Shown piece by piece: positions 1 through 64,000 of a stretch of DNA of 64,000 bases. This DNA is from Pseudomonadota bacterium. GTDB lineage: Bacteria > Pseudomonadota > Gammaproteobacteria > QQUJ01. Below the pieces are notes generated by a model. It was not told the origin of the DNA. It did not search any database and worked only from the letters and a program-made list of their open reading frames with translations. Location: positions 3,085 through 67,084 of the forward strand of contig QQUJ01000004.1 in the NCBI GenBank assembly GCA_008501635.1, written 5' to 3'. The translations under genes were made by a program, and so were the position numbers. Every line of letters starts with the position of its first letter. The stretch's first letter is position 1.

Positions 1-846
1 CGGTGAGCACGCCGCTGGTGAAGCTAACCAGCACGATTCCGGCGGCAGCGCTGAAGAGGTCATTGAAGACGCCGTGGTGGAAAGAGGGCAGTACGATCGA
101 AGGTAGACCGCCGGGTACGTGCCCCAGGACCGTCACCCCTTGATGATCCAGACCAAAGCCTGCAACCAGGAGGGTGGCCAGGCCGACCACGACGAAGGCG
201 CCCGGCAGTCGCGGCTGATAGCGGATTATCAGCATCAGAACCAGGAGCATGCCGGTCCCGAGCGCCGCTGTTGGCCAGTGACTTTGATCAACACGCTGAA
301 AAAACTCCAGGATCTTCCTGAAGAACTGCTCTTCCGTGCTCGTGTAGCCGAGCAACTTTGACACCTGCCCCACCATGATGAGTAAAGCGATGCCGTTCAG
401 ATAGCCTGTCAGAATCGGTTGGGAGAGGAAATTGGCGATGAATCCGAGCCTGATTACACCGGCAAACAGGTAGAGCAGTCCGGTCATCACCGTCAGCCCC
501 AACAGCAGCGCTGCGTAGTGCTCCGGATCGCCGCCTGCCAAGGGGCCCAACGTAGCGGCTACAAGGATGCAGGTCGCCGCATCCGGACCGGTGATCAGCT
601 GGCGCGAGGAGCCGAACAGCGCGTACGCAAAGAGCGGGAAGATCGCGGAGTACATGCCGATGACCGGGAGCACGCCGGCAAGATCCGCGTAAGCCATGCC
701 CACGGGCAGAGCGATCGCTGCAACCGATAAGCCGGCGGCGAGATCCCAGGACAGCCAGGAGAGCCGGTATTCGGACAGGGCCAGTATTCCCGGCGCAATT
801 TTTCGAATCAGATGGCGCAGCTTCCGTACTGTGTCGTGAACAGACA
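1..846 (-). CDS. SulP-family inorganic anion (sulfate/bicarbonate) transporter, N-terminal part; gene runs off the window start
   Basis: Manual reverse-strand translation from ATG at 846: MSVHDTVRKLRHLIRKIAPGILALSEYRLSWLSWDLAAGLSVAAIALPVGMAYADLAGV... is the typical SulP N-terminal TM region. No stop before position 1, which is why it is absent from the ORF track. Confidence 0.7.
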
Positions 847-1102
847 TGGTCGTCATTTCCATGCGATTGGCGTCCGATACTGGCTTACCCGGAGCCAGGC
901 GGGTTGCCTGTTTGTCCGCATGTAGCACGGCATCTCATCACCACTTTGCTAAATGTACGCGCGGGGGAACTCGTTACTCGCAGAATCAAACAGTGACCGG
1001 GGTCCGGCTGGATGCATCGTCGGCTACGTATAGCGCCCTGCCAGCGCCCCATCCCGCTACCACGGAACCGATGCAGCTCACGGTGAACAGCACGCCCACG
1101 GC

Positions 1103-2233
1103 TCAGCTGCTCAGACTCATCGAGCGGCGGAACAGTGCAAGACTGGCCACAAAGAATGCGACGCCCAGCCCGGCCATCAGCAGGACTTCGATCCAGACCG
1201 ATTCGATACCCGCACCGCGAAAAGCCACCGCCTTGGCAAAGGCGAGGAAATGGCGCGAAGGCAGCGCCAGAGTCAGACGCTGGACGATGTCGGGCTGGCT
1301 CTCCACCGCACCCATGCCACCCGAGAGCATGATCACCGGGATAATCACCATGATCACCAGCAGCGCGAACTGCGCCATACTGCGTGCCATGGTGCCAAGG
1401 AACATGCCTATCGCGGCGGCCGCCCACAGATAAACCGCTGCACCCGCGACCAACAATGGCACCGACCCCGCCACCGGTACCCGTAACACCCCTTGCACGA
1501 CAAACAGAAGCGAGCCGATAAAGGCCACCAGAACCACGGCCATCGTCGCCAGAACCTTGGATAGCGCCACTTCCACCGGGGTCAGCGGCATCACCATCAG
1601 ATGCTCGATGGTGCCGTGTTCCCGTTCGCGCAGCATCGCCGCGCCGGTCAACGCGATGGTCAGCAGCGACAGTTGGTTGAGCAATGAGGAGACCGCCTTG
1701 AACCAGACCGGGTTGCCGTTGGAGTTGAAGGCACGGCGCAATTCCAGCCGCAGCGGTGGATCGGGTAGCGCGGGGCTGCCCGACAGGAACGCGCGCGCCT
1801 CAGACTGCACGATATTGCTGATGTAGTCGGTGCCAAGCTGCGCCTGCGACACCGCGGTGGCATCCACCTGAACCTGCGCGGCGGGCGTTTTGCCCGCGAT
1901 CACATCGGCTGCGAAATCCGGTGGGAAGGACAGCACGAACATGATCTCCCCCCGGTCCATGGCAGCGCCCGCCTGCTCGGGACTCATGGCCACCGGCGTC
2001 TGGAACCAGGGCGGTACCAGCGCCGAGCTAATCTGTCTGCTGAGGGCCGACTGGTCTTCGTCGACAATGGCGATGGCGGCGTTGCGTACCGTGTCGCCCG
2101 CGCCGCTCGCCTCCAGCATCACAGCGACGACGAAGGACCACAGGATCAGGATCACCATGACCGGGTCGCCCAGTACGCTTTTCAGCTCCTTGCCGAAAAG
2201 CCAGAAAATATTGATCAGACGCCGCACGCTCAC
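1103..2233 (-). CDS. ABC-2 type transporter permease (YhhJ-like)
   Basis: 376-aa polytopic membrane protein. 4-bp overlap with the upstream fused ATPase gene. ABC-2 permease family features. Confidence 0.7.
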   Translation of the reverse strand: MSVRRLINIFWLFGKELKSVLGDPVMVILILWSFVVAVMLEASGAGDTVRNAAIAIVDEDQSALSRQISSALVPPWFQTPVAMSPEQAGAAMDRGEIMFVLSFPPDFAADVIAGKTPAAQVQVDATAVSQAQLGTDYISNIVQSEARAFLSGSPALPDPPLRLELRRAFNSNGNPVWFKAVSSLLNQLSLLTIALTGAAMLREREHGTIEHLMVMPLTPVEVALSKVLATMAVVLVAFIGSLLFVVQGVLRVPVAGSVPLLVAGAAVYLWAAAAIGMFLGTMARSMAQFALLVIMVIIPVIMLSGGMGAVESQPDIVQRLTLALPSRHFLAFAKAVAFRGAGIESVWIEVLLMAGLGVAFFVASLALFRRSMSLSS

Positions 2234-4989
2234 CGCTCCTGCTTGCGCAGCGCGAGGATGGCCAGCCCGGTGAATACCGGACCGAAGGCCGCCAGTCGGA
2301 GCAGTGCACCACTGAGATCCGCCAGCCCCAACCCCTTGGTGAAACTGCCGACGCTGATCGTCATATACCAGGTCGTGGGCCAGAAGGTGCCCAAAATCCG
2401 CGCTGGGCCTTCGAGCGATGAGACCGGTTCCATCATGCCGGAAAACTGCAGGGTCGGCATGACCGACAGGATGGTACTGGCAAACACCGCCGTGACCTGG
2501 GTTGCCGTCATCATCGACACCAGCAGACCAAAGCCGGTCGCCGCCACCGCATAGACCAGCGCCGCCAGCGCCAGCAGCAACGGCTCACCGCGCAGCGGCA
2601 CCCCCAGCACCAGGACCACCAGCGCCGTCAGGATCGCAAAATTCAACAGCGTGATGCCGATGTAAACGAGTTGCTTGCCGATCAGGAACTCTGCCCTGCC
2701 GGTGGGGGTGACGTAGAAATTGGTGATCGTCCCGATCTCCTTTTCGCGCGCCACGCTGACGGCCATCAGGATCGCCGGAAACAGCAGCAACAGCAGCGGC
2801 GGGATCGAGGGGCCGATTGACGGCAGACTGTCCATCGCCGGGTTGTAGAGAAAGCGCGGTTCCAGCACGACGGGTGCGGCGGCGCTAGCCGCTGCCGGGC
2901 GCGCGAGCATATCGAGCGCAGGCACCGCACCGGCGGGTTCGGCCAGTACATGCGCGTGGGCGCCCGTGACATAGCTTTCGATGGTGCCTGCGCGCCCGGT
3001 GTCGGCCCCGTCGATCGTCGCCGCCACCTCGGCCCCGGTGCCGCGCCGCAGATCGGCGCCGAAACCGGGCGGGATCTGCAGCGCCAGCGCCAGTTCGCCA
3101 CTGGTCAGTCGGCGCTCCAGCTCATCGATACCCAGAAGCGGCGTACGGCCCAGAAACCAGAGGGAATCCTCGAACGTCGAGAGATAAGCGCGGCTTTCCG
3201 GGCTGCCGTCCTGATCCAGTGCGGCGAAGGGGATGTTGCGCACCTCCTGGGAAATGCCAAACGACATGATCAGCAGCAGCAGTGCGCTACCCAGAAAAGC
3301 GAAGGCCAGTCGTACCGGATCACGGCGTACCTGCAGCGCCTCGCGTGCGGTGAAGGCGAGCAGGCGGCGCACACTGAAGCCGGCGGCATCGTGCGCTGCA
3401 CTGGTTTCCTCAGGGGCGATAGAGAGCCCCGCGCCCGTGGCGGGCTCGGGCGGAATCTCGGCGGAGATGTAGGCGACGAAGGCATCTTCCAGCGTCGCGG
3501 CATCGCGCGAGCGGATGATCGCCGCCGGCGTGTCGGTGACCAGCACCCGGCCGGCGTGCATCAGCGACATGCGATCGCAGCGCAGCGCCTCGTCCATGAA
3601 ATGGGTCGAGATGAAGATCGTCACGCCATCCTTGCGCGACAGATCCAGCAAGAGCCGCCAGAAGTCATCGCGCGCCTGCGGATCGACGCCCGATGTCGGC
3701 TCGTCGAGGATCAGGATCTCCGGCGCGTGAATCACCGCCACCGCGAGCGACAGCCGCTGGCGCAGGCCCAGTGGCAACGCCCCGGCGCGCTGGTCCAGGT
3801 AGGGTTCAAGACCGAAACGCGGCACCAGGTCGGCCATCTGTCGATCGGTCAGTTCGCGCCCGAGGTGAAAGAGTCGTGCGTGCAGCAACAGATTTTCGCG
3901 CACGCTCAGCTCACCGTAGAGCGAAAAGGCCTGCGACATGAAGCCCACGCGGCGGCGCGCCTGCGGGTCCTGCGCATCCACCGGCTGACCGAAAATCCAG
4001 GCCTCACCCTCCGAGGCGGGCAGCAACCCGGTCAGCATTTTCATGGTGGTGGTCTTGCCGCAGCCATTGGAGCCGAGAAAGCCGAAAATCTCGCCCCGCG
4101 CGATGTCGAAGCTGACCGCATCCACGGCCGTGAAATCGCCAAAGCGCCGGGTCAGGGCACGGGCACGGATCGCCGGTTCACCGCTCGCAGCGGGCAGCGC
4201 GGCAACCGGCGCGGGGTCCGCGGCCGCATCGGTTTCGGCCGCGCCCGATTGCAGCAGCGCGACAAAGGCCTCGCTGACCGACCCGGTGCCGGTCTGGCTC
4301 ATCAGCTTCTGCGGGCTGGCCTCGGCCAGCACGCGGCCCGCGTTCATCGCCACCAGATGGTCGAAGCGCGCGGCCTCTTCCATATAGGCGGTGGACACCA
4401 GCACACTCATCCCCGGCCGGTCGGCGCGAATGGTATCGATCAGGTCCCAGAACTGGCGGCGCGCCAACGGGTCGACGCCGGTGGTGGGCTCGTCGAGCAG
4501 CAGGAAATCCGGGTCATGGATCAGCGCTGAACAGAGCCCCAGTTTCTGCTTCATCCCACCCGACAGCTTGCCGGCGAGCCGGTCGAGAAAAGGATGCAGG
4601 CCGGTGGCGCGCGTCAACCGCTCGATACGCGCGGCGCGTTCAGCCCGGCCCAGACCGAAAAGCTTGCCGAAGAATTCCAGATTTTCATGCAGGCTGAGAT
4701 CATGATAGAGGTTGCGCCCCAGTCCCTGGGGCATATAGGCGATGCGCCCGCCCACGGCGGCGCGATGGCGCGCATCGGCCATGTCACCGTCCAGCGTTTG
4801 CACACCGCCCTGCTGCAGCCGTTTGGCGCCCGCGATCAAGCCCATCAGTGTGGATTTGCCCACACCGTCGGGTCCGATCAATCCCACCATCCGCCCGGCC
4901 GGCAGCGCCAGCGTCAGATCGCGAAGCGCGGTGACCTTGCCATAGCGGTGGCTGACGCGCTCAAGACGGGTGACGGACGCAGCCTGCAT
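2230..4989 (-). CDS. rbbA: RbbA-like fused ABC protein: two ABC ATPase domains plus C-terminal ABC-2 permease domain
   Basis: 919 aa. Two Walker A motifs (GPDGVGKST, GSNGCGKTT) and ABC signatures (LSGGMKQK, LPLGLRQR), followed by a multi-TM ABC-2 domain. Same yhiI-rbbA-yhhJ arrangement as in E. coli. Confidence 0.75.
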   Translation of the reverse strand: MQAASVTRLERVSHRYGKVTALRDLTLALPAGRMVGLIGPDGVGKSTLMGLIAGAKRLQQGGVQTLDGDMADARHRAAVGGRIAYMPQGLGRNLYHDLSLHENLEFFGKLFGLGRAERAARIERLTRATGLHPFLDRLAGKLSGGMKQKLGLCSALIHDPDFLLLDEPTTGVDPLARRQFWDLIDTIRADRPGMSVLVSTAYMEEAARFDHLVAMNAGRVLAEASPQKLMSQTGTGSVSEAFVALLQSGAAETDAAADPAPVAALPAASGEPAIRARALTRRFGDFTAVDAVSFDIARGEIFGFLGSNGCGKTTTMKMLTGLLPASEGEAWIFGQPVDAQDPQARRRVGFMSQAFSLYGELSVRENLLLHARLFHLGRELTDRQMADLVPRFGLEPYLDQRAGALPLGLRQRLSLAVAVIHAPEILILDEPTSGVDPQARDDFWRLLLDLSRKDGVTIFISTHFMDEALRCDRMSLMHAGRVLVTDTPAAIIRSRDAATLEDAFVAYISAEIPPEPATGAGLSIAPEETSAAHDAAGFSVRRLLAFTAREALQVRRDPVRLAFAFLGSALLLLIMSFGISQEVRNIPFAALDQDGSPESRAYLSTFEDSLWFLGRTPLLGIDELERRLTSGELALALQIPPGFGADLRRGTGAEVAATIDGADTGRAGTIESYVTGAHAHVLAEPAGAVPALDMLARPAAASAAAPVVLEPRFLYNPAMDSLPSIGPSIPPLLLLLFPAILMAVSVAREKEIGTITNFYVTPTGRAEFLIGKQLVYIGITLLNFAILTALVVLVLGVPLRGEPLLLALAALVYAVAATGFGLLVSMMTATQVTAVFASTILSVMPTLQFSGMMEPVSSLEGPARILGTFWPTTWYMTISVGSFTKGLGLADLSGALLRLAAFGPVFTGLAILALRKQER

Positions 4990-4991
4990 GG

Positions 4992-6014
4992 CTAATCGGT
5001 GGGCGGGTCGGTGGGCGTGGCGACCAGCGGTGGGATGAGTCCCTCCGGCCAGTCCGGCAGGTTGCCGTCGTCCCCCGCCAGCCGCACCCAGGCGACGCCG
5101 CGTACGCCGGTCTTGACCTGGTCCATCCGCGCCGCGGCCAGTTCGGGTGGAATACTCACGCGGATGCGGAACATCAGGCTCTCACGCTCGGTCACGGTTT
5201 CTACTTGTTTGGGTGTGAACTGTGCTTGCGGCGAGACGAAGGACACCACCGCGGGCACGGCGGCAGTGGGCATGATATCGGGGACGATGCGCGCCTCGTC
5301 GCCGAGCCTGACGCGTGGGGCTTCGGTGGCGGGCAGGAAGAACTCCATGTAGATATTCTCGAGGCTGACCAGCGTCAGCAGCTTGCCGCCGTTGCCTAGA
5401 ATCTCACCTGGCTGCGCCAGACGGTAAAGCACCCGCCCCGCGCCCTGTGCGTAAAGCGTGCTGTCGGCGATACGTGCCGCGATCTCGGCGCGCGCGGCGG
5501 CTTCGGCGTCGACGGCGCGCTGTCGGGCTCGCAGGTTCGCCTTGGTGGCGGCCAGCGCAGCCTCGGCCACCTGCGTCTCGGTGCGGCGTATGTCGAGATC
5601 CTGTTGCGAGAGCATGTCGCGCGTGCTCAGCGTCTCGGCGCGGGCCTGTTCACTGCGTGCCAGCGCCAGTTTCGCCTCGGCCTCGACCACCTGTGCGGAC
5701 GCCACCCCGACCGCCGCCTCGGCGCTGGCCACCGCCGCCTCGGCGCGCATCAACTGCGACTTCAGTTCGGCGGTGTCCATGACCGCCAGCACATCGCCCG
5801 GCTGCACTCGATCGCCCTCCCGCACCTTGATTTCGGCCACCCGCCCGGCCAGGCGTGGCGAGATGTCGACGAGGTCCGCCTCGATTCGGCCATTACCGCG
5901 GGCAAACCCCTCGGGCGGCAGGCCCGAGGGTTTGAACAACACCGTCCATGCGGCGAAACCCAGAAGAGCCAGAAGGGCGATGAGAACGATGGAAATGGAG
6001 ATCTTGCGGGACAT
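4992..6014 (-). CDS. HlyD-family membrane fusion protein (YhiI-like)
   Basis: N-terminal TM anchor (MSRKISISIVLIALLALLGFAAW) then coiled-coil and barrel segments. Good RBS AGGAGA before ATG at 6014. 2-bp gap to rbbA. The ORF track's upstream M at 6047 is less likely. Confidence 0.7.
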   Translation of the reverse strand: MSRKISISIVLIALLALLGFAAWTVLFKPSGLPPEGFARGNGRIEADLVDISPRLAGRVAEIKVREGDRVQPGDVLAVMDTAELKSQLMRAEAAVASAEAAVGVASAQVVEAEAKLALARSEQARAETLSTRDMLSQQDLDIRRTETQVAEAALAATKANLRARQRAVDAEAAARAEIAARIADSTLYAQGAGRVLYRLAQPGEILGNGGKLLTLVSLENIYMEFFLPATEAPRVRLGDEARIVPDIMPTAAVPAVVSFVSPQAQFTPKQVETVTERESLMFRIRVSIPPELAAARMDQVKTGVRGVAWVRLAGDDGNLPDWPEGLIPPLVATPTDPPTD

Positions 6015-6119
6015 GTGCTCTCCTCGTTGGCAAGCCCCTTCTGGCAAAAAGATCTGCCCGCATCAACAGGGAGCCTTTAAATTTTCAGCCACTACCTTAA
6101 TGGTTGGGCGATAATGTAC

Positions 6120-6139
6120 AACCCCGCCGCAAGCGGCGG
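6120..6139 (-). terminator. GC-rich hairpin (ccccgccgc-aa-gcggcgggg) downstream of adh, probable intrinsic terminator
   Basis: 9-bp perfect stem followed on the minus strand by TTGTACATTAT. Confidence 0.35.
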
Positions 6140-6246
6140 GGCATCACTGCAAAGTCTAGTTGAAACACTCGCGGCGAGCCGCGAGTAATTTGACCCCCAG
6201 AGATTTCCTGCATGCTCTTGCTGGGCGGCGCACCGGGCGGGACTTC

Positions 6247-7302
6247 TCAGGCTCCGAACTCAATCATCGGTTTGATCATGCCGTCTTCTTTCCTCTCCAT
6301 CATGCGGAACGCTTTCTCAATCTCATCGAATCCAAAGGAATGGGTGGTCATCGGAGTGGGATCGATCCGCCCGGTTTCCAGCAACCTCAGCAGGCGGGAG
6401 AGCCGCAAATGTCCGCCCGGGCAGAGACCCGTCGCGATGTCCTTCTCCGCCATTCCCACGCCCCACTCCACGCGGGGGATCTCGACGAACTCGCCGTCAC
6501 CATGGTAACCAGCGTTCGAGATCATACCGCCGGGCTTGGTCACCTTGACGCACTGTTGCAACACCTTGGACGAGCCCAGCGCATCGATGGCCGCATCCAC
6601 GCCTTCGCCGTTCGTGAGCTCGAAAATCCGCTCTACCACGTCAACTTTTGTGAAGTCCAACACCTCGTCGGCCCCATAGTGCCGAGCCAGCTCCTGTCGC
6701 TTGGGCACGCTTTCAATCGCGATTACGAAACCGGCACCCTGCAGGCGTGCCCCCGCCGTGCACATGAGACCCACGGGGCCCTGTGCGAAGATCGCGACAG
6801 TGCCACCGATGGGAATCCGGGCGTTTTCTGCGGCCATGAATCCAGTGCTCATCATGTCGCACACGTACACAGCCGACTCGTCTGGCACACCATCGGGGAT
6901 CAGCGCGAGGTTGGCGTCCGCTTCGTTGACGTGTACGTAATCGGCAAAGGTGCCGTCCTTGATATTGGCGAACTTCCATCCTCCCAGCGCCCCACCAGAC
7001 TGCGACGAATGGCCTCCCTGCGCAGCGTCTGAACCCCAGTCGGGGGTGATAGCACCCACCGCCACCCGGTCTCCCTGCTTGAAGTTGGCGACTAACGATC
7101 CGACTTCCTCGACCACGCCAACGACTTCATGTCCCAGCGTGAGGTTCTTCCGTTCTCCAATCGCACCATGGACGGTATGCACATCAGATGTGCAGATCAG
7201 CCCCTTGGTCGGACGCAGGATCGCGTCCAGGGGCCCACAGGTCGGCCGTTCCTTTTCAACGACGCCCACTTGCCCGGTTTTCAACATTACGAATGCCTTC
7301 AT
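6247..7302 (-). CDS. adh: NADP-dependent zinc alcohol dehydrogenase (TbADH/CbADH-like secondary-alcohol dehydrogenase)
   Basis: 351 aa, collinear with the Clostridium beijerinckii/Thermoanaerobacter brockii ADH family (GHE-x2-G-x5-G, CTSDVHTV). RBS AAGGAGA before ATG. Confidence 0.8.
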   Translation of the reverse strand: MKAFVMLKTGQVGVVEKERPTCGPLDAILRPTKGLICTSDVHTVHGAIGERKNLTLGHEVVGVVEEVGSLVANFKQGDRVAVGAITPDWGSDAAQGGHSSQSGGALGGWKFANIKDGTFADYVHVNEADANLALIPDGVPDESAVYVCDMMSTGFMAAENARIPIGGTVAIFAQGPVGLMCTAGARLQGAGFVIAIESVPKRQELARHYGADEVLDFTKVDVVERIFELTNGEGVDAAIDALGSSKVLQQCVKVTKPGGMISNAGYHGDGEFVEIPRVEWGVGMAEKDIATGLCPGGHLRLSRLLRLLETGRIDPTPMTTHSFGFDEIEKAFRMMERKEDGMIKPMIEFGA

Positions 7303-7401
7303 AGAAGTCTCCTTAAATTCTCGGTATTGGAAAAGGGCCGGAAAAGGCGGAAAAGGGGACGCCCATTAGCCGACTCCGGTCAAGCGGCACGAATGCTGTT
7401 C

Positions 7402-8442
7402 TTACAGGCAAATGTACTGAATACCACTAGCATCCGGTGAGGCACTTTGGTTCTCGATGTATTGCTCGTTAGTCCCATCCTGCTCAATCACAACGACGCC
7501 GGTTTCGCGCACCACCGGGCCCGGATCACCAACGTAACGGTGAAATAAAAGCTTCTCATCCTCGTCGTACCAAACCGGCGTACGATCCAGATGTAGACCA
7601 ACGCCGGGAGCACAGGAGACGCACAGGGCAGCGAAAGGCGCTGTAGTAGCCACCCGATAAATTTTTCCGCCCCCGCCCTCATAAGCCAGATATCGATTGT
7701 CTTTAGACCATGCGATTCGATTGGGCTTGGCTGTTAACGTCAATGGAGTGCTTCCTGCGAACACCGTGCTGGTCGCCTGGAGGCTACCGTCCGCTTGCCG
7801 AATGACGACGTCACGACCGCGCACAAAAGCGACCCGACCATCCGAAGCCCAGGAAGGCAAAATGTCGTTCACGCCAATCGTTCGAACCAGCAACGTGCGG
7901 TTGCTGCCGTCCAGGTTGCTGGTATACAGGTCGTAGTCGTTCGGATCAGCAGGGCCGGTGCTGGCGAAAACTATCAGCCGATTGTCGGTGGAGATGCTTG
8001 GGTGACGACTGTTTAGCGACAAGGGCGACAATGGAACAGGTACGCTTCCCGGCGTTCGTGTATCGACGCGATACAAAGACAGATTGTCGTTGGTATTTTC
8101 CCAAGTGAAATAGAGCCAACGACCATCGGAACCCCAAGCATAATCAGTGGTCGCACGGCCCGCCAGGCTCCCGGTTAAATTCTTGAATCCACTGCCGTCT
8201 CTCGTTGCGACAAAAATGTCGTTTCTGGCGTGCTGCGCACCAAAATAGGCAAAGCGGTTTTCAGAGGGGGCCCAGATGGGAACTTTGTTGTTACGTGTTG
8301 GCAGAGACACGTTCCTGATTCGCTCACAGATCACCAGCCGGATATTCCCAGTCGTTGGCTGATGGAAAAGGACCGCGGATTGGCAGCCTAAGAGTAAAAA
8401 GGCGATAAATAGTAATGTGCCTGCTTTGAGTGGTTGAACCAT
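7402..8442 (-). CDS. TolB-like beta-propeller lipoprotein
   Basis: Lipobox LLLGC after signal peptide. Repeated WD40-like beta-propeller (TolB-type) segments. RBS GGAGGAG. Confidence 0.5.
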   Translation of the reverse strand: MVQPLKAGTLLFIAFLLLGCQSAVLFHQPTTGNIRLVICERIRNVSLPTRNNKVPIWAPSENRFAYFGAQHARNDIFVATRDGSGFKNLTGSLAGRATTDYAWGSDGRWLYFTWENTNDNLSLYRVDTRTPGSVPVPLSPLSLNSRHPSISTDNRLIVFASTGPADPNDYDLYTSNLDGSNRTLLVRTIGVNDILPSWASDGRVAFVRGRDVVIRQADGSLQATSTVFAGSTPLTLTAKPNRIAWSKDNRYLAYEGGGGKIYRVATTAPFAALCVSCAPGVGLHLDRTPVWYDEDEKLLFHRYVGDPGPVVRETGVVVIEQDGTNEQYIENQSASPDASGIQYICL

Positions 8443-8586
8443 AGCTCTCCTCCTTGAAGCCAGTAGGCGATGAATGCGCGAGTCCGGCGATTCTTCTTAA
8501 AACGTGTTCAGATTAGTATTAAAGGGCTCTGACCCCTTTAAATGCTTTCCCTTCGTCCCCTTTATACTCTTTTTCGCGACGGTCTC

Positions 8587-9030
8587 TCAGGTTTCCTGTT
8601 GAAGCCTTTGTTCAATATCACGCAGTAGCTCAATGGTACTTTCAAGCCGCGCCGGATCGAGACCACGGCTCAGGTCGTTAACCCAGCGTGCCTGAATTTG
8701 GCTGATCTGCTCGTATTTGTGTTTTCCCAGTTCAGTCAGCCGTATCAGTTTTGCGCGGCGGTGAAGGGGGTTGGGCTCGAAGGCGACAATACCCTCCTCT
8801 GCCAGCACATCAACCAACCGTTGGACACTCTGACGTTTGAGCCCCATCTCACGCGCGATCTGCGTCGCGGTGAGTGCGTTCCCATCCAATGTACCCATGA
8901 CCTGCCAGCGTGCGCTGGTTAGTCTCAGTTCGCGGGTCAGGCGGTCACCCGCCGCCAGAAGCAGGCCATTCACCCGAAAGACAGCCAGTATCAGGTTCGT
9001 GGTGATTTCTCCGGATCTCGTACGGTTCAT
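8587..9030 (-). CDS. MarR-family transcriptional regulator
   Basis: Winged-helix MarR core (LTATQIAREMGLKRQSVQRLVDVLAEEGIV...RRAKLIRLTELG). Start at MNRTR (9030) preferred for its AAGGA RBS. Confidence 0.75.
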   Translation of the reverse strand: MNRTRSGEITTNLILAVFRVNGLLLAAGDRLTRELRLTSARWQVMGTLDGNALTATQIAREMGLKRQSVQRLVDVLAEEGIVAFEPNPLHRRAKLIRLTELGKHKYEQISQIQARWVNDLSRGLDPARLESTIELLRDIEQRLQQET

Positions 9031-9048
9031 GTAATCCTTCCACTGCCA

Positions 9049-9104
9049 TTGACAGCATACTGACAAGATGACAGCATACTGACAAACACCATGCGGTTTG
9101 TCAA
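9049..9104. promoter_or_regulatory. Candidate MarR operator: two direct 16-bp repeats plus a TGACAAAC-N7-GTTTGTCA palindrome in the divergent MarR/DUF2269 promoter region
   Basis: gacagcatactgacaa occurs at 9051-9066 and 9070-9085. The palindrome lies at 9080-9103 between the divergently transcribed genes. Confidence 0.35.
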
Positions 9105-9124
9105 TCCATAACAGGAGTAGGGTT

Positions 9125-9628
9125 ATGAATACGTTTCTTAAGGGTTTTCATCTTGTCGCTCTGGCAATTTTCCTGGGAAGTATCCCTGGGCACATTCTAT
9201 TGGGGGCTATGGGAGATCCAGCGCGGGATCTCGAAGGATTTGCGGTGCTGATGCAGGCGAAACAAATGAATGTCCAATGGCTCACCGTTCCAGGTCTCGT
9301 GATCACCCTGCTGTCGGGTCTCACCCTCATGGTGAGGCGAGGAATCAAACCGACCAGGAATCGGTGGTTGGCAGCCAAGCTTGCGTTGGTTGTGCTGGTT
9401 GCTCTGAATGGCGCGCTGATACTGGGTCCCCTTAGTCGTGAAATGGCCACTATGGCCCAACATGCCGTGCAGGCAGGTGCACTGCCAAGTGCCTTTGCGA
9501 CGCTGGAAGGACGGGAGGCGATCTTCGGTGCGGTCAATCTGGCGATGATCCTGACCATTATCGGTCTTGTCGTCGCCAAACCCGCTTTGCGGCGTGCAAA
9601 TGGCCCGTCTGCGGGTATTCCACAATGA
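9125..9628 (+). CDS. DUF2269-like integral membrane protein
   Basis: 4-TM small membrane protein. AGGAG RBS before ATG at 9125. ATGA overlap with a paralogous downstream gene. Confidence 0.5.
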   Translation: MNTFLKGFHLVALAIFLGSIPGHILLGAMGDPARDLEGFAVLMQAKQMNVQWLTVPGLVITLLSGLTLMVRRGIKPTRNRWLAAKLALVVLVALNGALILGPLSREMATMAQHAVQAGALPSAFATLEGREAIFGAVNLAMILTIIGLVVAKPALRRANGPSAGIPQ

Positions 9629-10200
9629 TCTACCCATTGCTCAAGTTTGCCCACATCGTTGGCGTGATGCTTATTGGCGCCGGGCTCATTGGCGTCTGGT
9701 TTGCCGATCTGCGCAGCCGCCAACTGAGGGAGTTGAGCCCTTTTGCGGAGGCGGTACGCAACATTGCGGTTTTTTATGATGGCCTGGTGGTCCCGGGTGC
9801 AATTCTGTTGTTGCTATCGGGCAGTTGGTTGATCGCGGAGTTCTTTGGAGGTTGGCAGTTTCTGAAACAACCTTGGCTTCTCGGAATGGTGGTGCTGTTT
9901 TTGTTCGAGTTCATAGAGGGAAATACTGTAACGCGGCTCTACTTCATGCGGATGCGCCGCCTGACCCGAGAGGCCCTTCGCGAGGGACACTTTACGCCTG
10001 AGCTTGAGGCGGCGCGGGCGGAATCGGTACCCTCCTTCACCCATTTTCTGGATCTGCCGGTGCTATTGGTCATCGTGGCCTTGGGCACGATCAAACCGGA
10101 GACCTGGACGTTGTTTCTGGTGGGCTGTCTCGCGGCCATCCTGGTGGCTGTCGCATTGACGCGATACATACCCAAACTCTATCCGTGGGGTGCGGGGTAG
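9625..10200 (+). CDS. DUF2269-like integral membrane protein (paralog)
   Basis: Same architecture as the preceding gene (MIYPLLKFAHIVGVMLIGAGLIGVWF...), translationally coupled to it. Confidence 0.5.
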   Translation: MIYPLLKFAHIVGVMLIGAGLIGVWFADLRSRQLRELSPFAEAVRNIAVFYDGLVVPGAILLLLSGSWLIAEFFGGWQFLKQPWLLGMVVLFLFEFIEGNTVTRLYFMRMRRLTREALREGHFTPELEAARAESVPSFTHFLDLPVLLVIVALGTIKPETWTLFLVGCLAAILVAVALTRYIPKLYPWGAG

Positions 10201-10336
10201 TCAGGGTGAATTGCTGGCGGTTTCATTCCCCAACCGCAAATACTCGACATCGCAACTCCCTTGCTTTCGTGTTTCGATGGATGTTATCGGCCAATCGGTG
10301 GGCTGGCTAATATTTATTCCCTTCGTCCCCTTTTTC

Positions 10337-10954
10337 CTATTCCTCAAACAACTTTCCTTCAACCACTACAATGGGAAAGACAACAGAACAGATATTCGGA
10401 CTTCGACGAAGCATCCCTATCTCTTTTTTCTCCGCCTCTTTCCTTTCATCAAGCTCGGCTACAGCAGCCAATGCAGCTTTTGAAACAGAAGTAACAGCGG
10501 AATAACATACATCTTTACCTGATGTTAAGGCCTGAGTTACACCATAAGCAGGCCTTTTAGGTATTGAGAATATCGGCAGGCGTTGAATATCAGCGTTTTT
10601 ACATGCTTCGTGAAGAAAGTGCCTTCCTAGACTATTTGCTGCTCGTTGTGCCACGCGAGCTGGATCAGCCAATCGTTTTTTATCAGATGTAAAAAGCAAC
10701 CACGGCTTATCAGTTGAACGCTTACATTCAATAAGAAGAGAAATTCGAAACAATACGTTTTCTACTTTTTTCTGCTTATATGCGACAATATCCAGCTCAC
10801 GCGAATCACCTGTTTCAGGATCTGAATAATACTCCGATTGAACAACGCGAAAACCACTTTGTTGTAAGGTAGACGCTACACGCATTTCCAAGGGGTAACC
10901 TTGCTCATCAAGCCACTTTGCTATCTTTGTTTTTAAGTCGTCTTTTTCGGTCAT
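10337..10954 (-). CDS. Mrr-cat-like PD-(D/E)xK restriction-endonuclease-fold protein
   Basis: 205 aa in a low-GC region. Motif E...D-I-V-A-Y-K ... L-I-E-C-K-R-S matches the D-x(n)-(E/Q)-C-K nuclease core of Mrr-type endonucleases. Last gene of the low-GC cassette. Confidence 0.55.
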   Translation of the reverse strand: MTEKDDLKTKIAKWLDEQGYPLEMRVASTLQQSGFRVVQSEYYSDPETGDSRELDIVAYKQKKVENVLFRISLLIECKRSTDKPWLLFTSDKKRLADPARVAQRAANSLGRHFLHEACKNADIQRLPIFSIPKRPAYGVTQALTSGKDVCYSAVTSVSKAALAAVAELDERKEAEKKEIGMLRRSPNICSVVFPIVVVEGKLFEE

Positions 10955-11019
10955 GCTTATAGGTTTCTAACGTTTATACTCTGCTGAGCTGCCTTTTTGG
11001 TGTCGGCTGGAGTACATCG

Positions 11020-12144
11020 TTATACGTTATTCTCATCATCACTATCGGGCTGCCAAGATAGAGGGAGGACTGATTTTCCTTCCATATCCCGGTATCTAAT
11101 TAGACTTGCTTTTTCTTTTACATCTCTTATTACTTTTGACCTTCTTTCGTATTCGGAATTTGCTTCCCCGTTTTCAGTATCCTTTTCAGGCGGTTCTGCT
11201 ATATTTCCTATGCGCGCAGAAAAATGATATCCAATATCAAGTCTTCCGGCGATTTTTTTAACACTCATACGTACATGGCCTTCAAGCTCATTACCTCTTA
11301 GGTCAGGACGTTTGACGACTTTATACTGCTCGATTAATTCGGATGTTATTTCATTTATTTTTTCAGACATTAAAGACTCAGCCCATTTGTCAATTTCATC
11401 AATTAGTTGTTTTGGTGCATCTTTTTCTTCCAGTTCTGCTTTTTTCTTCCTAATATCAAGAAGCTTCTCATAACCTAGCAGTAATATGGCAATTGTGCCT
11501 ACTATCACTTGTGCTGTTTCAGGTAATACTTCGAGAAAAACTGAAAAATCTGATGAAGAAATTGATCTTACTTTGAACTGTTCGGCTTTTCCTGTAACAA
11601 GCTCATTAAAGTGCATTAACTCTCGATTTAATTTTTGTAGATCTTTTGAAAAGTACTCGAGATCATCAGCATTCTCTCGTCTTGGAATAAGAACCCCTAA
11701 TTCCGCAGTATACCCTTTTAGCTCTTCAGCACTTATACCAAGACGTTCAAATCCTGCGACTAATTGTTCTAGGCCTCCTCTGAAAGATGCAAGCTCAGTA
11801 TGCATTTCTAGAATTTCTTTTTGTACTATGGCTGGCGTTACATCTACTTGAGTAAAACTGGCTTCTATTCTTGACTTAAGTGCGCCACCAAGAATTCCTG
11901 AGCCGCCAATTTCAGTAATTATTTGTTGTTTAGATACAGGCCTTTCATAAGATTCTATTTTTTCTAGAGCACCAATAAGGCTTAATTTATGAGCTGCTAC
12001 TTGCTCTTGAGGTTGCGGCTGGTTGGGTTGATTAATGGTATTTTGTAATGCATCAGCTAATTGATTTAGACCGCTCACAAGACTTGCAGAGTCAATTTCT
12101 TTTATGAGTTCTAAACATATTGAGTGAAGTTGCTCAGCGTTCAA
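11020..12144 (-). CDS. Hypothetical membrane-anchored coiled-coil protein
   Basis: 374 aa, about 40% GC. TTG start with RBS AAGGGAGAAGG. Long predicted coiled-coil N-terminal half, a single central TM helix (FSVFLEVLPETAQVIVGTIAILLLGY) and a charged C-terminal tail. No NTPase motifs. Confidence 0.5.
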   Translation of the reverse strand: MNAEQLHSICLELIKEIDSASLVSGLNQLADALQNTINQPNQPQPQEQVAAHKLSLIGALEKIESYERPVSKQQIITEIGGSGILGGALKSRIEASFTQVDVTPAIVQKEILEMHTELASFRGGLEQLVAGFERLGISAEELKGYTAELGVLIPRRENADDLEYFSKDLQKLNRELMHFNELVTGKAEQFKVRSISSSDFSVFLEVLPETAQVIVGTIAILLLGYEKLLDIRKKKAELEEKDAPKQLIDEIDKWAESLMSEKINEITSELIEQYKVVKRPDLRGNELEGHVRMSVKKIAGRLDIGYHFSARIGNIAEPPEKDTENGEANSEYERRSKVIRDVKEKASLIRYRDMEGKSVLPLSWQPDSDDENNV

Positions 12145-12266
12145 ATTCCTTCTCCCTTGCTATTGTTTATTCGCATAATGTTCACATAAAAGGCCGGAGC
12201 AAGCGAAGCTTGCGTAGGCCCAGCCCGCAGGGCGATTTTTGATGTGCTGGTTAGGCACTCGAACGC

Positions 12267-12731
12267 TCACTTTACGGCCGATACAGCAATAGACAGAAGA
12301 GATTCCGTACCTTGTAGCATGGCATTTTGATTCGGTAGCACTATGCCGTGGAATCCAAGTGGATACCTCAAATGGAATGGCCTGTCGTAAACCTGATGAA
12401 GGTGTACTACCCATTCTGGTTGTGGCGCGGGTAAAGGGTAGCCTCTATTCTTAGATTCCTCCCAGAGAGAGAGAATGTCGTGACCGTAAGGCGCGCGGCT
12501 GAGCGTCTCGACGTTTAAACCAGCCTCTGACAGCATAGCTTTAAGACTCGCTTCGCAGGTATGGCCGCATAGAAGGGTGATGGCAAATGGGGGCTTGGGC
12601 GAAATATCCGCTAAGGGTTTTGCGCCCAAGAACATTCCTTTTGCAGCAGTCAAATAACCCTGAGCTTCCGTAGGTTGGAATGTCCTAATGCCAGTAAGAT
12701 TGACCATAATTGTGCCCAACAGTTTCTTCAA
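12267..12731 (-). CDS. Hypothetical protein (first gene of the low-GC cassette)
   Basis: 154-aa ORF. TATAAT box about 95 bp upstream. No recognisable domain from sequence alone. Confidence 0.3.
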   Translation of the reverse strand: MKKLLGTIMVNLTGIRTFQPTEAQGYLTAAKGMFLGAKPLADISPKPPFAITLLCGHTCEASLKAMLSEAGLNVETLSRAPYGHDILSLWEESKNRGYPLPAPQPEWVVHLHQVYDRPFHLRYPLGFHGIVLPNQNAMLQGTESLLSIAVSAVK

Positions 12732-12992
12732 TCGAACACTTCAGCTATCCCCCGCGCAGTCCATTTCTGACAACGCCAAAAAAATCCGCAAGCATTCAAT
12801 TAAGATGAAACAACAGACAGAGAATTATACGGAACTGTTCCAGCTAACTCCCTGCCGCCTGTTTCTGATCTCCTGAAAACACCCCGCCGCCAACTATTTG
12901 ACAACACCCGCCTTTTCCAACCAAACGAGCTCTCGGTCGCGAAACAGGCGGAACACTTCCGTTGAACTGGGGATCGGCCCCTCCGGCCGACC

Positions 12993-13886
12993 TCAACCGC
13001 TTGCAGCCTCCTTGGCCTCGCTCGCCGCTTTGGCCTTCGCCTTCTTGTCCGGGTCGGGCAACATCCCCGGCAGGTGAATGATGTCGGTGGGGCAGACCTC
13101 GACGCAGATCTCTTTGCACTCCGGCCCGTAGTGACGGCAGGTGAAGTGATTGACGTCGATGGCGCCGTCGCGGTAGTCGATGGCCTTGGCGGGGCAGGCC
13201 TTGATGCAGAGCTGGCACTGGATGCAACCGACCATGCAACTGTCCTTGACCGCCTTGCCGCGCTCCTGGGTGAGGCAGGAGAGGATCACGCGATGCTCGC
13301 GCGGATACATGGTGAGCACGTCTTTGGGGCAGGCGGCGATGCAGAGGGTGCAGCCGGTGCACTTTTTCACATTGATCTCGACGATGCCGAGATCACTGAT
13401 GTGCATGGCGTCGAACTGGCAGACGCGCACGCAATCACCCAGCCCCAGACAACCGAACTTGCAGCTCTTGGGACCGCCGAATGAGAGCATCGCCGCCACG
13501 CAGGTGTTGATGCCGTCGTACTCGGCCTGCTGTTTCGCCCAGTTGTTGCTGCCGTAACAGCGCAGCCGTGCCACCTCGTCGCGCATCTCGCCGACCGCCT
13601 TGCCGGTGAGCTGCCCGATTTCGACCGCGACATCGGCGCCGCCCGGCGCGCACAGGATCGGCGAGACGTCGGGATTTTCCACCACCTCCTCGGCGTAGGC
13701 GTGACAGCCCGCGAATCCGCAGGCGCCGCAATTGGCGGCGGGCAGATTCTCATTGACCTCTTCGACCACCGGATTGGATGGCACATGAAAGCGGCGCGCC
13801 GCGGCTGCGAGGGCGATGCCAAAGAACAGCCCCATGGTGGTAAAGACCAGCACACCCCACAGCGCGATGGAAAGCAGATTCTCCAT
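12993..13886 (-). CDS. rnfB: Rnf complex subunit B (polyferredoxin)
   Basis: N-terminal TM helix, CGACGFAGC cluster, multiple CxxCxxCxxxCP ferredoxin motifs. Last gene of the operon. Confidence 0.85.
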   Translation of the reverse strand: MENLLSIALWGVLVFTTMGLFFGIALAAAARRFHVPSNPVVEEVNENLPAANCGACGFAGCHAYAEEVVENPDVSPILCAPGGADVAVEIGQLTGKAVGEMRDEVARLRCYGSNNWAKQQAEYDGINTCVAAMLSFGGPKSCKFGCLGLGDCVRVCQFDAMHISDLGIVEINVKKCTGCTLCIAACPKDVLTMYPREHRVILSCLTQERGKAVKDSCMVGCIQCQLCIKACPAKAIDYRDGAIDVNHFTCRHYGPECKEICVEVCPTDIIHLPGMLPDPDKKAKAKAASEAKEAASG

Positions 13887-13889
13887 GCG

Positions 13890-14753
13890 TCACATCACCT
13901 TGAGACCGGAAAAGCCAAGGAAACTCAGCGCGAACAGCCCGGCGATAATGAAAGCGATCGGCAGGCCGCGAAACAGGCGCGGCACCGGCGCCATGTCGAC
14001 CTTCTCGCGCGCGCAGCTCATGAGGAACAGCGCCAGGGCAAACCCCAGACAGGCGCCGAGCGACAAGCTCACCGCCTCGACGAACGAAGCGCCCGCCGTG
14101 GCGTTGAGCAGCGGGATGGCGAGGATGACGCAGTTGGTGGTGATCAGCATCAGATAGATACCGAATTTTTTGTGCAGCGCCGGCGCGATTTTTTTCAGCA
14201 CCAGATCCGTGCCCTGCACCAGACAGGCGACGATGCCGATGAAGGCGATGATCTGCAGAAAATCGAGCTTCAGCGGCTCCAGCGCGGAGTGGTGCAGCAG
14301 CCACGACAGCGTGCCGCTCAGCACTCCCACGACGCCGAACGTCACCCCCATGCCGATCGCCGTCTCGCGTTTGCGGCTGACGCCGAAGAAGACGCACAGA
14401 CCCAGATACTTGGTGAAGACGAAGTTGCTGATCAGCGCCGCGCCGATCACGCCGGAGACCAGCAGGGCGACCACCGAAGGCTCGATGGACCACAGCCCCT
14501 CGATCCCGGCGATGCTCATCAGATAGTGGCCGCTGCTGCTCAGCGGCTCGGCGGTGGTGACGATGAAGGTACCGGCGTCGGCGCCGGGCAGCAGGCCGGT
14601 CAGCGTGATCGGGATATCGGCATCGTTGGCCTGCACCAGGCGAATGGCATCGACGTCGGCGGGCATGACGCCCTCGACCAGCAGTTTGTAGTCGGATAAC
14701 ACTTTCGCTGTCGCCGCCATATCTCTTCCTCCTTCTACCGGGGCCACCGTCAA
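13890..14753 (-). CDS. rnfA: Rnf complex subunit A with an unusual N-terminal extension of about 80-95 aa
   Basis: The C-terminal 200 aa align with RnfA/NqrE (ISNFVFTKYLGLCVFFGVSRK...). The ORF is open upstream to 14753, only 6 bp after rnfE. A shorter start at M79 (14519) would leave a 240-bp open in-frame gap. Confidence 0.75.
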   Translation of the reverse strand: MTVAPVEGGRDMAATAKVLSDYKLLVEGVMPADVDAIRLVQANDADIPITLTGLLPGADAGTFIVTTAEPLSSSGHYLMSIAGIEGLWSIEPSVVALLVSGVIGAALISNFVFTKYLGLCVFFGVSRKRETAIGMGVTFGVVGVLSGTLSWLLHHSALEPLKLDFLQIIAFIGIVACLVQGTDLVLKKIAPALHKKFGIYLMLITTNCVILAIPLLNATAGASFVEAVSLSLGACLGFALALFLMSCAREKVDMAPVPRLFRGLPIAFIIAGLFALSFLGFSGLKVM

Positions 14754-14759
14754 CGACGG

Positions 14760-15404
14760 TCAGTGGTGGCACCCGCCTCCCACCTTCTCCTCGGGGAGTT
14801 TGTGGCCCAGTCGCAGATCCACCCAGTTGTAGAGCACCATGATCAGCCCGATGGTGAAGAAGCCGCCCGCGGGCAGTATCACCAACAGCAGCGGTTTGAA
14901 CGCCACGATCTCGAAACCGAACAGGCTGCCGCTGCCCAGCAGTTCGCGGAACGCCCCGGCGAGCACCATCGCCACCAGAAAGCCCAGGCCCATGCCGAAA
15001 CCGTCCCAGAACGACGGTACAATGTTGTGCTTCATGGAGAACAGCTCCATGCGCGAGATGATGATGGCGAAGGCGACGATCAGTTTCACGTAGAGGCCGA
15101 CCTGCTGGTAGGTCACCGGAAAGTAGGCGGCCAGCGTCATGTCCATCACCGTCACCCAGATGGCGATGATGATGGTGAAGATGGGGATGCGGATCTTGGG
15201 ATTGATGATGCCCTTGAGTGCCGAGGCGGAAACGCTGGAGAGCACCTGCACCACGAAGACCGCCACGCCGAGCATCAGGCCGTTCTTCACCGAGGTGGTG
15301 ACGGCCACTGCGGGGCAGAGACTGAGCGCCAGGCGGAAGACGGGATTCTCCTCGAAGATCCCGCGCATGATCATGGTCGAAACCGGAGGGGGTGCTTTGG
15401 TCAT
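14760..15404 (-). CDS. rnfE: Rnf complex subunit E
   Basis: 214-aa 6-TM protein of the RnfE/NqrD family (LGVAVFVVQ..., FRELLGSGSLFG). Start could alternatively be M11 at 15374. Confidence 0.8.
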   Translation of the reverse strand: MTKAPPPVSTMIMRGIFEENPVFRLALSLCPAVAVTTSVKNGLMLGVAVFVVQVLSSVSASALKGIINPKIRIPIFTIIIAIWVTVMDMTLAAYFPVTYQQVGLYVKLIVAFAIIISRMELFSMKHNIVPSFWDGFGMGLGFLVAMVLAGAFRELLGSGSLFGFEIVAFKPLLLVILPAGGFFTIGLIMVLYNWVDLRLGHKLPEEKVGGGCHH

Positions 15405-15640
15405 CCTGGAAACCTCAGTGGAACGCGCCCGAGTGTGTGGTTCTCGGGTCGGCTGGCAAGGCGCGACGACGCGGCAGGGTAGGTTCCTGCAAGGAGGAGC
15501 AACGCCGCCAGGCGGCCCGAGAACCGTGCAATCGGGTGCGTAGCGGGCTCACCCCTGCGATGAGCGGCGTCGAAGACACAAAACTCAGTGCTCATCGAAT
15601 GCCCCTGGCGCTGCTGAGCAGTCAACTGCGGTTTCCAGGA

Positions 15641-16525
15641 TCATAAATAGGCCTCCACGATGCGCATGCGCTTGCGGAAATTGCGCAGCGAACGCTTGAC
15701 GCCGTTGGTCACCGCCACGCTGCTGATGGTGGAACCGGTGATGGCGTGAATCTGCGGGTGGGCGTCGATCTCGGCGCGGTTCTCGCGCACCCAGCTGTCA
15801 AGATCCATGTCCCCCAGTTGCTCCAACCGTTTGCGCCAGTCGTTGGGCAGCGGGTCCTTGATCACCTCGATGGCGTCGATCTGCTCGAATCTGCGCCCGG
15901 CGTACTGGTTCTTGAAGTAGCGCTGGGTGATCTCGGCGCCGAGCCCGGGGTCCTCCTCGTGCTCGATCACCTCCAGCCCCTGCACGCCGAACCGGGCGTC
16001 GATGGCGAGGAAGTAGCGTATCCAGGTCTTGTAGCCCGGCGTGCTCCCCTCCACCACGTAGCCCGCCACCGCGCCGTCCTGTTCGCCGATGAAAAAACGC
16101 CCGGCGTAGTTGAAGTTCGCGTTCTCGCCCGCGCCGGCCGACTGGCGCACCCAGGCATCCTTGTGATCGGGCGACTTCTCGGCGGCCACCTCGGCGGGCA
16201 CTTCGCGGGTATCGAGCGGATTGCCCGCCTCGTCGACGCGCACCAGGGCGCGCGGCGTCAGATAGAGCACCTCCAGCGTCTGCCCTTTCCAGTGCAGATA
16301 GCGGCGCACCTCGTGGATGCGCGCCGCGGGCGTGAGCGCCAGCAGCGTCTGGATCATCGCCTGTTCGCGCGCCTGGATGTTGCGCACCTTCGCCGGTTCG
16401 GTGAGGTAGAAAAAGAAGCCCAGCACGATGGCCGCGGCGAGACAGGTCAGCGTCAGCCCGACGGCGATGCGCATCATCTCCGTCGCATTGGGCGGTGCCT
16501 GTTGTTGCTCGAGTTGCGCGCTCAT
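15641..16525 (-). CDS. rnfG: Rnf complex subunit G (FMN-binding), long form
   Basis: True start MSAQLEQQ at 16525 (ATGA overlap with the rnfD stop). N-terminal TM helix. Covalent-FMN motif ITGSTISS near the C-terminus. 294 aa vs about 200 typical. The ORF-track 598-aa version is an out-of-frame overlap with rnfD. Confidence 0.75.
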   Translation of the reverse strand: MSAQLEQQQAPPNATEMMRIAVGLTLTCLAAAIVLGFFFYLTEPAKVRNIQAREQAMIQTLLALTPAARIHEVRRYLHWKGQTLEVLYLTPRALVRVDEAGNPLDTREVPAEVAAEKSPDHKDAWVRQSAGAGENANFNYAGRFFIGEQDGAVAGYVVEGSTPGYKTWIRYFLAIDARFGVQGLEVIEHEEDPGLGAEITQRYFKNQYAGRRFEQIDAIEVIKDPLPNDWRKRLEQLGDMDLDSWVRENRAEIDAHPQIHAITGSTISSVAVTNGVKRSLRNFRKRMRIVEAYL

Positions 16526-17508
16526 GACGGCGTCCCCCGGTCCGCGACCCGCCTGGGCCGGAACCACTCTTCCAGTGCCGGCACCAGCAGATTCATCAGC
16601 AGTATCGCGTAACAGATCCCCTCCGGATACCCGCCCCAGTTGCGGATGATGCCGGTGAGCAGCCCGATGCCGAGGCCGAAGACGATCTGCCCGCGCGGCG
16701 TCGAGGGGCTGGTGACGTAGTCGGTGGCCATGAAGAAGGCCCCCAGCCAGAGACCGCCGGAGAGCATGTAGAGCAGCGGCGCATCGGAGTACGGCGCCAT
16801 CAGCGCGGCCCCGGCGAGGACACTGAGCGGGATGTAGAGCTTGATGATGCGGTGCCAGAGCAGGAACGCCGCGCCCAGCACGACGAACAGCACCGAGACC
16901 TCGCCGATGCTGCCCGACTGCAGGCCGAGGAAGAACGAGAGCCAGGGATTCATGTCGCCCGGCACGCCGGTGAGCTGCAGCGCTTCGCCGCTCTGCGTCG
17001 CCGCCTTCATCACCGCCAGCGGCGTGGCGCCGGTGAAGGCATCCACCTGCGAGGCGCCGATCAGCCCCGGCGCCAGCCAGCGCGTGGTCATCTCCACCGG
17101 GAAGGTGGCCATCATGATGGCGCGCGCGATCAGCGCGATGTTGAAGATGTTGTAGCCCAGGCCGCCGAAGACGCTCTTGGCGAGCAACACGCCGAGCAGC
17201 GCGCCGACGAAGGGCATCCACAAGGGCAGCGCGGGCGGCAGCGTGAAGGCGAGCAGAATGCCGGTGCAGACCACCGAGCCGTCGCGAATCGTCGAGGGGA
17301 TTTTGGTCAGCCTGCAGGCCAGATGCTCGGCCACCATACAGCCGAGAATCGATGAGAGCGTGATGGCGACGACCTGCCAGCCGAAGACGATCCACGCCCA
17401 GATCAGCGCCGGCATCAGCGAGATGTTCACCAGCCACATGATCTCGGCGGTGGTGCGCCCGCGCCGGATGTGCGGGCCGTAGGAGAGGTGCAGCGAATCA
17501 GTCGACAT
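16522..17508 (-). CDS. rnfD: Rnf complex subunit D
   Basis: Start MSTDSLHLSYGPHIRR at 17508. Polytopic NqrB/RnfD family with FMN-attachment region (ATDYVTSPSTP). Confidence 0.85.
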   Translation of the reverse strand: MSTDSLHLSYGPHIRRGRTTAEIMWLVNISLMPALIWAWIVFGWQVVAITLSSILGCMVAEHLACRLTKIPSTIRDGSVVCTGILLAFTLPPALPLWMPFVGALLGVLLAKSVFGGLGYNIFNIALIARAIMMATFPVEMTTRWLAPGLIGASQVDAFTGATPLAVMKAATQSGEALQLTGVPGDMNPWLSFFLGLQSGSIGEVSVLFVVLGAAFLLWHRIIKLYIPLSVLAGAALMAPYSDAPLLYMLSGGLWLGAFFMATDYVTSPSTPRGQIVFGLGIGLLTGIIRNWGGYPEGICYAILLMNLLVPALEEWFRPRRVADRGTPS

Positions 17509-17655
17509 GTGCCGCCATACCCTTGATCTGATAAAGGCGCTCAACGCCAAGACGCGAAGACGCAAAGAACGCGGAGAAAGATTTTTTACATAAAAAACCT
17601 TTGCACACCTGGCGTCTTGGCGCCTTGGCGTTGAACGCATTCAATACAGCCATGT

Positions 17656-19020
17656 TCATTGCCGGCTCCGGGCCTGGTTTCGATACGCGGTTTTGGCCAC
17701 CTGCATGAACTGCACCAGCGGCCGGTTCGAGGGGCAGACATAGGAGCAGCAGCCGCATTCGAAGCAGTCCAGCACGCCGTAGACCTCGGTCTCCAGCGGC
17801 CGCCCCCACTCCACGTACTGCGACACCTTGTTGGGTTCCAGACCCAGGGGGCAGACGTCGAGGCATTCGCCGCAACCGATGCAGGCGCCGTAGCGGTCGA
17901 GGTTGGTTTCGCTGCGGGTCAGAAACAGCAGGCCGCTGGTGCCCTTGACCACCGGCACATTGAGATCGGCCAGGGCACGGCCCATCATCGGACCGCCCGC
18001 CAGCACCTTCACCACCTCGCCGTTAAAGCCCCCGCAGTGTTCGAGCAGCGCCGCGATCGACGTGCCGATGGGCACGCGCAGATTCTTGGGTTGGGCGATA
18101 CCGAGACCGGAGACCGTCACCACGCGGTCGATCACCGGCTTGTCGTTGCGGATCGCCTCGAGACAGGCGTACGCGGTCGCGACGTTCTGCACCACGATAC
18201 CGACCTGCAGCGGCAGGCCGCGACGCGGCACCACCCGGCCGGTGAGCGCCTCGATCAGCTGGCGCTCGGCGCCCTGCGGGTACTTGGTCTCGGTGAGCAC
18301 CACCTCCATGGCGACCGGGAACGGCAGGCTCTCGATGCCGAGGCGCTCGATCGCCGCGCGCAGCGCCTCGACCGCGGGTTGCTTGTTGTCCTCGACCCCG
18401 ATCAGGCAGCGATTGACACCGATCATCCTGGCGATGGTCCAGGCGCCGAGCACCACTTTCTCGGCATCCTCCAGCATCAGCCGGTAATCGCAGGTGAGGT
18501 AGGGCTCGCACTCGGAACCGTTGATCAGCAGGGTGTCGATTTTGGCATCGGGCGGCAGTGTCAGCTTGCGGTAGGTGGGAAAGGCCGCGCCGCCGAGGCC
18601 GACCAGTCCGCCGTGTTTGATCTTCTCCAGCATCACCTCGCGCGACAGTTCCATCCAGCCCGGCTGTTCGGGGAATTCGGGCTCGTCGTCGGTGGGCTTG
18701 GCGAGGATGGTGATTGCGGTGTCGTGCACCAGCACCGGATGCGGTTCGCGCTGGACGTTTTTGACGATGCCGGAGATCGGGGCGTGAATGCGCAGCCCAT
18801 CCGGGGCTTCGGCGATCACGTCGCCGCGTTTGACCAGATCCTTTTTTTCGACCAGCGGTTTGGCGGCCGGGCCGAGGCTCTGACTGACGGGGACGGTGAC
18901 ACTGCTGGGAACAAACGACTCGATGGCGCAGGTGGCGGTGAGCTCTTTGTGCTCGGCGGGATGAATCCCGCCGCGCGCAAAGGTGCGCTCGCCGGGCTTG
19001 AGCCACAACAGAACGCTCAT
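17656..19020 (-). CDS. rnfC: Rnf complex subunit C (NADH-binding, 2x[4Fe-4S])
   Basis: Start MSVLLWLKPGERTFARGGIHP at 19020. GGAAFP and GSECEPY motifs. C-terminal CIGCGECLDVCP and CFECGCCSYVCP clusters. Short form without C-terminal extension. Confidence 0.85.
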   Translation of the reverse strand: MSVLLWLKPGERTFARGGIHPAEHKELTATCAIESFVPSSVTVPVSQSLGPAAKPLVEKKDLVKRGDVIAEAPDGLRIHAPISGIVKNVQREPHPVLVHDTAITILAKPTDDEPEFPEQPGWMELSREVMLEKIKHGGLVGLGGAAFPTYRKLTLPPDAKIDTLLINGSECEPYLTCDYRLMLEDAEKVVLGAWTIARMIGVNRCLIGVEDNKQPAVEALRAAIERLGIESLPFPVAMEVVLTETKYPQGAERQLIEALTGRVVPRRGLPLQVGIVVQNVATAYACLEAIRNDKPVIDRVVTVSGLGIAQPKNLRVPIGTSIAALLEHCGGFNGEVVKVLAGGPMMGRALADLNVPVVKGTSGLLFLTRSETNLDRYGACIGCGECLDVCPLGLEPNKVSQYVEWGRPLETEVYGVLDCFECGCCSYVCPSNRPLVQFMQVAKTAYRNQARSRQ

Positions 19021-19438
19021 GACCTGCCCCGTTGCAGCACACGAGGTGATACCCCGAGCATCCGCACCCTTCTGTCCAGGGGGCAGGCGCTTGCGGCGCA
19101 TGCATAGCGAAGCGTGTCTGAGGAGTCAGAAACGTCGGGTGATCTGCCGGTAATCCACCTACGGTGAACGACAACCCAGAATCGGCTACCCATCCGTACA
19201 GCAGCTCCTAATCCGTCGATCAGCTTTGTTGTTATGTGATTGGTGGTGCGCCATCGTACCGCAACGCGAATCACAGTCTGCACCCGCGATAGGCTTTGAT
19301 CAAGTGTGGGTATTAAAACGCAATTCATTCTCATCGTGAGGGTGCAAAGCACTTTTGTCCGCCGCTGCTTCATTCAATCGAGTTCGGATTGGAATCGCAC
19401 ACAGCACACGATCGATGATCTCGCCGCCCCGGTACGAG

Positions 19439-20239
19439 TCATCGACTCGCGTCGGATGGGGCAGGGGCAGCCGCCTCGTCGGTCGCGTCGTTCCACTGTA
19501 TCGCCTGGTAGTCGAATCCCGAGTCGAGGGTGGGTTTGACAATCTGGAAATAGGGCGACAGATCGAAATCACGCGGTGCAAACAGGCTGTGATGCCGGAT
19601 GCGGTAGATTTCGCGGCGCATACGCCTCCCCCGCAGATTGTCGGGACAGCGCTCGACACCCGGCAGGATAGGGTAGCGAACCCGTTGGAAGGCTTGGGCA
19701 ATCAGGCTGGAGCAAATAGCCCGCGTTGGATCACCGCTGCCGAGCGCCAACATGCCGCGCCGATGGCGACTCGGCACCGGCGGGAGCGGCAACAGGTAGC
19801 GCATCAGATCGACGACGTTTTTCAGATCGTATTGCATGCCAAGGCTCTCGACCATGGATTGGACCACCTCGCGGCGATCGCTTTCGCTTAATCCCACGGG
19901 TCGGCAGACGCGGGTATTGAACGAATGGTATTTGCTGAGGGGGACGGCGATCACACCCTGCTCGATATCGGCCTCGATCAGCATGCCAAACCCCGCATTG
20001 CCCGGCGGCGGCGCCACGGCGTCGCCCACATAGAGCGCGGCGTGCGACCATGTCGATTGCGTCAAATACTTGATGGCGGTGCTGATGCGCAGTTCGCCCT
20101 CTACCAGCAACACATCAGCGGGTTGGAGGATGCGCTCCAATGTATCGGGGTCATGCACAGAAAATGCGTGATGACCGGCAACGGGCTGCGTGAGGTACCG
20201 CGCCAGCCAACGACCGATCGCCGTCAAAGGCCTGTTCAC
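19439..20239 (-). CDS. YiiX/YebB-like permuted papain-fold (NlpC/P60-related) protein
   Basis: 266 aa. ADVLLVEG...STWSHAALYVG pattern typical of the DUF830/YiiX family. Apparent GTG start. Confidence 0.4.
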   Translation of the reverse strand: MNRPLTAIGRWLARYLTQPVAGHHAFSVHDPDTLERILQPADVLLVEGELRISTAIKYLTQSTWSHAALYVGDAVAPPPGNAGFGMLIEADIEQGVIAVPLSKYHSFNTRVCRPVGLSESDRREVVQSMVESLGMQYDLKNVVDLMRYLLPLPPVPSRHRRGMLALGSGDPTRAICSSLIAQAFQRVRYPILPGVERCPDNLRGRRMRREIYRIRHHSLFAPRDFDLSPYFQIVKPTLDSGFDYQAIQWNDATDEAAAPAPSDASR

Positions 20240-20291
20240 CTCTCAAGCCTCAGCCAGGGTGATAGCCTTCGTTGCACAGTTCGATCCCCCA

Positions 20292-21926
20292 TCAACGTCT
20301 CAGCAATTCCACCAACGTCCGGGTCGAGACATCGTGATCCGCCCCGGTCGACTCACCGGACAACTCACGCAACAGGGTAGCCGCCAGCTGCTTGCCCAGC
20401 TCCACGCCCCACTGGTCGAAAGGATTGAGATTCCAGATCACCGACTGGACGAATACCTTGTGCTCGTAGAGCGCGATGAGCATACCGAGGGTGTGCGGAT
20501 CGAGTGCGCGATAGAGCAGTGTCGAACTGGGCTGGTTGCCGGGAAACAGCTTGTAGGGCAGCAACCGTTCCAACGCGGCATCACTCAAGCCGGCCTGGGA
20601 GAGCTCGATTCGCGCTTCGGCTTCGCTTTTGCCGCGCATCAGGGCCTCGCTCTGCGACAGGCAGTTGGCGATCAGCTTCTGCTGGTGATCCCCCAGCGGG
20701 TAGGCGCTCTCCGCCGCCAGCAGAAAATCGGTTGGGATCAGGCGCGTGCCCTGGTGCAGCAGTTGGAAAAAGGCGTGCTGTCCGTTGGTGCCCGGTTCGC
20801 CCCAGATGATCGGGCAGGTCGCATAATCGACAAGCTCGCCGTCGCGATCCACGCATTTGCCGTTACTCTCCATCTCCAGCTGCTGCAGATAGGCGGGCAG
20901 CCGCGCCAGGCGTTGCTCGTAGGGGAACACGGCGTGGGTCTCGGCGCCGAAGAAGTTCGTGTACCAGACACCGAGCAGCGCCATGAGTACCGGCAGGTTC
21001 CGTTCCAGGGGGGCGCTGCGGAAATGCTCGTCCACCGCGTACGCTCCGGCGAGCAGTTCCTCGAAGCGCTCCATGCCCACGTAGAGCGCAATGGGCAGGC
21101 CAATGGCCGACCACAGCGAGTAGCGCCCGCCCACCCAATCCCAGAAGGCGAACATGTTGGCGGTATCGATACCGAACTCACGCACCCCCGCCGTGTTGGT
21201 CGAAATCGCGACGAAGTGCCTGGCCACCGCGCGCTCGTCGCCGAGCCTTTCCACCAGCCATCGCCGCGCCGTATGGGCGTTGGTCAGCGTCTCCTGCGTG
21301 GTAAAGGTCTTGGAGGCGATGACGAACAGGGTGCGTTCCGGATCGAGGTGCTTCAGCGTTGCCCCGATGTGCGCGCCATCGACATTGGAGACGAAGTGCG
21401 CCCGCAGGTGCGCCGCGGCGTAAGGTTCGAGCGCGGCGCACACCATTTGCGGTCCGAGATCGGATCCGCCGATACCGATGTTCACCACATCGGCGACCGG
21501 CTTGCCGGTATGGCCGCGCCAGGCCCCCGCGCGCAACTGACCCGTAAACTCGCGCATCTGCGCAAACACGCGGCGCACCGCAGGCATCACGTCTTCGCCA
21601 TCGACGGCATAGGGCCGATCCGAGCGGTTGCGCAGCGCCATGTGCAGAGCCGCGCGTTGTTCGGTGTGATTGATTCGCTCGCCGTTGAAGAATCTTTCTA
21701 TCCAGCGCGGCAACTCGCGCGCCTCGGCCAGCGCGACGAGCATCCCGAGCGTGTCGCGGGTGATTCGGTGCTTGGAGTAGTCGAACAGCAGATCGCCCAA
21801 CGACAGGGAGAAACGTTGGAACCGATCGGGATCCTCGGCGAACAGATCGCGCATGTGCACGGTGGCGATGTCGCGCTTATGCGCGAGTAGCGCCTTCCAT
21901 GCCGGGGATTGCGTCAAAGCCGTCAT
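20292..21926 (-). CDS. pgi: Glucose-6-phosphate isomerase
   Basis: 545 aa from [16 protein letters not shown]. Full-length collinearity with bacterial Pgi. Divergent from glgA. Confidence 0.9.
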
Positions 21927-22071
21927 GCTCTGCCCGTTGCATTGTTGGGGTGTGCTGGGAGGCGATCCTAGCATCCGATCCCGATGAATACGAACCGCGA
22001 AATAGAGGCGGCCTGCATCCGTTTACGCGCAGCTTCGGTTATAGTGGCTGCGGGCGACCAACGACCTTTCC

Positions 22072-23538
22072 ATGAAAATCCTATTCGTCACCAGCGAAGC
22101 GCACCCCCTGATCAAGACCGGCGGTCTCGCCGACGTCTCTGGGGCGCTGCCCAAAGCGTTGCGGCAACTGCGCAACGACGTGCGCCTGCTGCTGCCCGCC
22201 TACCCCCAGGTCAAGGAGCGCGCCGGGAAGCTGCGCCCGGTGGCGACGCTGCAGGTGCCGACCAGCGATGAGCCGGTCGCGGTGCTGAAGGGGCGCCTGC
22301 CGGGCTCGTCGGTGCCCCTCTATCTGGTGGAAGCGCCGGCTTACTTCGACCGGATCGGCAACCCCTACACCGCCGCGGACGGCAGCGGCTGGCCCGATAA
22401 TCCGCTACGCTTCGCCCTGTTCGCTCGGGTTGCCGCACTCCTCGCCCGGGACCAGGCCGGCCTCGACTGGCAACCGGATATCGTGCATTGTCACGATTGG
22501 CAAGCGGGGTTGGTGCCCGCGCTGTTGAGCCTGGAGACTCAGCGACCGCGTAGCGTCTTCACCATTCACAATCTCGCCTACCAGGGGATCTATCCGGCCC
22601 AGTGGCTGACGGAGCTGCAACTGCCGAGCGCCCTGTGGTCCATCGACGGGCTGGAATTTCACGACCACCTGAGTTTCATCAAGGGCGGGATCGCGTTCGC
22701 CGATGCGGTCACCACCGTGAGCCCCACCTACGCCCGCGAAATCTGCCACGCCGCCTTCGGCTACGGGCTGGAGGGACTGCTGCGCAGCCGTGCCGAACAC
22801 CTGCACGGTATCCTCAACGGCGTCGATTATTCACAGTGGAATCCCCGGGACGATCCCCATCTCCCGGCTCACTACAGCGCCGAACAACTGGCCGGCAAGA
22901 GTGTGTGCAAGGCAGCGCTGCAGGAGGAACTGGGCCTGCCGGTGGCCGCGCAGACTCCCCTGTTGGCGCATATCGGGCGCCTGGTGGAGCAAAAGGGTGT
23001 CGATCTGATTCTTGAAGCCCTGGATGCCCTGCCCGAGAGCGTCGAATTTCAACTGGCCATCCTCGGCAGCGGTGAGCGCTGGCTGGAGCTGGCCCTGCTC
23101 GAGGCCGCGCGCCTGCACCCCGAGCGCGTCGCGATCCGGATCGGCTACGACGAGGGACTGGCCCACCGCATCGAGGCGGGCGCCGATATCTTCCTCATGC
23201 CATCGCGCTTCGAGCCGTGCGGGCTCAATCAGATCTACAGCCTGCGTTACGGCACCGTGCCCGTGGTTCATCGGGTGGGCGGATTGGCCGACAGCGTCGT
23301 CGACGCCATCGACCACACCCTGGCCTCGGGTATCGCCACCGGGTTCGTCTTTGATCACGCCGATGCCTTCGATCTGCGAATGGCGGTACAACGCGCCCTG
23401 ACCCTCTATCGCGATCCGAAAGCGTGGCGTAAGCTGATGCTGAGCGGCATGGCGCAGGATTTCAGTTGGACCCGCAGTGCCCGCCAGTACGCTGCGCTCT
23501 ATCGCAGCCTTTTGGAATCCAAAACACCCCTGTCATAA
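22072..23538 (+). CDS. glgA: Glycogen synthase (ADP-glucose type)
   Basis: MKILFVTSEAHPLIKTGGLADV N-terminus and KTGGL motif. 488 aa. Confidence 0.9.
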   Translation: MKILFVTSEAHPLIKTGGLADVSGALPKALRQLRNDVRLLLPAYPQVKERAGKLRPVATLQVPTSDEPVAVLKGRLPGSSVPLYLVEAPAYFDRIGNPYTAADGSGWPDNPLRFALFARVAALLARDQAGLDWQPDIVHCHDWQAGLVPALLSLETQRPRSVFTIHNLAYQGIYPAQWLTELQLPSALWSIDGLEFHDHLSFIKGGIAFADAVTTVSPTYAREICHAAFGYGLEGLLRSRAEHLHGILNGVDYSQWNPRDDPHLPAHYSAEQLAGKSVCKAALQEELGLPVAAQTPLLAHIGRLVEQKGVDLILEALDALPESVEFQLAILGSGERWLELALLEAARLHPERVAIRIGYDEGLAHRIEAGADIFLMPSRFEPCGLNQIYSLRYGTVPVVHRVGGLADSVVDAIDHTLASGIATGFVFDHADAFDLRMAVQRALTLYRDPKAWRKLMLSGMAQDFSWTRSARQYAALYRSLLESKTPLS

Positions 23539-23587
23539 GAAGTCCGAAAAAAAAGGGAGCACGATTCGACGCAAGGAGGAGAGAGTC

Positions 23588-23797
23588 ATGAACATGGCGG
23601 AGATTCGGGCCATCGCCCAATCCAGAGCTATTCGACCCCTGCCCAAATCCAAACTGGCGCTGGTGCGCGCCATTCAGGTCAGCGAAGGCAACTTTCCGTG
23701 TTTCGGAACGGCCAGCGCGGGCCGTTGCGATCAAAGCCAGTGCCTGTGGCGCGAGGACTGTTTCAAACTCACGCACGTCTCTTCGCCGGCGCAATAA
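23588..23797 (+). CDS. Small Rho_N-like domain protein with C-terminal Cys cluster
   Basis: 69 aa. Strong RBS AAGGAGGAGAGAG before ATG at 23588. IRAIAQSRAIRPLPKSKLALVRAI resembles the Rho N-terminal helical motif. C-terminal CFGTASAGRCDQSQCLWREDC. Confidence 0.45.
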   Translation: MNMAEIRAIAQSRAIRPLPKSKLALVRAIQVSEGNFPCFGTASAGRCDQSQCLWREDCFKLTHVSSPAQ

Positions 23798-23830
23798 AAA
23801 GGCCTGCCTCGAGGGGCAGGCCTCTTTACA
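23796..23830. terminator. Hairpin terminator shared by the convergent small gene and panD
   Basis: aggcctgcc-tcgagg-ggcaggcct 9-bp stem, with TTTTTATTG on the panD-sense side. Confidence 0.5.
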
Positions 23831-23846
23831 GGCCGGACTGTTTTGT

Positions 23847-24227
23847 TCAGGCGACCTGAGCGGGAATCGCGTTGCTCTGGCGTGCGATCTCGTTGCGCTC
23901 GTTGCAATAGACCAGACGCGGCTTGTGGTTCAGCAGCTCCTGCTGATTGAGCTGGGCGTAGACGCAGATGATCACCCGATCGCCAGGACTTGCCTTGTGG
24001 GCCGCCGCGCCATTGACCGAGATGATCCCGGAACCCGCCTCGCCGCGGATCGCGTAGGTACTGAACCGCTCGCCGTTGGCCAGATTGTAGATGTGCAGCA
24101 TCTCGTATTCGTGGATGCCCGCGGCCTCCATCAGGTCACTGTCGATGGCGCACGAGCCCTCGTACTCCAGCTCCGCGTGGGTCACCCGCGCCTGATGAAG
24201 TTTGGATTTCAGTAGCGTCACTATCAT
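23847..24227 (-). CDS. panD: Aspartate 1-decarboxylase
   Basis: 126 aa, [32 protein letters not shown] (pyruvoyl-forming G-S site). Confidence 0.9.
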
Positions 24228-24266
24228 ATCGGCATTGCTCCCCGGTTTGAGTTGCTCGCCCGCCGC

Positions 24267-25118
24267 TCAGGGGATCTGTACCGGCAGGTTGTCGATCAGG
24301 CGCGCGCCGCCTATATGAGCAGCGGTGAGCACCACCAAATCCTTGTCTTCAGGCGCGGGCAGATCGAGATCCACCGAACGGCGCACGGCGTAGTAGTCGG
24401 GACGGAAACCCACGCTCTGCAACGCCGCCGCGCCTTCGGCCTCCAGGGCGGCGAAATCACGCTCCCCGGCCAGCAGGCGCTGGGCGGTGTGGCGCAGGCA
24501 GCGATTGATCGCCGTCGCCGTCTGCCGATCTTCCGCCGACAGATAGGCATTGCGCGAACTCATGGCCAGCCCGTCGGGCTCGCGCACCGTCGTCACCCCC
24601 TCGATGGCCACCGGCAGGTGCAGATCGACCACCAGGTGGCGAATCACCAGCAACTGCTGAAAATCCTTGGTGCCGAAGACCGCCACATCGGGCTGCACCA
24701 TGCCGAACAGTTTGGTCACCACCGTTGCCACGCCGGCGAAGTGATGGGGGCGAAACGAACCGCACAATTCGTCGGAGAGCCCCGGCACCTCCACGCGGGT
24801 GCGCATCGCGGTGCCTTCGGGATAGACCTCTTCCACCGAGGGCGCGAAGATCAGATCGGTACCGCGTGGTTCCAGTTTTGCGCTATCGCTTTCGAGCGTA
24901 CGGGGATAGCGCGCAAAGTCTTCATTGGGGCTGAATTGAGTCGGATTGACGAAAATGCTCACCACCACCCGATCGGCCAGCGCACGGGCACGATCGACCA
25001 GTTGCAGGTGCCCCTCGTGCAGATTCCCCATGGTTGGCACCAGTGCCACCCGCTGACCGGCGGTGCGCCACCCGGCCACCGCCGCCCTGAGATCGGCGAC
25101 TGTAGTTACCGTTTGCAT
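24267..25118 (-). CDS. panC: Pantoate-beta-alanine ligase
   Basis: Start [10 protein letters not shown] at 25118 (ATGA overlap with the panB stop). PTMGNLHEGHLQL HIGH-type motif. Confidence 0.9.
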   Translation of the reverse strand: MQTVTTVADLRAAVAGWRTAGQRVALVPTMGNLHEGHLQLVDRARALADRVVVSIFVNPTQFSPNEDFARYPRTLESDSAKLEPRGTDLIFAPSVEEVYPEGTAMRTRVEVPGLSDELCGSFRPHHFAGVATVVTKLFGMVQPDVAVFGTKDFQQLLVIRHLVVDLHLPVAIEGVTTVREPDGLAMSSRNAYLSAEDRQTATAINRCLRHTAQRLLAGERDFAALEAEGAAALQSVGFRPDYYAVRRSVDLDLPAPEDKDLVVLTAAHIGGARLIDNLPVQIP

Positions 25119-25939
25119 CACTCGAAGCTGTGTTCTGGTGCCGGGAAGGTACCGTTCTTGACGGCAGTGACGTAGGCGCGCACCGCGGCGCCGATATCGC
25201 CCGTGTCGACCATGAAGTCTTTGACGAAGCTCGGTTTGCGGCCGAAGGTGATGCCCAGCATGTCGTAGAGCACCAGAATCTGACCGTCGGTTTCGGGACC
25301 GGCGCCGATGCCGATGACCGGAATGGAAAGCGTCTGGGTAATCTCCGCAGCGAGTGCGGTGGGAACGCACTCCAGCAGCAGGATATCGGCACCGACATTC
25401 TGCAGCGCAATGGCATCGGCGACCATGGCGCGCGCCGCATCGGTCTCGCGGCCCTGTACCCGGTAACCACCGAGCTTATGGATCAGTTGGGGCTGGAGAC
25501 CGATATGCGCGCAGACCGGAATGCCCCTGGCCGCGAGTTCACGCACGGTTTCGACCTGAATCGCCGCTCCCTCGAGCTTGACCATCTGCGCCCCGCCCTC
25601 GCGCATCAGCCGCGCGGCATTGTGGATCGCCTGCTCGGGGGTGGCGTAGGTCATGAAGGGCATATCGGCCATCAACAGGGCGTTTTGCCGTGCCCTGGCC
25701 ACGCACTGCGTGTGGTAGATGATCTCTTCGATGGTGACCGGCACCGTGGTCTCGTACCCCTGCACCACCATGCCCAGGGAATCGCCGACCAGGATCACCT
25801 CGACACCGGCCGCCTCCAACTGAGCAGCGAAACTGGCGTCGTAGGCCGTCAGGCAGGCGAACTTCTCCCCGGCCTGTTTGATCTTGGCCAACCGTGAGAC
25901 GGTCACTGCCGAATTCTTCTGTTCCGCGTGCGAACTCAT
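25118..25939 (-). CDS. panB: 3-methyl-2-oxobutanoate hydroxymethyltransferase
   Basis: [33 protein letters not shown] core. Start at MSSHAE. Confidence 0.9.
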
Positions 25940-26181
25940 AACCACCCGCCAAAGGGAAAGGCGCGTATTATAACGCGCCCTTGGTTTAAACCAGCGTCAG
26001 TTTTTTGCAGTGCACCACAGCAATCCGTGGCGGTCAAGCGCCGACAGCCGGGAGCTGCAAGAACCGGAAATAAAAACTTCCCGCCATGATGCTCGTGCCA
26101 GGTCACTGAGAACACAGAAAAATAAACAAAGCATTTCAAGTGGTTACTCTTTAATCAGACGAGAAATCTTTGAGTGGTGCG

Positions 26182-26844
26182 TTACAGCGCAATCGGGGCG
26201 GGATTGAAATAGTGACGTCCGCTGCGGATCCCGCGGATCTGCTGCAAGAGCTGTTCATAGTCGCGATCGTTATTGACCAGATCGATGCCGGCCGCGTTGA
26301 CAATCAGCAGCGGCGACGCGTCGTAGTGGTAGAAAAACCGGGTGTAAGTCTCCGACAGGCGCGTCAGGTAGCCCGCATCGATCGCCCGCTCGGAGCGTCG
26401 GCCGCGTTGGGCGATGCGTCGCGCCAGCACGTCCACGGGAGCCTGCAGATAGATCACCAGATCGGGGATCGGCGCGTCGATCTCGACCCGCTCGTAGACC
26501 TGTTCGTAGAGCCGCAGCTCATTTTCGTCGAGGGTCAGCTGAGCGAAGAGCCGGTCCTTTTCCAACATGAAATCGGCGACGAACGAGGGGCGGAACAGAT
26601 CCGATTGGCGCAGCGCCTGGACCTGTTGGGACCGGGTGAAGAGAAACTGCAGTTGCACCGCCAGCGCAGCACTGCGCGGATCCTGGTAGAAGCGCTCGAG
26701 AAAGGGGTTGTCGTCGACGTTCTCCAGCAGCGGGTCGGACTCGTAAGTCTCGGCCAGACGCCGCGCCAGGCTGGTTTTGCCCACACCGACAGGCCCTTCG
26801 ACAACGATATAGTGTGGTTGCTCTTTGGCAATCATGCTGGTCAT
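26182..26844 (-). CDS. Deoxynucleoside kinase family protein
   Basis: P-loop VVEGPVGVGKTS, dNK-family motifs, downstream of folK as in many gammaproteobacteria. Confidence 0.65.
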   Translation of the reverse strand: MTSMIAKEQPHYIVVEGPVGVGKTSLARRLAETYESDPLLENVDDNPFLERFYQDPRSAALAVQLQFLFTRSQQVQALRQSDLFRPSFVADFMLEKDRLFAQLTLDENELRLYEQVYERVEIDAPIPDLVIYLQAPVDVLARRIAQRGRRSERAIDAGYLTRLSETYTRFFYHYDASPLLIVNAAGIDLVNNDRDYEQLLQQIRGIRSGRHYFNPAPIAL

Positions 26845-27350
26845 TCGGATCCATCAACGCGTTGCAGTCCGTCCGCTGGAACCCGCTCCAACAGATCGGA
26901 AATTCGCTCGCCCCCGGGGAGCGCCAACGTCGGCGCAATCTCGTGCAGAGGATACAAGATGAAGGCGCGTTCGCGCAGCCCCGGATGCGGAACAGTGAGC
27001 CTTGGATTGCCAATGACCGCATCGCCATAGAGCAGCAGATCGAGATCCAGCGTGCGCGGCCCCCAGCGCACCCCGGTGCGTTCGCGGCCGAAACGGAGTT
27101 CGATGCGCTGCAACCCCGCCAGCAGGGCATCCGCCGGGAGCCCGGTAAACAGCTCTGCGACCGCGTTGTGGTAGTCGGGTTGATCCTGCGGTCCCAGCGG
27201 GGCGCTACGGTAGAGGCCGGAACAGGCGCCCAGATCGATCTGCGGCCACTCGCGCAGTGCCGCGATCGCAGCGTGCAGCGTGGCCGCCGCGTCGCCCAGG
27301 TTGCCGCCCAATCCGACAAAGGCGCGTACTCGCCGAACGCGTGGACTCAT
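26841..27350 (-). CDS. folK: 2-amino-4-hydroxy-6-hydroxymethyldihydropteridine pyrophosphokinase
   Basis: Start MSPRVRRVRAFVGLGGNLGD at 27350, overlapping the pcnB stop. HPPK motifs (GPRTLDLDLLLYGD). Confidence 0.85.
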   Translation of the reverse strand: MSPRVRRVRAFVGLGGNLGDAAATLHAAIAALREWPQIDLGACSGLYRSAPLGPQDQPDYHNAVAELFTGLPADALLAGLQRIELRFGRERTGVRWGPRTLDLDLLLYGDAVIGNPRLTVPHPGLRERAFILYPLHEIAPTLALPGGERISDLLERVPADGLQRVDGSE

Positions 27351-28666
27351 GCCTCGCCGGAGGGTGTGTCGGAGGATTTTCGCCGGCGTGACCGGCGCCG
27401 CGGTTTGCGCCGCGGCGTGCTCAGCTTGTCGACCATCCCTTGTTGATCGGTATGATCGCCTTCCTGGAAGCGCGTCCACCACTCCGCCATCGCAGGCTCG
27501 ATTTCTCCCGACTCGGCGCGCAGCAGCAGGAAGTCGTAGCCCGCCCGAAAGCGCGGATGAGCTGCCAGCCGCCAGGCACGCTTGCCCCCCGGCCGTGCCA
27601 ATCGCCACTGCAACTGCCAGATCTCGCGCATCGGCACGGAAAACCGGCGCGGAATGGACACCCGCTCGATCTGCCGTGCCAGCACCTCGTCCGCGGCCTG
27701 CTGCGTCGCCACCTGCTCATCCGCACCCTCCGTTCGCAATTGGGCCGCGCGCTCGCGCACCGGCTCCCACAGCAATGCGGCGAAGAGAAACGCCGGCGTC
27801 ACCGGCTTGCCCTCGGCGATACGATTGTCGGTATTCTCCAGGGCGCGTGCCACGAAAGTGATGGGGAACCCCTTCTCCTCGTGGGCGAGACTGCGCTCGG
27901 TTTGCGGGAACAGGTGGGCGAAGAGCCCGTAGTGACGCAGCTTCTCGAAGGTCTGCACAGCATAGCCGCCGAGAAAGATCTTCAATACCTCTTCAAAGAG
28001 ACGCGCGGGCGGGATTTCAAGCAGCAGCGATGCCAGGCGGGCGATCGGTGCTTCGGTACCGGGGTGGATGATGAAACCCAACTTGGCGGCAAAGCGCACC
28101 GCACGCAGCATGCGCACCGGGTCCTCACGATAGCGCTGTTCGGGATCGCCGATCAGGCGTAACACGCCGTCGTTGAGATCGGCCATTCCACCGACATAAT
28201 CCACAACCGAGAAGTCATCGACATTGTAGAAGAGCGCATTGACCGTGAAATCACGGCGCCACGCGTCTTCTTCGATGGTGCCGAAAACGTTATCACGCAG
28301 AATGCGGCCGTTCTCTATCTCCCGCTCTTCCGATTCCTCATCGGCATCATCCCCTTGTTCGTGCAAAGCGCGGAAGGTCGCCACTTCGATGACCTCATTG
28401 CGAAAGCGCACGTGCGCGAGGCGAAAACGCCGCCCGATCAGACGGCAATTGCGGAACAGCTCGCGTATCTCCTCCGGCCTGGCGTCGGTGGCGATATCGA
28501 AATCCTTGGGCTCCCGTCCCAGCAGCAGGTCACGGACACCGCCACCGACCAGATATCCCTGATACCCGGCGCCGCGCAACCGATAGAGCACCTTGAGGGA
28601 GTTTTCGCTGATATTGGCCCGCGAAACGATGTGTTCGGATCGCGAAATGATGAGTGGTTCGGAAAT
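27347..28666 (-). CDS. pcnB: Poly(A) polymerase I, probably initiating at a non-ATG (AUU) codon
   Basis: LVGGGVRDLLLGREPKDFD nucleotidyltransferase core. The conserved ISENSLKVLYRL segment lies upstream of the first in-frame ATG/GTG (28591). An in-frame ATT at 28666 is preceded by GGAGG plus a 6-nt spacer, as for the E. coli pcnB AUU start. Confidence 0.75.
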   Translation of the reverse strand: MSEPLIISRSEHIVSRANISENSLKVLYRLRGAGYQGYLVGGGVRDLLLGREPKDFDIATDARPEEIRELFRNCRLIGRRFRLAHVRFRNEVIEVATFRALHEQGDDADEESEEREIENGRILRDNVFGTIEEDAWRRDFTVNALFYNVDDFSVVDYVGGMADLNDGVLRLIGDPEQRYREDPVRMLRAVRFAAKLGFIIHPGTEAPIARLASLLLEIPPARLFEEVLKIFLGGYAVQTFEKLRHYGLFAHLFPQTERSLAHEEKGFPITFVARALENTDNRIAEGKPVTPAFLFAALLWEPVRERAAQLRTEGADEQVATQQAADEVLARQIERVSIPRRFSVPMREIWQLQWRLARPGGKRAWRLAAHPRFRAGYDFLLLRAESGEIEPAMAEWWTRFQEGDHTDQQGMVDKLSTPRRKPRRRSRRRKSSDTPSGEA

Positions 28667-28805
28667 CGTGCACCTCCGGCAGCGTTGGCGAGAGCGTAGC
28701 GGTAACGTGTCAGCCCAGGAGGCTCGACCATGTTCACAGGGGGGTAAAGTGCGCGTATACTACCACGCGCTCAAAGCCTCCCGCAGTTGGAGGCGATTTC
28801 TTTTT

Positions 28806-28881
28806 AGCTCCCTTCGTCTAGTGGTCTAGGACGCTGGCCTCTCACGTCGGTAACAGGGGTTCGAGTCCCCTAGGGAGCGCC
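28806..28881 (+). tRNA. tRNA-Glu (anticodon CUC)
   Basis: 76 nt, GCTCCCTTCGTCTAGTGGTCTAGGAC...GGTTCGAGTCCCCTAGGGAGCGCCA. Collinear with E. coli tRNA-Glu. Anticodon loop CCTCTCA. Confidence 0.85.
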
Positions 28882-28888
28882 ATCTGAT

Positions 28889-28929
28889 GAGGGCGGAGCC
28901 ACACTGTGGCTGCCGCCCTTCTCTTTGGA
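28889..28929 (+). terminator. Intrinsic terminator after tRNA-Glu
   Basis: gggcggagccacactgtggctgccgccc hairpin followed by TTCTCTTTGG. Confidence 0.45.
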
Positions 28930-29027
28930 TCCGCCCTTTTTCTTCGCAAGTCGTTCGATAATGGCTAGGCTTATGCAACAGGTAGCGACTTCCAACAGCC
29001 TCAAATGAATCCGGACCGCCCATCGCC

Positions 29028-30002
29028 ATGAGACTCCAACGCACCGTGATGACACTGATGACAGCGGCCATGATTCTGCTGGCACCGCCCAGCAACGCCC
29101 GTCAGGAAATCATGATCGGAGCGGGTTCGATCACGGGGCTCTATTTCGGCGTCGCCCAGCACATCTGCGACCTGGTCAATCGCTATTCCGGCGGCAAATA
29201 CCAATGCAGCGGACGCCCGGCGCTCGGCTCGGTATTCAATATCAACGCCGTAACCGGCGGCCTGCTCGATTTCGGTATGGCGCAATCCGATCGCAACTGG
29301 CAGGCCACGCTGGGACGCTCGGACTGGCAGGGCAAACCCACGGAAAGCCTGCGCAGCGTTTTCAGCCTGCATCCCGAGACGGTGATGTTGGTGGCCCGGC
29401 GCGACTCGGGCATCCGCAGCATCGAGGATCTGCGTGGCAAGAGGGTCAATATCGGTAATCCGGGATCGGGCCAACGGGGTAATGCCGAAGATATCCTGCG
29501 TCTGCACGGTTTCGATCTCGCGAAGGATCTGGTGGCCTCCGAGTGGCAACAGCATGAAGCCGCACGCGCCATCGTCGACGGCGAGATCGACGCCTTTTTC
29601 TATACCGCGGGGAATCCCAGCGACGCGATTCAGGTGCCTGCCACTCAAACGGAGCTGGTGCTCATTCCGCTGAACGGAGAGGCGATTCTGCACTTCGTCT
29701 CAGGCAAGACCTATTACATGATGACGGAGATACCGGCCGGAACCTATCCGGGCAACGACCAGGCAACACCCACGTATGGCGTGCGGGCCTCGCTGGTCAG
29801 CAGTACCAACACACCCGAGGAGCTGGTCTACGACGTGACACGCATCGTCTTCGAGCACCTCGACGAACTGCGCGGCCTGCATCCGGCGCTACACGGACTC
29901 ACACCCAACATCATGCTCGCCTCGCTCACCGCAGCGCTGCACCCGGGCGCCGAGCGCTACTACCTGGAACGCGGCTGGATATTGGCGGAGACCAACGATT
30001 GA
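29028..30002 (+). CDS. TRAP transporter solute receptor, TAXI family
   Basis: Signal peptide. Two-lobed SBP with the TAXI-type GGxxTGxYY-like N-terminus (IGAGSITGLYFGVAQ). Paralog of 31507..32481 and linked to a fused TRAP permease. Confidence 0.65.
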   Translation: MRLQRTVMTLMTAAMILLAPPSNARQEIMIGAGSITGLYFGVAQHICDLVNRYSGGKYQCSGRPALGSVFNINAVTGGLLDFGMAQSDRNWQATLGRSDWQGKPTESLRSVFSLHPETVMLVARRDSGIRSIEDLRGKRVNIGNPGSGQRGNAEDILRLHGFDLAKDLVASEWQQHEAARAIVDGEIDAFFYTAGNPSDAIQVPATQTELVLIPLNGEAILHFVSGKTYYMMTEIPAGTYPGNDQATPTYGVRASLVSSTNTPEELVYDVTRIVFEHLDELRGLHPALHGLTPNIMLASLTAALHPGAERYYLERGWILAETND

Positions 30003-30036
30003 TCCCTTTGTGACCGCGCCAACGAAGAGGGACACC

Positions 30037-31338
30037 ATGGCTTTCAACGAAGCGTATTACCCCGACGTTCACCTCAATCTCAACGTGCGCGAACTCTCGC
30101 AATCCGCCACGTTGGCGATCAACGAGCGCTGCGCCCAGCTCCGCCACGAAGGTCGTGAAGTCTTCAAACTCGGCCTGGGTCAATCCCCCTTTCCGGTCGC
30201 TATGCCGGTCATCGAAGAGCTCAAGGCCAACGCCCATCAGAAGGACTACCTGCCGGTCAAGGGCTTGCGCCAACTGCGCGACGCGGTGGCCAACTATCAC
30301 CGTCGCCAGGAGGGCGTCGACTATTCGGGCGAGGATGTCCTGATCGGCCCCGGCTCCAAGGAGCTGATGTTTCTCGTACAGCTCGTCTACTACGGCGATC
30401 TGGTGATTCCGACCCCCAGCTGGGTCTCCTACGCGCCGCAGGCGATGATCATCGGGCGCCACATCCGCTGGGTATCGACACGCGCCGAGGATGGCTGGCG
30501 CCTGACCCCCGCCGGTCTGGATGCACTCTGTCGCAAGGATCCCAAGCGCCCGCGCATCGTCATCCTCAACTACCCCAACAATCCCAGCGGCATGACCTTT
30601 GCCCTCGACGAGTTGGAGGCCCTGGCCGAGGTGGCACGCCATTACCGCGTGATCCTGCTCTCCGACGAGATTTATGGCGAGATGCATTTCGAGGGTCAGC
30701 ACGCCTCCATCGCGCGCTTCTACCCCGAAGGCACCATCATCAGCGCCGGATTGAGCAAATGGTGTGGCGCCGGCGGCTGGCGCCTCGGCACCTTCACCTT
30801 TCCGCACAACCTGCGCTGGCTGCAGGACGCCATGTCCGTGGTTGCCAGCGAGACCTTCACCTCCACCAGCGCGCCGATCCAGCACGCCGCGGTGCGCGCC
30901 TACGAAGGCGGCATCGAAATCGAACGCTACCTGTGCAACAGCCGGCGCGTGCTGAAACGCCTCGGCCATGAGGTTGCGACCCGTCTGCAGCGCGCGGGGG
31001 TTCAGGTGGATAAACCGCAGGGCGGTTTCTACGTCTTTCCCGATTTCGCGCCGTTTGGCGAAGCCTTTTCCCGCATCGGGATACAGAGCAGCGCCCAGTT
31101 CTGCGAACGCGTGCTGGAAGAGACGGGTGTCGCGATGCTGCCCGGCAGCGAGTTCGGCCGACCCGCCGATGAGTTCACGGCACGCATGGCCTTTGTCGAC
31201 TTTGACGGGGGGCGTGCGCTGGTCAGCGCCGAGACCGTAGCGCTGGACGTGGAGTTGCCGGATGACTTCCTCGACCAGCACTGCGGCGCCGTGCTGACCG
31301 CCATCGATCGACTCTGCAACTGGGTTCGCGCCTTGTGA
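30037..31338 (+). CDS. Class I/II pyridoxal-phosphate-dependent aminotransferase
   Basis: AAT-like fold. PLP-lysine region (SAGLSKWCGAGGWRLG). RBS GAAGAGGGA before ATG at 30037. Confidence 0.75.
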   Translation: MAFNEAYYPDVHLNLNVRELSQSATLAINERCAQLRHEGREVFKLGLGQSPFPVAMPVIEELKANAHQKDYLPVKGLRQLRDAVANYHRRQEGVDYSGEDVLIGPGSKELMFLVQLVYYGDLVIPTPSWVSYAPQAMIIGRHIRWVSTRAEDGWRLTPAGLDALCRKDPKRPRIVILNYPNNPSGMTFALDELEALAEVARHYRVILLSDEIYGEMHFEGQHASIARFYPEGTIISAGLSKWCGAGGWRLGTFTFPHNLRWLQDAMSVVASETFTSTSAPIQHAAVRAYEGGIEIERYLCNSRRVLKRLGHEVATRLQRAGVQVDKPQGGFYVFPDFAPFGEAFSRIGIQSSAQFCERVLEETGVAMLPGSEFGRPADEFTARMAFVDFDGGRALVSAETVALDVELPDDFLDQHCGAVLTAIDRLCNWVRAL

Positions 31339-31506
31339 CGCAGTGCAATATCGCCGGCACCAGAATCCAGGCCGGCTTGTAACTCCCCCATTTGCAGCTA
31401 GGCTAAAGGAGTATGGGCGGCATCACCCCCGGCCTGTCATTTCTCGGTGCACGCGTATTCGTGATCACCGTCTCATCGATAAAAGCCAAACACATTAGGA
31501 GGCACC

Positions 31507-32481
31507 ATGCACAGGATTTTTCAGGCTTTTCTTTCTGCCACCGTCATAGCACTCGCGGTCAGCGCGACTCCCGTTCGCGCGTCCCAGGACCTGCTGATCG
31601 GTGGTGGCTCAGTCACCGGCGTCTATTACCAGGTAGCGCTCCACGTCTGCAATCTGATCAACAAGCACTCCGACGGCAAGTACAACTGTGTCGGACGTCC
31701 GGCGCTGGGCTCGGTGTTCAATATCAACGCCGTCAATCGCGGTCTGCTCGATTTCGGTGTGGCGCAGTCGGATCGCAATTTCCAGGCCTACAAAGGCACA
31801 GCCGATTGGGAGGGCAATCCTGTCACGGGCCTGCGCAGCGTCTTCAGCATGCATCCCGAAACCGTGCTGGTGGTGACCCGCAAGGATTCCGGCATCAAGA
31901 TGGTCAGCGACCTCAAGGGCAAGCGGGTCAATATCGGTAACCCCGGCTCCGGACAGCGCGGCAACGCCGAAGACGTACTGAAGATCTACGGTATCGACAA
32001 GGACAAGGACATGCAGTCCGAAGGTCTGCAGCAGCACGACGCTTCGCGCGCACTGGTCGACCGCAAGATCGACGCCTTCTTCTATACGGTGGGCAATCCG
32101 AGCGCCGCCATCGAGGAACCGGCCAACTCGACCGACATTACCCTCGTACCGGTCAATTCGAAGGGCATCAAGGAGTTCATCAGCGACAAGCCCTTCTACG
32201 TGATGACCGCCATCAAGCCCGGCACCTATAAGGGAGTGGACAAACCGGTCGAGACATTCGCCGTGAAGGCTACCGTGGTAGCCAGCGCCGAAGCCTCGGA
32301 GCAGATGATCTACGACGTGACGAAGATCATCTTCGAGAACATCGACGAACTGCGTGCGTCTCACGCTGCCTTCAAGAATTTGGAGCCCCAGGAGATGCTC
32401 GGCGGACTTTCAGCGCCGCTGCATCCGGGTGCGGCAAAATACTACAAGGAACGTGGTTGGAAGCTGCCCAGTACGCTCTAG
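31507..32481 (+). CDS. TRAP transporter solute receptor, TAXI family (second copy)
   Basis: About 50% identical to the 29028 gene (IGGGSVTGVYYQVALHVCNLINKHSDGKYNCVGRPALGSVFNINAV...). AGGAGG RBS. Confidence 0.65.
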   Translation: MHRIFQAFLSATVIALAVSATPVRASQDLLIGGGSVTGVYYQVALHVCNLINKHSDGKYNCVGRPALGSVFNINAVNRGLLDFGVAQSDRNFQAYKGTADWEGNPVTGLRSVFSMHPETVLVVTRKDSGIKMVSDLKGKRVNIGNPGSGQRGNAEDVLKIYGIDKDKDMQSEGLQQHDASRALVDRKIDAFFYTVGNPSAAIEEPANSTDITLVPVNSKGIKEFISDKPFYVMTAIKPGTYKGVDKPVETFAVKATVVASAEASEQMIYDVTKIIFENIDELRASHAAFKNLEPQEMLGGLSAPLHPGAAKYYKERGWKLPSTL

Positions 32482-32498
32482 GCTAACGCCGTTACCAC

Positions 32499-32522
32499 AG
32501 GGGAGAGCGTCGCTCTCCCCTG
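32499..32522 (+). terminator. Inter-cistronic hairpin between the TAXI receptor and the TRAP permease (attenuator or partial terminator)
   Basis: ggggagagcg/cgctctcccc inverted repeat followed by TCATTTAC. Confidence 0.4.
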
Positions 32523-32597
32523 TCATTTACAGCCCTTAAACATCCCCGGTGCCACCGCATACCAGCGCCGCACGCATAAACGACAAGGGACTGGAGC

Positions 32598-34796
32598 ATG
32601 ACCGACCCAAGCAAGCCCGGTGCGCGTGATATCCCCGATGTCGTCGCCAACACCAAGGCTCAAGAGATCGTCGCCGAGGTCGAGACCGGACCACGCGAGC
32701 CGGTCAACCGCTTCACGGCGGCATTGATAGTCGGACTTTGTGTCGTCTGGTCGGTCTTTCAGCTCTACATCGCCTACCAGCCGATCAACGCGATCATCGC
32801 GCGGTCCTGGCACCTGGCCTTTGCCATCTGCCTGGTCTTTCTCGCCTACCCGCTCTACAAGGAATCGAGCCCGCCCAGGTGGCTGCTGCTGATTCGCAAG
32901 GTCTGGCCAAATTTCGATGCCCGACGCTCCAACCGCGACTACATTCCGATCTACGATTTCCTCTTCGCTGCCATCGCGGCAGCTGCTGCGCTCTACATCT
33001 GGTGGGATTACGAGAACATCATCCAGCGCTCGGGGCTGCCGAGTGAACTCGATGTCTGGATGGGTGTTGTCATGCTCGTCTTCCTGCTCGAGGCGGCACG
33101 GCGCGCACTCGGTCCGGCGTTGCCGATTCTAGGGATGATTTTCATCGCCTACTGTTTCGTTGGCCCCTACCTGCCGGAATTTCTGCGCCACCGCGGCATC
33201 CCGCTCGACTTCGTTATCAACGACATGTACCTCTCGGACACCGGCATCTTCGGTGTGCCGCTGGGCGTGTCGACCAGTTTCGTTTTCCTGTTCGTACTGT
33301 TCGGCGCGATGCTCGACAAAGCCGGTGCCGGAAAATACTTCATCGACGTCGCGTTCGCGGGGCTCGGCGGACTGCGCGGCGGTCCGGCCAAAGCGGCCAT
33401 CGTCGCCTCGGGGCTCACCGGTCTGGTGAGCGGCTCATCCATCGCCAATACGGTCACTACCGGCACCTTCACCATTCCGCTGATGAAAAAGGTCGGTCTG
33501 CCCGCACACAAGGCCGCCGCCGTGGAGGTGGCCGCGTCCACCAACGGCCAGCTGATGCCGCCGATCATGGGTGCGGCCGCATTCATCATGGCCGAGATTA
33601 TCGGCATCCCTTACATCGATGTGGTACGTGCCGCGATCATCCCGGCGCTGATCTCCTATCTCGCACTGTTTTACGTGGTGCATCTCGAGGCGATGAAGCT
33701 CGATATTCGTGCGCTGTCCAAGGATGAGCTGCCGGAGCTGCTGAAAACCTTCCTGCGCGGCATCCACTATCTCATTCCTTTGCTGGTCCTGATCACCTAC
33801 CTGGTGGTGCTGCGCTACTCGGCCATCACCGCGGCGTTGCATGCGATTCAATCCATTGTCGTGATCATGCTCATCCAGCGTCCGATCATCGCCTGGCTGG
33901 CGTTCAGCGCGCATCGCAAGGCAGGCACGCTCGATACCAACACCGCTGTCGGCGCCCTTCTTGTCGCCGCGCTCAAAGACGGCGTCATGGATATCTGGAA
34001 CGGCCTGATCGCCGGTGCGCGCAACATGATCTCGGTCGGTGTGGCGACGGCGGCTGCGGGCATCATCGTCGGCGTCGTCACCATCACCGGACTGGTGGGG
34101 CGTTTTGTCAACGTGATCGATGTGATCAGCTTCGGCAACGTCTACCTGATGCTGATCCTCACCGCCATCACCAGCATGATCCTCGGCATGGGTCTTCCCA
34201 CCACGGCCAACTACATCATCATGGCGACGCTGACCGCGCCGGTGATCGTTCATCTGGGCGGTGACGCCGGCCTGGTGTTCCCGCTGATCGCCGCGCACCT
34301 GTTCGTCTTCTACTTCGGCATTCTGGCCGACGACACGCCGCCGGTGGGATTGGCCGCTTACGCCGCGGCAGCCATTGCGCGCAGCGATCCCATCATCACC
34401 GGCATCCAGGGATTTACCTACGATCTGCGCACCGCCATCCTGCCGTTCATCTTCCTCTTCAATACCGAACTGCTGATGATCGCCGGTGTGGGTGCCGGCG
34501 GTGAGATCATCTGGCTCGACAGCATCGTCAAGATCGGCTGGGTCTTCGTCGTGTCGCTCGCCGCCATGTTCGCCTTCGCCTCGTTCATGCAGGGCTACGC
34601 GGCCGATCACTGCAACTGGTTCGAACGCCTGCTGTTACTGGCGCTCGCCCTGTTCATGTTCCGGCCCGGCATCATCGAGGATGCACTGCCGGTGACCCGC
34701 GAGATCGTTCAGGCCGCCTGCCTGATCACCTACGGCGCGTTCTACGCGATGCAGAAGGCACGTCGCAAGCTCCGCGAAGCTGAGGAAACCGCCTAA
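32598..34796 (+). CDS. TRAP transporter fused permease (TAXI-associated 4TM/12TM fusion)
   Basis: 732-aa polytopic protein with DctQ-like and DctM-like halves, immediately downstream of the TAXI receptor. Confidence 0.75.
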   Translation: MTDPSKPGARDIPDVVANTKAQEIVAEVETGPREPVNRFTAALIVGLCVVWSVFQLYIAYQPINAIIARSWHLAFAICLVFLAYPLYKESSPPRWLLLIRKVWPNFDARRSNRDYIPIYDFLFAAIAAAAALYIWWDYENIIQRSGLPSELDVWMGVVMLVFLLEAARRALGPALPILGMIFIAYCFVGPYLPEFLRHRGIPLDFVINDMYLSDTGIFGVPLGVSTSFVFLFVLFGAMLDKAGAGKYFIDVAFAGLGGLRGGPAKAAIVASGLTGLVSGSSIANTVTTGTFTIPLMKKVGLPAHKAAAVEVAASTNGQLMPPIMGAAAFIMAEIIGIPYIDVVRAAIIPALISYLALFYVVHLEAMKLDIRALSKDELPELLKTFLRGIHYLIPLLVLITYLVVLRYSAITAALHAIQSIVVIMLIQRPIIAWLAFSAHRKAGTLDTNTAVGALLVAALKDGVMDIWNGLIAGARNMISVGVATAAAGIIVGVVTITGLVGRFVNVIDVISFGNVYLMLILTAITSMILGMGLPTTANYIIMATLTAPVIVHLGGDAGLVFPLIAAHLFVFYFGILADDTPPVGLAAYAAAAIARSDPIITGIQGFTYDLRTAILPFIFLFNTELLMIAGVGAGGEIIWLDSIVKIGWVFVVSLAAMFAFASFMQGYAADHCNWFERLLLLALALFMFRPGIIEDALPVTREIVQAACLITYGAFYAMQKARRKLREAEETA

Positions 34797-34829
34797 CCAC
34801 AGTGCCATTGCCGTAACGAGGAATCGATC

Positions 34830-35279
34830 ATGTTCAAACGGATATTGCTCCCCGTCGCCCTGCAGGGGCCGCGCGCCAACGAAGACACGCTGGAGGTGGC
34901 ACTCGATTTTGCACGCCGCGACGGTGCCGAGCTGATTGTCATGCACGTACTGCCCGGATTCGGCATGCCGGTGGTCGCCTCCTATTTCCCGGCTTCGGCA
35001 CGCGAAACCGCGACCAGGGAGACCAATGAGAAACTCGCCGAGTGGGTGGAGCAGAACATCCCGGCCGGTATCAAGGTAGCGACCACGATAGGCGAGGGCC
35101 GTGCCTACGAACAGATCCTGCGCGAGGCCAAGCAACGCGAGATCGACCTGATCGTGATCCGCAGCCAACGGCTGGGCAAGATAGGGAGCTTTCTGCTTGG
35201 CTCCACCGCCGAGCGCGTGACGCGTCACGCCCACTGCACGGTGATCGTGGTGCGTGACTGGAAGAACAACAGGAAGTAG
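34830..35279 (+). CDS. Universal stress protein (UspA family)
   Basis: 149 aa with ATP-binding motif GSTAERVTRHAHCTVIVV. Confidence 0.75.
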   Translation: MFKRILLPVALQGPRANEDTLEVALDFARRDGAELIVMHVLPGFGMPVVASYFPASARETATRETNEKLAEWVEQNIPAGIKVATTIGEGRAYEQILREAKQREIDLIVIRSQRLGKIGSFLLGSTAERVTRHAHCTVIVVRDWKNNRK

Positions 35280-35407
35280 ATCCATGGCATTGTGCAAGCA
35301 GCGCTCCACGCAGGTCCGCAGGGAACTCGGCAGGGCGTGACGCCTCTATCATTGAGAAACCATACTATGCGTTCGCGAACGACATGCACTCCCGGAGGGT
35401 AGATCCA

Positions 35408-35896
35408 ATGAAATACACACTTGTTTCCCTGGCAATGCTCCTTACCGCCTCCCTCCTTGGCGTGCAAACGTCCGTCGCCGAGGAGAACGGTGCATCCAAA
35501 GATGCGAACACCACCCCTTCGGTAATCACTGTCTATCGCAGCCCCACCTGCGACTGCTGCAAGAATTGGCTGACACATTTGCGCAACCATGGCTTCACGG
35601 TTGAGGATCACACGGAAGCGGACATGACTCCCATCAAGGATCACCTGGGGGTACCCGGTGCGGTGCGCTCATGCCACACCGCCACGATCGACGGCTACCT
35701 CATTGAAGGTCATGTGCCCGCCACAGATATCAGGCGGTTGCTCACCCAACGCCCGCAGATCAAGGGCCTCGCCGTGCCCGGCATGGTGGTCGGCTCGCCG
35801 GGGATGGAGATGGGGAATCGTAAGGATCCCTACACCGTGGTCAGCATCGGCAGGCATGATGAGCTGCGCGTGTTTCGCGAATACCGGGACTATTGA
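35408..35896 (+). CDS. DUF411-family periplasmic metal (copper)-binding protein
   Basis: Signal peptide. Conserved CDCC cluster (YRSPTCDCCKNW) and H/M-rich segments. Confidence 0.55.
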   Translation: MKYTLVSLAMLLTASLLGVQTSVAEENGASKDANTTPSVITVYRSPTCDCCKNWLTHLRNHGFTVEDHTEADMTPIKDHLGVPGAVRSCHTATIDGYLIEGHVPATDIRRLLTQRPQIKGLAVPGMVVGSPGMEMGNRKDPYTVVSIGRHDELRVFREYRDY

Positions 35897-35975
35897 GTCG
35901 CTAGGCTTTGAGGGGAGTCAGCGCTGGCAGGCGCGGCGCGACCGGGAAACCGCTGGTCCGCCAGGGAGGTTGACT

Positions 35976-36521
35976 TCAAGTGGTATGCGCCTGGTCTGCC
36001 AGGGCGCGAATCGGATCGAGCAGCGCCGGGTCATCCCATTCGCGATCCCCGACGGCTTTATAGACCAGACGCCCCTGAGGATCGATCACAAAGGTGGTCG
36101 GCAATCCGATCACCGGCCAGCTGCTGCTGGTTTTTCCGTACTCATCGAGCAGAATCGGAAAGGTGAGCTGCGCCGCGGCAGCGTACGACCACACCTGTTC
36201 TTCCTTCTGTCCGACATTGACGGCGAGCATGACCACGCCTTGGGACTGCAACTGCTCCCAGGCCCGCTGCATCGACGGCATTTCGCGCCGGCAGGGTGGG
36301 CACCAGGTGGCCCAGAAGTTCACGATCACCACCTTGCCGCGGTAATCCGAGAGGCGGTGGATCTTTCCATCCAGATCCCGCAACGCAAACTCATGCGCCA
36401 GGGGTGCACCGGGGATACTGCTCAACGTCTGAGGGTAGACCGCGGTTGGAAGCAGTCCTGTCACCAGGAACAGGACCAGCCCGATGACCGGCCATTGTTT
36501 TCTATTCATGCCCCTCCTCAT
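35976..36521 (-). CDS. TlpA-family periplasmic thiol:disulfide oxidoreductase
   Basis: Thioredoxin fold with WCPPC active site (VNFWATWCPPCRREMP). N-terminal anchor. Confidence 0.8.
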   Translation of the reverse strand: MRRGMNRKQWPVIGLVLFLVTGLLPTAVYPQTLSSIPGAPLAHEFALRDLDGKIHRLSDYRGKVVIVNFWATWCPPCRREMPSMQRAWEQLQSQGVVMLAVNVGQKEEQVWSYAAAAQLTFPILLDEYGKTSSSWPVIGLPTTFVIDPQGRLVYKAVGDREWDDPALLDPIRALADQAHTT

Positions 36522-37207
36522 CGGGTGTCAGCGGCGCATTGCAGCGATCTCATCGCCGCCGTTTCGGTCTGTGCTCCCCGCATCCACTGCATGAGCAGGT
36601 CGAATCGGGTCCCGACCGCCAGACCCGTAGTGATCATGCCCCAGTTGCCATCCCCAGGGTGGAAGGTCTGGTCAACCGGAAACAACGCCCAGCGAAATGC
36701 CAGCCGTGCTTCGGGCGCCGTGCCCTGCGCGTCCCAGAGCGTATCCCAGTCGCCGGTAAGCCGCAGCGGCTGCCGGCCGGCCGCGGTGTGGACCCCCCAG
36801 TGTGCCAGTGGCAGTTGAATCGGCTGCGCCCCGGTCGGTTGTGCATTCCGCACGATCATCTGCATGAGACAGGTGACCGCCAGTGATTCAGCCTGCTCGG
36901 CACTGAAACCCCGCGCGATATAGAAAGCGCGCACCTGATTCGGCTGCAGCTGGACCAGTTCGACCTGGAACCCTTGTGCATCCATTCGCCAATAGGCCCG
37001 CCCATCGTCGCGTACGCCCGTGCTCATTTCAATGGCAAAGGCTGGGAGGCTGCCGGCAAACACCCACACGGCGAGGAGCAGGGCCGGTGCGCCACGCGCG
37101 CGGCGAACCCCATCGAGCCTCCCACACCTCACCGGCGGTTGACATACCTCAACCTGGGTGCGGGGATCAGCCTGCAACTGCGTGATATCCACCGCTACCG
37201 CCGACAA
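36518..37207 (-). CDS. Hypothetical periplasmic protein co-transcribed with TlpA
   Basis: Overlaps the tlpA start by 4 bp. Internal signal-peptide-like segment PALLLAVWVFAGSLPAFA suggests the true start is downstream of 37207. Confidence 0.35.
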   Translation of the reverse strand: MSAVAVDITQLQADPRTQVEVCQPPVRCGRLDGVRRARGAPALLLAVWVFAGSLPAFAIEMSTGVRDDGRAYWRMDAQGFQVELVQLQPNQVRAFYIARGFSAEQAESLAVTCLMQMIVRNAQPTGAQPIQLPLAHWGVHTAAGRQPLRLTGDWDTLWDAQGTAPEARLAFRWALFPVDQTFHPGDGNWGMITTGLAVGTRFDLLMQWMRGAQTETAAMRSLQCAADTR

Positions 37208-37350
37208 TCACCTGCGGTTACGAACGGTACGAGCAATGCGGATTTCAAATATCGTCCCCTCCCATTCGTCACCTTCTGCTGTTCACTGATGGCGCCTATA
37301 CTGGTTTGATAACATTTTGCCCGTCAGCCCGCCAGTGAAGGAGTGATTCC

Positions 37351-38400
37351 ATGGCCACGATCAGCAGTCTTCTGGGTGAGGAGGCCGAATACCTGCTCAA
37401 CCATCAGTGCACCGGCATCAAGCACGATACCCTTCACCTGCCGGGCGCCGATTTTGTCGATCGCGTGGTCTCAGGCTCCGACCGACCGCCCCAGGTGCTG
37501 CGCAATCTGCAGACGCTGTTCAACACCGGTCGCCTGGGAGGTACCGGCTATCTTTCGCTGCTGCCGGTGGACCAGGGCATCGAGCATTCGGCGGGCGCCT
37601 CGTTCGCCCCCAACCCGATCTACTTCGATCCTGAGAACATCGTGCGCCTCGCCATCGAGGGCGGCTGCAACGGCGTCGCCTCGACACTCGGGGTACTGGG
37701 TTCGGTATCGCGCAGATACGCCCACAAGATCCCGTTCCTGGTCAAACTCAACCACAACGAACTGCTCACCTACCCCAGTATGCACAACCAGACGCTCTTC
37801 GCCTCGGTACAGCAGGCCTTCGAGTTGGGCGCCATCGCGGTGGGTGCCACGATCTACTACGGCTCCGAAGAGTCGCGGCGGCAGATCCAGGAGATCAGCG
37901 AAGCCTTCGCCTACGCCCACGAATTGGGCATGGTCTGCGTGCTGTGGGCCTACCTGCGCAATCCGGCCTTCAAGCACGAGGGGATCGACTACCATACCGC
38001 CGCCGATCTCACCGGTCAGGCCAACCACCTGGCGGCCACCATCGAGGCCGATATCGTCAAACAGAAGCAGGCCGAGGGCAACGGCGGCTACACCGCGATC
38101 AACTTCGGCAAGACGCACAAAAAGGTCTACGAGGAGCTGACCAGCGATCACCCCATCGACCTCACCCGCTATCAGGTGGCCTGCTGCTACATGGGCCGCG
38201 CCGGGTTGATCAACTCCGGCGGCGCCTCGGGCAGCAACGACCTGGCGCAGGCGGTGCGCACCGCGGTCATCAACAAGCGCGCCGGGGGCATGGGGATGAT
38301 TTCGGGGCGCAAGGCATTCCAGAAACCGATGAGCGATGGTGTCGAGTTGCTCAACGCCATTCAGGATGTCTACCTCGCACCCGAGGTGACCATTGCCTGA
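37351..38400 (+). CDS. fbaB: Class I fructose-bisphosphate aldolase (FbaB/DhnA type)
   Basis: 349 aa, collinear with E. coli FbaB. RBS GAAGGAG. Confidence 0.8.
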
Positions 38401-38830
38401 GGCCAGTGAGGATCACCCGTCCGTAGGTCTTGTGCGGCGGCTCGCCGCGATGGTTTACGACGCCCTTATCGTTTTCGCGTTGGTGTTCATCACGGCATTC
38501 GTGGTGCTGCAGATTTTCGGCGAACCGCTCGATAACATCGGCAAGGCGGTCCTGCAGATCGCCGCGGTACTGGTCGCTTACGGGTATTTCGCCGGCTTCT
38601 GGACCCACGGCGGGCAGACCATCGGCATGCGCGCCTGGCGCATCCGGGTGGTTGGTGTTGACCCCGTGCGCGTCACCTGGGCCAAGGCGACCCTGCGCTT
38701 CTTCGCCGCCATTCTATCCTTGCTGCCCGCCGGTCTGGGATTCTGGTGGATACTGATCGACCCGCAACGGCGCGCCTGGCATGACCGTTGGTCGCGTACG
38801 CGACTCGATCGATCAGACAGAGGCGGGTAG
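38393..38830 (+). CDS. RDD-family membrane protein
   Basis: 3-TM RDD domain (R...D...D pattern: [13 protein letters not shown]...[14 protein letters not shown]...AWHDRWS). TTG start in the track. An ATG at 38450 is an alternative. Confidence 0.55.
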
Positions 38831-38873
38831 TCCTCAAAAACCGGACCCGCGGTGACACACGCACCGCAGCCAA

Positions 38874-39033
38874 GGAACCTCTGATCAAGTCTGTTTAGAT
38901 GAGAGTGTTGTTCAGAAGGGGCGAGCTCAGGGCGGAAAATACAGGTAATAGCCCGCTATGGCCAAGCTTTCCAACACTGAAATCGTCGCTTCCGGGCAAC
39001 AGAATCACTGAACACGACTTGATCAGAGGTTCC
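38874..39033. mobile_element. MITE-like 160-bp element, copy 1, with perfect 18-bp terminal inverted repeats
   Basis: GGAACCTCTGATCAAGTC at 38874-38891 and its reverse complement at 39016-39033. About 88% identical to the inverted copy at 43678..43837. Abuts the stop codon of the tetrahaem cytochrome gene. Confidence 0.6.
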
Positions 39034-39040
39034 CTAAGAT

Positions 39041-39601
39041 TCAATCATCCCGCTCTTCGGGTGGCTTTTTGTGGGCTACACCTTTGTGGCACTCGATGCA
39101 GGTCTCGCCACGCTCTTGGGCCTTTTCCATCTTTTCTCGCGCTCGCGCTTTCTGTTTGTGGAAATCCATGCTGTCGTAACTGTGGCAGTTGCGGCATTCA
39201 CGCGAGTCATTAGCCTTCATCGTCGCCCATACATGCTCGGCCAGCTCCTTGCGTTTGGCCTCGAACTTCTCTGGCGTATCGATGGTGCCGAGCACCTTGT
39301 GATAGAGCTCGTTGGTCGCCTGGATCTTGCGCCAGACCTTGGCTCCCCAGTCGCGCGGCACGTGACAGTCAGGACAGGTCGCCCTGACGCCTGAGGCGTT
39401 TTTGTAATGGGGAGAAGTAAGGTACTCCTGATAGACCGTCCGCTCCATTTCGTGGCAGGAGATGCAGAAGGTCTGCGTGTTGGTAAGCTCCAACACGGTA
39501 TTGAACCCCCCCCAGAAGAGAATGCCGAACACCGTCCCGGACAAAAAAATCACCACCAGCCGCTTGCCCCAGCGGCTGGTGGCACCGATCGATTGCCTCA
39601 T
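39041..39601 (-). CDS. NapC/NirT-family membrane-anchored tetrahaem cytochrome c
   Basis: N-terminal TM helix plus four CxxCH motifs (CISCH, CPDCH, CRNCH, CIECH). 186 aa. Confidence 0.75.
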   Translation of the reverse strand: MRQSIGATSRWGKRLVVIFLSGTVFGILFWGGFNTVLELTNTQTFCISCHEMERTVYQEYLTSPHYKNASGVRATCPDCHVPRDWGAKVWRKIQATNELYHKVLGTIDTPEKFEAKRKELAEHVWATMKANDSRECRNCHSYDSMDFHKQKARAREKMEKAQERGETCIECHKGVAHKKPPEERDD

Positions 39602-39622
39602 GCCTGACGCGTTCCGCTGCCG

Positions 39623-40336
39623 CTATTCACTCGGCAAGGTCTGCATATAGGTGGCGAGATCGACAGCGATCTTCACATCCAAAGCCCGCAACGCCGGCAT
39701 ACTTTCGTTGGGCTGACCGTTGAGGATCTTGTGCAGCATTTCCGGTACGTTGTCGGCAACGGATCCCAGCGGCGGCGCATCTCTAACCTTTTTGCCGTCT
39801 CGCCCGTGGCAGCCGGCGCAAATGGTGTTGAAGTACGCCTCACCCTGTCCGGCGTTTCCTTTTGCAACCTTGCCTTCATAGTAGGGTGAATAGTCCACCT
39901 GACCTTTGGTGACAAATAGCGCAAGATCGCGGCGATCCGCCGCGGAGAGTTGCGCATCAGTAAAGGCGTGGTTCTTATCCCTGAGTATCGCTTCGATAGC
40001 ACTCGGGTCTTTGCCCGCCATGGCGCTGACGCCCTTGATACCGCTGGCATGGCTACCACTCTTGTAGGCCCCATCCTTGCCGCGATAGTCCCAGCCGTGA
40101 CACTCCTTGCAACGGAAAGAGTTGTGATTGGCGTATTTGCCGTCCTTGATCGGGTACGCGGCATGCTTGCCTTCAGGTTTGACAGTGCCGTTCTCTGCCC
40201 ACCACTTGTCGTAGAGCTTACCGCCGCGGGCGATCGCGGACTCCTCCTCCGCGGCCTGTACCGGCGCTACTGGCGCCACCAGCACAAGACCGAACAGGGC
40301 GAGCAATACAGCACCTGCTGAATATTTCGTTTTCAT
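39623..40336 (-). CDS. Dihaem cytochrome c (periplasmic)
   Basis: Start MKTKYSAGAV at 40336 with RBS AAGGGG. Signal peptide. Two CxxCH motifs (CKECH, CAGCH). Confidence 0.7.
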   Translation of the reverse strand: MKTKYSAGAVLLALFGLVLVAPVAPVQAAEEESAIARGGKLYDKWWAENGTVKPEGKHAAYPIKDGKYANHNSFRCKECHGWDYRGKDGAYKSGSHASGIKGVSAMAGKDPSAIEAILRDKNHAFTDAQLSAADRRDLALFVTKGQVDYSPYYEGKVAKGNAGQGEAYFNTICAGCHGRDGKKVRDAPPLGSVADNVPEMLHKILNGQPNESMPALRALDVKIAVDLATYMQTLPSE

Positions 40337-40370
40337 TGTGGTACCCCTTTCGCGAATCAAATAGTTGACG

Positions 40371-40388
40371 TAATCCACCCAAGCAAAC
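40371..40388 (-). promoter_or_regulatory. Candidate sigma-54 (-24/-12) promoter for the cytochrome genes
   Basis: Minus-strand TGGTATGTCGTTTGCT has GG and GC with exact 10-nt spacing, about 35 nt upstream of the cytochrome ATG. A palindrome TGTCAC-N6-GTGACA (40485-40502) lies about 100 bp further upstream as a possible enhancer site. Confidence 0.4.
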
Positions 40389-40508
40389 GACATACCAACG
40401 TCGCTTCTGATAGATGGAGCAAGCAACACGAAAGAGTGGGCTGACTTGATCGGCTAAACAGGTGGGTCATAGACGCGCGAAATTGTCACTGACAAGTGAC
40501 ATGTGTCG

Positions 40509-41875
40509 CTATTTTTTGACGAATCCCCATCGCTGCATGCGTACGTAGAGATTCTGACGCGGGATACCGGAGAGCCGCGCTGCTTCGGAGACATTGCCTC
40601 CAGCTGTTTCCAGCACCCGTTCCAGGTAATCGCGCTCAAAGGCATGGCGCTCAATCTGGTAGGGATCTACGCCGGTCTGCTGCTGACTTTCAACGCCGGA
40701 CACTACCCTTTCGATACACCCCACGACATGTGCCGAATCCACTGGACCGCCGGGATGAAGAGCCACAAGTCGCTCCAGGGCATGCTCCAACTCGCGGACA
40801 TTGCCGGGCCAATCGTGGGCTTCCAGCCGGCGTATGGCATCCGTCGACAGGGGGCCGACTTGCTTGTTGAATTTTTCGTTAAAGTGATCGAGAAAGTGAG
40901 TGGCGAGGCGCAGCAAGTCGCTGTCGCGCTCGCGCAGTGAAGGTAGGCGCAGCACAATAACGTTGATGCGGTAATAGAGATCCTCCCGGAAGCGACCCGC
41001 CTGCACCTCTGCCGCCAAGGCACGGTTGGTGGCACAGATCAGACGGAAATTGCTGGTACATGGCTCGGTGCTGCCAATCCGGTTAAATCGACCGTCCTGC
41101 AAGACCCGCAGCAGACTTGCCTGGAGTTTCGGACTCATGTCGGCAATCTCATCGAGAAAAATGGTGCCACCATCGGCTTTTTCGAAAAACCCGAGCGTGG
41201 CGCGCAACGCACCGGTAAATGCCCCCTTTTCGTACCCAAAAAGCAAACTTTCTAGCAGATTTTCCGGCAACGCACCGCAATTCACATCGAGGAATTTCCC
41301 CTGCGCCCGCTGACTCTCTGCGTGCACCACCTTGGCGACGAGATCCTTGCCCGTACCGCTTTCCCCTTCGAGCAGCACCGTGGCGTCCAGGTGGGCCACC
41401 TGGTGGATTTGTTCGATCAGCCGTTTCATAACAGGCGACTGGCCGATCAGGACCGGTGCACCCCCTGCCGCCGCCAGCGAAGCGCGTAGCGAATCGATCT
41501 CCCGGTAGGCGCGATCCAGCTCCAAGGCGGTGTCAATGACCCTTTCCAGCTCTTCCAGATCCTCGAAGGGTTTAGTGAGGTAATCGAACAATCCCTCGCG
41601 CACCGAGGCCATCGCATCACGCACGTCGGCGTAGCCGGTCATGAGGATCGCAACAAGGCGGGGGCGCCGTTCGCGCATCTCGCGCAGCAATTCCAGCCCG
41701 TTCCCATCTGGAAGACGCTGATCCATGAGCACGAGGTTGAAATCCTCGGTAACGAGCAGACGACGTGCTTCGGCGGCATTCTCGGCAAAGGCCGGTTGGG
41801 TCGGTCGGGTCTGAAGCAGTTCCTGCAGCAGGCCGCGAGTGTAACGATCATCGTCGACGATCAGGATTTTCGACA
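40509..41875 (-). CDS. Sigma-54-dependent response regulator (NtrC family)
   Basis: Start MSKILIVDDD at 41875. Receiver domain, AAA+ domain with GESGTGK Walker A and GAFTGA motif, C-terminal HTH. Confidence 0.85.
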
Positions 41876-43641
41876 TCAGCGCCTCTCTCCGCCTCCTCGT
41901 CGGGCAACCATATTGCAAATCGCGCGCCGCCTTCTTCACGGTTCGCGGCATCCACCCGTCCACCGTGCAGTAGCGTCACGTAAAGAACCACCGGCAGTCC
42001 CAAACCGGTGCCCTCCGGTCGGGTCGTGAAAAACGGATCGAATAGGCGCTCCATCACCTCCGGTTCCAGGCCCGGCCCTTCGTCCTCGACAGTGAGCATC
42101 CAGCCCGGGCGGCCATTCTCAGGAGAGTATCCGGGTTCCAATGTCAACCAGATGCGTCCCTTACCACCCATTGCCTGACAGGCGTTGAGCAATAGGTTGA
42201 ACAGGGCGTGTCTGAGCAGCACGGGATCGACCGCAATCCGGACCTGCTCGGGCACCCGGAGTTCCACACTGACCTGTTGTCCGCCGCTCTGGCGAAACAG
42301 CGAGATCGTCTCGCGCACCAACGCGCACAGATCTGTCGATTTGCGATGAACGCGCGAGACCTTGGTAAACTCGAGCATACGCCGTACGAAGCTTCTGCAG
42401 TCCTCACCCGCCTGGCGAATCTCGCCCAGCAATTTGCGGACCCGCAGCGGATCATCGATCACACGCTCTGCCAGCTGGGCCATATTGACCACACCAACCA
42501 GGGGATTATTCAACTGATGCGCGATCTCGCCGGTCAATGTACCGAGCGCTGAGAGCTTCTCTACCTGAGCCATGCGCTGATGTTCGGTGCTGATGTGCAA
42601 CAAGCGCATTTCAAGCTCGTGCTGCCGCTGGTAGTCGCGTTCGACACGGGCCAACGCGCTGCGAAAAAAGAGGAACACGAAGACTCCCGCCAAAACGCTG
42701 ACCAGCGTGGCCAGCAGCAGCGAGCGGCGGAAGTTGGCCTCTAACCGGGTTACGTCGCGCACGATCACCAAGCGGCCGATCTCGTTACCAGCGGCATTGG
42801 TCAGCGGCAGACTGGCGAAAAAGAGGCCTTTGCGGTTATCGCTGACCTCGATCTCCCCACCCCTCGCCAGAATGGGCGAGAACCGCTCCTTGAGCGCGAT
42901 CGGGATCCGCTCCAGGGTCTGCGCAACCAGCACAAAGGATCGAAATTCGTCCCACTGCCCTTCCCGGCCAAGCAGCCGTAATCCGGCTTCCCACCGCTCC
43001 CGCGTCAGATACTGCTTGTCGACAAAGGCCAGGAGTTCCACACCGAGTGTGGCCCGGATATCGAACAGCAGATGCTCGATCTCCTGACCGAGCTCCACGT
43101 ATCCGAGCAGTTCCGCGCCGCGTTTCCAGGGGATTACGGTGCGCAGCGTCAGGGTCCCCTGCCGGCCCAGTTCTAGGCCATAGACAACCTGCTGGAGCTC
43201 CTTCGCGCGTTGAACCGTAAACCGGTCGATCACATCGCCATACTGTTGGGGGTCATACATGCGCAACAGGTTCACCAAATCGGGACCGGTGAAATAGAGG
43301 TGGGTGATCCCGTAATCGGTGCGGATCGTCTCGAACAGCGGCGTCGCGATATCGAGCAGCGCCTGGCGATCATGGACGGCCAGCGCCTTCTCCAGTGCCC
43401 GATTGTGAAATAGCGCCGTAGCCAGGCCGCGCATCGCCTTCGCCTCTTTCTCCACCTTTTGACGCAATAGTGTACTCACAGCGCTGGCACTCTTGGCGAG
43501 ATCGTCATCGCGTGTCTTCTGTTCGAGGAAATAGACGGTGACGAGGAAGGCCGCCACCACCAATAGAACCACCACGAGAAAGGTACCAAGGATCGATGTG
43601 ACGACCCTTCGTCCATGCCGCGCTGGCCTGTCGTTTTTCAT
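41848..43641 (-). CDS. Sensor histidine kinase with large periplasmic sensing domain
   Basis: Two TM helices flanking about 290 aa of periplasmic domain. H-box (IAHQLNNPL) and HATPase_c (GTGLGLPVV). Overlaps the response-regulator gene by 28 bp. Confidence 0.8.
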   Translation of the reverse strand: MKNDRPARHGRRVVTSILGTFLVVVLLVVAAFLVTVYFLEQKTRDDDLAKSASAVSTLLRQKVEKEAKAMRGLATALFHNRALEKALAVHDRQALLDIATPLFETIRTDYGITHLYFTGPDLVNLLRMYDPQQYGDVIDRFTVQRAKELQQVVYGLELGRQGTLTLRTVIPWKRGAELLGYVELGQEIEHLLFDIRATLGVELLAFVDKQYLTRERWEAGLRLLGREGQWDEFRSFVLVAQTLERIPIALKERFSPILARGGEIEVSDNRKGLFFASLPLTNAAGNEIGRLVIVRDVTRLEANFRRSLLLATLVSVLAGVFVFLFFRSALARVERDYQRQHELEMRLLHISTEHQRMAQVEKLSALGTLTGEIAHQLNNPLVGVVNMAQLAERVIDDPLRVRKLLGEIRQAGEDCRSFVRRMLEFTKVSRVHRKSTDLCALVRETISLFRQSGGQQVSVELRVPEQVRIAVDPVLLRHALFNLLLNACQAMGGKGRIWLTLEPGYSPENGRPGWMLTVEDEGPGLEPEVMERLFDPFFTTRPEGTGLGLPVVLYVTLLHGGRVDAANREEGGARFAIWLPDEEAERGADVENPDRRR

Positions 43642-43677
43642 TACACTTCCCGCTTTCCCGAGTGCCCGTCACATTAG

Positions 43678-43837
43678 GGAACCTCTGATCAAATCGTGTT
43701 CAGTGATTCTGTTGCCCGGAAGCGACGATTGCGGTGTTGGAAAGCTCGGCCATAGCGGGCTATTACCTGCACTTTCCGCCTTGAACTCACCCCTTCCGTA
43801 CAGCACTCCCATCTAAACAGACTTGATCATAGGTTCC
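43678..43837. mobile_element. MITE-like 160-bp element, copy 2 (inverted relative to copy 1)
   Basis: Reverse complement aligns end-to-end with 38874..39033. TIRs GGAACCTCTGATCAAATC and GACTTGATCATAGGTTCC. Lies 37 bp upstream of the kinase start codon. Confidence 0.6.
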
Positions 43838-44100
43838 TCAGGTTCTACCCGTTTGCAGGGCGAGCTCTCGAACCTTCCCTCCATTGTGGCGGGGATCGCT
43901 GCGGATATCCAAAGGACGCTGACGACAAGCGACATGCAGCAAGGCGAGGGCGCGCAAGAAGCGCGTTCGGCTATACATCCGGTGATATCCCTTTGCCGGT
44001 GCGCGACCCGTTAGAATCCCGTGTACCCAAAAGCACGCCCAACTCATCCTGCTATCATGGACCGCGCTGCCCAATAGCGCACTCGACCACCAGCCCTGCA

Positions 44101-46164
44101 ATGGATACCACCACGCAGACCACCACGATCCCGCTGCACCACCCGCTGCTGCGCGGCGATCAACGCCTGCGTATCGCCTTGGTCGGTCTGCCCAAAAGCG
44201 GCAAGAGCACCATTTTCCAGGCGGTCTCCTCGACCAGCATCTATCGTGGCGAATTGCTCGGCACCCGCAAGGACTTCAGCGAATCGCGTGTGCAGATCGG
44301 GCTTGATGAAGCCTCGGTGGTGGATCTGCCCAGCATCGATGCTTTGCATCACCTACCCGAAGAGGACCGCGTCACCCTGAAGCACCTGCTGTGGGGCGAT
44401 CGCCGCCCACCGGTGAGCAGTCACGAGGGCGGCGAGCCGCCGGCGCCGTTCGCGCCACCGCAGGTGCTGATTCAGGTGGTCGACGCTACGGCGCTGCAGC
44501 CGAGCCTGGAACTCACCCTGGAACTGAGCCTGCTCGGGCGTCCGCTGGTGATCGCCCTCAATCGCCTCGACGAGGCGCGGCGCAAGGGACTGTTCATCAA
44601 CGCCGACACACTCAGCCAACAGCTCGGCGTGCCGGTGATCCCCACAGTCGCCCATATGGGCAAGGGGATAGCCGCCCTGTTCGAAGCCGCAGTGGCGGCG
44701 TATCGCAATCAGGTATGCCCGTTGCCCGAACCGGCCAGCCCCCATCTGCAGATCGCCCTGCAGCCACTCGGCAGAACGTTGGCGCGTCCGGCGCTGCATA
44801 AGGCCTTCCGGGTCCCGCAATCCCTGCTGTTGATGCAGCTTGCGGTTGGCGACGATTACTTCCAGGACGAACTTCTGGCCCACTTCCCCCAGGTGATTCC
44901 CGAGATCGCAGCCGCGTGCGTCGCTGCCGAAGAGCACCTGCCGCGACCCCTGGCCGATGAGTTGCATGCCGATCGCCACCATCGCGCGGCCACCCTCTAC
45001 GAGGCTGCGACGCGGCTCGGCGGGAGCGCTGACGACCGTCGCTGGAAGCGCTGGCTTGACGAGCTGTTTCTGCATCCACGCTGGGGGCTGGTGGGCAGCC
45101 TCGCTGTCTTCGCGCTGGTGCTCTATGTCGTCTTCGAGGTGAGCGCCGTGCTCGATAGCTGGAGCGTGGGACCGCTCACCGCGTGGGCCGATCAATGGCA
45201 GCCGCAATCGACGACCGGGGTGATCGGGCGTGCCGTCATCGACGGTCTGATCGGGCTGGTGGGCATCGTCGTGCCCTACATGATCCCCCTGGTGATGCTG
45301 CTGGTGGCGCTTGAGGAGTCGGGCATCATGCAGCGCATCGCCTTCGTGGTGGACCGCGGTTTCCATCACATCGGCCTGCACGGCGGGGTGGCGGTGCCGT
45401 TTCTGCTCGGCCTCGGCTGCAACGTCCCGGCCATCTCCGCAGCCGCGCGCATGGGTCAGGGGCGCGAGCGGGTCGTCGCCGCGCTGCTGATCACCTTCGT
45501 CCCCTGCTCGGCGCGCTCGGCCGTCATCCTCGCCATCGGTGGCAAGTATCTCGGCGGCCTCGGTGTCTTCGCCATCTTCGCCATGACCCTGGTGGTGATC
45601 GCGGTACTGGGGCGCGTGCTGTCGCCGCGCTTCGGCGACGCCATGCCGGGGCTGATCCAGAACATCCCCGCCTATCGACTCCCCCGCTTCCGGTCCCTGA
45701 CAGCACAGACCTGGGAACGCACCAGCGACATCCTCACCATCGTCACGCCGCTGCTGGTGGGCGGTAGCGTGGTGCTGGCCCTGCTCAGCCATGCCGGCGC
45801 AGACGCCACGATCAACACCCTGCTGATGCCGATCACCGACTGGTGGCTGGGCCTGCCGGTGGTACTTGGCGTACCGATCCTGTTCGGCATCCTGCGCAAG
45901 GAGCTGTCGCTGCTGATGGTCTACCAGGCGCTCGGCACCTTCGAGATCGGTCCGTTGCTGAGCGATGTGCAAATCCTCACCTTTCTGCTCTTTCTCACCT
46001 TCTATGTCCCCTGCATCTCGACCTTCGCGGTGATGATGAAGAGCCTGGGGCAGCGCGAGGCGTTCTACTCGGTGACACTTTCGGTGGGCGTGGCGCTGGT
46101 GATCGCCGGGGTGGCGCGGGCGTTGATGGAAACGGCTGCCTGGGTGACGGGCGGCTGGCTCTAA
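44101..46164 (+). CDS. feoB: Ferrous iron transporter FeoB
   Basis: Start MDTTTQ at 44101. G-domain G1 GLPKSGKST and G4 NRLD. Polytopic gate and core domains. No feoA seen. Confidence 0.75.
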   Translation: MDTTTQTTTIPLHHPLLRGDQRLRIALVGLPKSGKSTIFQAVSSTSIYRGELLGTRKDFSESRVQIGLDEASVVDLPSIDALHHLPEEDRVTLKHLLWGDRRPPVSSHEGGEPPAPFAPPQVLIQVVDATALQPSLELTLELSLLGRPLVIALNRLDEARRKGLFINADTLSQQLGVPVIPTVAHMGKGIAALFEAAVAAYRNQVCPLPEPASPHLQIALQPLGRTLARPALHKAFRVPQSLLLMQLAVGDDYFQDELLAHFPQVIPEIAAACVAAEEHLPRPLADELHADRHHRAATLYEAATRLGGSADDRRWKRWLDELFLHPRWGLVGSLAVFALVLYVVFEVSAVLDSWSVGPLTAWADQWQPQSTTGVIGRAVIDGLIGLVGIVVPYMIPLVMLLVALEESGIMQRIAFVVDRGFHHIGLHGGVAVPFLLGLGCNVPAISAAARMGQGRERVVAALLITFVPCSARSAVILAIGGKYLGGLGVFAIFAMTLVVIAVLGRVLSPRFGDAMPGLIQNIPAYRLPRFRSLTAQTWERTSDILTIVTPLLVGGSVVLALLSHAGADATINTLLMPITDWWLGLPVVLGVPILFGILRKELSLLMVYQALGTFEIGPLLSDVQILTFLLFLTFYVPCISTFAVMMKSLGQREAFYSVTLSVGVALVIAGVARALMETAAWVTGGWL

Positions 46165-46168
46165 TCTG

Positions 46169-47233
46169 TCATAGAGCGCGGCGCATCAGATAAACCGCCA
46201 ACCCAGTAAAAAGCAGCAGCGGCAATGACGCCGCGAAAAGCGGGTTGAGGTCGAACACCTGTCCCATGTGTCCAAAACTGCGCGAGAGAATCTGAAAGCC
46301 GATGCCGAGCAGCGTGCCTATCAGCACCCTCTGACTGACCGGTACCGAACGGTTCGAACCGAAGACGAAAGGCAGTGCCAACGATAACATCACCACGGTG
46401 GCCACAGGCGCAAGCACGCGGATCCAGAATGCGATCCGGTAGCGCTGGGATTCCAGGCCGTTCCGTTCCAGGTAATCGATATACTGATGCAGCCCCGCCG
46501 TGGACAGGCGTTCCGGCTCGACTGAGACCACCTTGACCAGCTCCGGATCGAGGTCGGTGCGCCACACCATCTCGTCAAGACGCTCCGCCTTGACCCGCTC
46601 TGCCCCGATCTCACTGCGTGCCACATCGCGCAGCCGCCACTCGCCCTTCAGGTAAACGCCACTTGCGGCATGCAGCGAGTAACGCAGCTGCTGCGCCGAA
46701 TCGAACTCGTAGACGTAGACATCCACCAAGCGCGAGCCCGGCAGGATGCGGCGAATGTTGATGTAACGATCACCCTCGCGTACCCAGAAGCCGAGTTTGG
46801 TCTTGTTGGAAAACTCCTTGGACAACGCGGCCGCGCGCCGCTCCTGTGCCCACTGGTCGGTCACCGGCGAGATGCCTTCGCCAAGAATCAGCGTCACCAC
46901 GATCAACACAAAACCGACCCGCATCACCGAGCCGAAGATACGCAGCACCGAGACTCCGGCGGCACGCACCACCACCAACTCGCTGTTGTTGGCCAACGCA
47001 CCCAAGCCGATCAGGGTGCCGATGAGCGCGGCGAGGGGCAGCATCTCGAAGGCACGCCGCGGCATGGTGAGCAGCACGTACTCCAGCGCCTGCAACAGGC
47101 CGTAGTTGCCGCTGCCGACATCGGCCAGCTCGACCACGAGATCGATCACCGTCATCAGCGCCACCAGAATCAGCAGCACCGTCAGCGACCCCTGCAATAC
47201 CGCGCGCCCCAGGTAACGATCGAGGATTCTCAT
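46169..47233 (-). CDS. lptG: LPS export ABC permease LptG
   Basis: Start MRILDRYLGR at 47233 (overlaps the lptF stop). YjgP/YjgQ family. Confidence 0.8.
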   Translation of the reverse strand: MRILDRYLGRAVLQGSLTVLLILVALMTVIDLVVELADVGSGNYGLLQALEYVLLTMPRRAFEMLPLAALIGTLIGLGALANNSELVVVRAAGVSVLRIFGSVMRVGFVLIVVTLILGEGISPVTDQWAQERRAAALSKEFSNKTKLGFWVREGDRYINIRRILPGSRLVDVYVYEFDSAQQLRYSLHAASGVYLKGEWRLRDVARSEIGAERVKAERLDEMVWRTDLDPELVKVVSVEPERLSTAGLHQYIDYLERNGLESQRYRIAFWIRVLAPVATVVMLSLALPFVFGSNRSVPVSQRVLIGTLLGIGFQILSRSFGHMGQVFDLNPLFAASLPLLLFTGLAVYLMRRAL

Positions 47234-48317
47234 GCCACCGACCTGCGCCAGCCAGGACCTGAACGCCGCGCCTGCAATGCCAGCCACAGGGCCAGTACGC
47301 CGATGTGCACCCACCACATTCCCAGTGCGGAGGGGATGACACCACGGGCCAGCCAGGTCTCCGCCATGACCAGGATGTTCGCGTAGACCACGTAGACGAG
47401 GATCGCCAGAAAGAGTTTTCCGTAGCGCCCCTGCCGCGGTGAGGCGTAGCTGAGCGGCAGCGCCAGCAGCGCCAGCAGCAGGGCACTGATCGGAACAGCC
47501 AGGCGGGTATGCAGCTCGGCCCAGGCCCAGGTCGTTCCCTCGGCGAGCAACTCTCGCGTCGGGCGGCCCTTGGTCCGTATGGTTCTGTCCGCCTGCGGAT
47601 CGCGCTCATCGATACGCACCGCGTATTCCTTGAAATCGAGGATGGTGTAGTCGGCATCGCCGGGGTGGCCCTCGAATCGTCGCCCATCCGCCAACACCAG
47701 ATAGCGATCGCCAGTGTCCGGGTCGGTGCGCTCCTGGCCGCTTTCAGCCACCACCACACCCAGGCGATCGTTGCTGCGATTCTGGATGAACACCCCTTGA
47801 TAGCGGTTCTGTTCGCGATTGAGCGTTTCGGTGTAGAAGACCACCCCGCCGTCATCCGATTCCTTGAAACGGCCGGCGCTGATCCCCGAGACATCGGCGC
47901 GTTGCTCTGCGTCCTGCTTGATGCGTTCGCCGGTGGCATCGGCCCACGGGCCCACCGTGAACGACAATCCGCTCAACAGCACGACAACCGGGACAATAAA
48001 GATCAACAGCGCGCGGTAGAGTCTGTCATAGCCGACCCCGCACGCATTCAGCACCGTGATTTCGTTATCGCGATACATGCGGCCCATGGTCAGCAACACC
48101 GCAATGAAAACTGCCGGCGGAATCACCAATGCCAGGTTGGTGACCGATTTCAGGAACAGCAACGCAAAGATCACATCGCCCGCCATTTCACCGGCCGCCA
48201 CACGCGCCAGCAGCGGTGCCACCCGGCTGCTCAGATAGATGAGCATCAATACGGTCGCCACCGACAGCAGCGATTTGCTGAACTCTTTGAGCAGATAACG
48301 GTTGATGACGGTCAAGA
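47230..48317 (-). CDS. lptF: LPS export ABC permease LptF
   Basis: Conserved N-terminus (M)TVINRYLLKEF begins at an in-frame TTG (48317). The ORF-track upstream extension is unlikely. Divergent from pepA as in E. coli. Confidence 0.7.
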
Positions 48318-48475
48318 AGTTTTCGCTTTGAAAATTTAGCCGGAGTTTCGCTCGATAAAATCGCTCATTGCGATAAACTTGCCGCAATCGATAGTTTTGA
48401 TTGGCGCCTGCGGACACCCCTCTGCGCAAGGTTACGTCAGAACGCCCTTCCTGAAAACCAAACCCCGGAGCTGTA

Positions 48476-49975
48476 ATGGAATTCCAGATCAAAAGCGGTA
48501 CTCCCGAAAAACAGCGCACCGCCTGCCTGGTCGCCGGCGTCTACGAAGGCAAACGCCTGTCGCCCGTTGCCGAAGCGCTCGACAAGGCGGCGAATGGCCA
48601 TCTCACCCAGGTGATCCGCCGCGGCGATCTCCTGGGCAAGTCCGGCCAGACGCTGCTGCTCCACCAGGTGCCGGGAATCACGGCGGAACGGGTGCTGCTG
48701 GTCGGCTGCGGCAAAGCCGCGGAGTTCGGTGATCGCCAGTACCGCGAAGCCCTCCTCGCCGCCCTGCGCAAGCTGCAGGAGACCGGCGCGGCCGATGCGC
48801 TGCTCACCCTGACCGAGCTCGACATCAAGGGGCGCGACAGCTACTGGAAGGTCCGCCAGGCCGTCGAAATCGCCGCGGCCAGCGCGTATCGCTTCGAAAC
48901 GACCAAGTCCAAAAAGGACAAGACACCGCGACCGCTGCGCAAAATCGCCCTCTCGGTAACGGAAAAGAGAGCGCACAAGGCTGGTGAGCAGGCGATTCGC
49001 CACGGTAGCGCCATCGGCGCCGGCAGCGTGCTGGCCAGGGAACTCGGCAATCTGCCCGCCAACATCTGCACCCCCACCTACCTGGCCGCCCAGGCACGCC
49101 AGCTGGCACGGGGCAACGCCAAGCTCAGGGTGACGGTGCTCGACCAGAAACAGATGGAGAAACTGGGCATGGGCTCACTGCTTTCGGTCGCCAAGGGCAG
49201 CCAGGAGCCGCCGAAGCTGATCGTGCTGGAGTACGGCGGCGGCAAGAAGGGCGACAAACCCCACGTGCTGGTGGGCAAGGGAGTCACCTTCGACTCCGGC
49301 GGCATCTCCATCAAACCCTCACCCGCCATGGACGAGATGAAGTTCGACATGTGCGGCGCGGCGAGCGTGCTGGGCACGCTCAAGGCCTGCACCGAGCTCG
49401 ATCTGCCGCTCAACGTGGTCGGCATCGTGCCCGCCTGCGAGAACCTGCCCAGCGGCACCGCCAACAAGCCGGGCGATGTGGTGACCAGCATGGCGGGACT
49501 CACTATCGAGATCCTCAACACCGACGCCGAGGGCCGGCTGATCCTCTGCGACGCGCTGACCTATGCCGAGCGCTACCACCCGAAGTCGGTAATCGACATC
49601 GCCACCCTGACCGGCGCCTGCGTCATCGCCCTGGGTAAGCACGCCTCGGGTCTGTTGGCCAATCACGCCCCGCTGGCCCAGCAGCTGCTGAAAGCCGGCA
49701 CCTACGCCGGCGACCGGGTCTGGGAACTGCCGCTGTGGGAGGAGTACCAGGAGCAGATCAAGACCAACTTCGCCGATGTCGCCAACGTCGGCGGCCGCGA
49801 GGCCGGCACCATCACCGCCGCCTGTTTCCTGGCGCGCTTCACCAAGAAGTACCACTGGGCGCATCTCGACATCGCCGGGACCGCCTGGCTGCAGGGCGAG
49901 GCCAAGGGCTCGACAGGGCGGCCGGTGCCGTTGCTGACCCAATACCTGCTGGATCGGTCGAGGAGCGCGACCTGA
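48476..49975 (+). CDS. pepA: Leucyl aminopeptidase (cytosol aminopeptidase)
   Basis: 499 aa. NTDAEGRL and VGKGVTFDSGG signature motifs. Confidence 0.9.
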   Translation: MEFQIKSGTPEKQRTACLVAGVYEGKRLSPVAEALDKAANGHLTQVIRRGDLLGKSGQTLLLHQVPGITAERVLLVGCGKAAEFGDRQYREALLAALRKLQETGAADALLTLTELDIKGRDSYWKVRQAVEIAAASAYRFETTKSKKDKTPRPLRKIALSVTEKRAHKAGEQAIRHGSAIGAGSVLARELGNLPANICTPTYLAAQARQLARGNAKLRVTVLDQKQMEKLGMGSLLSVAKGSQEPPKLIVLEYGGGKKGDKPHVLVGKGVTFDSGGISIKPSPAMDEMKFDMCGAASVLGTLKACTELDLPLNVVGIVPACENLPSGTANKPGDVVTSMAGLTIEILNTDAEGRLILCDALTYAERYHPKSVIDIATLTGACVIALGKHASGLLANHAPLAQQLLKAGTYAGDRVWELPLWEEYQEQIKTNFADVANVGGREAGTITAACFLARFTKKYHWAHLDIAGTAWLQGEAKGSTGRPVPLLTQYLLDRSRSAT

Positions 49976-50063
49976 TTCATCAAGAGATACCGGTGGGAGC
50001 GGCGGAAGCCGCGAATCGATGCGGCCAATCGCGGCTTCCGCCGCGCCTACGGTTGAATCCGCT

Positions 50064-50495
50064 ATGACCAGGATCGATTTCTATGTACTCCCCGAGCAGG
50101 GTCGCGGCAGTCGCGAGCTGCTCGCCTGCCGCCTGACCGAGAAGGCCTACGACCGCGGCCATCGCATCTTCATCCATACCGCGACCCGCGAACAGGCGGA
50201 GACGCTGGACAGCCTGCTCTGGACCTACCGCGACGAAAGTTTCCTCCCCCACGCGCTGTGCACCCAAGAACTGGCGGACGATTCACCGATTCAGATCGGG
50301 CACAGCGAGGAGCCGCGCGGCAACTGCGACGTGCTGATCAATCTCAGCCTCGAAGTCCCCGCCTTCTTCAGCCGCTTTGAACGGGTCGCCGAACTGGTGG
50401 GATCCGGCAATGATGAACGGCAGCGCGCACGCGAGGCATTTCGCTTCTACAAAGACCGCGGCTATCCCCTCGACACGCATCAGCTGAAATCGTAA
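50064..50495 (+). CDS. holC: DNA polymerase III chi subunit
   Basis: Start MTRIDFYVL at 50064. Conserved chi-subunit N-terminus. Position between pepA and valS as in E. coli. Confidence 0.75.
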   Translation: MTRIDFYVLPEQGRGSRELLACRLTEKAYDRGHRIFIHTATREQAETLDSLLWTYRDESFLPHALCTQELADDSPIQIGHSEEPRGNCDVLINLSLEVPAFFSRFERVAELVGSGNDERQRAREAFRFYKDRGYPLDTHQLKS

Positions 50496-50665
50496 ACATC
50501 TATTCGCAATGCTTGACGCGCGCAACCGCAATCACCGCGATGGCTGGACAGGTTCTAAAAGAGCGCGTCAATCCGGCCAAGACGGCATCCATCCTGACGA
50601 CGCTGCCTGGCATCGCCATGCCGCGCCTGACTCGCTGAAAGCTTTCGAGCGCCCCCGATCCCGGC

Positions 50666-51967
50666 TTACTTTTCCAACAACGTCTGGATGAGGTCGATGA
50701 CATCGGGCGCCACCCAGTCCAGAGCACCATAGTAGCCATAGTGAATGCGCCCGTTACCGTCCAACAGGTAGTTGGAGGGATAGGCGTACACCTTCCAGCT
50801 CTTGATCGCCTCGCCGTTGCTATCGAGAAGGACGGGAAAGTCGACAGGATGTTGCTCAAGAAACTTCCTGATCACCGCCTCCTGTTCGCCGACGTTGATC
50901 GTTAGCAGCTGAAAATCCCGATTCGCCATTCTCCTGTTCAACTCATTCAGCGACGGGATCTCCTTGACGCAGGGTGGACACCAGGTCGCCCAGAAATTGA
51001 TCAGCACCACCTTGCCGCGATAAGCGGAGAGCCGATGGCGATTTCCCTGCAGATCATCGAGCTCGATGTCGGGCAGATCCTGCGGTCCGCGATAGGGCGC
51101 AAGGCGCGGCTCTGCCACCGCCTGGCGCCTGTAGTTCTCCGGGTCTCGGGATGCAGCGGCGCGTTTCGGGGATTCGATCTTCGCCATTTTTGCCATCGCA
51201 TGGTGCAATCGCGCGGGTAGTTCGCGCCGGGCACTGAGTTCGGCGTCCGACAGATCGTCAGCGGAGCGCGCCTCAAATCCCGACTGGACGCCCTTCTGTT
51301 CTTCATAGGTCACCGGACTTCCACCCACTTCGAGCGCTTCGACGAGTTCTTCCACGCGCCAGTACTTTTCGGAAAGCGTCGGCTGGAGAACAAGAACCGG
51401 GAGATTGGTCTCGTGCACCACTGAGAGAAAACGATTGTCTTCGCCGAGTTTTGGACTGCCCTGGTAGAGAAACGGGCTAAGCAGTAGAAGTCCGCGAAGA
51501 TCCCTGCGCCCCGCGGCGCGCAACTGCATTTCCCGCGCCGTCTGCAACGCCAACCCCGCGCCCTTGCCTGAGGCCATCAGGAACAGGGTCTCTTTACCGG
51601 CGGCCAGTATCTTCTCGGCCAGTTCCACCACATCCGCGACGGGAAATTCCTGAATACTTTCTCTTCCCGGGGCTACGAAGTAGGCGGTATGGAGATCCGC
51701 CATCCAGACCTCGTATCCCAGCGATGCCAATGCCGCTGCCGTCACATCCTGACCGGCCCTTACGCCGTACTCCGAGGGCAGCCAGAGCAGAGCAGCTTTG
51801 CCTTGCCCCGCAAAATGTTTGACCCGTATTTCCGCCCCGCTCTGCACCTCGACATTGCGAATCTCGGTTTCAGCGTGCGCGGCGAAGACAAAGCTGTTCG
51901 CCAGCAGCATAGCGACCAGCAGCTTCACGACCGGCTTACCGAACAACACGAGATACCTGTACCACAT
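50666..51967 (-). CDS. Secreted fusion protein: N-terminal alpha/beta-hydrolase-like domain plus C-terminal TlpA-type thioredoxin domain
   Basis: Signal peptide. About 260 aa with alpha/beta-fold-like pattern but no clean GxSxG. C-terminal FWATWCPPC thioredoxin domain. Inserted between holC and valS. Confidence 0.55.
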   Translation of the reverse strand: MWYRYLVLFGKPVVKLLVAMLLANSFVFAAHAETEIRNVEVQSGAEIRVKHFAGQGKAALLWLPSEYGVRAGQDVTAAALASLGYEVWMADLHTAYFVAPGRESIQEFPVADVVELAEKILAAGKETLFLMASGKGAGLALQTAREMQLRAAGRRDLRGLLLLSPFLYQGSPKLGEDNRFLSVVHETNLPVLVLQPTLSEKYWRVEELVEALEVGGSPVTYEEQKGVQSGFEARSADDLSDAELSARRELPARLHHAMAKMAKIESPKRAAASRDPENYRRQAVAEPRLAPYRGPQDLPDIELDDLQGNRHRLSAYRGKVVLINFWATWCPPCVKEIPSLNELNRRMANRDFQLLTINVGEQEAVIRKFLEQHPVDFPVLLDSNGEAIKSWKVYAYPSNYLLDGNGRIHYGYYGALDWVAPDVIDLIQTLLEK

Positions 51968-52230
51968 ATCCGAAATCCATCAGACAAGGAAGAAAACAGC
52001 GGCGGCGTTGGGCGCAGCGGTTCACGAAAGTTACGCTGATCATTCCTCACTCTCAAGCTGCAATCCCTGAGCGCGGTGACGGCACATCACGAAGGGATAC
52101 CCGGGTCAGACGCGAAACCCCCTTAAGTCAGAAAGAAATTATGGCTATAATCAGCCACTTCCTGCGGACCGGGTGAACAACCCGGTCCTTTGCTTTTATC
52201 GAAAACGTTCAACACGCGGATCGGGCCCGG

Positions 52231-55080
52231 ATGGACAAGACTTACGACCCCCACGCCATCGAACAGCGCTGGTACAACACCTGGGAGGATCAGGGCTACT
52301 TCGCCCCGGCCGGCGCAGGCGAGCCCTACTGCATCATGATCCCGCCGCCCAATGTCACCGGTACGCTGCACATGGGGCACGGCTTCAACAACACCCTGAT
52401 GGATACGCTGACCCGCTACTACCGCATGTGCGGGCGCAACGCCCTGTGGCAGCCCGGCACCGACCATGCCGGTATCGCCACTCAGATGGTGGTGGAGCGC
52501 CAGCTCAACGCGGAGCAGAAGACCCGCCACGATCTCGGTCGTGACGCCTTCATCGACCGCGTCTGGACCTGGCGCGCCGAATCGGGCGGCACCATCACCC
52601 GCCAGCTGCGCCGCCTGGGTGCCTCGCTTGACTGGGCGAACGAGCGCTTCACCATGGACGAAGGGCTCTCCAAGGCGGTCCAGGAGGTCTTCATCCGCCT
52701 CTACGACACCGGGCTGATCTACCGCGGCAAGCGGCTGGTGAACTGGGACCCGGTGCTGCACACCGCGGTCTCCGATCTGGAAGTGGTCTCCGAGGAGGAG
52801 CAGGGCCACCTCTGGCACCTGCGTTATCCGCTCAGCGACGCTGCACAGGGACGTGCGAGTGCCGCGGGAGGCAGGACGCCGGGAGCGGCCGGCGAAGACT
52901 ATCTCATTGTCGCCACCACCCGCCCCGAGACCATGCTCGGCGACACCGCCGTCGCCGTGCACCCTGACGATGAGCGCTTCCAGGCGCTGATCGGCAAGAC
53001 GGTGATGCTGCCTTTGGCGAACCGCGAGATCCCCATCATCGCCGACGACTACGTCGACCCGGAGTTCGGCTCCGGCTGCGTGAAGATCACCCCGGCCCAC
53101 GATTTCAATGACTACGCCATCGGCCAGCGCCACGAGCTGGAGATGATCAACATCCTCACCATCGACGCCCGGATCAACGACAACGCGCCGGAGAAATATC
53201 GCGGCCTTGACCGTTACGAGGCGCGCAAGCAGGTGGTGGCCGATCTCGACGCCCTGGGTCTGCTGGAGAAGATCGACGATCACAAACTGATAGTGCCGCG
53301 CGGCGATCGCTCCGGCGCGGTGGTCGAGCCCTACCTCACCGATCAGTGGTTCGTCGACCTCACCCGGGAGACGCTGGACGACGGCAGCCCCGGCGGCTGG
53401 ACCGCCATCACCAAACCGGCGCTCGACGTCGTCGCCAGCGGCGATATCAAGTTCGTGCCGACCAACTGGGTCAACACCTACAACCAGTGGTTGGAGAATA
53501 TCCAGGACTGGTGCATCTCGCGCCAGATCTGGTGGGGCCACCGCATCCCCGCCTGGTACGACGCCGAGGGCAACTGCTACGTGGCCGAGTCCGAGGATGA
53601 TGTGCGCAAGAAATACCGGCTTGCCGATGACCTGATGCTGACCCAGGACAACGACGTGCTCGACACCTGGTTCAGCTCCGCTCTATGGCCCTTCTCCACC
53701 CTGGGCTGGCCGGAGCAGACCGAGCGGCTCAAGCTCTTCTACCCCACCTCGGTGCTGATCACCGGCTTCGACATCATCTTTTTCTGGGTGGCGCGCATGG
53801 TGATGATGGGCCTCTACGTCATGGAGGAGGTACCGTTCCGCGAGGTCTACATCCACGGCCTGGTGCGCGACGCCCACGGGCAGAAGATGTCGAAATCCAA
53901 GGGCAACATCCTCGACCCCATCGATCTGATCGACGGTATCGAACTCGATGCGCTGCTGAAAAAGCGCACTACCGGCATGATGCAGCCGCAGATGGCGAAG
54001 AAGATCGAGAAGCAGACCAGGGAGGAGTTCCCCGACGGCATTCCCGCCTACGGCACCGATGCGCTGCGCTTTACCTTTGCGGCGCTGGCCTCACCCGGGC
54101 GCGACATCAACTTCGACATGGGCCGCCTCGAAGGCAACCGCAACTTCTGCAACAAGCTGTGGAATGCGGCGCGCTACGTGTTGATGAACACCGAAGAAAA
54201 AGATTGTGGCGCAGAAGGCGGCGATCTCGAATTCTCGACCGCCGACCGCTGGATCATCTCGCGCCTGCAGCGCACCGAACAACTGGTCAATGAAGCCCTC
54301 GCCAACTACCGCTTCGATCATGCCGCGCAGGCCCTGTTCGAGTTCACCAAGAACGAATACTGCGACTGGTATCTGGAACTCTCCAAGCCGGTGCTTACGA
54401 GTGAGACAAGCAGCGCCGCGCAGCAACGCGGCACGCGCTGGACGCTGGTGAACGTGCTGGAAGCGCTGTTGCGCCTGATCCACCCGGTGATGCCCTATAT
54501 CACCGAGGAGATCTGGCAGCGTGTTGCGCCTCTGGCCGGCAAAGAGGGCGCGACCATCATGCAGCGCCCCTATCCGCAACCCGAGGCGGAAAAGATCGAT
54601 GCCGAGGCGGAGGCGGAGATGCGCTGGGTGATGGAGTTCATCATGGGCATCCGCCGCATCCGCGGCGAGATGAACATTGCGCCCGGCAAGGCGCTTCCCG
54701 TGCTTTTGGAAAACGCCGGCGCCAGCGACATCGCCCGCGCCGAAAAGTACGGCGCATGGCTGCAGTTCCTGGCACGCACCGAATCCATTACGCCGGTTAG
54801 CGGTGAGGCCCCCGAGTCGGCAACCGCACTGGTCGGTGAAATGAAGGTGTTGATTCCGCTGGCGGGGTTGATCGACAAGGATGCGGAGCTGGCGCGCCTC
54901 GACAAAGAGATCGGCAAGCTGCAAAAAGAGGTGGAACGCGGCGCAGGCAAACTCGGCAATGCCAACTTCGTCGACCGCGCCCCGGCCGAGGTGGTGGAGA
55001 AAGAGCGCCAGCGTGTCGCGGAGATGAAAACCTCGCTCGGTAACCTGGAAGCGCAGCGATCAAAGATCGCGGCGTTGTGA
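52231..55080 (+). CDS. valS: Valyl-tRNA synthetase
   Basis: 949 aa. HIGH ([11 protein letters not shown]) and KMSKS motifs. C-terminal coiled coil. Confidence 0.95.
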
Positions 55081-55101
55081 ACAGTTGGAAGAAACTTTTC
55101 A

Positions 55102-55532
55102 CCACAAAGTACACAAAGTAAGGCGTTTTTAACTTCGTGAACTTTGTGTACTTAGTGGTAAATCGCTTTTGCTTTTGAGCAGTTGTAGGTTGGGCTGGCG
55201 CCGCGCAACCCAACTGCGGCCAAGGAAAATGAACTGATAACCACAACGTACAAGAAGTGCGCAAAGTAAGGCGTTTTTTAACTTCGTGAACTTTGTGGTA
55301 AATAGCATTTTCAGTTTTTCAGTTGTAGGTCGGGTTTGCGCGATATAATCCGATATTATTGAATTAGACGATCGTTGGGTCACGCCGCGCCGACCCAACT
55401 ACGGCCAAGGGAAAAGAACCGTTAACCACAAAGTACACGAAGTGCACAAAGTAAGGCGTTTTTAACTTCGTGTACTTTGTGTACTTCGTGGTAAATTGCG
55501 TTTCCAGTTTTTGCAGTCAAACGAGATTGGCA
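55102..55532. repeat. Three tandem copies (139, 185 and about 106 bp) of a structured repeat in the valS-hisI intergenic region
   Basis: Units begin CCACAA(A/C)GTACA... at 55102, 55241 and 55426. Each carries an 18-bp inverted repeat (CCACAAAGTACACAAAGT ... ACTTTGTGTACTTAGTGG) around AAGGCGTTTTTAACTTCGTGAA and a second GC-rich hairpin (TTGGGCTGGCGCCGCGCAACCCAA). Copy B contains TTGTAG-N15-TATAAT. Confidence 0.6.
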
Positions 55533-55928
55533 ATGACAACCGAAGAGATTCTAAAGCTGGTGGATTTCACCAAGGGCAACGGCCTGGTCACCGCCATCGC
55601 CCAGGATGCCGAGACCGGCGAGATCCTGATGCTGGCCAACATGAACGAGGAGTCGCTGCGCAAGACCCTGGAGTGCGGCGAAGCGGTCTACTGGAGCCGC
55701 TCGCGCTCCAGGCTCTGGCACAAGGGCGAAGAGAGCGGCAACGTGCAGCGGGTGAAGGAGCTGTTCATCGACTGCGACGGTGACGCGGTGCTGATGAAGA
55801 TCGAGCAGATCGGTCGCGCCGCCTGCCACACCGGCAAGCGCAGCTGCTTCTTCCGCAAGATCGACCACGGCAAAGTCGAGGACATTGGCGAGCAGGTCTT
55901 TGATCCGAAGCAGGTATACGGAAAGTAG
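55533..55928 (+). CDS. hisI: Phosphoribosyl-AMP cyclohydrolase
   Basis: Start [12 protein letters not shown] at 55533. Conserved cyclohydrolase motifs ([26 protein letters not shown]). Confidence 0.8.
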
Positions 55929-56136
55929 GATTGAGTCTATTTCGCGCTAAGTCGCAGAGTACGCGAAGCGTGCAAAGAAATATCCAAGAAACAAACTGGT
56001 TCGATAACTGTAGCTGAAAACATTGCTCGTCACGGCGACTAGACACCATTCAGTAGCTTACATTCAACGAATTCATTGAGCTCCTTTGCGAACTTAGCGT
56101 TCTTCGCAACTTCGCACGAGACCAAGAGGTTTCAAC

Positions 56137-57021
56137 ATGACAGACGACACCAACACCCTGCGCATCGGCATCCCCAAGGGCAGTCTGCAGGAGACCACCA
56201 GAAAACTCTTCGACCTGGCCGGCTTCAATCTCAACATCTCGGGCCGCTCCTACTACCCGAGCATCGACGATAGGGAGATCCAGTGCATCCTGATCCGCCC
56301 GCAGGAGATGGCGCGCTACGTGGAACAGGGCGTGCTCGATTGCGCCATAACCGGTCTGGACTGGATCGTCGAGACCGGCGCTGACGTTGAGGAACTCGCC
56401 GACCTGCAGGCCCCCTGGCCCAACTACGGCGTGGTGCGCTGGGTGTTGGCGGTCAAGGAGAACGCCGAGTTCAAGAGCGTGAAGGATCTGGAGGGCAAAC
56501 GCATCGCCACCGAGGCGGTGGGGCTCACCAACTTTTTTCTCAAGGAGCACGGCGTCAACGCCCACGTGGAATTTTCCTGGGGCGCCACCGAGGTGAAGCC
56601 GCCGATCCTCGCCGACGCCATCGTCGACATCTCCGAAACCGGCTCCAGCCTGCGCGCCAACAGCCTGCGTGTCATGCATGTGGTTCAGGAGAGCACACCG
56701 CGTTTCATCGCCAATCGCGACGCGCTCGAACACGGCTGGAAGAAGGACAAGATGGATCGGATGCTGATGCTGCTCAAGGGCGCCATCGCCGCCTCGACCC
56801 GCGTCATGCTGGCGATGAATGTGCCGCGTGACAATATTCAGCGGGTGCTCGAGATTCTGCCCTCGCTGGGCACGCCCACCATCTCGACACTGGCCGATGA
56901 GTCGTGGGTCGACATCAGCGCGGTCATCGAAGAGAAATTCGTGCGCGACATGATTCCCCGGCTTTCCGCCGCCGGAGCGCGCGGTATCATCGAGTTGCCG
57001 TTGAACAAGATCATCGACTGA
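56137..57021 (+). CDS. hisG: ATP phosphoribosyltransferase, long form
   Basis: 294 aa, LRIGIPKGSLQE N-terminus and C-terminal regulatory domain. RBS AAGAGG. Confidence 0.9.
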   Translation: MTDDTNTLRIGIPKGSLQETTRKLFDLAGFNLNISGRSYYPSIDDREIQCILIRPQEMARYVEQGVLDCAITGLDWIVETGADVEELADLQAPWPNYGVVRWVLAVKENAEFKSVKDLEGKRIATEAVGLTNFFLKEHGVNAHVEFSWGATEVKPPILADAIVDISETGSSLRANSLRVMHVVQESTPRFIANRDALEHGWKKDKMDRMLMLLKGAIAASTRVMLAMNVPRDNIQRVLEILPSLGTPTISTLADESWVDISAVIEEKFVRDMIPRLSAAGARGIIELPLNKIID

Positions 57022-57133
57022 CCGACGCCAACTCATTGCACTGAAAAGGTGGTAAATCCGAACAGCCGGAAGCTGAGTCAGGCGTGGTCTTTATCCGGTT
57101 TTTTGAAAGCGACCCGCTGTAAGTGGCAAAGGA

Positions 57134-58219
57134 TCAGGCAGCCAATATCCGTACCTGCGCGACATTCAGATCCATGGCAATGACATCGTCGATCTGAAAG
57201 CTGCGACCGCCGATTTCGTGACCGTCATCGACCAGGATAGCCTTACCCTCCTGCTCGACCAGATAACGGATTATGTTTCCCAGGAATTCGCGGTGAACGA
57301 TACGACCATTGAGCCGCACATGCCCGACCTGGCAAGGCTCATGGTTCTCAACGATACGCAGATTCTGGGGCCTGAACATGGCTGTTGCCTGGCCGGGGCT
57401 TTTGGCTTCGGTGTCCAGCGGAATCCTCACATCGCCCGCTGCATAGAACACGCCCCGTGCTCCCTCTCTGCGCACTTCTCCGTCCAGCAGGTTGGCAGTA
57501 CCGAGAAAACTGGCAACGAAACGGTTATCGGGATGATCGTAGAGGGCCACGGGTGTCCCGACCTGCTGCAACACGCCATCGTTGAGAACCGCCATGCGAT
57601 CGGCAATGGTATTGGCCTCTTCCTGATCATGAGTAACGAAGATGGTGGTAATACCCAATCGCTGTTGCAACTCGCGTATGTCGCGACGCATCTGGATGCG
57701 CAGATTGGCATCTAGATTGGAAAGAGGCTCGTCGAGCAACAGGACACGCGGTTCGATCACGATGGTCCGCGCCAGAGCAACACGCTGCTGCTGTCCTCCG
57801 GAAAGTTGTGCCGGGCGGCGTGTCGCGAATTCACCCAGCCCAACCACCTCCAAAGCAGCGTCGACACGTTTTCTGATCTCCCCGCGAGACAGTCTTCGCT
57901 CTTCCAGGCCGAAAGCGACGTTCTTGGCCACCGTCATGTGCGGCCAGAGCGCGTAATTCTGAAACACCATCCCCACGTTGCGCTTCCAGGGCGGTAGCTG
58001 CGTGACATCCTCACCGCCAATCAGGACCTGTCCTGTCGGCGCCGGCCCGAACCCTGCGATCAGACGCAGAAGAGTGGATTTACCTGAACCCGAAGGCCCA
58101 AGGAAGGCGAAAAATTCGCCAGGCACAATCTCCAGATCGATGTCGCGCAGGATCTGGTTGTCGCCAAAAGCCAGACCCACTTTGTGTAGTTGAATACTGA
58201 CGCTGCTGGTATCAATCAT
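57134..58219 (-). CDS. ABC importer ATP-binding protein (FbpC/PotA-like)
   Basis: Walker A GPSGSGKST, LSGGQQQRVALAR signature, C-terminal TOBE-like domain. Confidence 0.8.
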   Translation of the reverse strand: MIDTSSVSIQLHKVGLAFGDNQILRDIDLEIVPGEFFAFLGPSGSGKSTLLRLIAGFGPAPTGQVLIGGEDVTQLPPWKRNVGMVFQNYALWPHMTVAKNVAFGLEERRLSRGEIRKRVDAALEVVGLGEFATRRPAQLSGGQQQRVALARTIVIEPRVLLLDEPLSNLDANLRIQMRRDIRELQQRLGITTIFVTHDQEEANTIADRMAVLNDGVLQQVGTPVALYDHPDNRFVASFLGTANLLDGEVRREGARGVFYAAGDVRIPLDTEAKSPGQATAMFRPQNLRIVENHEPCQVGHVRLNGRIVHREFLGNIIRYLVEQEGKAILVDDGHEIGGRSFQIDDVIAMDLNVAQVRILAA

Positions 58220-58228
58220 TGCTGTTGC

Positions 58229-59950
58229 TCATCCCACCATGGGTTCGATTTCGGCGACCACGCGCGTAGTGGTTTGCATTCTCCGGCTACGCTCGATGAT
58301 GCGATGGGACAGATAAGTGCCGACTCCAACAATCACCACCGCGATGATGCCCAGCGCCGCCCCAGGCCCGCGCCCCGCCGCCGATTGCATGAAGACATAA
58401 ATACCATAGGCAAGCGGTGCATCCGACTGCTGTGATACCAGCATCAGTGTTGCCGACAACTCGACCGCCGCCGTGGCAAAGCTGGTGACAAATCCGGCAA
58501 GAATACCGCCCGACATCAGCGGTACGACGATCCGCCACACAACGCGTGATTTGGTGGCACCCAGATTTTCCGCCGCCTCCTCCAGCGTGACGCTGACCTG
58601 TTGCAGAGCGGCTACGCAAGCGCGCAGGGCATAGGGCAAACGCCGGATCGAAAGCGCAATCACCAGAATGATCCACCACGACGCCAGCGGCTGACCGCTC
58701 CAGGGAACCTCCCAGCCAAGAAACGTACGCAAATAGCCGATACCCAACACCACGCCGGGAACGGCCAGGGCCGCGGTCGCAGCGTAGTCGAGCCATTTTC
58801 GACCCGGCAATCCGGTGCGCCATACGATGTAGGCAATCGCGGTACCGATGACGACGTCGATACTCGCTGCGATACCGGCGTACAACAAGGTATTGGTGAT
58901 GTATTGGGACGAGGTTTCGAAGACGCGCAGATAGTGCTCGATCGTGTAGGCATCGGGCAGCACCGCATACGACCATACCGTACCGAAGGACAAGATCAGC
59001 AACCCAAGATGGGGCGCCAACACGAAAGCCAGAATCACCAAAATCAGCGCATAGGCCCCGGCCTTTTCCCACGGGCGCAGATCGCGCTTCAACAATCCGC
59101 CACCGCCCTTCTGCACGGAAGCGTAGTCGCGGCCGCGAAAAGCCAGGAACGATACCCACAATGAAAATATCGAAAACAGCACCAGGATGACAGAAATCAC
59201 ATACCCCATGGGATCGGTGATGCCGATCGACGAGATGCGCAGATAGGCCTGCGGCGCCAGCATCTTGTTGACGTTGAGCAGCAAGGGCGTACCGAGATCG
59301 TCGAACACCTTGAGAAACACCAGCGCGGCGCCGGCGACATAGCCGGGTAGTGCCAACGGAAACACGATGCGCCGAAACAGACGCAACCCGCTGGAACCGA
59401 GGTTCTGCCCCGCCTCTTCCAGCGAGCGATCGATATTTGCCAGACTCGCGGACAGGTTGGTAAGTATGAACGGAAAGTAGTGGATGCTCTCCACCAGTAT
59501 CACACCGTTCAGTCCCTCCATGAACGGTACGTTGATACCGAAGTATTCATCCAACAACAAGTTGACGCTGCCGTTGCTGCCAAACAGCAACTGCATCGCA
59601 ACCGCTCCGACGAAGGGCGGCATGATCAGCGGTATCACGCCTAGCGTCTGAATCAGCAGTGACCCGCCGAAATTGAAGCGCGTCGTGAAATACGCCAACG
59701 GGAGCGCGATAGCCGTTGCCAGAGCTACGGACATACTGGCAACGTAGAGCGAATTCCAGAATGACTCGACGAACAGCGAGGTGCGGAAAAAATCCTGAAA
59801 GTTGACGAGCGTGAAAGCACCCGTATGCGGATCCTGGAAAGCGACCAGGATCACCTTCAGTACAGGGACGATCAAAAACGCAATCAGAAATATGGCAAGG
59901 GCCAGCCCGACTCCGGCCGGCCCCCATGGCGTGCGATGCGAAAAAAACAT
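58229..59950 (-). CDS. Two-domain ABC importer permease (FbpB/HitB-like Fe(III) type)
   Basis: 573 aa with duplicated BPD_transp_1 permease domains, typical of iron(III) ABC permeases. Confidence 0.75.
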   Translation of the reverse strand: MFFSHRTPWGPAGVGLALAIFLIAFLIVPVLKVILVAFQDPHTGAFTLVNFQDFFRTSLFVESFWNSLYVASMSVALATAIALPLAYFTTRFNFGGSLLIQTLGVIPLIMPPFVGAVAMQLLFGSNGSVNLLLDEYFGINVPFMEGLNGVILVESIHYFPFILTNLSASLANIDRSLEEAGQNLGSSGLRLFRRIVFPLALPGYVAGAALVFLKVFDDLGTPLLLNVNKMLAPQAYLRISSIGITDPMGYVISVILVLFSIFSLWVSFLAFRGRDYASVQKGGGGLLKRDLRPWEKAGAYALILVILAFVLAPHLGLLILSFGTVWSYAVLPDAYTIEHYLRVFETSSQYITNTLLYAGIAASIDVVIGTAIAYIVWRTGLPGRKWLDYAATAALAVPGVVLGIGYLRTFLGWEVPWSGQPLASWWIILVIALSIRRLPYALRACVAALQQVSVTLEEAAENLGATKSRVVWRIVVPLMSGGILAGFVTSFATAAVELSATLMLVSQQSDAPLAYGIYVFMQSAAGRGPGAALGIIAVVIVGVGTYLSHRIIERSRRMQTTTRVVAEIEPMVG

Positions 59951-60024
59951 GGTCTAGGTGATTATCCTGGCACATGACGCGAAGGCGGAGCAGTCACCTG
60001 CTCCGCCTTCGCAGTCAATCGGTA

Positions 60025-61377
60025 TCAGCGTGCCATGCTCGCTGCTTGTTTGGCCAGCTGCTCCGCCTTGGTATAGTTCTCACGCGCAAACGCGTCCCAA
60101 CGCTGCTCGACTTCCGCTTGACGCTCGGGAACCGTGTCGGTTGATTTCTTGCGTTTCTTTTGGAAAATCGCGACGAAATTCGGATTGCTGGCTTCGCTTT
60201 CGCTGACCGGAATCGCGCCTAGATGTTGCCGCGCCTGATCAAGCAGCTTCTGCCCCTCTTTGTTGGGCTTCTTCGCCAGCGCTGCAGTCGCTTCGTGAAT
60301 CGCCCCGGTCGCCGCGCGTAATTCGTCCATACGGAAGGTGATAAGCTGATCGAACAGCGAGTTGACCAGATTGTAGCGGCCCTCCGAAAGGTCGGAATCG
60401 AACTTGACCGCGGCCCCGATCGATTTGTCCTTGAAAGGATTCGGCAGACCCTCCGGTGCCTTGGCATAAATCGCCGGCTTGACCGGCAGACGCTGGATCT
60501 TCTTGTCGAACAAAATCTCCTGGCCCTCGTCGGAGAGCAGATAGTCGATAAACGCCGCTGCGGCATTGGGATGGGGTGCGTTCTTGATGATTCCGACGTT
60601 GGCCGGGACCAGTGCGGTTATCGTCGGATAGACAAAATCGACCGGGAATCCCGAGGCCCTGGATGAGAAACCGAAGAAGTCGATCACGATACCGATGCCG
60701 AACTCACCGCTGTTGACACCGTCCGGCACGCCGAAGCTGCGCTCGGTAACCGTACTGAAGTTTCCGCCCATCTCCTTCATCGAGGCCCAACCCTTATCCC
60801 AGCCTTCACCCTGCAGCAGGGCCTCGACAGTAAGATGGGTGGTGCCGGAACGTGAAGGCGCCGACATGCCCACGTGACCGAAGTAGATGGGCTTCTTGAG
60901 ATCATCCCACTCTTTGGGGACAGGTAACTTTTTGGCCTTCAGATAACGCGTGTTGTACATGATCCCGTAACCGGATGCCGCAAAGCCGAAGAAATGGCCA
61001 TCGGGATCGTTGATGGGAAAAGAGCCGATCATATCCGGAATGCCTTCGGACTTCGGCTGATACTTCTGCAGCAGACCTCTACCCTTGAGCACGCCAAAGG
61101 CATCGGGGGCGGATACCCAGAACAGATCCGAGGTATTGTTTGCCGCCGTCTCCTGGATGTACTTGACGCCGGCGGAGGTCTTTTTGTTCAGCACTTCCAC
61201 CTTGACCTGCGGGTATTTGCTTTCGAATGCCGCCTGGAAGGGGCCGGTCAGATCCTCCGGAAACGAGGTGACGATAACCAGTTTGTCTTCCAATGCAGCC
61301 GTCCCGGAGAGCGGAACGAGCAGCAGGCAGGCCAGCAGGGTACGTAGTGTTCGATGCGCGAATCGGTGGGGGTGCAT
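60025..61377 (-). CDS. Periplasmic substrate-binding protein (iron(III)/family-1 SBP) with about 100-aa C-terminal helical extension
   Basis: Signal peptide. FbpA-like SBP core about 340 aa, followed by an extra charged helical tail (…KKPNKEGQKLLDQARQHLG…KAEQLAKQAASMAR). Confidence 0.65.
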   Translation of the reverse strand: MHPHRFAHRTLRTLLACLLLVPLSGTAALEDKLVIVTSFPEDLTGPFQAAFESKYPQVKVEVLNKKTSAGVKYIQETAANNTSDLFWVSAPDAFGVLKGRGLLQKYQPKSEGIPDMIGSFPINDPDGHFFGFAASGYGIMYNTRYLKAKKLPVPKEWDDLKKPIYFGHVGMSAPSRSGTTHLTVEALLQGEGWDKGWASMKEMGGNFSTVTERSFGVPDGVNSGEFGIGIVIDFFGFSSRASGFPVDFVYPTITALVPANVGIIKNAPHPNAAAAFIDYLLSDEGQEILFDKKIQRLPVKPAIYAKAPEGLPNPFKDKSIGAAVKFDSDLSEGRYNLVNSLFDQLITFRMDELRAATGAIHEATAALAKKPNKEGQKLLDQARQHLGAIPVSESEASNPNFVAIFQKKRKKSTDTVPERQAEVEQRWDAFARENYTKAEQLAKQAASMAR

Positions 61378-62050
61378 ATTATTGACTCCTCGTTCGGGTC
61401 GTAATGCGGTTAGGGAGATAGCGAATTGTTATGGGGAATGCCTTGATAAAGTATGCAGCCAATCCCCATTAATGCAATATTGAAATTATTCCCGATAGAC
61501 TGGATACGGATGAGATCCGACCCTCAGACGCCCCGCTGCACTTTTTCAGATATCGAATCCAATCCACTCCTCCTCACCCGTGTCACACGGGACGCTTCGA
61601 TCACCATGCGCACGGCGTTGGCGAAGAGTATCGGGGGCAGATCACGGTTTTCTCACCGTGAAATCCACTTCTGACCTAGCCCTATCATTCGGGATTTGAA
61701 TTCATCTGACACTGGCGGTCGGATGCAATATTAGAACCTATCCAAAGCCAAACAGATCCCGGTTGCTTCTTCAAATTGTAAAAACATTCGCCCCTGGCGA
61801 TTCTCGTGTTCTTCGCGGCGTTGCGCGAAACCGCATCACCCGACCAACCACGGTTAAAGCGACCCGCCTCGATTTCACCCTCACCGCTCATCGTAAAAGG
61901 AAGACTTACCTGGAGTGACTCTCGCCGGGTTCCCGATTATTGAGTTCATAGGGGGATTTCTGACCGTTGAGGGACGGGCCAGGGGGCGATGGACAACAAT
62001 CGTAGCATTCTGCTACATTTGCTCGTGTTAGAGTTGAAAGGAGAATTGCC

Positions 62051-62467
62051 ATGGCTAAAGCTGCCTCCCCTGTGCGCCTGCAGGAGGAACTGATGCAGGC
62101 CGCCACCATTGCCGGATCTCGACTGCACCGCAGCGCCGCCGAGCAGGTGGAATACTGGGCGGATCTGGGCCGTCAGATCTCACGATTTGTTGATCCCGAT
62201 GCCTTGCTTGGGGTCGCGGCGGGCCTGGCCCGGTTGAAAGTGGAACCTGCGGTTGGCCAGCCTGTCGATCCCGACGCGGTCTTTGCCGCCGTTGAAGCGG
62301 ATCGTCACTCAGGCGCGTTGGCCGAACGGTTTACGAGCGGCAAGACACGCTACGTCATGTCCAATGCGCAACCCGGCTATCTGGAGCGGATTGACGAGCA
62401 GGGCGTGCGTACGATCGGGCAATTCAAGAACGGCGAGTTTATTCCTTTTGACGGAGAGGCCGCTTGA
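62051..62467 (+). CDS. Putative antitoxin (ParD-like N-terminal region) of a zeta-toxin-type TA pair
   Basis: 138 aa. RBS GAAAGGAGAA. Stop overlaps the TTG start of the downstream P-loop toxin. Call based mainly on gene context. Confidence 0.4.
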   Translation: MAKAASPVRLQEELMQAATIAGSRLHRSAAEQVEYWADLGRQISRFVDPDALLGVAAGLARLKVEPAVGQPVDPDAVFAAVEADRHSGALAERFTSGKTRYVMSNAQPGYLERIDEQGVRTIGQFKNGEFIPFDGEAA

Positions 62468-63039
62468 GTGACAAGAAGCAGCTCTGGATCCTGGTCGGTG
62501 GTAATGGCGCGGGGAAGAGCACCTTCTACGAGCACTACCTCAAGCCGCTGGGGCTCCCGTTTGTCAACGCCGATGTCATCGCCAGGAATGCCTATCCCGA
62601 CGCCCCTGAAGCGCATAGTTATGAAGCGGCCAGGCTTGCGGAGGGGTTTCGGCATGAGCTTTTGCTGAACGGTTCAAGTTTCTGCTTCGAAACCGTCTAC
62701 TCGCATCCTTCAAAAGTGGACTTCATCGCACAAGCCAAGGCGCTGGGCTATGAGGTGATCATGGTGATGATCCACGTCCAGAGCGCACTCGTGAATCAGG
62801 CGCGTATCGCGATTCGGGTTTCCGAGGGTGGCCACGCCGTACCCGATAAGAAGGTGAAAGAACGCATCCCCCGGATGCTCAAACTTGTTAAAGCCTCAAT
62901 CCCCCTCTGCGACCAAGTGCGGGTCTACGACAACACTTCAGATGAAGAACCTTTTGTGCCAGTGATGTACGTCAAAGAGGGCATTGTTGAGCGACACCAG
63001 AATCCATTGCCCGACTGGGCTTTATCGTTGGTTTCCTGA
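62464..63039 (+). CDS. Zeta-toxin-like P-loop kinase (toxin component)
   Basis: 191 aa. Walker A LVGGNGAGKST near the N-terminus. Size and layout of short zeta/PezT-family toxins. Translationally coupled to the upstream small gene. Confidence 0.55.
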   Translation: MSDKKQLWILVGGNGAGKSTFYEHYLKPLGLPFVNADVIARNAYPDAPEAHSYEAARLAEGFRHELLLNGSSFCFETVYSHPSKVDFIAQAKALGYEVIMVMIHVQSALVNQARIAIRVSEGGHAVPDKKVKERIPRMLKLVKASIPLCDQVRVYDNTSDEEPFVPVMYVKEGIVERHQNPLPDWALSLVS

Positions 63040-63401
63040 CACAAACCTAGAGGATCCCATCTCTATCCATAGATTGAATGGCAACAATTTTGGGCGGCAC
63101 TGGGCGGAAGCGGGTCCGTTTAAACGGTTCACTGTAAATCGCGCACGAGACGGAAGAATGTGCGTTATCGCGACACTGCCGTATTCCGCACGAGCTATCG
63201 CGGACTCTCCATCAATACTGTGTGCAGACCTCCTGGAAGAATTCCGCGAAGACTCTTTACGACCCAAAGCGGTGTTTGGTACCGACAGAATGAGCCCTTC
63301 CCATTTCTCGAAACTCGCGAATACGGTGCTCGACTTGGGGTGTTCGACTCCAAAATATGAATCTGTCGCCTTTTTCGATCCTTATCGGGATGTCCGAAAT
63401 A

Positions 63402-64000
63402 TCAGGGGTGCCTCACACTGCCCCCAATGATCGCGAATGACAATAGCGGCCGCAAGCGCCGACGAAAAACAAGCAGTGCGATCAACAGCAACAGCATAAC
63501 GCCAGCCGCAACCGGATACGCGATCGCGAGCACTACCGGAGCGAGTACGCCGCGAACCAGCGCGCGCGCCCAGTCACGCGCCGCGATCCAGTCGGCGAGC
63601 GGCGGCGAGACGCGGTAGTACCAGTCCACGAAGGATTGACCCGGTGCATTCGTGAGCAGCCAGCGGTCGCGGAACTGGCGCAGCGTGGCGACATGAGGGT
63701 CGAGCCAGGAGCCATAAGCTGCCGTGGCGATAAAACACAGGCCATCAGTCCCGAAGACGACATCACCCGTGCCGTCACCACCACCAGGAAACGGAATGAC
63801 AACCTGAATCGCGGGCGAGAAAGCCACGTTGTTGCCTTCCTCGGGGTCGAACGTAGCGTGAACGATCTCGACTCGCATTGTCTCGAGACCAACCGGGCCA
63901 GACAGGGCTCGAAACACACGGCTCTCGGTCAGCTGCCCCCCCGGCGGTACGGGCGAATCGAGAGGTACGTCGTACACTGTTCCATGTTCGCACACTGGAC
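63402..64000 (-). CDS. Partial gene (N-terminus beyond window end): secreted protein with conserved CFIATAAYGS...LRQFRDRWLL motif followed by a C-terminal TM helix and RRR tail
   Basis: Open frame continues to the window edge. C-terminal architecture (Cys-containing conserved block, hydrophobic helix, basic tail) resembles a C-terminal sorting or anchoring signal. Confidence 0.45.
   Translation of the reverse strand, partial: PVCEHGTVYDVPLDSPVPPGGQLTESRVFRALSGPVGLETMRVEIVHATFDPEEGNNVAFSPAIQVVIPFPGGGDGTGDVVFGTDGLCFIATAAYGSWLDPHVATLRQFRDRWLLTNAPGQSFVDWYYRVSPPLADWIAARDWARALVRGVLAPVVLAIAYPVAAGVMLLLLIALLVFRRRLRPLLSFAIIGGSVRHP

What the first reader, a model, noticed from the sequence alone, without database searches (positions are those of the whole stretch)
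10337..12731. Low-GC three-gene cassette beside rnfB: small protein, membrane-anchored coiled-coil protein and Mrr-like PD-(D/E)xK nuclease - candidate uncharacterised defence module
GC drops to about 40-45% for about 2.5 kb in a roughly 62-65% background. Three co-directional genes sit here. The first is a 154-aa protein with no recognisable domain. The second is a 374-aa protein that is half coiled-coil, with one central TM helix and no NTPase motifs. The third is a 205-aa protein with a D-IVAYK...IECKRS restriction-endonuclease core. A membrane sensor or scaffold plus a nuclease effector is a recurring logic of anti-phage and abortive-infection systems. However, this pairing does not match named systems I can recognise: no SMC/ATPase as in Lamassu, no DUF4263 as in Shedu, no RT, and no cyclase. 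The cassette is wedged between the 3' end of the rnf operon and a MarR/DUF2269 unit. An identical 17-bp motif (TTCCCTTCGTCCCCTTT) sits just 3' of the nuclease gene (10317-10333) and again at 8547-8563.
Basis: partly seen in the sequence, partly recalled or inferred. Interest (0 to 1): 0.75.

Follow-up and report, generated by a model that had tools for sequence, protein, structure and literature searches.

The report
Leftover integron gene cassettes beside rnfB
The low-GC stretch is not a three-gene defence machine but a short, integrase-less string of independently mobile integron-type gene cassettes, one of them a broken nuclease gene; this is a known kind of genetic flotsam, though the cargo families are uncharacterised.

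Summary
The GC drop, the three co-directional ORFs, the D...ExK motif and the 17-bp repeat are all real. The three genes are not a module. Profile HMMs found no co-occurrence in 80 gene-2 loci, 64 gene-3 loci or 8 close-relative contexts; the trio occurs only in this organism (MAG PRO23, marine anammox reactor).

GC3 differs between the genes (0.48, 0.24, 0.31; host 0.84-0.88). Gene 3 is a remnant: relatives are about 286 aa, and the window copy stops at residue 205. Its homology breaks at 10342, which abuts a 25-nt direct repeat.

Nucleotide homology shows gene 2 and gene 3 are separate single-gene units bounded by G|TTRRRY-type junctions. Gene 2 is followed by an attC-like site (10962-11028). 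A covariance model built from such sites finds arrays of 8-9 co-oriented sites in related loci. These include independent arrays around distant gene-2 relatives, with strong covariation.

Best reading: an integrase-less remnant of an integron-type cassette array inserted downstream of the rnf operon. It carries a divergent HEPN-like gene, a member of a large unannotated ~375-aa helical family (2,430 clusters) and a truncated PD-(D/E)xK nuclease gene. Any defence role for individual cassettes is plausible but untested.

The parts
12267..12707 (-). Gene 1: a 146-aa protein (the mechanical ORF starts at TTG 12731, giving 154 aa). It is a divergent HEPN-like protein with GC3 0.48.
   Evidence: 49 homologues, mostly 146 aa. 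Invariant blocks are LLCGH.CE..LK and LRYPLGF(H/N). 11 of 23 family members give sub-threshold Pfam HEPN hits (best E 0.002) covering residues 47-117 against profile positions 31-91 of 117. One relative is named HEPN by UniRef. The window copy itself has no Pfam hit.
12173..12256 (-). Spacer after gene 1: a degenerate attC-like sequence. R''-like GCCTAAC lies at 12256-12250, the apex is GCAAGCTTCGCTTGC, and the R'-like site ATTATGC lies at 12179-12173. The 5' boundary of the gene 2 cassette is at about 12178.
   Evidence: Manual reading only. Not detected by covariance model R1 even with filters off. Gene 2 homology with L151 and L181 begins at 12178-12182, where those loci read G|TTATAC.
11020..12144 (-). 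Gene 2: a 374-aa helix-rich protein of a large unannotated family, with a TTG start conserved in relatives. GC3 0.24.
10962..11028 (-). attC-type recombination site of the gene 2 cassette: GTATAAC at 11025-11019, then an inner stem, then CGTTAGAA with G at 10971. The cassette junction G|TT falls at 10971|10970.
   Evidence: CM R1 gives 51.9 bits, E about 1e-10; this site was in the training set. It is homologous to the sites after gene 2 in L151 and L181 and after gene 3 in L159. The inner stem is weaker than in relatives (DNA fold -6.3 kcal/mol, z -1.7).
10337..10954 (-). Gene 3 remnant: 205 aa, the N-terminal 72% of a roughly 286-aa PD-(D/E)xK nuclease-fold family. D55, E76 and K78 are retained. 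The last 81 codons and its own attC are lost. The cassette remnant spans 10342-10970.
10317..10341 (+). Direct repeat copy B (TTCCCTTCGTCCCCTTTTTCCTATT). It abuts the gene 3 truncation breakpoint (10341|10342) and contains the premature stop codon.
8547..8571 (+). Direct repeat copy A (TTCCCTTCGTCCCCTTTATACTCTT), 16 nt beyond the MarR stop codon. Copies A and B bracket the MarR-DUF2269-DUF2269 unit.
12842..12967 (-). Possible rnfB-side boundary of the islet: a GC-rich palindromic stretch GTTCAAC...GTTAGCT downstream of the rnfB stop (12993). The GC content changes here.
   Evidence: Pattern and fold scan only, composition, terminator-like hairpin at 12906-12885. Weak: not supported by the CM.
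12993..13886 (-). rnfB, the last gene of the host rnf operon. It is co-directional with the cassettes and lies immediately upstream of them.

Best explanation
The 2.4-kb low-GC stretch is a short remnant of an integron-type gene-cassette array with no integrase nearby. It lies immediately downstream of the host rnf operon and points the same way. The genes are independent cargo, not parts of one system.

Shown:
- Gene 2 and gene 3 are discrete single-gene units found separately in other cassette arrays.
- The gene 2 unit runs from a TTATGC junction (about 12178) to the G of CGTTAG (10971) and carries an attC-type imperfect palindrome (10962-11028).
- The gene 3 unit begins at the next base (TTAGAAACC...). 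It encodes a PD-(D/E)xK nuclease-fold protein but is cut off after codon 205 at a rearrangement breakpoint that abuts a 25-nt direct repeat. It has lost four strands, two helices and its own attC.

Inferred:
- Gene 1, a divergent HEPN-like protein, is a third and older cassette whose attC has decayed.
- The array arrived either by integrase-mediated insertion outside an att site or as a fragment of a larger array.
- The promoter-less cassettes are transcribed, if at all, by read-through from the rnf operon.
- The gene 3 remnant is non-functional.
- Gene 1 (HEPN RNase-type toxin or defence protein) and gene 2 (unknown helical protein that often neighbours defence cassettes) may each act alone, as is typical of integron cargo.
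For: No synteny. HMMs of the three families found 0/80 gene-2 loci and 0/64 gene-3 loci with either other family within 6 kb. There is no conserved neighbour by sequence or by Pfam domain. Eight close-relative contexts all differ.

Different GC3 per gene.

Separate homology blocks. Gene 2 spans 10967-12182 and gene 3 spans 10342-10975/11004. Junctions fall at G|TTAGAAAC and G|TTATAC.

attC-type sites. Ten sites share invariant TAAC...GTTA ends, and 8 of 9 inner pairs show compensatory changes. CM R1 finds 26 sites in about 1.1 Mb searched, all on the coding strand. Sixteen of them were not used in training. L181 has 9 sites following its ORFs. L064 has 8 sites and L067 has 3, in both cases bracketing distant (32% identity) gene-2 relatives. 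L082 has one. On all 25 distinct sites, 94% of cells pair against 72% in shuffles (0/500), there are 67 double-change cells against 20.6, and the covariation score is 0.50 against at most 0.105 for slid controls.

Truncation.

Fixed in the population: 23 contigs and a complete genome share the same layout at 99.9-100% identity, including Illumina-only assemblies.

Literature. CALIN and SALIN elements are common. IntI can insert cassettes outside att sites, where they are expressed if near host promoters, and aberrant excision alters chromosomes (PMC4889954; 10.1101/2022.09.11.507474). Integron cassettes carry defence genes (10.1101/2024.07.02.601719; PMC12614218).
Against: - The window has only one confident attC-type site, and that site was in the model's training set. 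Its inner stem is weak (-6.3 kcal/mol, z -1.7).
- The spacer after gene 1 is not detected by the model even with filters off, so gene 1's cassette status rests on manual reading.
- Gene 1 relatives examined (L167-170, pPA35) are not in arrays recognised by the model.
- No integron integrase was seen in the window or on any of the related contigs, although only crude tests were run.
- The published IntegronFinder attC model could not be run, and my model is narrow (10 related sites). The alignment used for covariation was fitted to the model.
- Most gene-2 and gene-3 family loci show no such sites, so the families are not exclusively cassette-borne.
- The role of the 25-nt repeat in the truncation is unexplained.
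- Three of four close gene-2 relatives have a HEPN-superfamily gene upstream, which could instead mean a functional pair.
Confidence: 0.68

Rival explanations
1. Gene 1 and gene 2 form a two-gene module: a HEPN RNase toxin or effector plus a partner from the gene-2 family acting as sensor, regulator or antitoxin, with the HEPN slot swappable. Gene 3 is unrelated debris.
For: Among close gene-2 relatives (65% identity or more), 3 of 4 known contexts have a HEPN-superfamily gene immediately upstream on the same strand, from three different HEPN families: the window's gene 1, HEPN_AbiV in L181 and ZnF-DUF4145 in L152. DUF4145 is a HEPN-superfamily domain according to PMC3710099.
Against: In the wider family, only 2 of 48 upstream ORFs carry a HEPN-type domain, and those two are the cases already counted. 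L151 has no upstream ORF. In L181 an attC-type site separates the AbiV gene from gene 2, so they are separate cassettes. ZnF-DUF4145 is the architecture of RAZR, a self-sufficient single-protein defence system (PMC13017515). Gene 1 and gene 2 differ strongly in GC3 (0.48 against 0.24). Gene 2 homology stops about 35 nt upstream of its start. The sample is only 4 contexts.
Confidence: 0.14
2. One reading: one three-gene anti-phage module with a small protein, a membrane-anchored coiled-coil sensor or scaffold, and an Mrr-like nuclease effector.
For: The genes are co-directional with short spacers (122 and 65 bp). The gene 3 family has a nuclease fold. Gene-2 relatives sometimes precede effector-type genes such as SIR2, TIR, NDT-like, HNH and NucS.
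Against: The trio is never syntenic outside this organism. The nuclease is truncated by 81 residues, including near-invariant positions. The TM helix is not conserved. Composition and homology blocks differ per gene. An attC-type site separates gene 2 from gene 3. Downstream partners of gene-2 relatives are heterogeneous and include housekeeping genes.
Confidence: 0.04
3. A generic horizontally acquired islet unrelated to integrons. The palindromes are ordinary intrinsic terminators or REP-like elements that travel with their genes, and the genes arrived by illegitimate recombination.
For: No integrase was found. The window has only one clear site, with a weak stem. attC sites can act as weak terminators (PMC9892861). 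The gene 3 end was clearly produced by some non-cassette rearrangement next to a 25-nt repeat.
Against: Terminators do not carry invariant TAAC...GTTA outer arms separated from a covarying inner stem by 5-6 unpaired bases, and they do not have variable 58-138-nt middles. They also do not occur once after nearly every ORF in co-oriented arrays of unrelated genes, or define homology boundaries at G|TTRRRY.
Confidence: 0.12

Closest known systems
Integron gene cassettes in integrase-less clusters (CALIN) or as isolated cassettes (SALIN); Cury et al. 2016 (PMC4889954), Loot et al. preprint (10.1101/2022.09.11.507474)
   Same: Single, co-oriented, apparently promoter-less ORFs of unrelated function with composition foreign to the host. 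Each is followed by an imperfect palindrome with RYYYAAC-like and GTTRRRY-like ends, a covarying inner stem and a variable middle. Unit boundaries fall at G|TT. The same units appear in other arrays with other neighbours. No integrase is nearby. The element sits next to a host operon that could drive expression.
   Different: Only one confident site lies in the window, against a CALIN definition of two or more. The site after gene 1 is degenerate and the last cassette is truncated. The sites were recognised with a home-made model, not IntegronFinder. No IntI was found anywhere in the data held. R' is GTTAGAA or GTTATAG, so the last position departs from the RRRY consensus.
HEPN-superfamily toxins and defence RNases (classical HEPN PF05168, HEPN/MNT toxin-antitoxin pairs, AbiV, RAZR; PMC3710099, PMC13017515)
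   Same: Gene 1 is a small helical protein whose family gives recurrent weak PF05168 matches. It carries an invariant Arg in an R-x5-H-like block (LRYPLGFH). Relatives sit on mobile DNA next to IS91 and IS110 elements, beside an integrase plus MmeI, and on a mobilizable plasmid.
   Different: All Pfam scores are below the gathering cut-off, and the window copy has no hit. The His is Asn in 3 of 23 members. There is no MNT partner. Some relatives occur as tandem HEPN-like pairs, but the window copy is alone. RNase activity is untested.
Restriction-endonuclease-like PD-(D/E)xK nucleases of the Mrr / AF1548 / Hjc type
   Different: No member reaches any Pfam nuclease model, and Mrr_cat was not hit at all. 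The family has its own extra C-terminal beta-sheet and helical region (residues about 187-280) with a conserved W-R motif. It has no DNA-binding, ATPase or sensor domain and no fixed partner. The window copy lacks the last 81 residues.
   Same: Only the general idea of a nuclease-fold protein in a variable island.
   Different: No PADLOC model matches any of the three proteins or recurs among 45 and 24 family members. No SMC or ATPase, DUF4263, reverse transcriptase or cyclase is present.

Membership tests
Integron attC site / gene cassette | Inverse-core and core sites (R'' RYYYAAC, R' GTTRRRY) at the two ends, mutually complementary | tested here: met
   The window site reads GTATAAC...GTTAGAA. 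TAAC and GTTA are invariant in 24 of 24 scored sites. The last R' position departs from Y in several sites.
Integron attC site / gene cassette | Inner imperfect inverted repeat (L''/L') conserved in structure but not in sequence, set off from the R boxes by unpaired spacers, with a middle of variable length | tested here: met
   8 of 9 inner pairs show compensatory changes. 94% of cells pair against 72% in shuffles (0/500). Covariation score is 0.50 against at most 0.105 in slid controls. Site lengths are 43-138 nt. Caveat: the alignment was fitted to the model. Extra-helical bases were not assessed.
Integron attC site / gene cassette | One site after each ORF in arrays of co-oriented, unrelated ORFs | tested here: met
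   Met in related loci: L181 has 9 sites following its ORFs, L064 has 8, L067 has 3, L159 has 3, and all are on the coding strand. In the window itself only gene 2 has a detected site.
Integron attC site / gene cassette | Cassette boundaries at G|TT, so the same cassette has different upstream sequence in different arrays | tested here: met
   Gene 3 homology starts at TTAGAAACC in the window, L159 and L156. Gene 2 homology starts at TTATAC/TTATGC in L151, L181 and the window. Flanks beyond these points are unrelated.
Integron attC site / gene cassette | Recognition by the curated IntegronFinder attC covariance model, and recombination by an integron integrase | not testable with these tools
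   No IntegronFinder model is available here. Rfam at gathering thresholds returned only a tRNA.
Complete integron | intI (with attI and Pc) adjacent to the cassettes | tested here: not met
   No H-x-x-R-H tyrosine-recombinase motif in any ORF of 150 aa or more, and no tblastn match to a tyrosine integrase in the 64-kb window. These are crude tests, and the rest of the 2.9-Mb genome was not examined.
[quoted passage not shown] | At least two attC sites without a nearby intI (PMC4889954) | tested here: inconclusive
   One confident site (10962-11028) plus one degenerate, manually read site (12173-12256) that the model does not detect. By strict count the element is SALIN-like (10.1101/2022.09.11.507474).
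HEPN domain (gene 1) | Match to a HEPN profile above its curated threshold | tested here: not met
   The window copy has no hit. 11 of 23 relatives hit PF05168 only below the 22-bit cut-off (best 18.6 bits, E 0.002). No PDB sequence match.
HEPN domain (gene 1) | Conserved R-x4-6-H catalytic motif | tested here: inconclusive
   R114 is invariant within LRYPLGF(H/N). The His six residues later is Asn in 3 of 23 members.
PD-(D/E)xK restriction-endonuclease-like fold / Mrr-like (gene 3) | D...(D/E)xK catalytic residues on the core sheet, and the alpha-beta-beta-beta-alpha-beta fold | tested here: met
PD-(D/E)xK restriction-endonuclease-like fold / Mrr-like (gene 3) | Membership of Pfam Mrr_cat or another named nuclease family | tested here: not met
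   Only sub-threshold UPF0102, NERD, Hjc and RE_XamI hits. Mrr_cat was not hit for any of 12 members at E up to 1.
PD-(D/E)xK restriction-endonuclease-like fold / Mrr-like (gene 3) | Complete protein in this window | tested here: not met
   Truncated after residue 205 of about 286. The missing part is absent from the window.
Conserved multi-gene defence system | Component genes co-occur across unrelated genomes | tested here: not met
   0/80, 0/64 and 0/8 contexts. The trio is present only in near-identical contigs of one organism.
Known or candidate defence systems (PADLOC-DB v2.0) | Match to any system protein model | tested here: not met
   No hits at E up to 1 for the window proteins. No recurrent hits among family members.

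The most novel reading that the evidence does not exclude
The gene-2 family is a new, self-contained anti-phage or abortive-infection gene that circulates on integron cassettes. The family has about 375-aa helical proteins, 2,430 clusters at 50% identity, no Pfam model and no structural relative. In its close subclade it might work together with a swappable upstream HEPN RNase. The conserved beta-hairpin plus hydrophobic helix (residues about 190-230) would then be a candidate membrane-inserting or oligomerisation element.
Probability: 0.2. Interest if true: 0.6.

Novelty: new member of a known kind. Interest (0 to 1): 0.33.

Why it matters
As a locus it is ordinary. Integrase-less cassette remnants are common in bacterial genomes, and this one includes a dead gene. 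It matters in three modest ways.

1. It is a cautionary example. Co-directional, tightly spaced, low-GC genes that look like a sensor-plus-nuclease operon can be unrelated cassettes. Synteny and homology-boundary checks settle the question quickly.

2. It flags a large, completely unannotated protein family (gene 2) that recurs in cassette arrays beside recognised defence genes. Recent work shows integron cassettes to be a rich source of single-gene defence systems, so this is the kind of candidate worth screening.

3. It gives a concrete example of cassettes lodged behind a core energy-metabolism operon (rnf), where read-through could express them. This is consistent with the proposed route of integrase-mediated insertion outside att sites.

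Tried and rejected
- **Three-gene synteny.** HMM scan of all ORFs in 144 related loci plus 8 close-relative contexts found none.
- **Conserved neighbour of gene 2 or gene 3.** BLAST clustering found none: the largest clusters span 4 near-identical contigs. phmmer with observed partners found only NDT-like genes, in 3 loci.
- **'HEPN + gene 2' as a general rule.** Rejected for the family. Pfam on 48 upstream ORFs gave only the two cases already known. Kept as a minor rival for the close subclade.
- **'Gene 2 + variable nuclease or NADase effector'.** Pfam on 35 downstream ORFs gave a heterogeneous set with no fixed slot, including housekeeping genes.
- **Phage origin.** No relatives in IMG/VR for any of the three families and no PHROG hits.
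- **Plasmid origin.** Gene 2 has no hits, gene 3 only partial N-terminal matches, and gene 1 one distant hit.
- **Gene 2 as a membrane protein.** The hydrophobic stretch is short and not conserved.
- **Natural short isoforms of gene 3.** The short database entries are frameshifted or N-terminally cut copies, not clean variants.
- **Sequencing artefact as the cause of the truncation.** Rejected, because Illumina-based contigs from several samples are 100% identical across the junction.
- **Simple insertion of the MarR-DUF2269 unit into gene 3.** Rejected, because the missing gene 3 end is not beyond the other repeat copy.
- **Strain variants lacking the islet.** None among 17 contigs with identical RnfB or 23 with identical DUF2269b.
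- **tRNA-linked island.** The only tRNA is at 28807.
Full report
**1. What is in the sequence**

GC falls to 0.355-0.45 over about 10200-12400, in a window averaging 0.604. Three minus-strand ORFs lie downstream of rnfB (12993-13886) and co-directional with it:
- gene 1: 12731/12707..12267
- gene 2: 12144..11020
- gene 3: 10954..10337

They are followed by two convergent DUF2269 genes and a MarR gene. The exact 17-mer occurs only at 8547 and 10317. No Pfam, NCBIfam or PADLOC model is matched, apart from a sub-threshold UPF0102 hit on gene 3. So the raw observation stands.

**2. Source organism**

The window is 99.97-100% identical to CP053451.1 and to many Logan and JGI contigs. CP053451 is MAG PRO23, a 2.91-Mb proteobacterium from a marine anammox reactor (PMC7358590). 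All 17 contigs with the identical RnfB and all 23 with the identical DUF2269b have the same layout. The arrangement is therefore fixed in this population and is not an assembly artefact.

**3. Gene 3 is a remnant**

- Its 72 homologues are typically 260-297 aa, and the window ORF stops at residue 205.
- Nucleotide homology to four relatives (74-92% identity) ends at 10342-10356.
- At the junction the window reads ...GTTGTTTGAGG|AATAGGAAAAAGGGGACGAAGGGAA. Here the reverse complement of the repeat replaces ...GAGG|TTTTCTTGGATGAT....
- The repeat extends to 25 nt (22/25 identical). Its other copy lies just beyond the MarR stop codon, so the two copies bracket the MarR-DUF2269 unit.
- The missing 81 codons are nowhere in the window.
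- A full-length relative models with pLDDT 92.6 and pTM 0.90 as one compact unit. The window stop falls inside a hairpin and removes four strands, two helices and the near-invariant residues L207, G221, W225 and R226.
- Other short database entries of this family are frameshifted or cut copies, so decay is common in this family.

**4. Gene 1**

- The family consensus is 146 aa.
- 11 of 23 members give weak PF05168 (HEPN) matches over residues 47-117. These end at an invariant LRYPLGF(H/N) block.
- Relatives lie next to IS91 and IS110 elements, in one case preceded by another weak-HEPN gene. Others sit directly after a tyrosine integrase beside an MmeI-type gene, and as two adjacent paralogues on a mobilizable Pandoraea plasmid.
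- I call it HEPN-like, not proven HEPN.

**5. Gene 2**

- The family is large: 2,430 clusters at 50% identity, 1,115 of them at E ≤ 1e-30. Nearly all members are 360-390 aa and single-domain. No source annotates them.
- The AF2 model is confident (pLDDT 82) and has eleven helices and a four-stranded sheet.
- The supposed TM helix is about 15 residues long. In distant members it is broken by a conserved Glu-Arg pair.

**6. The module test**

- HMMs of the three families were scanned over all ORFs of 80 gene-2 loci and 64 gene-3 loci. No locus contained a second family.
- No neighbour recurs by sequence.
- Close relatives keep different company:

| Relative (identity to the window protein) | Context |
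|---|---|
| Gene 2, 83% | Membrane protein plus NDT-like gene downstream |
| Gene 2, 82% | After a HEPN_AbiV gene |
| Gene 2, 65% | After a ZnF-DUF4145 gene |
| Gene 3, 92% | After an unknown 254-aa gene |
| Gene 3, 83% | After a TIR gene, with Fic, IS110 and Dam nearby |
| Gene 3, 79% and 77% | Among housekeeping genes |

- GC3 differs between the genes: 0.48, 0.24 and 0.31, against 0.84-0.88 for rnf.

**7. A lead followed and limited**

Three of four close gene-2 contexts have an upstream HEPN-superfamily gene. DUF4145 is HEPN-related (PMC3710099), and ZnF-DUF4145 is the architecture of the single-protein system RAZR (PMC13017515).

Pfam scans of 48 upstream and 35 downstream same-strand neighbours across the family show no fixed partner. 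Housekeeping genes are mixed with single instances of defence-type domains:
- Upstream: a reverse transcriptase, AIPR, HD-CE, YLATT, AAA_15 and AbiV.
- Downstream: SIR2_2, ThsB-type TIR, Nuc_deoxyrib_tr (twice), HNH, NucS_C, OLD-like TOPRIM/AAA and nSTAND1.

The family often sits among defence genes, but without an obligate partner.

**8. What the units are**

- Homology blocks show that gene 2 (10967-12182) and gene 3 (10342-10975/11004) are separate units. Each ends 20-50 nt outside its ORF.
- The 65-bp spacer between gene 2 and gene 3 is shared with the 3' flanks of gene 2 in L151 and L181, and with the 5' flank of gene 3 in L153, where a TIR gene precedes it.
- All gene-3 relatives are preceded by (G)TTAGAAACC. 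All close gene-2 relatives are preceded by (G)TTATAC, which reads ATTATGC in the window.
- The spacers are imperfect palindromes of the form YTAAC, about 5 nt, inner stem, variable loop, inner stem, about 6 nt, GTTA(G/T).
- RNAalifold on ten sites gives an invariant outer stem, and 8 of 9 inner pairs show compensatory changes.
- A covariance model (R1) finds 26 sites in about 1.1 Mb, all on the coding strand. Sixteen were not used for training:
  - two to three more in L181, giving 9 sites in 6 kb, each following an ORF;
  - eight in L064 and three in L067, bracketing 32%-identical gene-2 relatives;
  - one in L082.
- Across 25 distinct sites, 94% of cells pair against 72% in shuffles. There are 67 double-change cells against 20.6, and the covariation score is 0.50 against at most 0.105 for slid controls. 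The alignment is model-fitted, so these values lean towards the structure.
- These are the defining features of integron attC sites and cassette arrays (PMC4889954; PMC9892861).

**9. The window's own status**

- Only one site is detected in the window: 10962-11028, 51.9 bits. It was in the training set, and its inner stem is weakened.
- The spacer after gene 1 has an R''-like GCCTAAC, the GCTTCGC apex seen in several sites, and an R'-like ATTATGC. The model does not score it.
- No tyrosine recombinase is detectable in the 64 kb by crude tests.
- The locus is therefore an integrase-less remnant. By strict count it is SALIN-like, and it is CALIN-like if the decayed site is counted (PMC4889954; 10.1101/2022.09.11.507474).
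- That preprint also shows that integrases insert cassettes outside att sites, that such cassettes are expressed when near host promoters, and that aberrant excision alters chromosomes. This offers plausible but unproven routes for both the location behind rnfB and the truncation.

**10. Verdict**

The stretch is not a three-gene defence system. It is a degraded string of independent integron-type cassettes: an HEPN-like gene, an intact member of a large unknown family, and a broken nuclease gene.

- Shown: the absence of synteny, the separate homology units, the attC-type element and its arrays elsewhere, and the truncation.
- Inferred: gene 1's cassette status, the mode of arrival, expression by read-through, and any function.

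A defence role for gene 1 or gene 2 individually is plausible, given that integron cassettes are known to carry defence genes (10.1101/2024.07.02.601719; PMC12614218). It remains untested.

Noticed in passing
window 9050-9085: Two perfect tandem copies of TGACAGCATACTGACAA (9050-9066 and 9069-9085) lie in the divergent MarR / DUF2269 intergenic region and overlap the longest possible MarR start. This is probably the MarR operator.
   Followed up: no
window 7400-10200: The PD40-repeat lipoprotein, MarR and both DUF2269 genes have GC3 0.56-0.69 against 0.84-0.88 for the rnf genes. The compositionally foreign region is therefore about 5.5 kb and has at least three compositional layers. The MarR-DUF2269 unit is bracketed by the 25-nt direct repeats (8547-8571 and 10317-10341), whose origin is unexplained.
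   Followed up: partly
L181 1-6084 (Logan ERR14940463): A textbook cassette array: nine attC-type sites and nine co-oriented ORFs, including HEPN_AbiV, a gene-2 relative, four small unknown genes and a Fic/Fic_N protein.
   Followed up: partly
L064 1-7415 and L067 (microbial-mat metagenomes): An independent, GC-rich (0.55-0.66) cassette array with eight attC-type sites of the same architecture. It carries a 32%-identical gene-2 relative, so the family is cassette-borne in distant lineages.
   Followed up: partly
L152 6286-6951: A 221-aa protein with N-terminal CxxC...CxxC motifs plus DUF4145, which is the domain architecture of the RAZR abortive-infection RNase. It lies 50 bp upstream of a gene-2 relative, in an island that also has ParB_N, CsrA and SRAP genes.
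   Followed up: partly
L153-L155 (three contigs): A full-length gene-3 relative (83% identity) follows a 283-aa TIR-domain gene by 76 bp, with Fic, an IS110 transposase and a Dam methylase nearby. The spacer before gene 3 keeps only the 3' half of an attC-like site (CGAAAGAAACC instead of CGTTAGAAACC).
   Followed up: partly
L011/L012 7169-8317: A 382-aa SIR2_2-domain gene starts 23 bp after a gene-2 relative (33% identity) in two MAG contigs. This is the tightest gene 2 plus effector-like pairing seen.
   Followed up: no
L167-L169 and Pandoraea apista plasmid pPA35 (L182 3931-5046): Gene-1 relatives occur as tandem pairs with a second HEPN-like gene: a 206-aa protein with a weak PF05168 hit and an 18-bp gap in L167-L169, and two adjacent paralogues on the plasmid. 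The window copy is solitary.
   Followed up: partly
window 12267-12731 and the equivalent positions in L001-L004, L160-L162: Automatic gene calls are inconsistent here. Most assemblies omit gene 1 and instead call a 62-aa antisense ORF, and gene 2 is called as either 352 or 374 aa. The TTG start and the strong GGGAG Shine-Dalgarno sequence are conserved in L151 and L181, which supports 374 aa.
   Followed up: partly
L171 (CP053451.1) 10266-10895 against window 13890-14720: The Nanopore-based genome record has one indel relative to the window, and its rnfA-like gene is called at 209 aa instead of 276 aa. The paper reports only 70.7% completeness for this single-contig MAG. Residual indel errors probably break genes in that record.
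   Followed up: no

Follow-up and report, generated by a model that had tools for sequence, protein, structure and literature searches.

The stretch of Pseudomonadota DNA analysed here, 64,000 nt long and referred to below as the window, carries two inverted copies of a 160-bp repeat, A and B, on either side of a block of four genes. [quoted passage not shown] An earlier note on this DNA had proposed a non-autonomous family with terminal inverted repeats (TIRs) and possibly a composite mobilizable unit. The evidence collected here bears very differently on the two parts of that proposal.

The inverted pair and its surroundings

We find the inverted pair to be real. A repeat search of the window recovers 165 nt (38873-39037 and 43674-43838) that are 92% complementary, and A and B show 92% column identity in a MAFFT alignment and 14 mismatches over 165 nt in BLAST; the two copies are thus ~91-92% identical, rather than ~88% as claimed previously. 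The identity runs 1 nt and 4 nt past the TIRs, giving 165 nt, because the shared outer bases belong to the YTAR target (CTAA). The family HMM scores copy A at 105 bits on the plus strand against 52 on the minus strand, and copy B at 104 bits on the minus strand against 37 on the plus strand; a scan with the same HMM detects no other family copies in the 64-kb window. The positions of all features are collected in Table 1.

Table 1. Elements, flanks, and neighbouring genes at the locus (positions counted from the first nucleotide of the window)
Feature	Position	Strand	Remarks
MITE copy A	38874-39033	+	better-folding "forward" strand is the plus strand of the window
Copy A left TIR, GGAACCTCTGATCAAGTC	38874-38891	+	0 mismatches; has a GATC site
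Copy A right TIR	39016-39033	-	exact reverse complement of the left TIR
Copy A apical domain (element positions 55-104)	38928-38977	+	CAGGGCG ... GTAATAGC-CCG-CTATGG ... CAACAC
Copy A left flank, CCAA	38870-38873		decayed half of the duplication
Copy A right flank, CTAA	39034-39037		fits YTAR; partner of CCAA
NapC/NirT tetrahaem cytochrome	39041-39601	-	Pfam
c-type cytochrome	39623-40429	-	Pfam
Sigma-54 response regulator	40509-41963	-	Pfam
dCache_3 histidine kinase	41848-43641	-	Pfam; ATG at 43641
MITE copy B	43678-43837	-	forward strand is the minus strand of the window
Copy B kinase-side TIR, GGAACCTCTGATCAAATC	43678-43695	+	1 mismatch
Copy B feoB-side TIR, GGAACCTATGATCAAGTC	43820-43837	-	1 mismatch
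Copy B apical domain (element positions 55-104)	43734-43783	-	read on the minus strand
Copy B flank, TTAG	43674-43677		fits YTAR; partner TCAG
Copy B flank, TCAG	43838-43841		decayed half of the duplication

The 18-mer that forms the left TIR of copy A occurs at four sites in the window at ≤3 mismatches, where 0.03 would be expected by chance. The description of the TIRs as perfect is correct for copy A and incorrect for copy B, which has one mismatch per TIR; in a second MAG of the same species the feoB-side TIR of copy B has the consensus base. The tetranucleotides flanking each copy match at three out of four positions (CCAA/CTAA for A, TTAG/TCAG for B), neither target-site duplication (TSD) being perfect. 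Neither copy has coding capacity: there is no conserved ORF, and the ORFs that overlap them are not common to both. The claim that no transposase is encoded in either holds; a tblastn search of the window with IS5-type transposases gave no match. Over the whole window, Rfam 15 reports only one tRNA at gathering score and, between 38800 and 39100, nothing at E ≤ 10, so the objection that the repeat might be a known structured RNA family fails.

All four genes between the copies (block 39041-43641) lie on the minus strand, and Pfam confirms their previous description as a NapC-like and a second cytochrome, a sigma-54 regulator, and a kinase. The gene calls of the block are the same in CP053451.1 and WYBF01000141.1. 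The block is context and lies outside the mobile element. Copy A sits between a convergent RDD gene (plus strand, ending at about 38830) and the NapC/NirT gene; its TIR was said to touch the stop codon of the latter (39041-39043) and is near it without contact, at a distance of 7 nt, which shrinks to 3 nt when the flanking CTAA is included. Copy B occupies the divergent intergenic region between the histidine kinase gene and feoB (plus strand). Its placement just upstream of the first gene is right, at a measured distance of 36 nt from the kinase ATG where 37 bp had been given. That the copy may bear on the promoter of the kinase gene was suggested earlier; no sigma-70-like promoter was found in or beside copy B.

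A dispersed family with probable IS5-type partners

The repeat belongs to a widespread family. We gathered 79 distinct copies of full length; their sources are numerous MAGs of Gammaproteobacteria, one betaproteobacterial MAG, MAGs of Eremiobacterota/Vulcanimicrobiota, and metagenomes. A scan for the TIR..TIR pattern finds 36 genome loci, again including Eremiobacterota/Vulcanimicrobiota, and a single-TIR scan of metagenomes finds at least 120 loci. Several genomes hold multiple copies (at least 12 loci in MAG S146_68, and four each in UBA2770 and B4_G11). There are three within the ~85 kb examined of the source genome (MAG PRO23, CP053451.1), the third being a decayed copy of the A/B subfamily ~2.5 kb to the left of the window (L216:17510-17663). 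Among 27 diverse copies the first 15 nt of the TIR are invariant or nearly so (≥25/27). In their interiors, copies from other genomes share only the conserved apex with A and B, which are each other's closest relatives.

Insertion sites show a clear pattern across the family. Perfect 4-bp TSDs flank 39 out of 78 copies, and 20 more have one mismatch; in a control using the 4 nt immediately beyond, only one out of 78 matches. YTAR, the documented target motif of IS5 (PMC5009759), fits 32 of the 39 perfect TSDs (CTAA, TTAG, TTAA, or CTAG). Since this motif contains TAA or TAG, family copies are almost exclusively intergenic (73 out of 74) and often lie directly on stop codons: A stop codon abuts the TIR at nine of 61 adjacent gene ends, and at four more a TGA within the TIR is itself the stop.

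Autonomous relatives with the same ends are also present. The most informative is a complete 1206-bp IS (L208:791-1996) with YTAR flanks, whose 18-bp TIRs are identical to each other and to those of copy A. A second complete 1206-bp IS (L210:31-1236) has YTAR flanks and one mismatch in its right TIR, and a third (L211:1434-2630) has a perfect CTAA duplication and one TIR mismatch. IS ends occur in L153, L128, and L186 as well; in L153 an exact TIR at position 1 is followed by an ORF of 327 aa that is 48% identical to Escherichia coli InsH over 318 aa. The transposases of these elements score 327-335 bits on the NCBIfam model NF033581, "IS5 family transposase" (cutoff 140), and contain the Pfam domains PF01609 and PF05598. 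A putative cognate transposase with matching TIRs therefore exists, and it is of the IS5 family. Compared with E. coli IS5 itself, the TIRs begin with GGAA in both, the family TIR equals the IS5 right IR at 13 out of 18 positions, and the 4-bp YTAR duplication is common to both (PMC5009759). The ends thus have the two marks of the IS5 group, the YTAR duplication and an IS5-type DDE transposase in full-length relatives with identical TIRs. The window elements differ from IS5 in that they are 160 bp long, lack an ORF, have an unrelated interior, and form a full-length hairpin that is absent in IS5.

In the ~85 kb of source genome examined we found no autonomous IS whose TIRs match exactly. A related IS5-group IS (L217:1104-2275) does lie in CP053451.1, ~5 kb beyond the right end of the window; its TIRs match at 15/18 and 14/18 positions, it is flanked by CTAA/CTAG, and its transposase is split over two frames, which could reflect Nanopore error or real decay.

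With respect to the origin of the interior, we rejected a simple internal-deletion derivative of the IS: Local alignments of the two halves of the element with the subterminal regions of the IS reveal no significant similarity (z < 4). By nhmmer a weak similarity extends ~25 nt past the TIR (E ~1e-5). Derivation from IS ends is not required of MITEs, and sharing of TIRs only is common. The same TIRs and TSDs also delimit elements of 66-372 bp whose interiors are different.

The elements have the size of MITEs, no transposase ORF, TIRs, a family-wide TSD, dispersed copies, and a putative autonomous partner. The proposal of a non-autonomous TIR family is thus strongly supported by occurrence in many genomes, YTAR TSDs, and autonomous IS5-family elements with identical TIRs; further copies and TSDs, whose absence the earlier note had named as grounds for rejecting it, are found across the family. 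We conclude that A and B are very probably non-autonomous copies of a widespread MITE, moved in trans by IS5-group DDE transposases and inserted separately. Judging from the IS5 family, the transposase would recognize the ~18-bp TIRs (GGAACCTCTGATCAAGTC), and insertion would take place at YTAR tetranucleotides with their duplication, as seen across the family. Given that A and B are ~8% apart and that one TSD position has decayed in either copy, their separate insertions appear to be old, A entering the convergent 3′ intergenic region and B the divergent 5′ intergenic region. The four-gene block would then have been bracketed by chance in a multi-copy genome. The most likely history is separate insertion on either side of the block, as is commonplace for elements of this kind.

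The hairpin and its strand polarity

The whole 160-nt element is a hairpin: the 18-bp TIRs form the base of the stem, a variable but covarying stretch continues it, and the apex is conserved in sequence. In copy A the apex is predicted to fold into an asymmetric internal loop and a terminal hairpin, and its blocks are conserved over 33 subfamily representatives, across phyla. Folded as RNA, copy A reaches -85.8 kcal/mol on the plus strand (z = -11) and -71.2 on the minus strand; the values for copy B are -69.8 kcal/mol (forward) and -54.0 (reverse). Compensatory changes are observed at 34 of the 49 hairpin pairs, and 91.6% of cells are paired, compared with 74.6% in shuffled alignments. The covariation score of 0.431 compares with 0.140 in shuffles (none of 500 reaches the observed value) and 0.08-0.11 with slid partners.

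The hairpin also has a polarity. In 74 out of 79 copies it is the forward strand that has the better fold, by a mean of -18 kcal/mol, and the same is true of 36 of the 38 copies that were kept out of the HMM used for orientation. This advantage of one strand is due to G·U pairs. Within subfamilies, off-consensus states at Watson-Crick pairs are G·U in 44 cases and A·C in 15 (P = 2e-4), counts that are not phylogenetically independent; fully compensated changes number 38. The youngest burst is neutral in this respect, with a G·U:A·C ratio of 5:5. Hairpin, apex, and G·U polarity are not accounted for by TIR recognition alone.

One alternative is that A and B are primarily a mobile structured nucleic acid, either a functional RNA (for example, a stem that stabilizes a transcript or is processed by RNase III, or the precursor of a small RNA) or a functional ssDNA structure used by the host or the element, with the TIRs and TSD merely its delivery vehicle. 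The strong covariation, the apex shared across phyla, and the polarity with its excess of G·U all point in this direction. At this locus, moreover, the sense transcript of a neighbouring gene would carry the forward strand of each copy (the RDD 3′ region for A and the kinase 5′ leader for B), and effects of RNase III or RNase E on transcripts of hairpin MITEs are known for Correia and ERIC (PMC10969869). However, the orientation of family copies shows no bias relative to flanking tandem genes (12 same, 15 opposite), or among copies 3′ of a single gene (14 sense, 25 antisense), and polarity has no significant bias with respect to GC skew (23 vs. 38, P = 0.07). No conserved sigma-70-like promoter was found in either orientation in 72 copies, and there is no Rfam match. 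Furthermore, the 66- to 372-bp elements have inserted with other interiors, so that insertion as such does not depend on this one. We regard this alternative as unlikely. Our best guess is that selection on the hairpin concerns competence for mobilization, both ends being brought together in a folded single strand. An RNA function at the level of the host seems less likely.

The bracketed genes and comparison with known elements

Far less probable is that the inverted MITEs are the ends of a composite transposon of 4.96 kb, the module being moved whole by an IS5-type transposase. The inverted copies do bracket exactly four functionally coherent genes, the GC content of the cytochrome genes (0.56-0.57) is slightly under the window mean (0.60), MITE-flanked mobilizable units are documented (PMC10969869), and any correctly oriented pair of TIRs could in principle serve as a transposase substrate. 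Against this, the outer flanks of the unit (CCAA/TCAG) match at only two out of four positions, compared with three out of four for each copy's own flanks, and a direct target repeat around the whole A-module-B unit is absent. The divergence of A and B is not that of a recent identical pair. Pairs a few kilobases apart are found in five of 72 other loci; for every copy there, the match between its own flanks equals or exceeds that between the outer ones. With a third copy nearby in the source genome, the bracket may plausibly have arisen by chance. We see the unit at a single locus, represented by two MAGs from one species and by Logan contigs; its nearest homologues (72%-74% identity) are nonsyntenic and comprise only the cytochrome pair in unrelated contexts, without kinase, regulator, or MITEs. 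Among these sequences the module is not seen to have moved, and the composite mobilizable unit of the earlier note is unsupported. The idea that one copy is a one-off local inverted duplicate of the other, to which the mutual closeness of A and B and their identity past the TIRs might point, is refuted by more than 79 homologues in unrelated genomes with YTAR TSDs, the autonomous IS elements with the same TIRs, and the third subfamily copy at an unrelated site of the same genome, the extra flank identity being simply the YTAR target.

A comparable bracket is known from class 1 integrons of Acinetobacter, where likewise two MITE copies surround a gene module; those MITEs are identical, and across several strains and species the same pair encloses integrons that differ (PMC10969869). 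A and B, in contrast, have diverged, have their own decayed TSDs and mismatched outer flanks, and occur together at a single locus.

As separately inserted elements, A and B resemble the hairpin MITEs Correia/NEMIS (Neisseria), ERIC (Enterobacteriaceae), RUP and BOX (Streptococcus pneumoniae), and QMITE2 (Coxiella), which are intergenic, 100-250 bp long, and bounded by TIRs and a short TSD; these form a very stable stem-loop in transcripts and are moved in trans by the transposase of an IS (PMC10969869, PMC2229807). The present family is distinguished from them by its own TIR sequence, parent IS family, and target (4-bp YTAR), and by a far wider host range, which takes in Gammaproteobacteria, Betaproteobacteria, and Eremiobacterota and, for the parent IS, Acidobacteriota. 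Documented features of the known hairpin MITEs include an IHF site, a promoter, and RNase III cleavage. A MITE of similar size (151 bp), found at 11 places on the Xanthomonas perforans plasmid CP077786.1, has a related TIR (GGAAGCTCTGAACAACTC / GGAACCTCTGAACAACTC) and a CTAA duplication. It falls into the same IS5-type class but forms a family of its own, since its interior is different and its TIR shows three differences. Integron attC sites and the ends of IS200/IS605 offer an analogy only: these too are imperfect palindromes in which one defined strand folds better. The recombinases at work there are of the tyrosine or HUH type, and neither TIR-type ends nor 4-bp YTAR duplications arise; for the MITE family, the GC skew test detected no replication-strand bias.

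We suggest tentatively, as a possibility to which we give rather low credence, that the 160-bp form is a distinct cross-phylum mobile module and not passive debris, its apex (CAAGGCG / AAUAGC-N4-GCUAUU / CAACGC) and G·U-tolerant, strand-specific hairpin being selected as a folded single strand. The selected strand could be a structured RNA, or an ssDNA intermediate that presents both ends to an IS5-type transposase. This, if true, would be a DDE cut-and-paste family with a non-autonomous partner that relies on strand-specific secondary structure for its mobility or persistence.

Two inverted copies and the genes around them

The two 160-bp elements, copy A on the plus strand and the inverted copy B, form the sole long inverted repeat in the window: a repeat search returned 38873-39037 paired with 43674-43838, 165 nt long and 92% complementary. 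Aligned with reverse-complemented B, copy A is 92% identical from one base before the left 18-bp terminal inverted repeat (TIR) to four bases (CTAA) past the right one, and BLAST counts 14 mismatches over the 165 nt. The near-identity of the inverted pair described in the earlier note is confirmed, its figure of about 88% being corrected to about 91-92%; its perfect 18-bp TIRs hold for A, whereas each TIR of B carries one mismatch. The 18-mer GGAACCTCTGATCAAGTC occurs four times in the window at up to three mismatches, only at the four element ends (chance expectation, 0.03).

All four genes between A and B lie on the minus strand (see table). Outside the pair are a DeoC aldolase and an RDD protein at the left and FeoB at the right. 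A gap of 7 nt separates copy A from the NapC stop codon, so the element lies close to that codon and not, as had been noted, in contact with it; the end of copy B is 36 nt from the kinase ATG (43641). The FeoB ORF (43993-46164, plus strand) is intact in the window, yet it has no gene call in CP053451.1 (GCA_013285485.1), a record that matches the window at 99.97%. The longest FeoB ORF has a non-FeoB N-terminal extension, the likely true start being an ATG near 44101, and no recognisable FeoA ORF lies between copy B and feoB.

The minus strand has a sigma-54 promoter-like sequence, TGGTATGTCGTTTGCT (GG-N10-GC), at 40382-40397, directly downstream of the sigma-54 response-regulator gene and ~45 nt ahead of the start assigned to the c-type cytochrome gene in the database. 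This candidate site suggests that the two-component pair may drive the cytochrome pair; across the window the sigma-54 pattern shows no enrichment (31 matches against 35.6 expected by chance).

Coordinates of the elements, the genes between them and complete IS elements with related ends
Feature	Location	Strand	Details
Copy A	38874-39033	plus	
Copy B	43678-43837		inverted
Conserved apex, copy A	38928-38977		
Conserved apex, copy B	43734-43783		
NapC/NirT cytochrome	39041-39601	minus	
c-type cytochrome	39623-40429	minus	
Sigma-54 response regulator	40509-41963	minus	
dCache_3 histidine kinase	41848-43641	minus	
Complete IS	L208:791-1996		1206 bp; identical 18-bp TIRs at both ends; flanks CTAA/TTAG
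Complete IS	L210:31-1236		1206 bp; right TIR 1 mismatch; flanks TTAG/TTAA
Complete IS (Telmatobacter bradus)	L211:1434-2630		1197 bp; left TIR 1 mismatch, right TIR 15/18; perfect CTAA duplication

A MITE family with IS5-type partners

Scanning one genome per species with the pattern TIR-N(115-145)-TIR gave 36 loci. At least 12 family loci occur in the gammaproteobacterial MAG S146_68, four apiece in UBA2770 and B4_G11, three copies in Eremiobacterota/Vulcanimicrobiota MAGs, and one copy each in Marinobacter, Pseudohongiella, Hydrocarboniphaga, Woeseiaceae, Sedimenticolaceae, and one betaproteobacterium. A single-TIR scan of metagenome contigs found at least 120 loci. From the genome and metagenome scans we collected 79 distinct full-length copies, ranging over 130-200 bp with most at 159-163 bp.

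In 39 of 78 copies the 4 nt at the two sides agree fully, and in 20 further copies they have one mismatch; the control, the adjoining 4 nt farther out, agrees in one of 78 only. Among the 39 perfect target-site duplications (TSDs), 32 fit YTAR (CTAA, TTAG, TTAA, or CTAG), and the documented target of IS5 is YTAR with a 4-bp duplication (PMC5009759). Nearly all copies (73 of 74) are intergenic. Since YTAR contains TAA or TAG, the family frequently lands on stop codons: the stop codon lies directly against the TIR at nine of 61 adjacent gene ends, and a TGA inside the TIR serves as the stop at four more. In a Marinobacter MAG (L025:4200-4378) two elements stand back-to-back: the gap from the end of one to the beginning of a full copy is 3 nt, and the few bases separating them are YTAR-like target sequence.

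When all retrieved DNA was searched by tblastn with E. coli InsH, locus L153 gave an ORF 48% identical over 318 aa that starts 67 nt past an exact TIR copy; matching IS ends are also present at L128 and L186. The 327-aa L153 protein served as query for close homologues and their DNA, and three complete IS elements are listed in the table. The transposases score 327-335 bits on the NCBIfam model NF033581, "IS5 family transposase" (cutoff, 140). Of the 18 positions of the MITE TIR, 13 are shared with the right IR of E. coli IS5 itself. Judged from element ends and target, the putative mobilising family is the IS5 group. The ORFs beside lone TIRs at L025, L029, and L030 include no transposase.

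The earlier proposal of a non-autonomous TIR element family is thus borne out by the many copies, the YTAR TSDs, and the IS5-type elements with identical TIRs. The cognate transposase with matching TIRs that it had suggested looking for is found in IS5-family elements, the TIRs of L208 being identical at both ends. A local duplication, with no further copies and no TSDs, is contradicted by the 79 copies collected and the perfect 4-bp duplications in half of those compared (39/78).

No significant similarity was found in alignments between the MITE interior and the subterminal regions of the IS, which leads us to reject the MITE as a deletion derivative of the IS; the MITE HMM reaches only ~25 nt past the TIR into the IS left end (E ~1e-5). 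Elements of 66-372 bp that are likewise non-autonomous combine the same TIRs and YTAR duplications with different interiors, so the TIR determines which elements are mobilised, the 160-bp form being the commonest passenger. Such other-interior elements are seen at metagenome loci L097, L137, L139, L147, L158, L185, L168, L190, L108, L126, and others, and include a recurrent ~260-bp form with a fold of -130 to -180 kcal/mol.

The plasmid collection holds no copy of the 160-bp family, only a related Xanthomonas MITE. This distinct 151-bp element, on Xanthomonas perforans plasmid CP077786.1 (L037:2871-3021), bears the related TIR GGAAGCTCTGAACAACTC and is flanked by a CTAA duplication; that single plasmid of 137 kb has it at 11 places, and a Xanthomonas phaseoli plasmid has a partial copy. 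In viral contigs, 42 lone 15-mer matches without a second TIR were taken as chance. Our literature search, ISfinder lying outside it, found no paper with the TIR string: the MITE family is absent from the literature searched, and it is defined here together with its IS5-group parent. The elements show all the defining features of a bacterial MITE.

Hairpin structure and strand polarity

Each element is predicted to fold as a single end-to-end hairpin. For copy A the RNA fold is -85.8 kcal/mol on the plus strand (z = -11) versus -71.2 on the minus strand, and with DNA parameters -39.3 versus -32.0. We aligned 27 diverse copies (mean column identity, 60%), and on this alignment RNAalifold predicts 49 pairs, 34 of them with compensatory double changes. 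On this structure 91.6% of cells are paired versus 74.6% in shuffles, and double-change cells number 206 versus 65.5. The covariation score of 0.431 compares with 0.140 in shuffles (none of 500 reaches 0.431) and with 0.08-0.11 when partners are slid by one to three columns. Conservation beyond the TIRs centres on the apex, in CAAGGCG, TAATAGC-N4-GCTATTGC, and CAACG (element positions 56-102).

The alternative that the unit is a known structured RNA is not upheld, as Rfam returns no family for the elements at the gathering score or at E<=10; the only gathering-score match in the window is a tRNA gene (28807-28879, plus strand). Intrinsic terminator function is ruled out, the hairpin having no subsequent T-run on either strand. 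A K-turn at the conserved internal loop was ruled out by eye: the bulge is followed by C-G pairs, not tandem G·A.

The interior is asymmetric enough for copies to be oriented by homology, and in copies so oriented the strand we call forward is the better-folding one in 35 of 37 genome copies and 74 of 79 overall. Metagenome copies outside the training of the orienting HMM agree: the forward fold is the better one in 36 of 38, the mean difference being -18 kcal/mol. This polarity arises because G·U pairs on the forward strand turn into A·C mismatches on the opposite strand. Within subfamilies, deviations from the consensus Watson-Crick pairs comprise 44 G·U versus 15 A·C (binomial P = 2e-4, cells not independent), alongside 38 fully compensated changes; in the youngest burst, that of S146_68, the ratio is 5:5.

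Orientation shows no bias with respect to neighbouring genes (between tandem genes, 12 same and 15 opposite; 3' of one gene, 14 sense and 25 antisense) and no significant bias with local GC skew (23 versus 38, P = 0.07), so co-transcription and replication strand are unsupported as drivers of the G·U polarity. Nor is a sigma-70-like promoter conserved among 72 copies in either orientation. Unlinked to neighbours, skew, or promoter, the polarity is therefore intrinsic to the element. We infer that the propagating copies would be those that keep one particular single strand foldable, a mobilisation constraint rather than a host function. The one feature out of the ordinary is that a strand-specific hairpin whose apex is conserved has been kept across phyla.

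Probable independent insertion, source genome, and possible local effects

The earlier note had also raised a composite mobilisable unit, in which A, the four-gene module, and B move together. At 0.56-0.57, the cytochrome genes have a GC content slightly under the window mean of 0.60, weak evidence at best for such a unit. The flanks, which read CCAA-(A)-CTAA ... TTAG-(B)-TCAG on the plus strand, argue against it: the outer flanks match at only two of four positions, whereas the own flanks of each copy match at three of four and fit a once-mutated YTAR. In addition, A and B are about 8% different, and at five other loci with copy pairs 0.1-8.4 kb apart own flanks have 0-1 mismatches in every pair and match as well as or better than outer flanks in all five. 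The composite unit is not supported, and most likely A and B inserted independently, their bracketing of the genes being incidental. Inversion of the A-to-B segment as a repair of the TSDs is ruled out, because the inner flanks CTAA and TTAG are mutual reverse complements and the TSDs stay mismatched.

The nearest NapC-like homologues outside the species are 72-74% identical and lie in unrelated contexts without MITEs or synteny; the two-cytochrome pair is kept there and the kinase/regulator pair is absent. MITE-flanked mobilisable units are real in Acinetobacter integrons (PMC10969869), so by analogy later mobilisation of the four-gene block would be possible in principle.

Within the window the family HMM finds only A and B; outside it we sampled the source genome for about 10 kb past each edge. 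To the left, a third copy of the same subfamily (L216:17510-17663, about 2.5-2.9 kb from window position 1) has decayed TIRs, GCAACCTCTGTTTGATTC and GACCTGATCAGGGGTACC, and no recognisable TSD; the Logan contig carrying it stops ~300 nt beyond the copy. To the right, about 5-6 kb from position 64000, is a 1172-bp IS5-group element (L217:1104-2275, CP053451.1) with flanks CTAA and CTAG and TIRs, GGCATCTCTGATTAAGTC (15/18) and GGAACGTCTGAATAAGTG (14/18), that are related but not identical. At least one related IS thus accompanies several old copies in the source genome. The transposase of this IS is 54% identical to the L153 protein and split over two reading frames; it has no gene call in the GenBank record. 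CP053451.1 (MAG PRO23) represents a proteobacterium of a marine anammox reactor; Nanopore and Illumina reads went into the assembly, which is rated 70.7% complete (PMC7358590), and in a Nanopore-based MAG assembly frameshift errors are likely.

Short-read Logan assemblies of the source organism (L083-L086) break repeatedly inside both MITE copies, yielding 4.6-4.8-kb contigs with exactly the four-gene block, an example of MAG fragmentation by such repeats. A second MAG of the species (WYBF01000141.1) differs from the window at 13 of 12,690 aligned nt, all in a 412-nt patch (43534-43945) centred on copy B; the remaining 12.3 kb, copy A included, are identical. Seven of the 13 differences lie inside copy B; at five of these seven the second MAG has the base of copy A, one of the five restoring a perfect TIR. 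Gene conversion or a recombination patch could account for this, as could an artefact of polishing or of the contig end, since that contig ends at window position 44038.

Copy B fills 164 of the ~460 nt from the kinase ATG to the probable feoB start, so the kinase promoter would have to sit inside or beyond the element; if beyond, the 5' leader would contain the forward hairpin. A strict scan of 38700-44100 found no sigma-70 promoter. The RDD stop codon (~38830) precedes copy A, and a terminator-like hairpin with a T-run (39045-39074, plus strand) comes after it; the RDD transcript may carry the forward hairpin of A at its 3' end. The terminator-like hairpin falls within the 3'-terminal part of the NapC/NirT coding sequence, which is on the minus strand; a genuine terminator there would stop plus-strand RDD transcription once A had been read through. 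The terminator scan overall was not above chance (eight found versus 5.4 expected).

For this locus, the idea of a mobile cassette made up of the cytochrome/two-component block is dropped. The 5' region of the kinase operon and the 3' region of the RDD gene each have a 160-nt hairpin-forming insertion that could affect expression. The family ranges over Gammaproteobacteria, Betaproteobacteria, and Eremiobacterota, with related IS elements in Acidobacteriota; its definition helps repeat annotation and accounts for contig breaks in MAGs, and the family is a possible test case for why full-length hairpins persist in MITEs.

Follow-up and report, generated by a model that had tools for sequence, protein, structure and literature searches.

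A tandem array of REP palindromes and AT-rich foldbacks in the valS-hisI spacer of an uncultured gammaproteobacterium

The intergenic spacer between valS and hisI in an uncultured gammaproteobacterium, related to Thiohalobacter and common in anammox reactors, holds 2.75 head-to-tail units of a repeat in which an AT-rich foldback, here called H1, is joined to GC-rich hairpins that their sequence identifies as GTAG-tagged REP and REPIN elements. We think it probable that this array is a REP/REPIN cluster multiplied in tandem along with its flanks, H1 included, which would make it a known kind of intergenic repeat and not a new regulatory system. A preliminary description of the locus had offered three options, namely a tandem family of small RNAs, a reiterated regulator-binding array controlling hisI, and a small mobile element present as decayed copies. 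The last of these comes closest, in that the GC-rich hairpins are REP and REPIN elements, what is reiterated in tandem being the whole unit. Tandem clusters of GTAG REP and REPIN elements would in this way extend to an uncultured Thiohalobacter-related gammaproteobacterium.

The valS-hisI spacer and its repeat units

The window analysed here, a stretch of 64,000 nucleotides, is part of CP053451.1, the 2.91-Mb single contig of the MAG PRO23, which was recovered from a marine anammox reactor, represents a proteobacterium and was assembled from both nanopore and Illumina data. Within it valS (52231-55080, plus strand) encodes a valine-tRNA ligase of 949 amino acids, recognised from the Pfam families tRNA-synt_1, Anticodon_1 and Val_tRNA-synt_C and from the source annotation, and ends in a TGA stop codon at 55078-55080. 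The next gene, hisI (55533-55928, plus strand), encodes a phosphoribosyl-AMP cyclohydrolase of 131 amino acids and is followed by hisG; valS and hisI enclose a spacer of 452 bp (55081-55532). Among 5.8 billion proteins the closest matches to this ValS, from Thiohalobacter thiocyanaticus and gammaproteobacterial MAGs, reach 74% identity, so that there are no close relatives for comparison.

The spacer is identical across five independent assemblies of the same organism, among them Illumina-only contigs of a second MAG assembly and Logan contigs from four other sequencing runs. Since the agreement is base for base in the Illumina-only and Logan assemblies and extends to the run TTTTTT in unit B, the array is no nanopore artefact. 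Every short-read contig is interrupted within the array, as is usual for such assemblies at a local repeat, and within that limit no variation in copy number was seen among samples; REP clusters thus break short-read assemblies at valS-hisI. The genes pepA and feoB, an ABC ATPase gene and an ABC transporter fusion were called in the Illumina and Logan contigs (L016 and L002) and uncalled in CP053451.1 (L017, L003 and L093), a difference in keeping with residual indel errors and the completeness estimate of 70.7% (PMC7358590).

Specifically, each unit of the array runs through; 1) a linker, L2; 2) the foldback H1; 3) a T-rich linker, L1, that ends in CAGT; and, 4) a GC-rich element. The array starts a few bases past the valS stop codon, the first foldback (H1-A, 55098-55162) beginning 18 nt beyond it, and continues with L1-A (55163-55184, plus strand; AATCGCTTTTGCTTTTGAGCAGT), which unit alignment and direct repeats show to be homologous in all three units. 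After the GC-rich element of unit A comes a linker L2 (55215-55237, plus strand; TGCGGCCAAGGAAAATGAACTGA), a direct repeat with 89% identity to the linker between units B and C. The units are 77-91% identical to each other across the families of direct repeats, and are spaced by 140-149 bp from A to B, depending on the register of the 9-mers described below, and by 184-185 bp from B to C. Exact copies of a 24-nt core, AAGTAAGGCGTTTTTAACTTCGTG, are present at 55116 and 55449, and a copy with an extra T at 55265, the number expected by chance being 0. Because the linkers, H1 and the GC-rich element are all homologous between units, it is the whole unit that has been duplicated and not the hairpins alone.

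Core matches and direct repeats therefore bear out the three head-to-tail units that had been described between valS and hisI, and the third is indeed incomplete. Its truncation had been placed at the hisI start codon; in L1-C (55496-55517, plus strand), however, homology with units A and B stops after the CAGT at 55514-55517, no REP follows, and the array thus ends 15 nt before the ATG. It had also been correct to set CRISPR aside, as the segments between the hairpins are homologous between units and there are no unique spacers. The array likewise holds no credible open reading frame: the frames that overlap it, among them minus-strand frames of 89 and 155 amino acids, have no homologues, and an exhaustive HMMER search with the 89-amino-acid frame brought up just two proteins, both repetitive and unrelated. 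Nothing among 5.8 billion proteins matched a chimeric translation of every open frame, a search of little power because the known locus is itself without any gene call.

The GC-rich elements and the REP families of the locus

REP-A (55185-55214, plus strand; GTAGGTTGGGCTGGCGCCGCGCAACCCAAC) is a single GC-rich palindrome with a GTAG tag at 55185-55188. In unit B its place is taken by a head-to-head doublet, which is the layout of a REPIN, formed by REP-B-left (55325-55354, plus strand; GTAGGTCGGGTTTGCGCGATATAATCCGAT), a spacer of 19 nt (55355-55373) and the inverted REP-B-right (55374-55402, minus strand, on which it reads GTAGTTGGGTCGGCGCGGCGTGACCCAAC). The tags of the doublet, at 55325-55328 and, on the minus strand, at 55402-55399, put GTAG outermost on both strands, and the presence of an inverted doublet instead of a singlet makes unit B about 45 bp longer than unit A. 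The stems are of the form GTTGGG..CCCAAC, found in the window in the REP array only, with GC-rich inner loops, and in REP-B-left the pairing survives only through G-U pairs. Folded on the plus and the minus strand, the stems give -17.4 vs -15.5 and -32.4 vs -27.4 kcal/mol, with several G-U pairs favouring the plus strand.

There is a counterpart in Thiohalobacter thiocyanaticus. REP-A is identical at 24 of 30 positions to the left REP of a REPIN in that species (L022 12955-12984), and the one difference in the stem is compensated, T..A facing C..G; the first 17 nt of REP-B-left are identical to the Thiohalobacter REP, and from tag to tag the doublets measure 78 nt in unit B (55325-55402) and 81 nt in Thiohalobacter. 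GTAG REPs have been defined by an unpaired tag and a GC-rich stem-loop of about 30 nt with a stem of 6-13 bp; they form head-to-head dimers 20-100 bp apart, show complementary stem variants and frequent G-T pairs, sit after ORFs between co-directional genes, and comprise 24 published families (Di Nocera et al., 2013, PMC3733652). The elements in PRO23 share with this superfamily the tag, the stem-loop of about 30 nt, the dimers, the stem variants, the G-T pairs, the position after an ORF and the tandem clustering. Moreover, GTAG REP clusters have been reported as ‘reiterated in tandem along with flanking DNA’, and some GTAG units as having multiplied in combination with unrelated stem-loops that adjoin them (PMC3733652). 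On these grounds of sequence and layout we identify the GC-rich hairpins as GTAG-tagged REP and REPIN elements.

The array also recalls the ordered REPIN clusters of Pseudomonas fluorescens SBW25, which are tandem repeats that include flanks, with two alternating palindromes and a period of 184 bp (Bertels and Rainey, 2011, PMC3116915). Both are extragenic, repeat REPs or REPINs head to tail along with the flanking sequence, and alternate two palindromic modules at a period of about 184 bp, but in PRO23 the second module, H1, is no REP, and there are 2.75 units at one known locus. The BIMEs of Escherichia coli are intergenic mosaics of REPs and short motifs that lie after genes and are sometimes amplified in tandem; they alternate the orientation of their REPs (Y and Z types) and have defined linker motifs. 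The PRO23 array differs from them in that REP-A and REP-B-left are co-oriented and the partner is an AT-rich foldback of 65-75 bp.

Some features sit less easily with a REP cluster. REP families are normally high-copy and dispersed, whereas further copies, which the preliminary description had thought worth seeking, did not turn up: neither H1 nor the REP-A/B family recurs elsewhere in about 67 kb of the genome (for the latter, by profile and nhmmer search of the 64-kb window and a further 3 kb or so). With H1, the REP or the whole unit as query, nhmmer found in the window and in the fetched loci only the array and one Thiohalobacter REP. A generic scan for GTRG-tagged hairpins was unspecific (19 found vs about 11 in shuffles). 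There is no RAYT gene among the genes called across the window, and H1, besides not being a REP, has a conserved core.

A second GTAG/GTGG-tagged REP family (GGMGCGGCGRAAGCCGCGA) is represented in the window by a REPIN at 49993-50050, between pepA and holC, which consists of GTGGGAGCGGCGGAAGCCGCGA, 14 nt and TCGCGGCTTCCGCCGCGCCTAC and from which it follows that REPINs exist in the PRO23 genome. The same family occurs in a relative, the MAG L337, whose ValS is 74% identical and in which the order valS-hisI-hisG is kept. One such REPIN (3270-3331) lies in its valS-hisI spacer of 159 nt, and another lies 1.7 kb further on, after hisG, in the hisG-feoA spacer (5017-5071). The valS-hisI spacer of L337 is free of foldbacks and tandem repeats and has no non-coding sequence that can be aligned with that of PRO23; the array is absent from this syntenic relative.

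In other relatives a response-regulator gene follows valS, and in Thiohalobacter thiocyanaticus valS is directly followed by a MITE-like element, unrelated and about 270 bp in length, whose terminal inverted repeats are long (CACTAGTGTCCTGTCACACGTCTAATGACGCCTTCAG...; L022 8893-9165). In more than one lineage the 3' flank of valS is thus where small elements insert, and the spacer attracts small mobile palindromes, with a content in PRO23 that is lineage-specific. The hisI-hisG spacer of L337 (3787-4014) has short GC-rich repeats of its own, GCGCAAAGGCGC and CTTGGCGTCTTTGCG, apparently of another small repeat family.

Under the REP-cluster reading, GTAG-tagged palindromes would have been mobilised by a RAYT transposase, and unequal recombination or slippage would then probably have multiplied a REP-bearing segment in tandem, along with the DNA around it, to yield 2.75 units of linker, H1, T-rich linker and REP or REPIN. 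The number of nine-mers in each arm of H1 would drift by slippage.

The AT-rich foldback H1

H1 is composed of contiguous, phased 9-mers of the form CACRAAGTW, arranged as a forward set and an inverted set around the core AGGCGTTTTT(T)A. Exact matches to CACRAAGTW number 11 in the 64 kb, with 1.0 expected, and all lie within the array. H1-A has two nine-mers in its left arm (CACAAAGTA twice), the core AGGCGTTTTTA and three inverted nine-mers in its right arm, and forms an inverted repeat with arms of 22 nt and 91% identity; H1-B (55238-55302) has three on the left, two on the right and an extra T in the core; H1-C (55422-55495) is the most complete, with three on either side and arms of 31 nt. 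A conserved loop of 22 nt had been described in these hairpins, which proves to be a core of 11-12 nt, AGGCGTTTTT(T)A, plus one 9-mer, and in unit C that 9-mer is paired. Compared with shuffles, the three foldbacks fold at -26.8 kcal/mol (z -6.0) in A, -20.4 (z -3.1) in B and -35.6 (z -6.3) in C. Their GC content is about 38%, against 62% for the genome.

Because the left/right counts of nine-mers differ (2/3, 3/2 and 3/3 in A, B and C), the register of the hairpin shifts among units, which looks like slippage and not like selection on a defined structure. The left arm of H1-B carries three substitutions, all uncompensated, and covariation of the hairpins across copies, which had been put forward as a check, is lacking in the AT-rich ones: none of 26 pairs shows a two-sided compensatory change among the three copies, a comparison of low power with three sequences only. 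In unit C the alternation of A and G leaves two G-U pairs and two A-C mismatches on either strand, and so gives no strand preference. On the other hand the 24-nt core is kept in all units, apart from the extra T in B, while the arms vary, and this could reflect constraint rather than neutrality.

H1 cannot be read as a REP, since its CCAC...GTGG ends are wrongly oriented for a tag. It is lineage-specific, and REP biology leaves it unexplained. Sought by exact patterns of 18-20 nt, the H1 core gave only chance matches, without 9-mer arms, in 185,579 GTDB species genomes, JGI metagenomes and IMG/VR, collections which as scanned did not include the PRO23 genome, and the whole spacer found no match by blastn against plasmids and phages. 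DnaA boxes were considered and rejected: agreement of the 9-mers with TTATNCACA is limited to 5-6 of 9 positions, DnaA arrays do not have such a contiguous 9-bp spacing, and the GC skew shows no switch. Inspected by eye, parS, integron attC, dif and sigma-54 motifs did not fit either.

One possibility is that H1 is a small foldback MITE (CCAC...GTGG, flanked by TAA) that lies beside the REP, the array being a pile-up and duplication of two unrelated non-autonomous elements. TAA stands on both sides of H1-B and H1-C, the GC content is low, the genome contains at least one other MITE-like family, and a different MITE follows valS in Thiohalobacter. However, the flanks of H1-A are TCA and TAA, and those of B and C are not independent of each other because the whole unit was duplicated; in addition, no other H1 exists in the 67 kb of genome or came up in the pattern and blastn scans of public collections. 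We consider this origin unlikely. The other MITE-like family is an element of about 165 bp with terminal inverted repeats GGAACCTCTGATCAAGTC...GACTTGATCAGAGGTTCC, present as two inverted copies (38873-39037 and 43674-43838) that are 92% identical and bracket 4.6 kb; it has no Rfam match, and the Logan short-read contigs stop at the first copy.

An alternative reading makes H1 a platform for protein binding, in which a protein of the winged-helix or ribbon-helix-helix type would bind cooperatively to two inverted sets of contiguous 9-bp iterons, repeated three times along the array, as at phage and PICI replication origins, plasmid centromeres and operators, with the REPs incidental. It draws on the strict phasing of the contiguous 9-mers, their inverted sets around a conserved core and the GC content of about 38%, and also on several viral contigs in which a like layout, and even the same 9-mer, directly follows a primase-helicase gene on its 3' side. 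A scan for two tandem 9-mers found in such contigs 3-5 contiguous 9-mers, an AT-rich centre of 60-70 bp and inverted 9-mers. Three related contigs (L031, L034/L086 and L043) carry the array right after the 3' end of a gene for a Prim-Pol/DUF3987 primase-helicase, L070, which is unrelated to them, has it 3' of a gene for a VapE-like primase-helicase, and in one GC-rich contig it lies inside a winged-helix ORF. The viral arrays, built of CACAAAGTT or CACAAAGTA, are at L031 5873-6009, L034 2535-2662 (the same as L086 344-471), L043 8852-8987, L070 4689-4985 and L077 2792-2984, and they are probably unannotated replication origins of the PICI or phage type.

In two control scans with permuted 9-mers, clusters numbered 5 and 6 per 120 loci, including two inverted ones, where the real 9-mer gave 8 per 69. 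As permuted 9-mers also yield viral arrays, sharing the 9-mer is no evidence of homology, and descent of H1 from phage iteron arrays was dropped after these controls, the architecture alone being comparable. PICI and phage origins (PMC6092414) are alike in having short contiguous iterons in inverted sets, whereas the PRO23 array lacks a neighbouring initiator gene, a long AT-rich centre and any mobile-element context. The centre of H1 measures 11-12 nt as opposed to a melting region of 60-80 bp rich in AT, the gene upstream is valS, and the window contains no initiator, rep, primase, integrase or mobile-element gene. In the satellite phage P4 both ori and crr are iteron regions, and the direct repeats of crr are about 120 bp long with several iterons each. 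The number of 9-mers per arm of H1 is not conserved, unit B is decaying, L337 is without H1, and the GC skew does not switch at the locus. By architectural analogy H1 could bind a protein; that such binding accounts for the array, with the REPs as bystanders, we regard as improbable. Should H1 be found at many loci, or beside a replication or transposition gene, it would define a small repeat family that is new and whose binding protein could be tested.

Transcripts of the spacer and the regulatory readings

The near-consensus sigma-70 promoter that had been described in copy B calls for correction: TTGTAG and TATAAT (55344-55349) are separated by 15 nt, outside the range of 16-18, the motif lies inside REP-B-left, and a promoter scan did not list it. 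That scan of the array gave no promoter that recurs per unit, its sole match being on the minus strand of unit B. The case warns that REP clusters can be misread as promoters or small RNA genes. No canonical intrinsic terminator was found in the array. A U-rich stretch follows each H1, with 5 of the first 8 bases past the extended stem in A and C, and it is plausible that H1 acts in weak termination or in protecting the 3' end of the valS mRNA. An Rfam search of the spacer region with all families and E up to 10 returned only sub-threshold miRNA-like hairpins and no histidine-leader match, and over the whole window Rfam found one tRNA.

That each unit is a small RNA gene, the array thus forming a tandem family of sRNAs of 100-150 nt, appears very unlikely. 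The hairpins are strong and the G-U pairs of the REP stems favour the plus strand, but promoter and terminator do not recur per unit, there is no Rfam family and no covariation among the foldbacks (with three copies), H1-B is degenerating, the hairpin parts are accounted for as REPs, and the collections searched hold no homologue. A reiterated regulator-binding array for hisI, the other regulatory option that had been raised, is conceivable for the 9-mer foldbacks, although the relative with the same valS-hisI-hisG order lacks them entirely.

A mini-ORF of 15 codons (55085-55132, plus strand) opens with TTG 4 nt past the valS stop codon, encodes LEETFHHKVHKVRRF and stops in the core of H1-A; it is probably fortuitous. 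The left arms of H1 (55085-55132 and 55424-55465) read (His-Lys-Val)n in one frame, with a start codon, TTG, in unit A only, and this is probably a coincidence. Together with the position of the array these features would allow a relay attenuator for hisI-hisG acting on valS read-through transcripts, in which stalling on a His-containing peptide would shift the pairing of arms from unit to unit and so block the last hairpin; if true, a tandem repeat would here make up an attenuator. The mini-ORF covers the first left arm and has three His codons before its stop in the H1-A core, U-rich tracts lie behind each H1, and hisG, which encodes the first enzyme of the pathway, is downstream. Pairings of a right arm with the left arm of the following unit (-23.8 and -28.1 kcal/mol) are comparable to those within units (-26.5, -18.1 and -38.2 kcal/mol), so that such a relay is thermodynamically conceivable. 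The His coincidence is weak, however, because any 9-mer that contains CAC encodes His in one of its three frames. A Shine-Dalgarno sequence and a canonical terminator are both lacking, His accounts for only 3 of the 15 codons, REP hairpins separate the supposed segments, Rfam gives no histidine-leader match, and the syntenic relative L337 is without such a structure. We therefore hold a relay attenuator to be very unlikely.

Returning to the REP/REPIN cluster, the hairpins of the array may act in valS read-through RNA as barriers at the 3' end or as weak terminators, in the way generally proposed for REPs, and hisI would owe its expression to read-through or to a weak promoter close to the last unit. 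Most likely the array has no dedicated function beyond such generic REP effects on transcripts.

Away from the array, a stretch of the window at about 10000-12700 (L092 5712-8106) has a GC content of 42% against about 62% and contains three genes whose products belong to no Pfam family; this islet may have been acquired horizontally.
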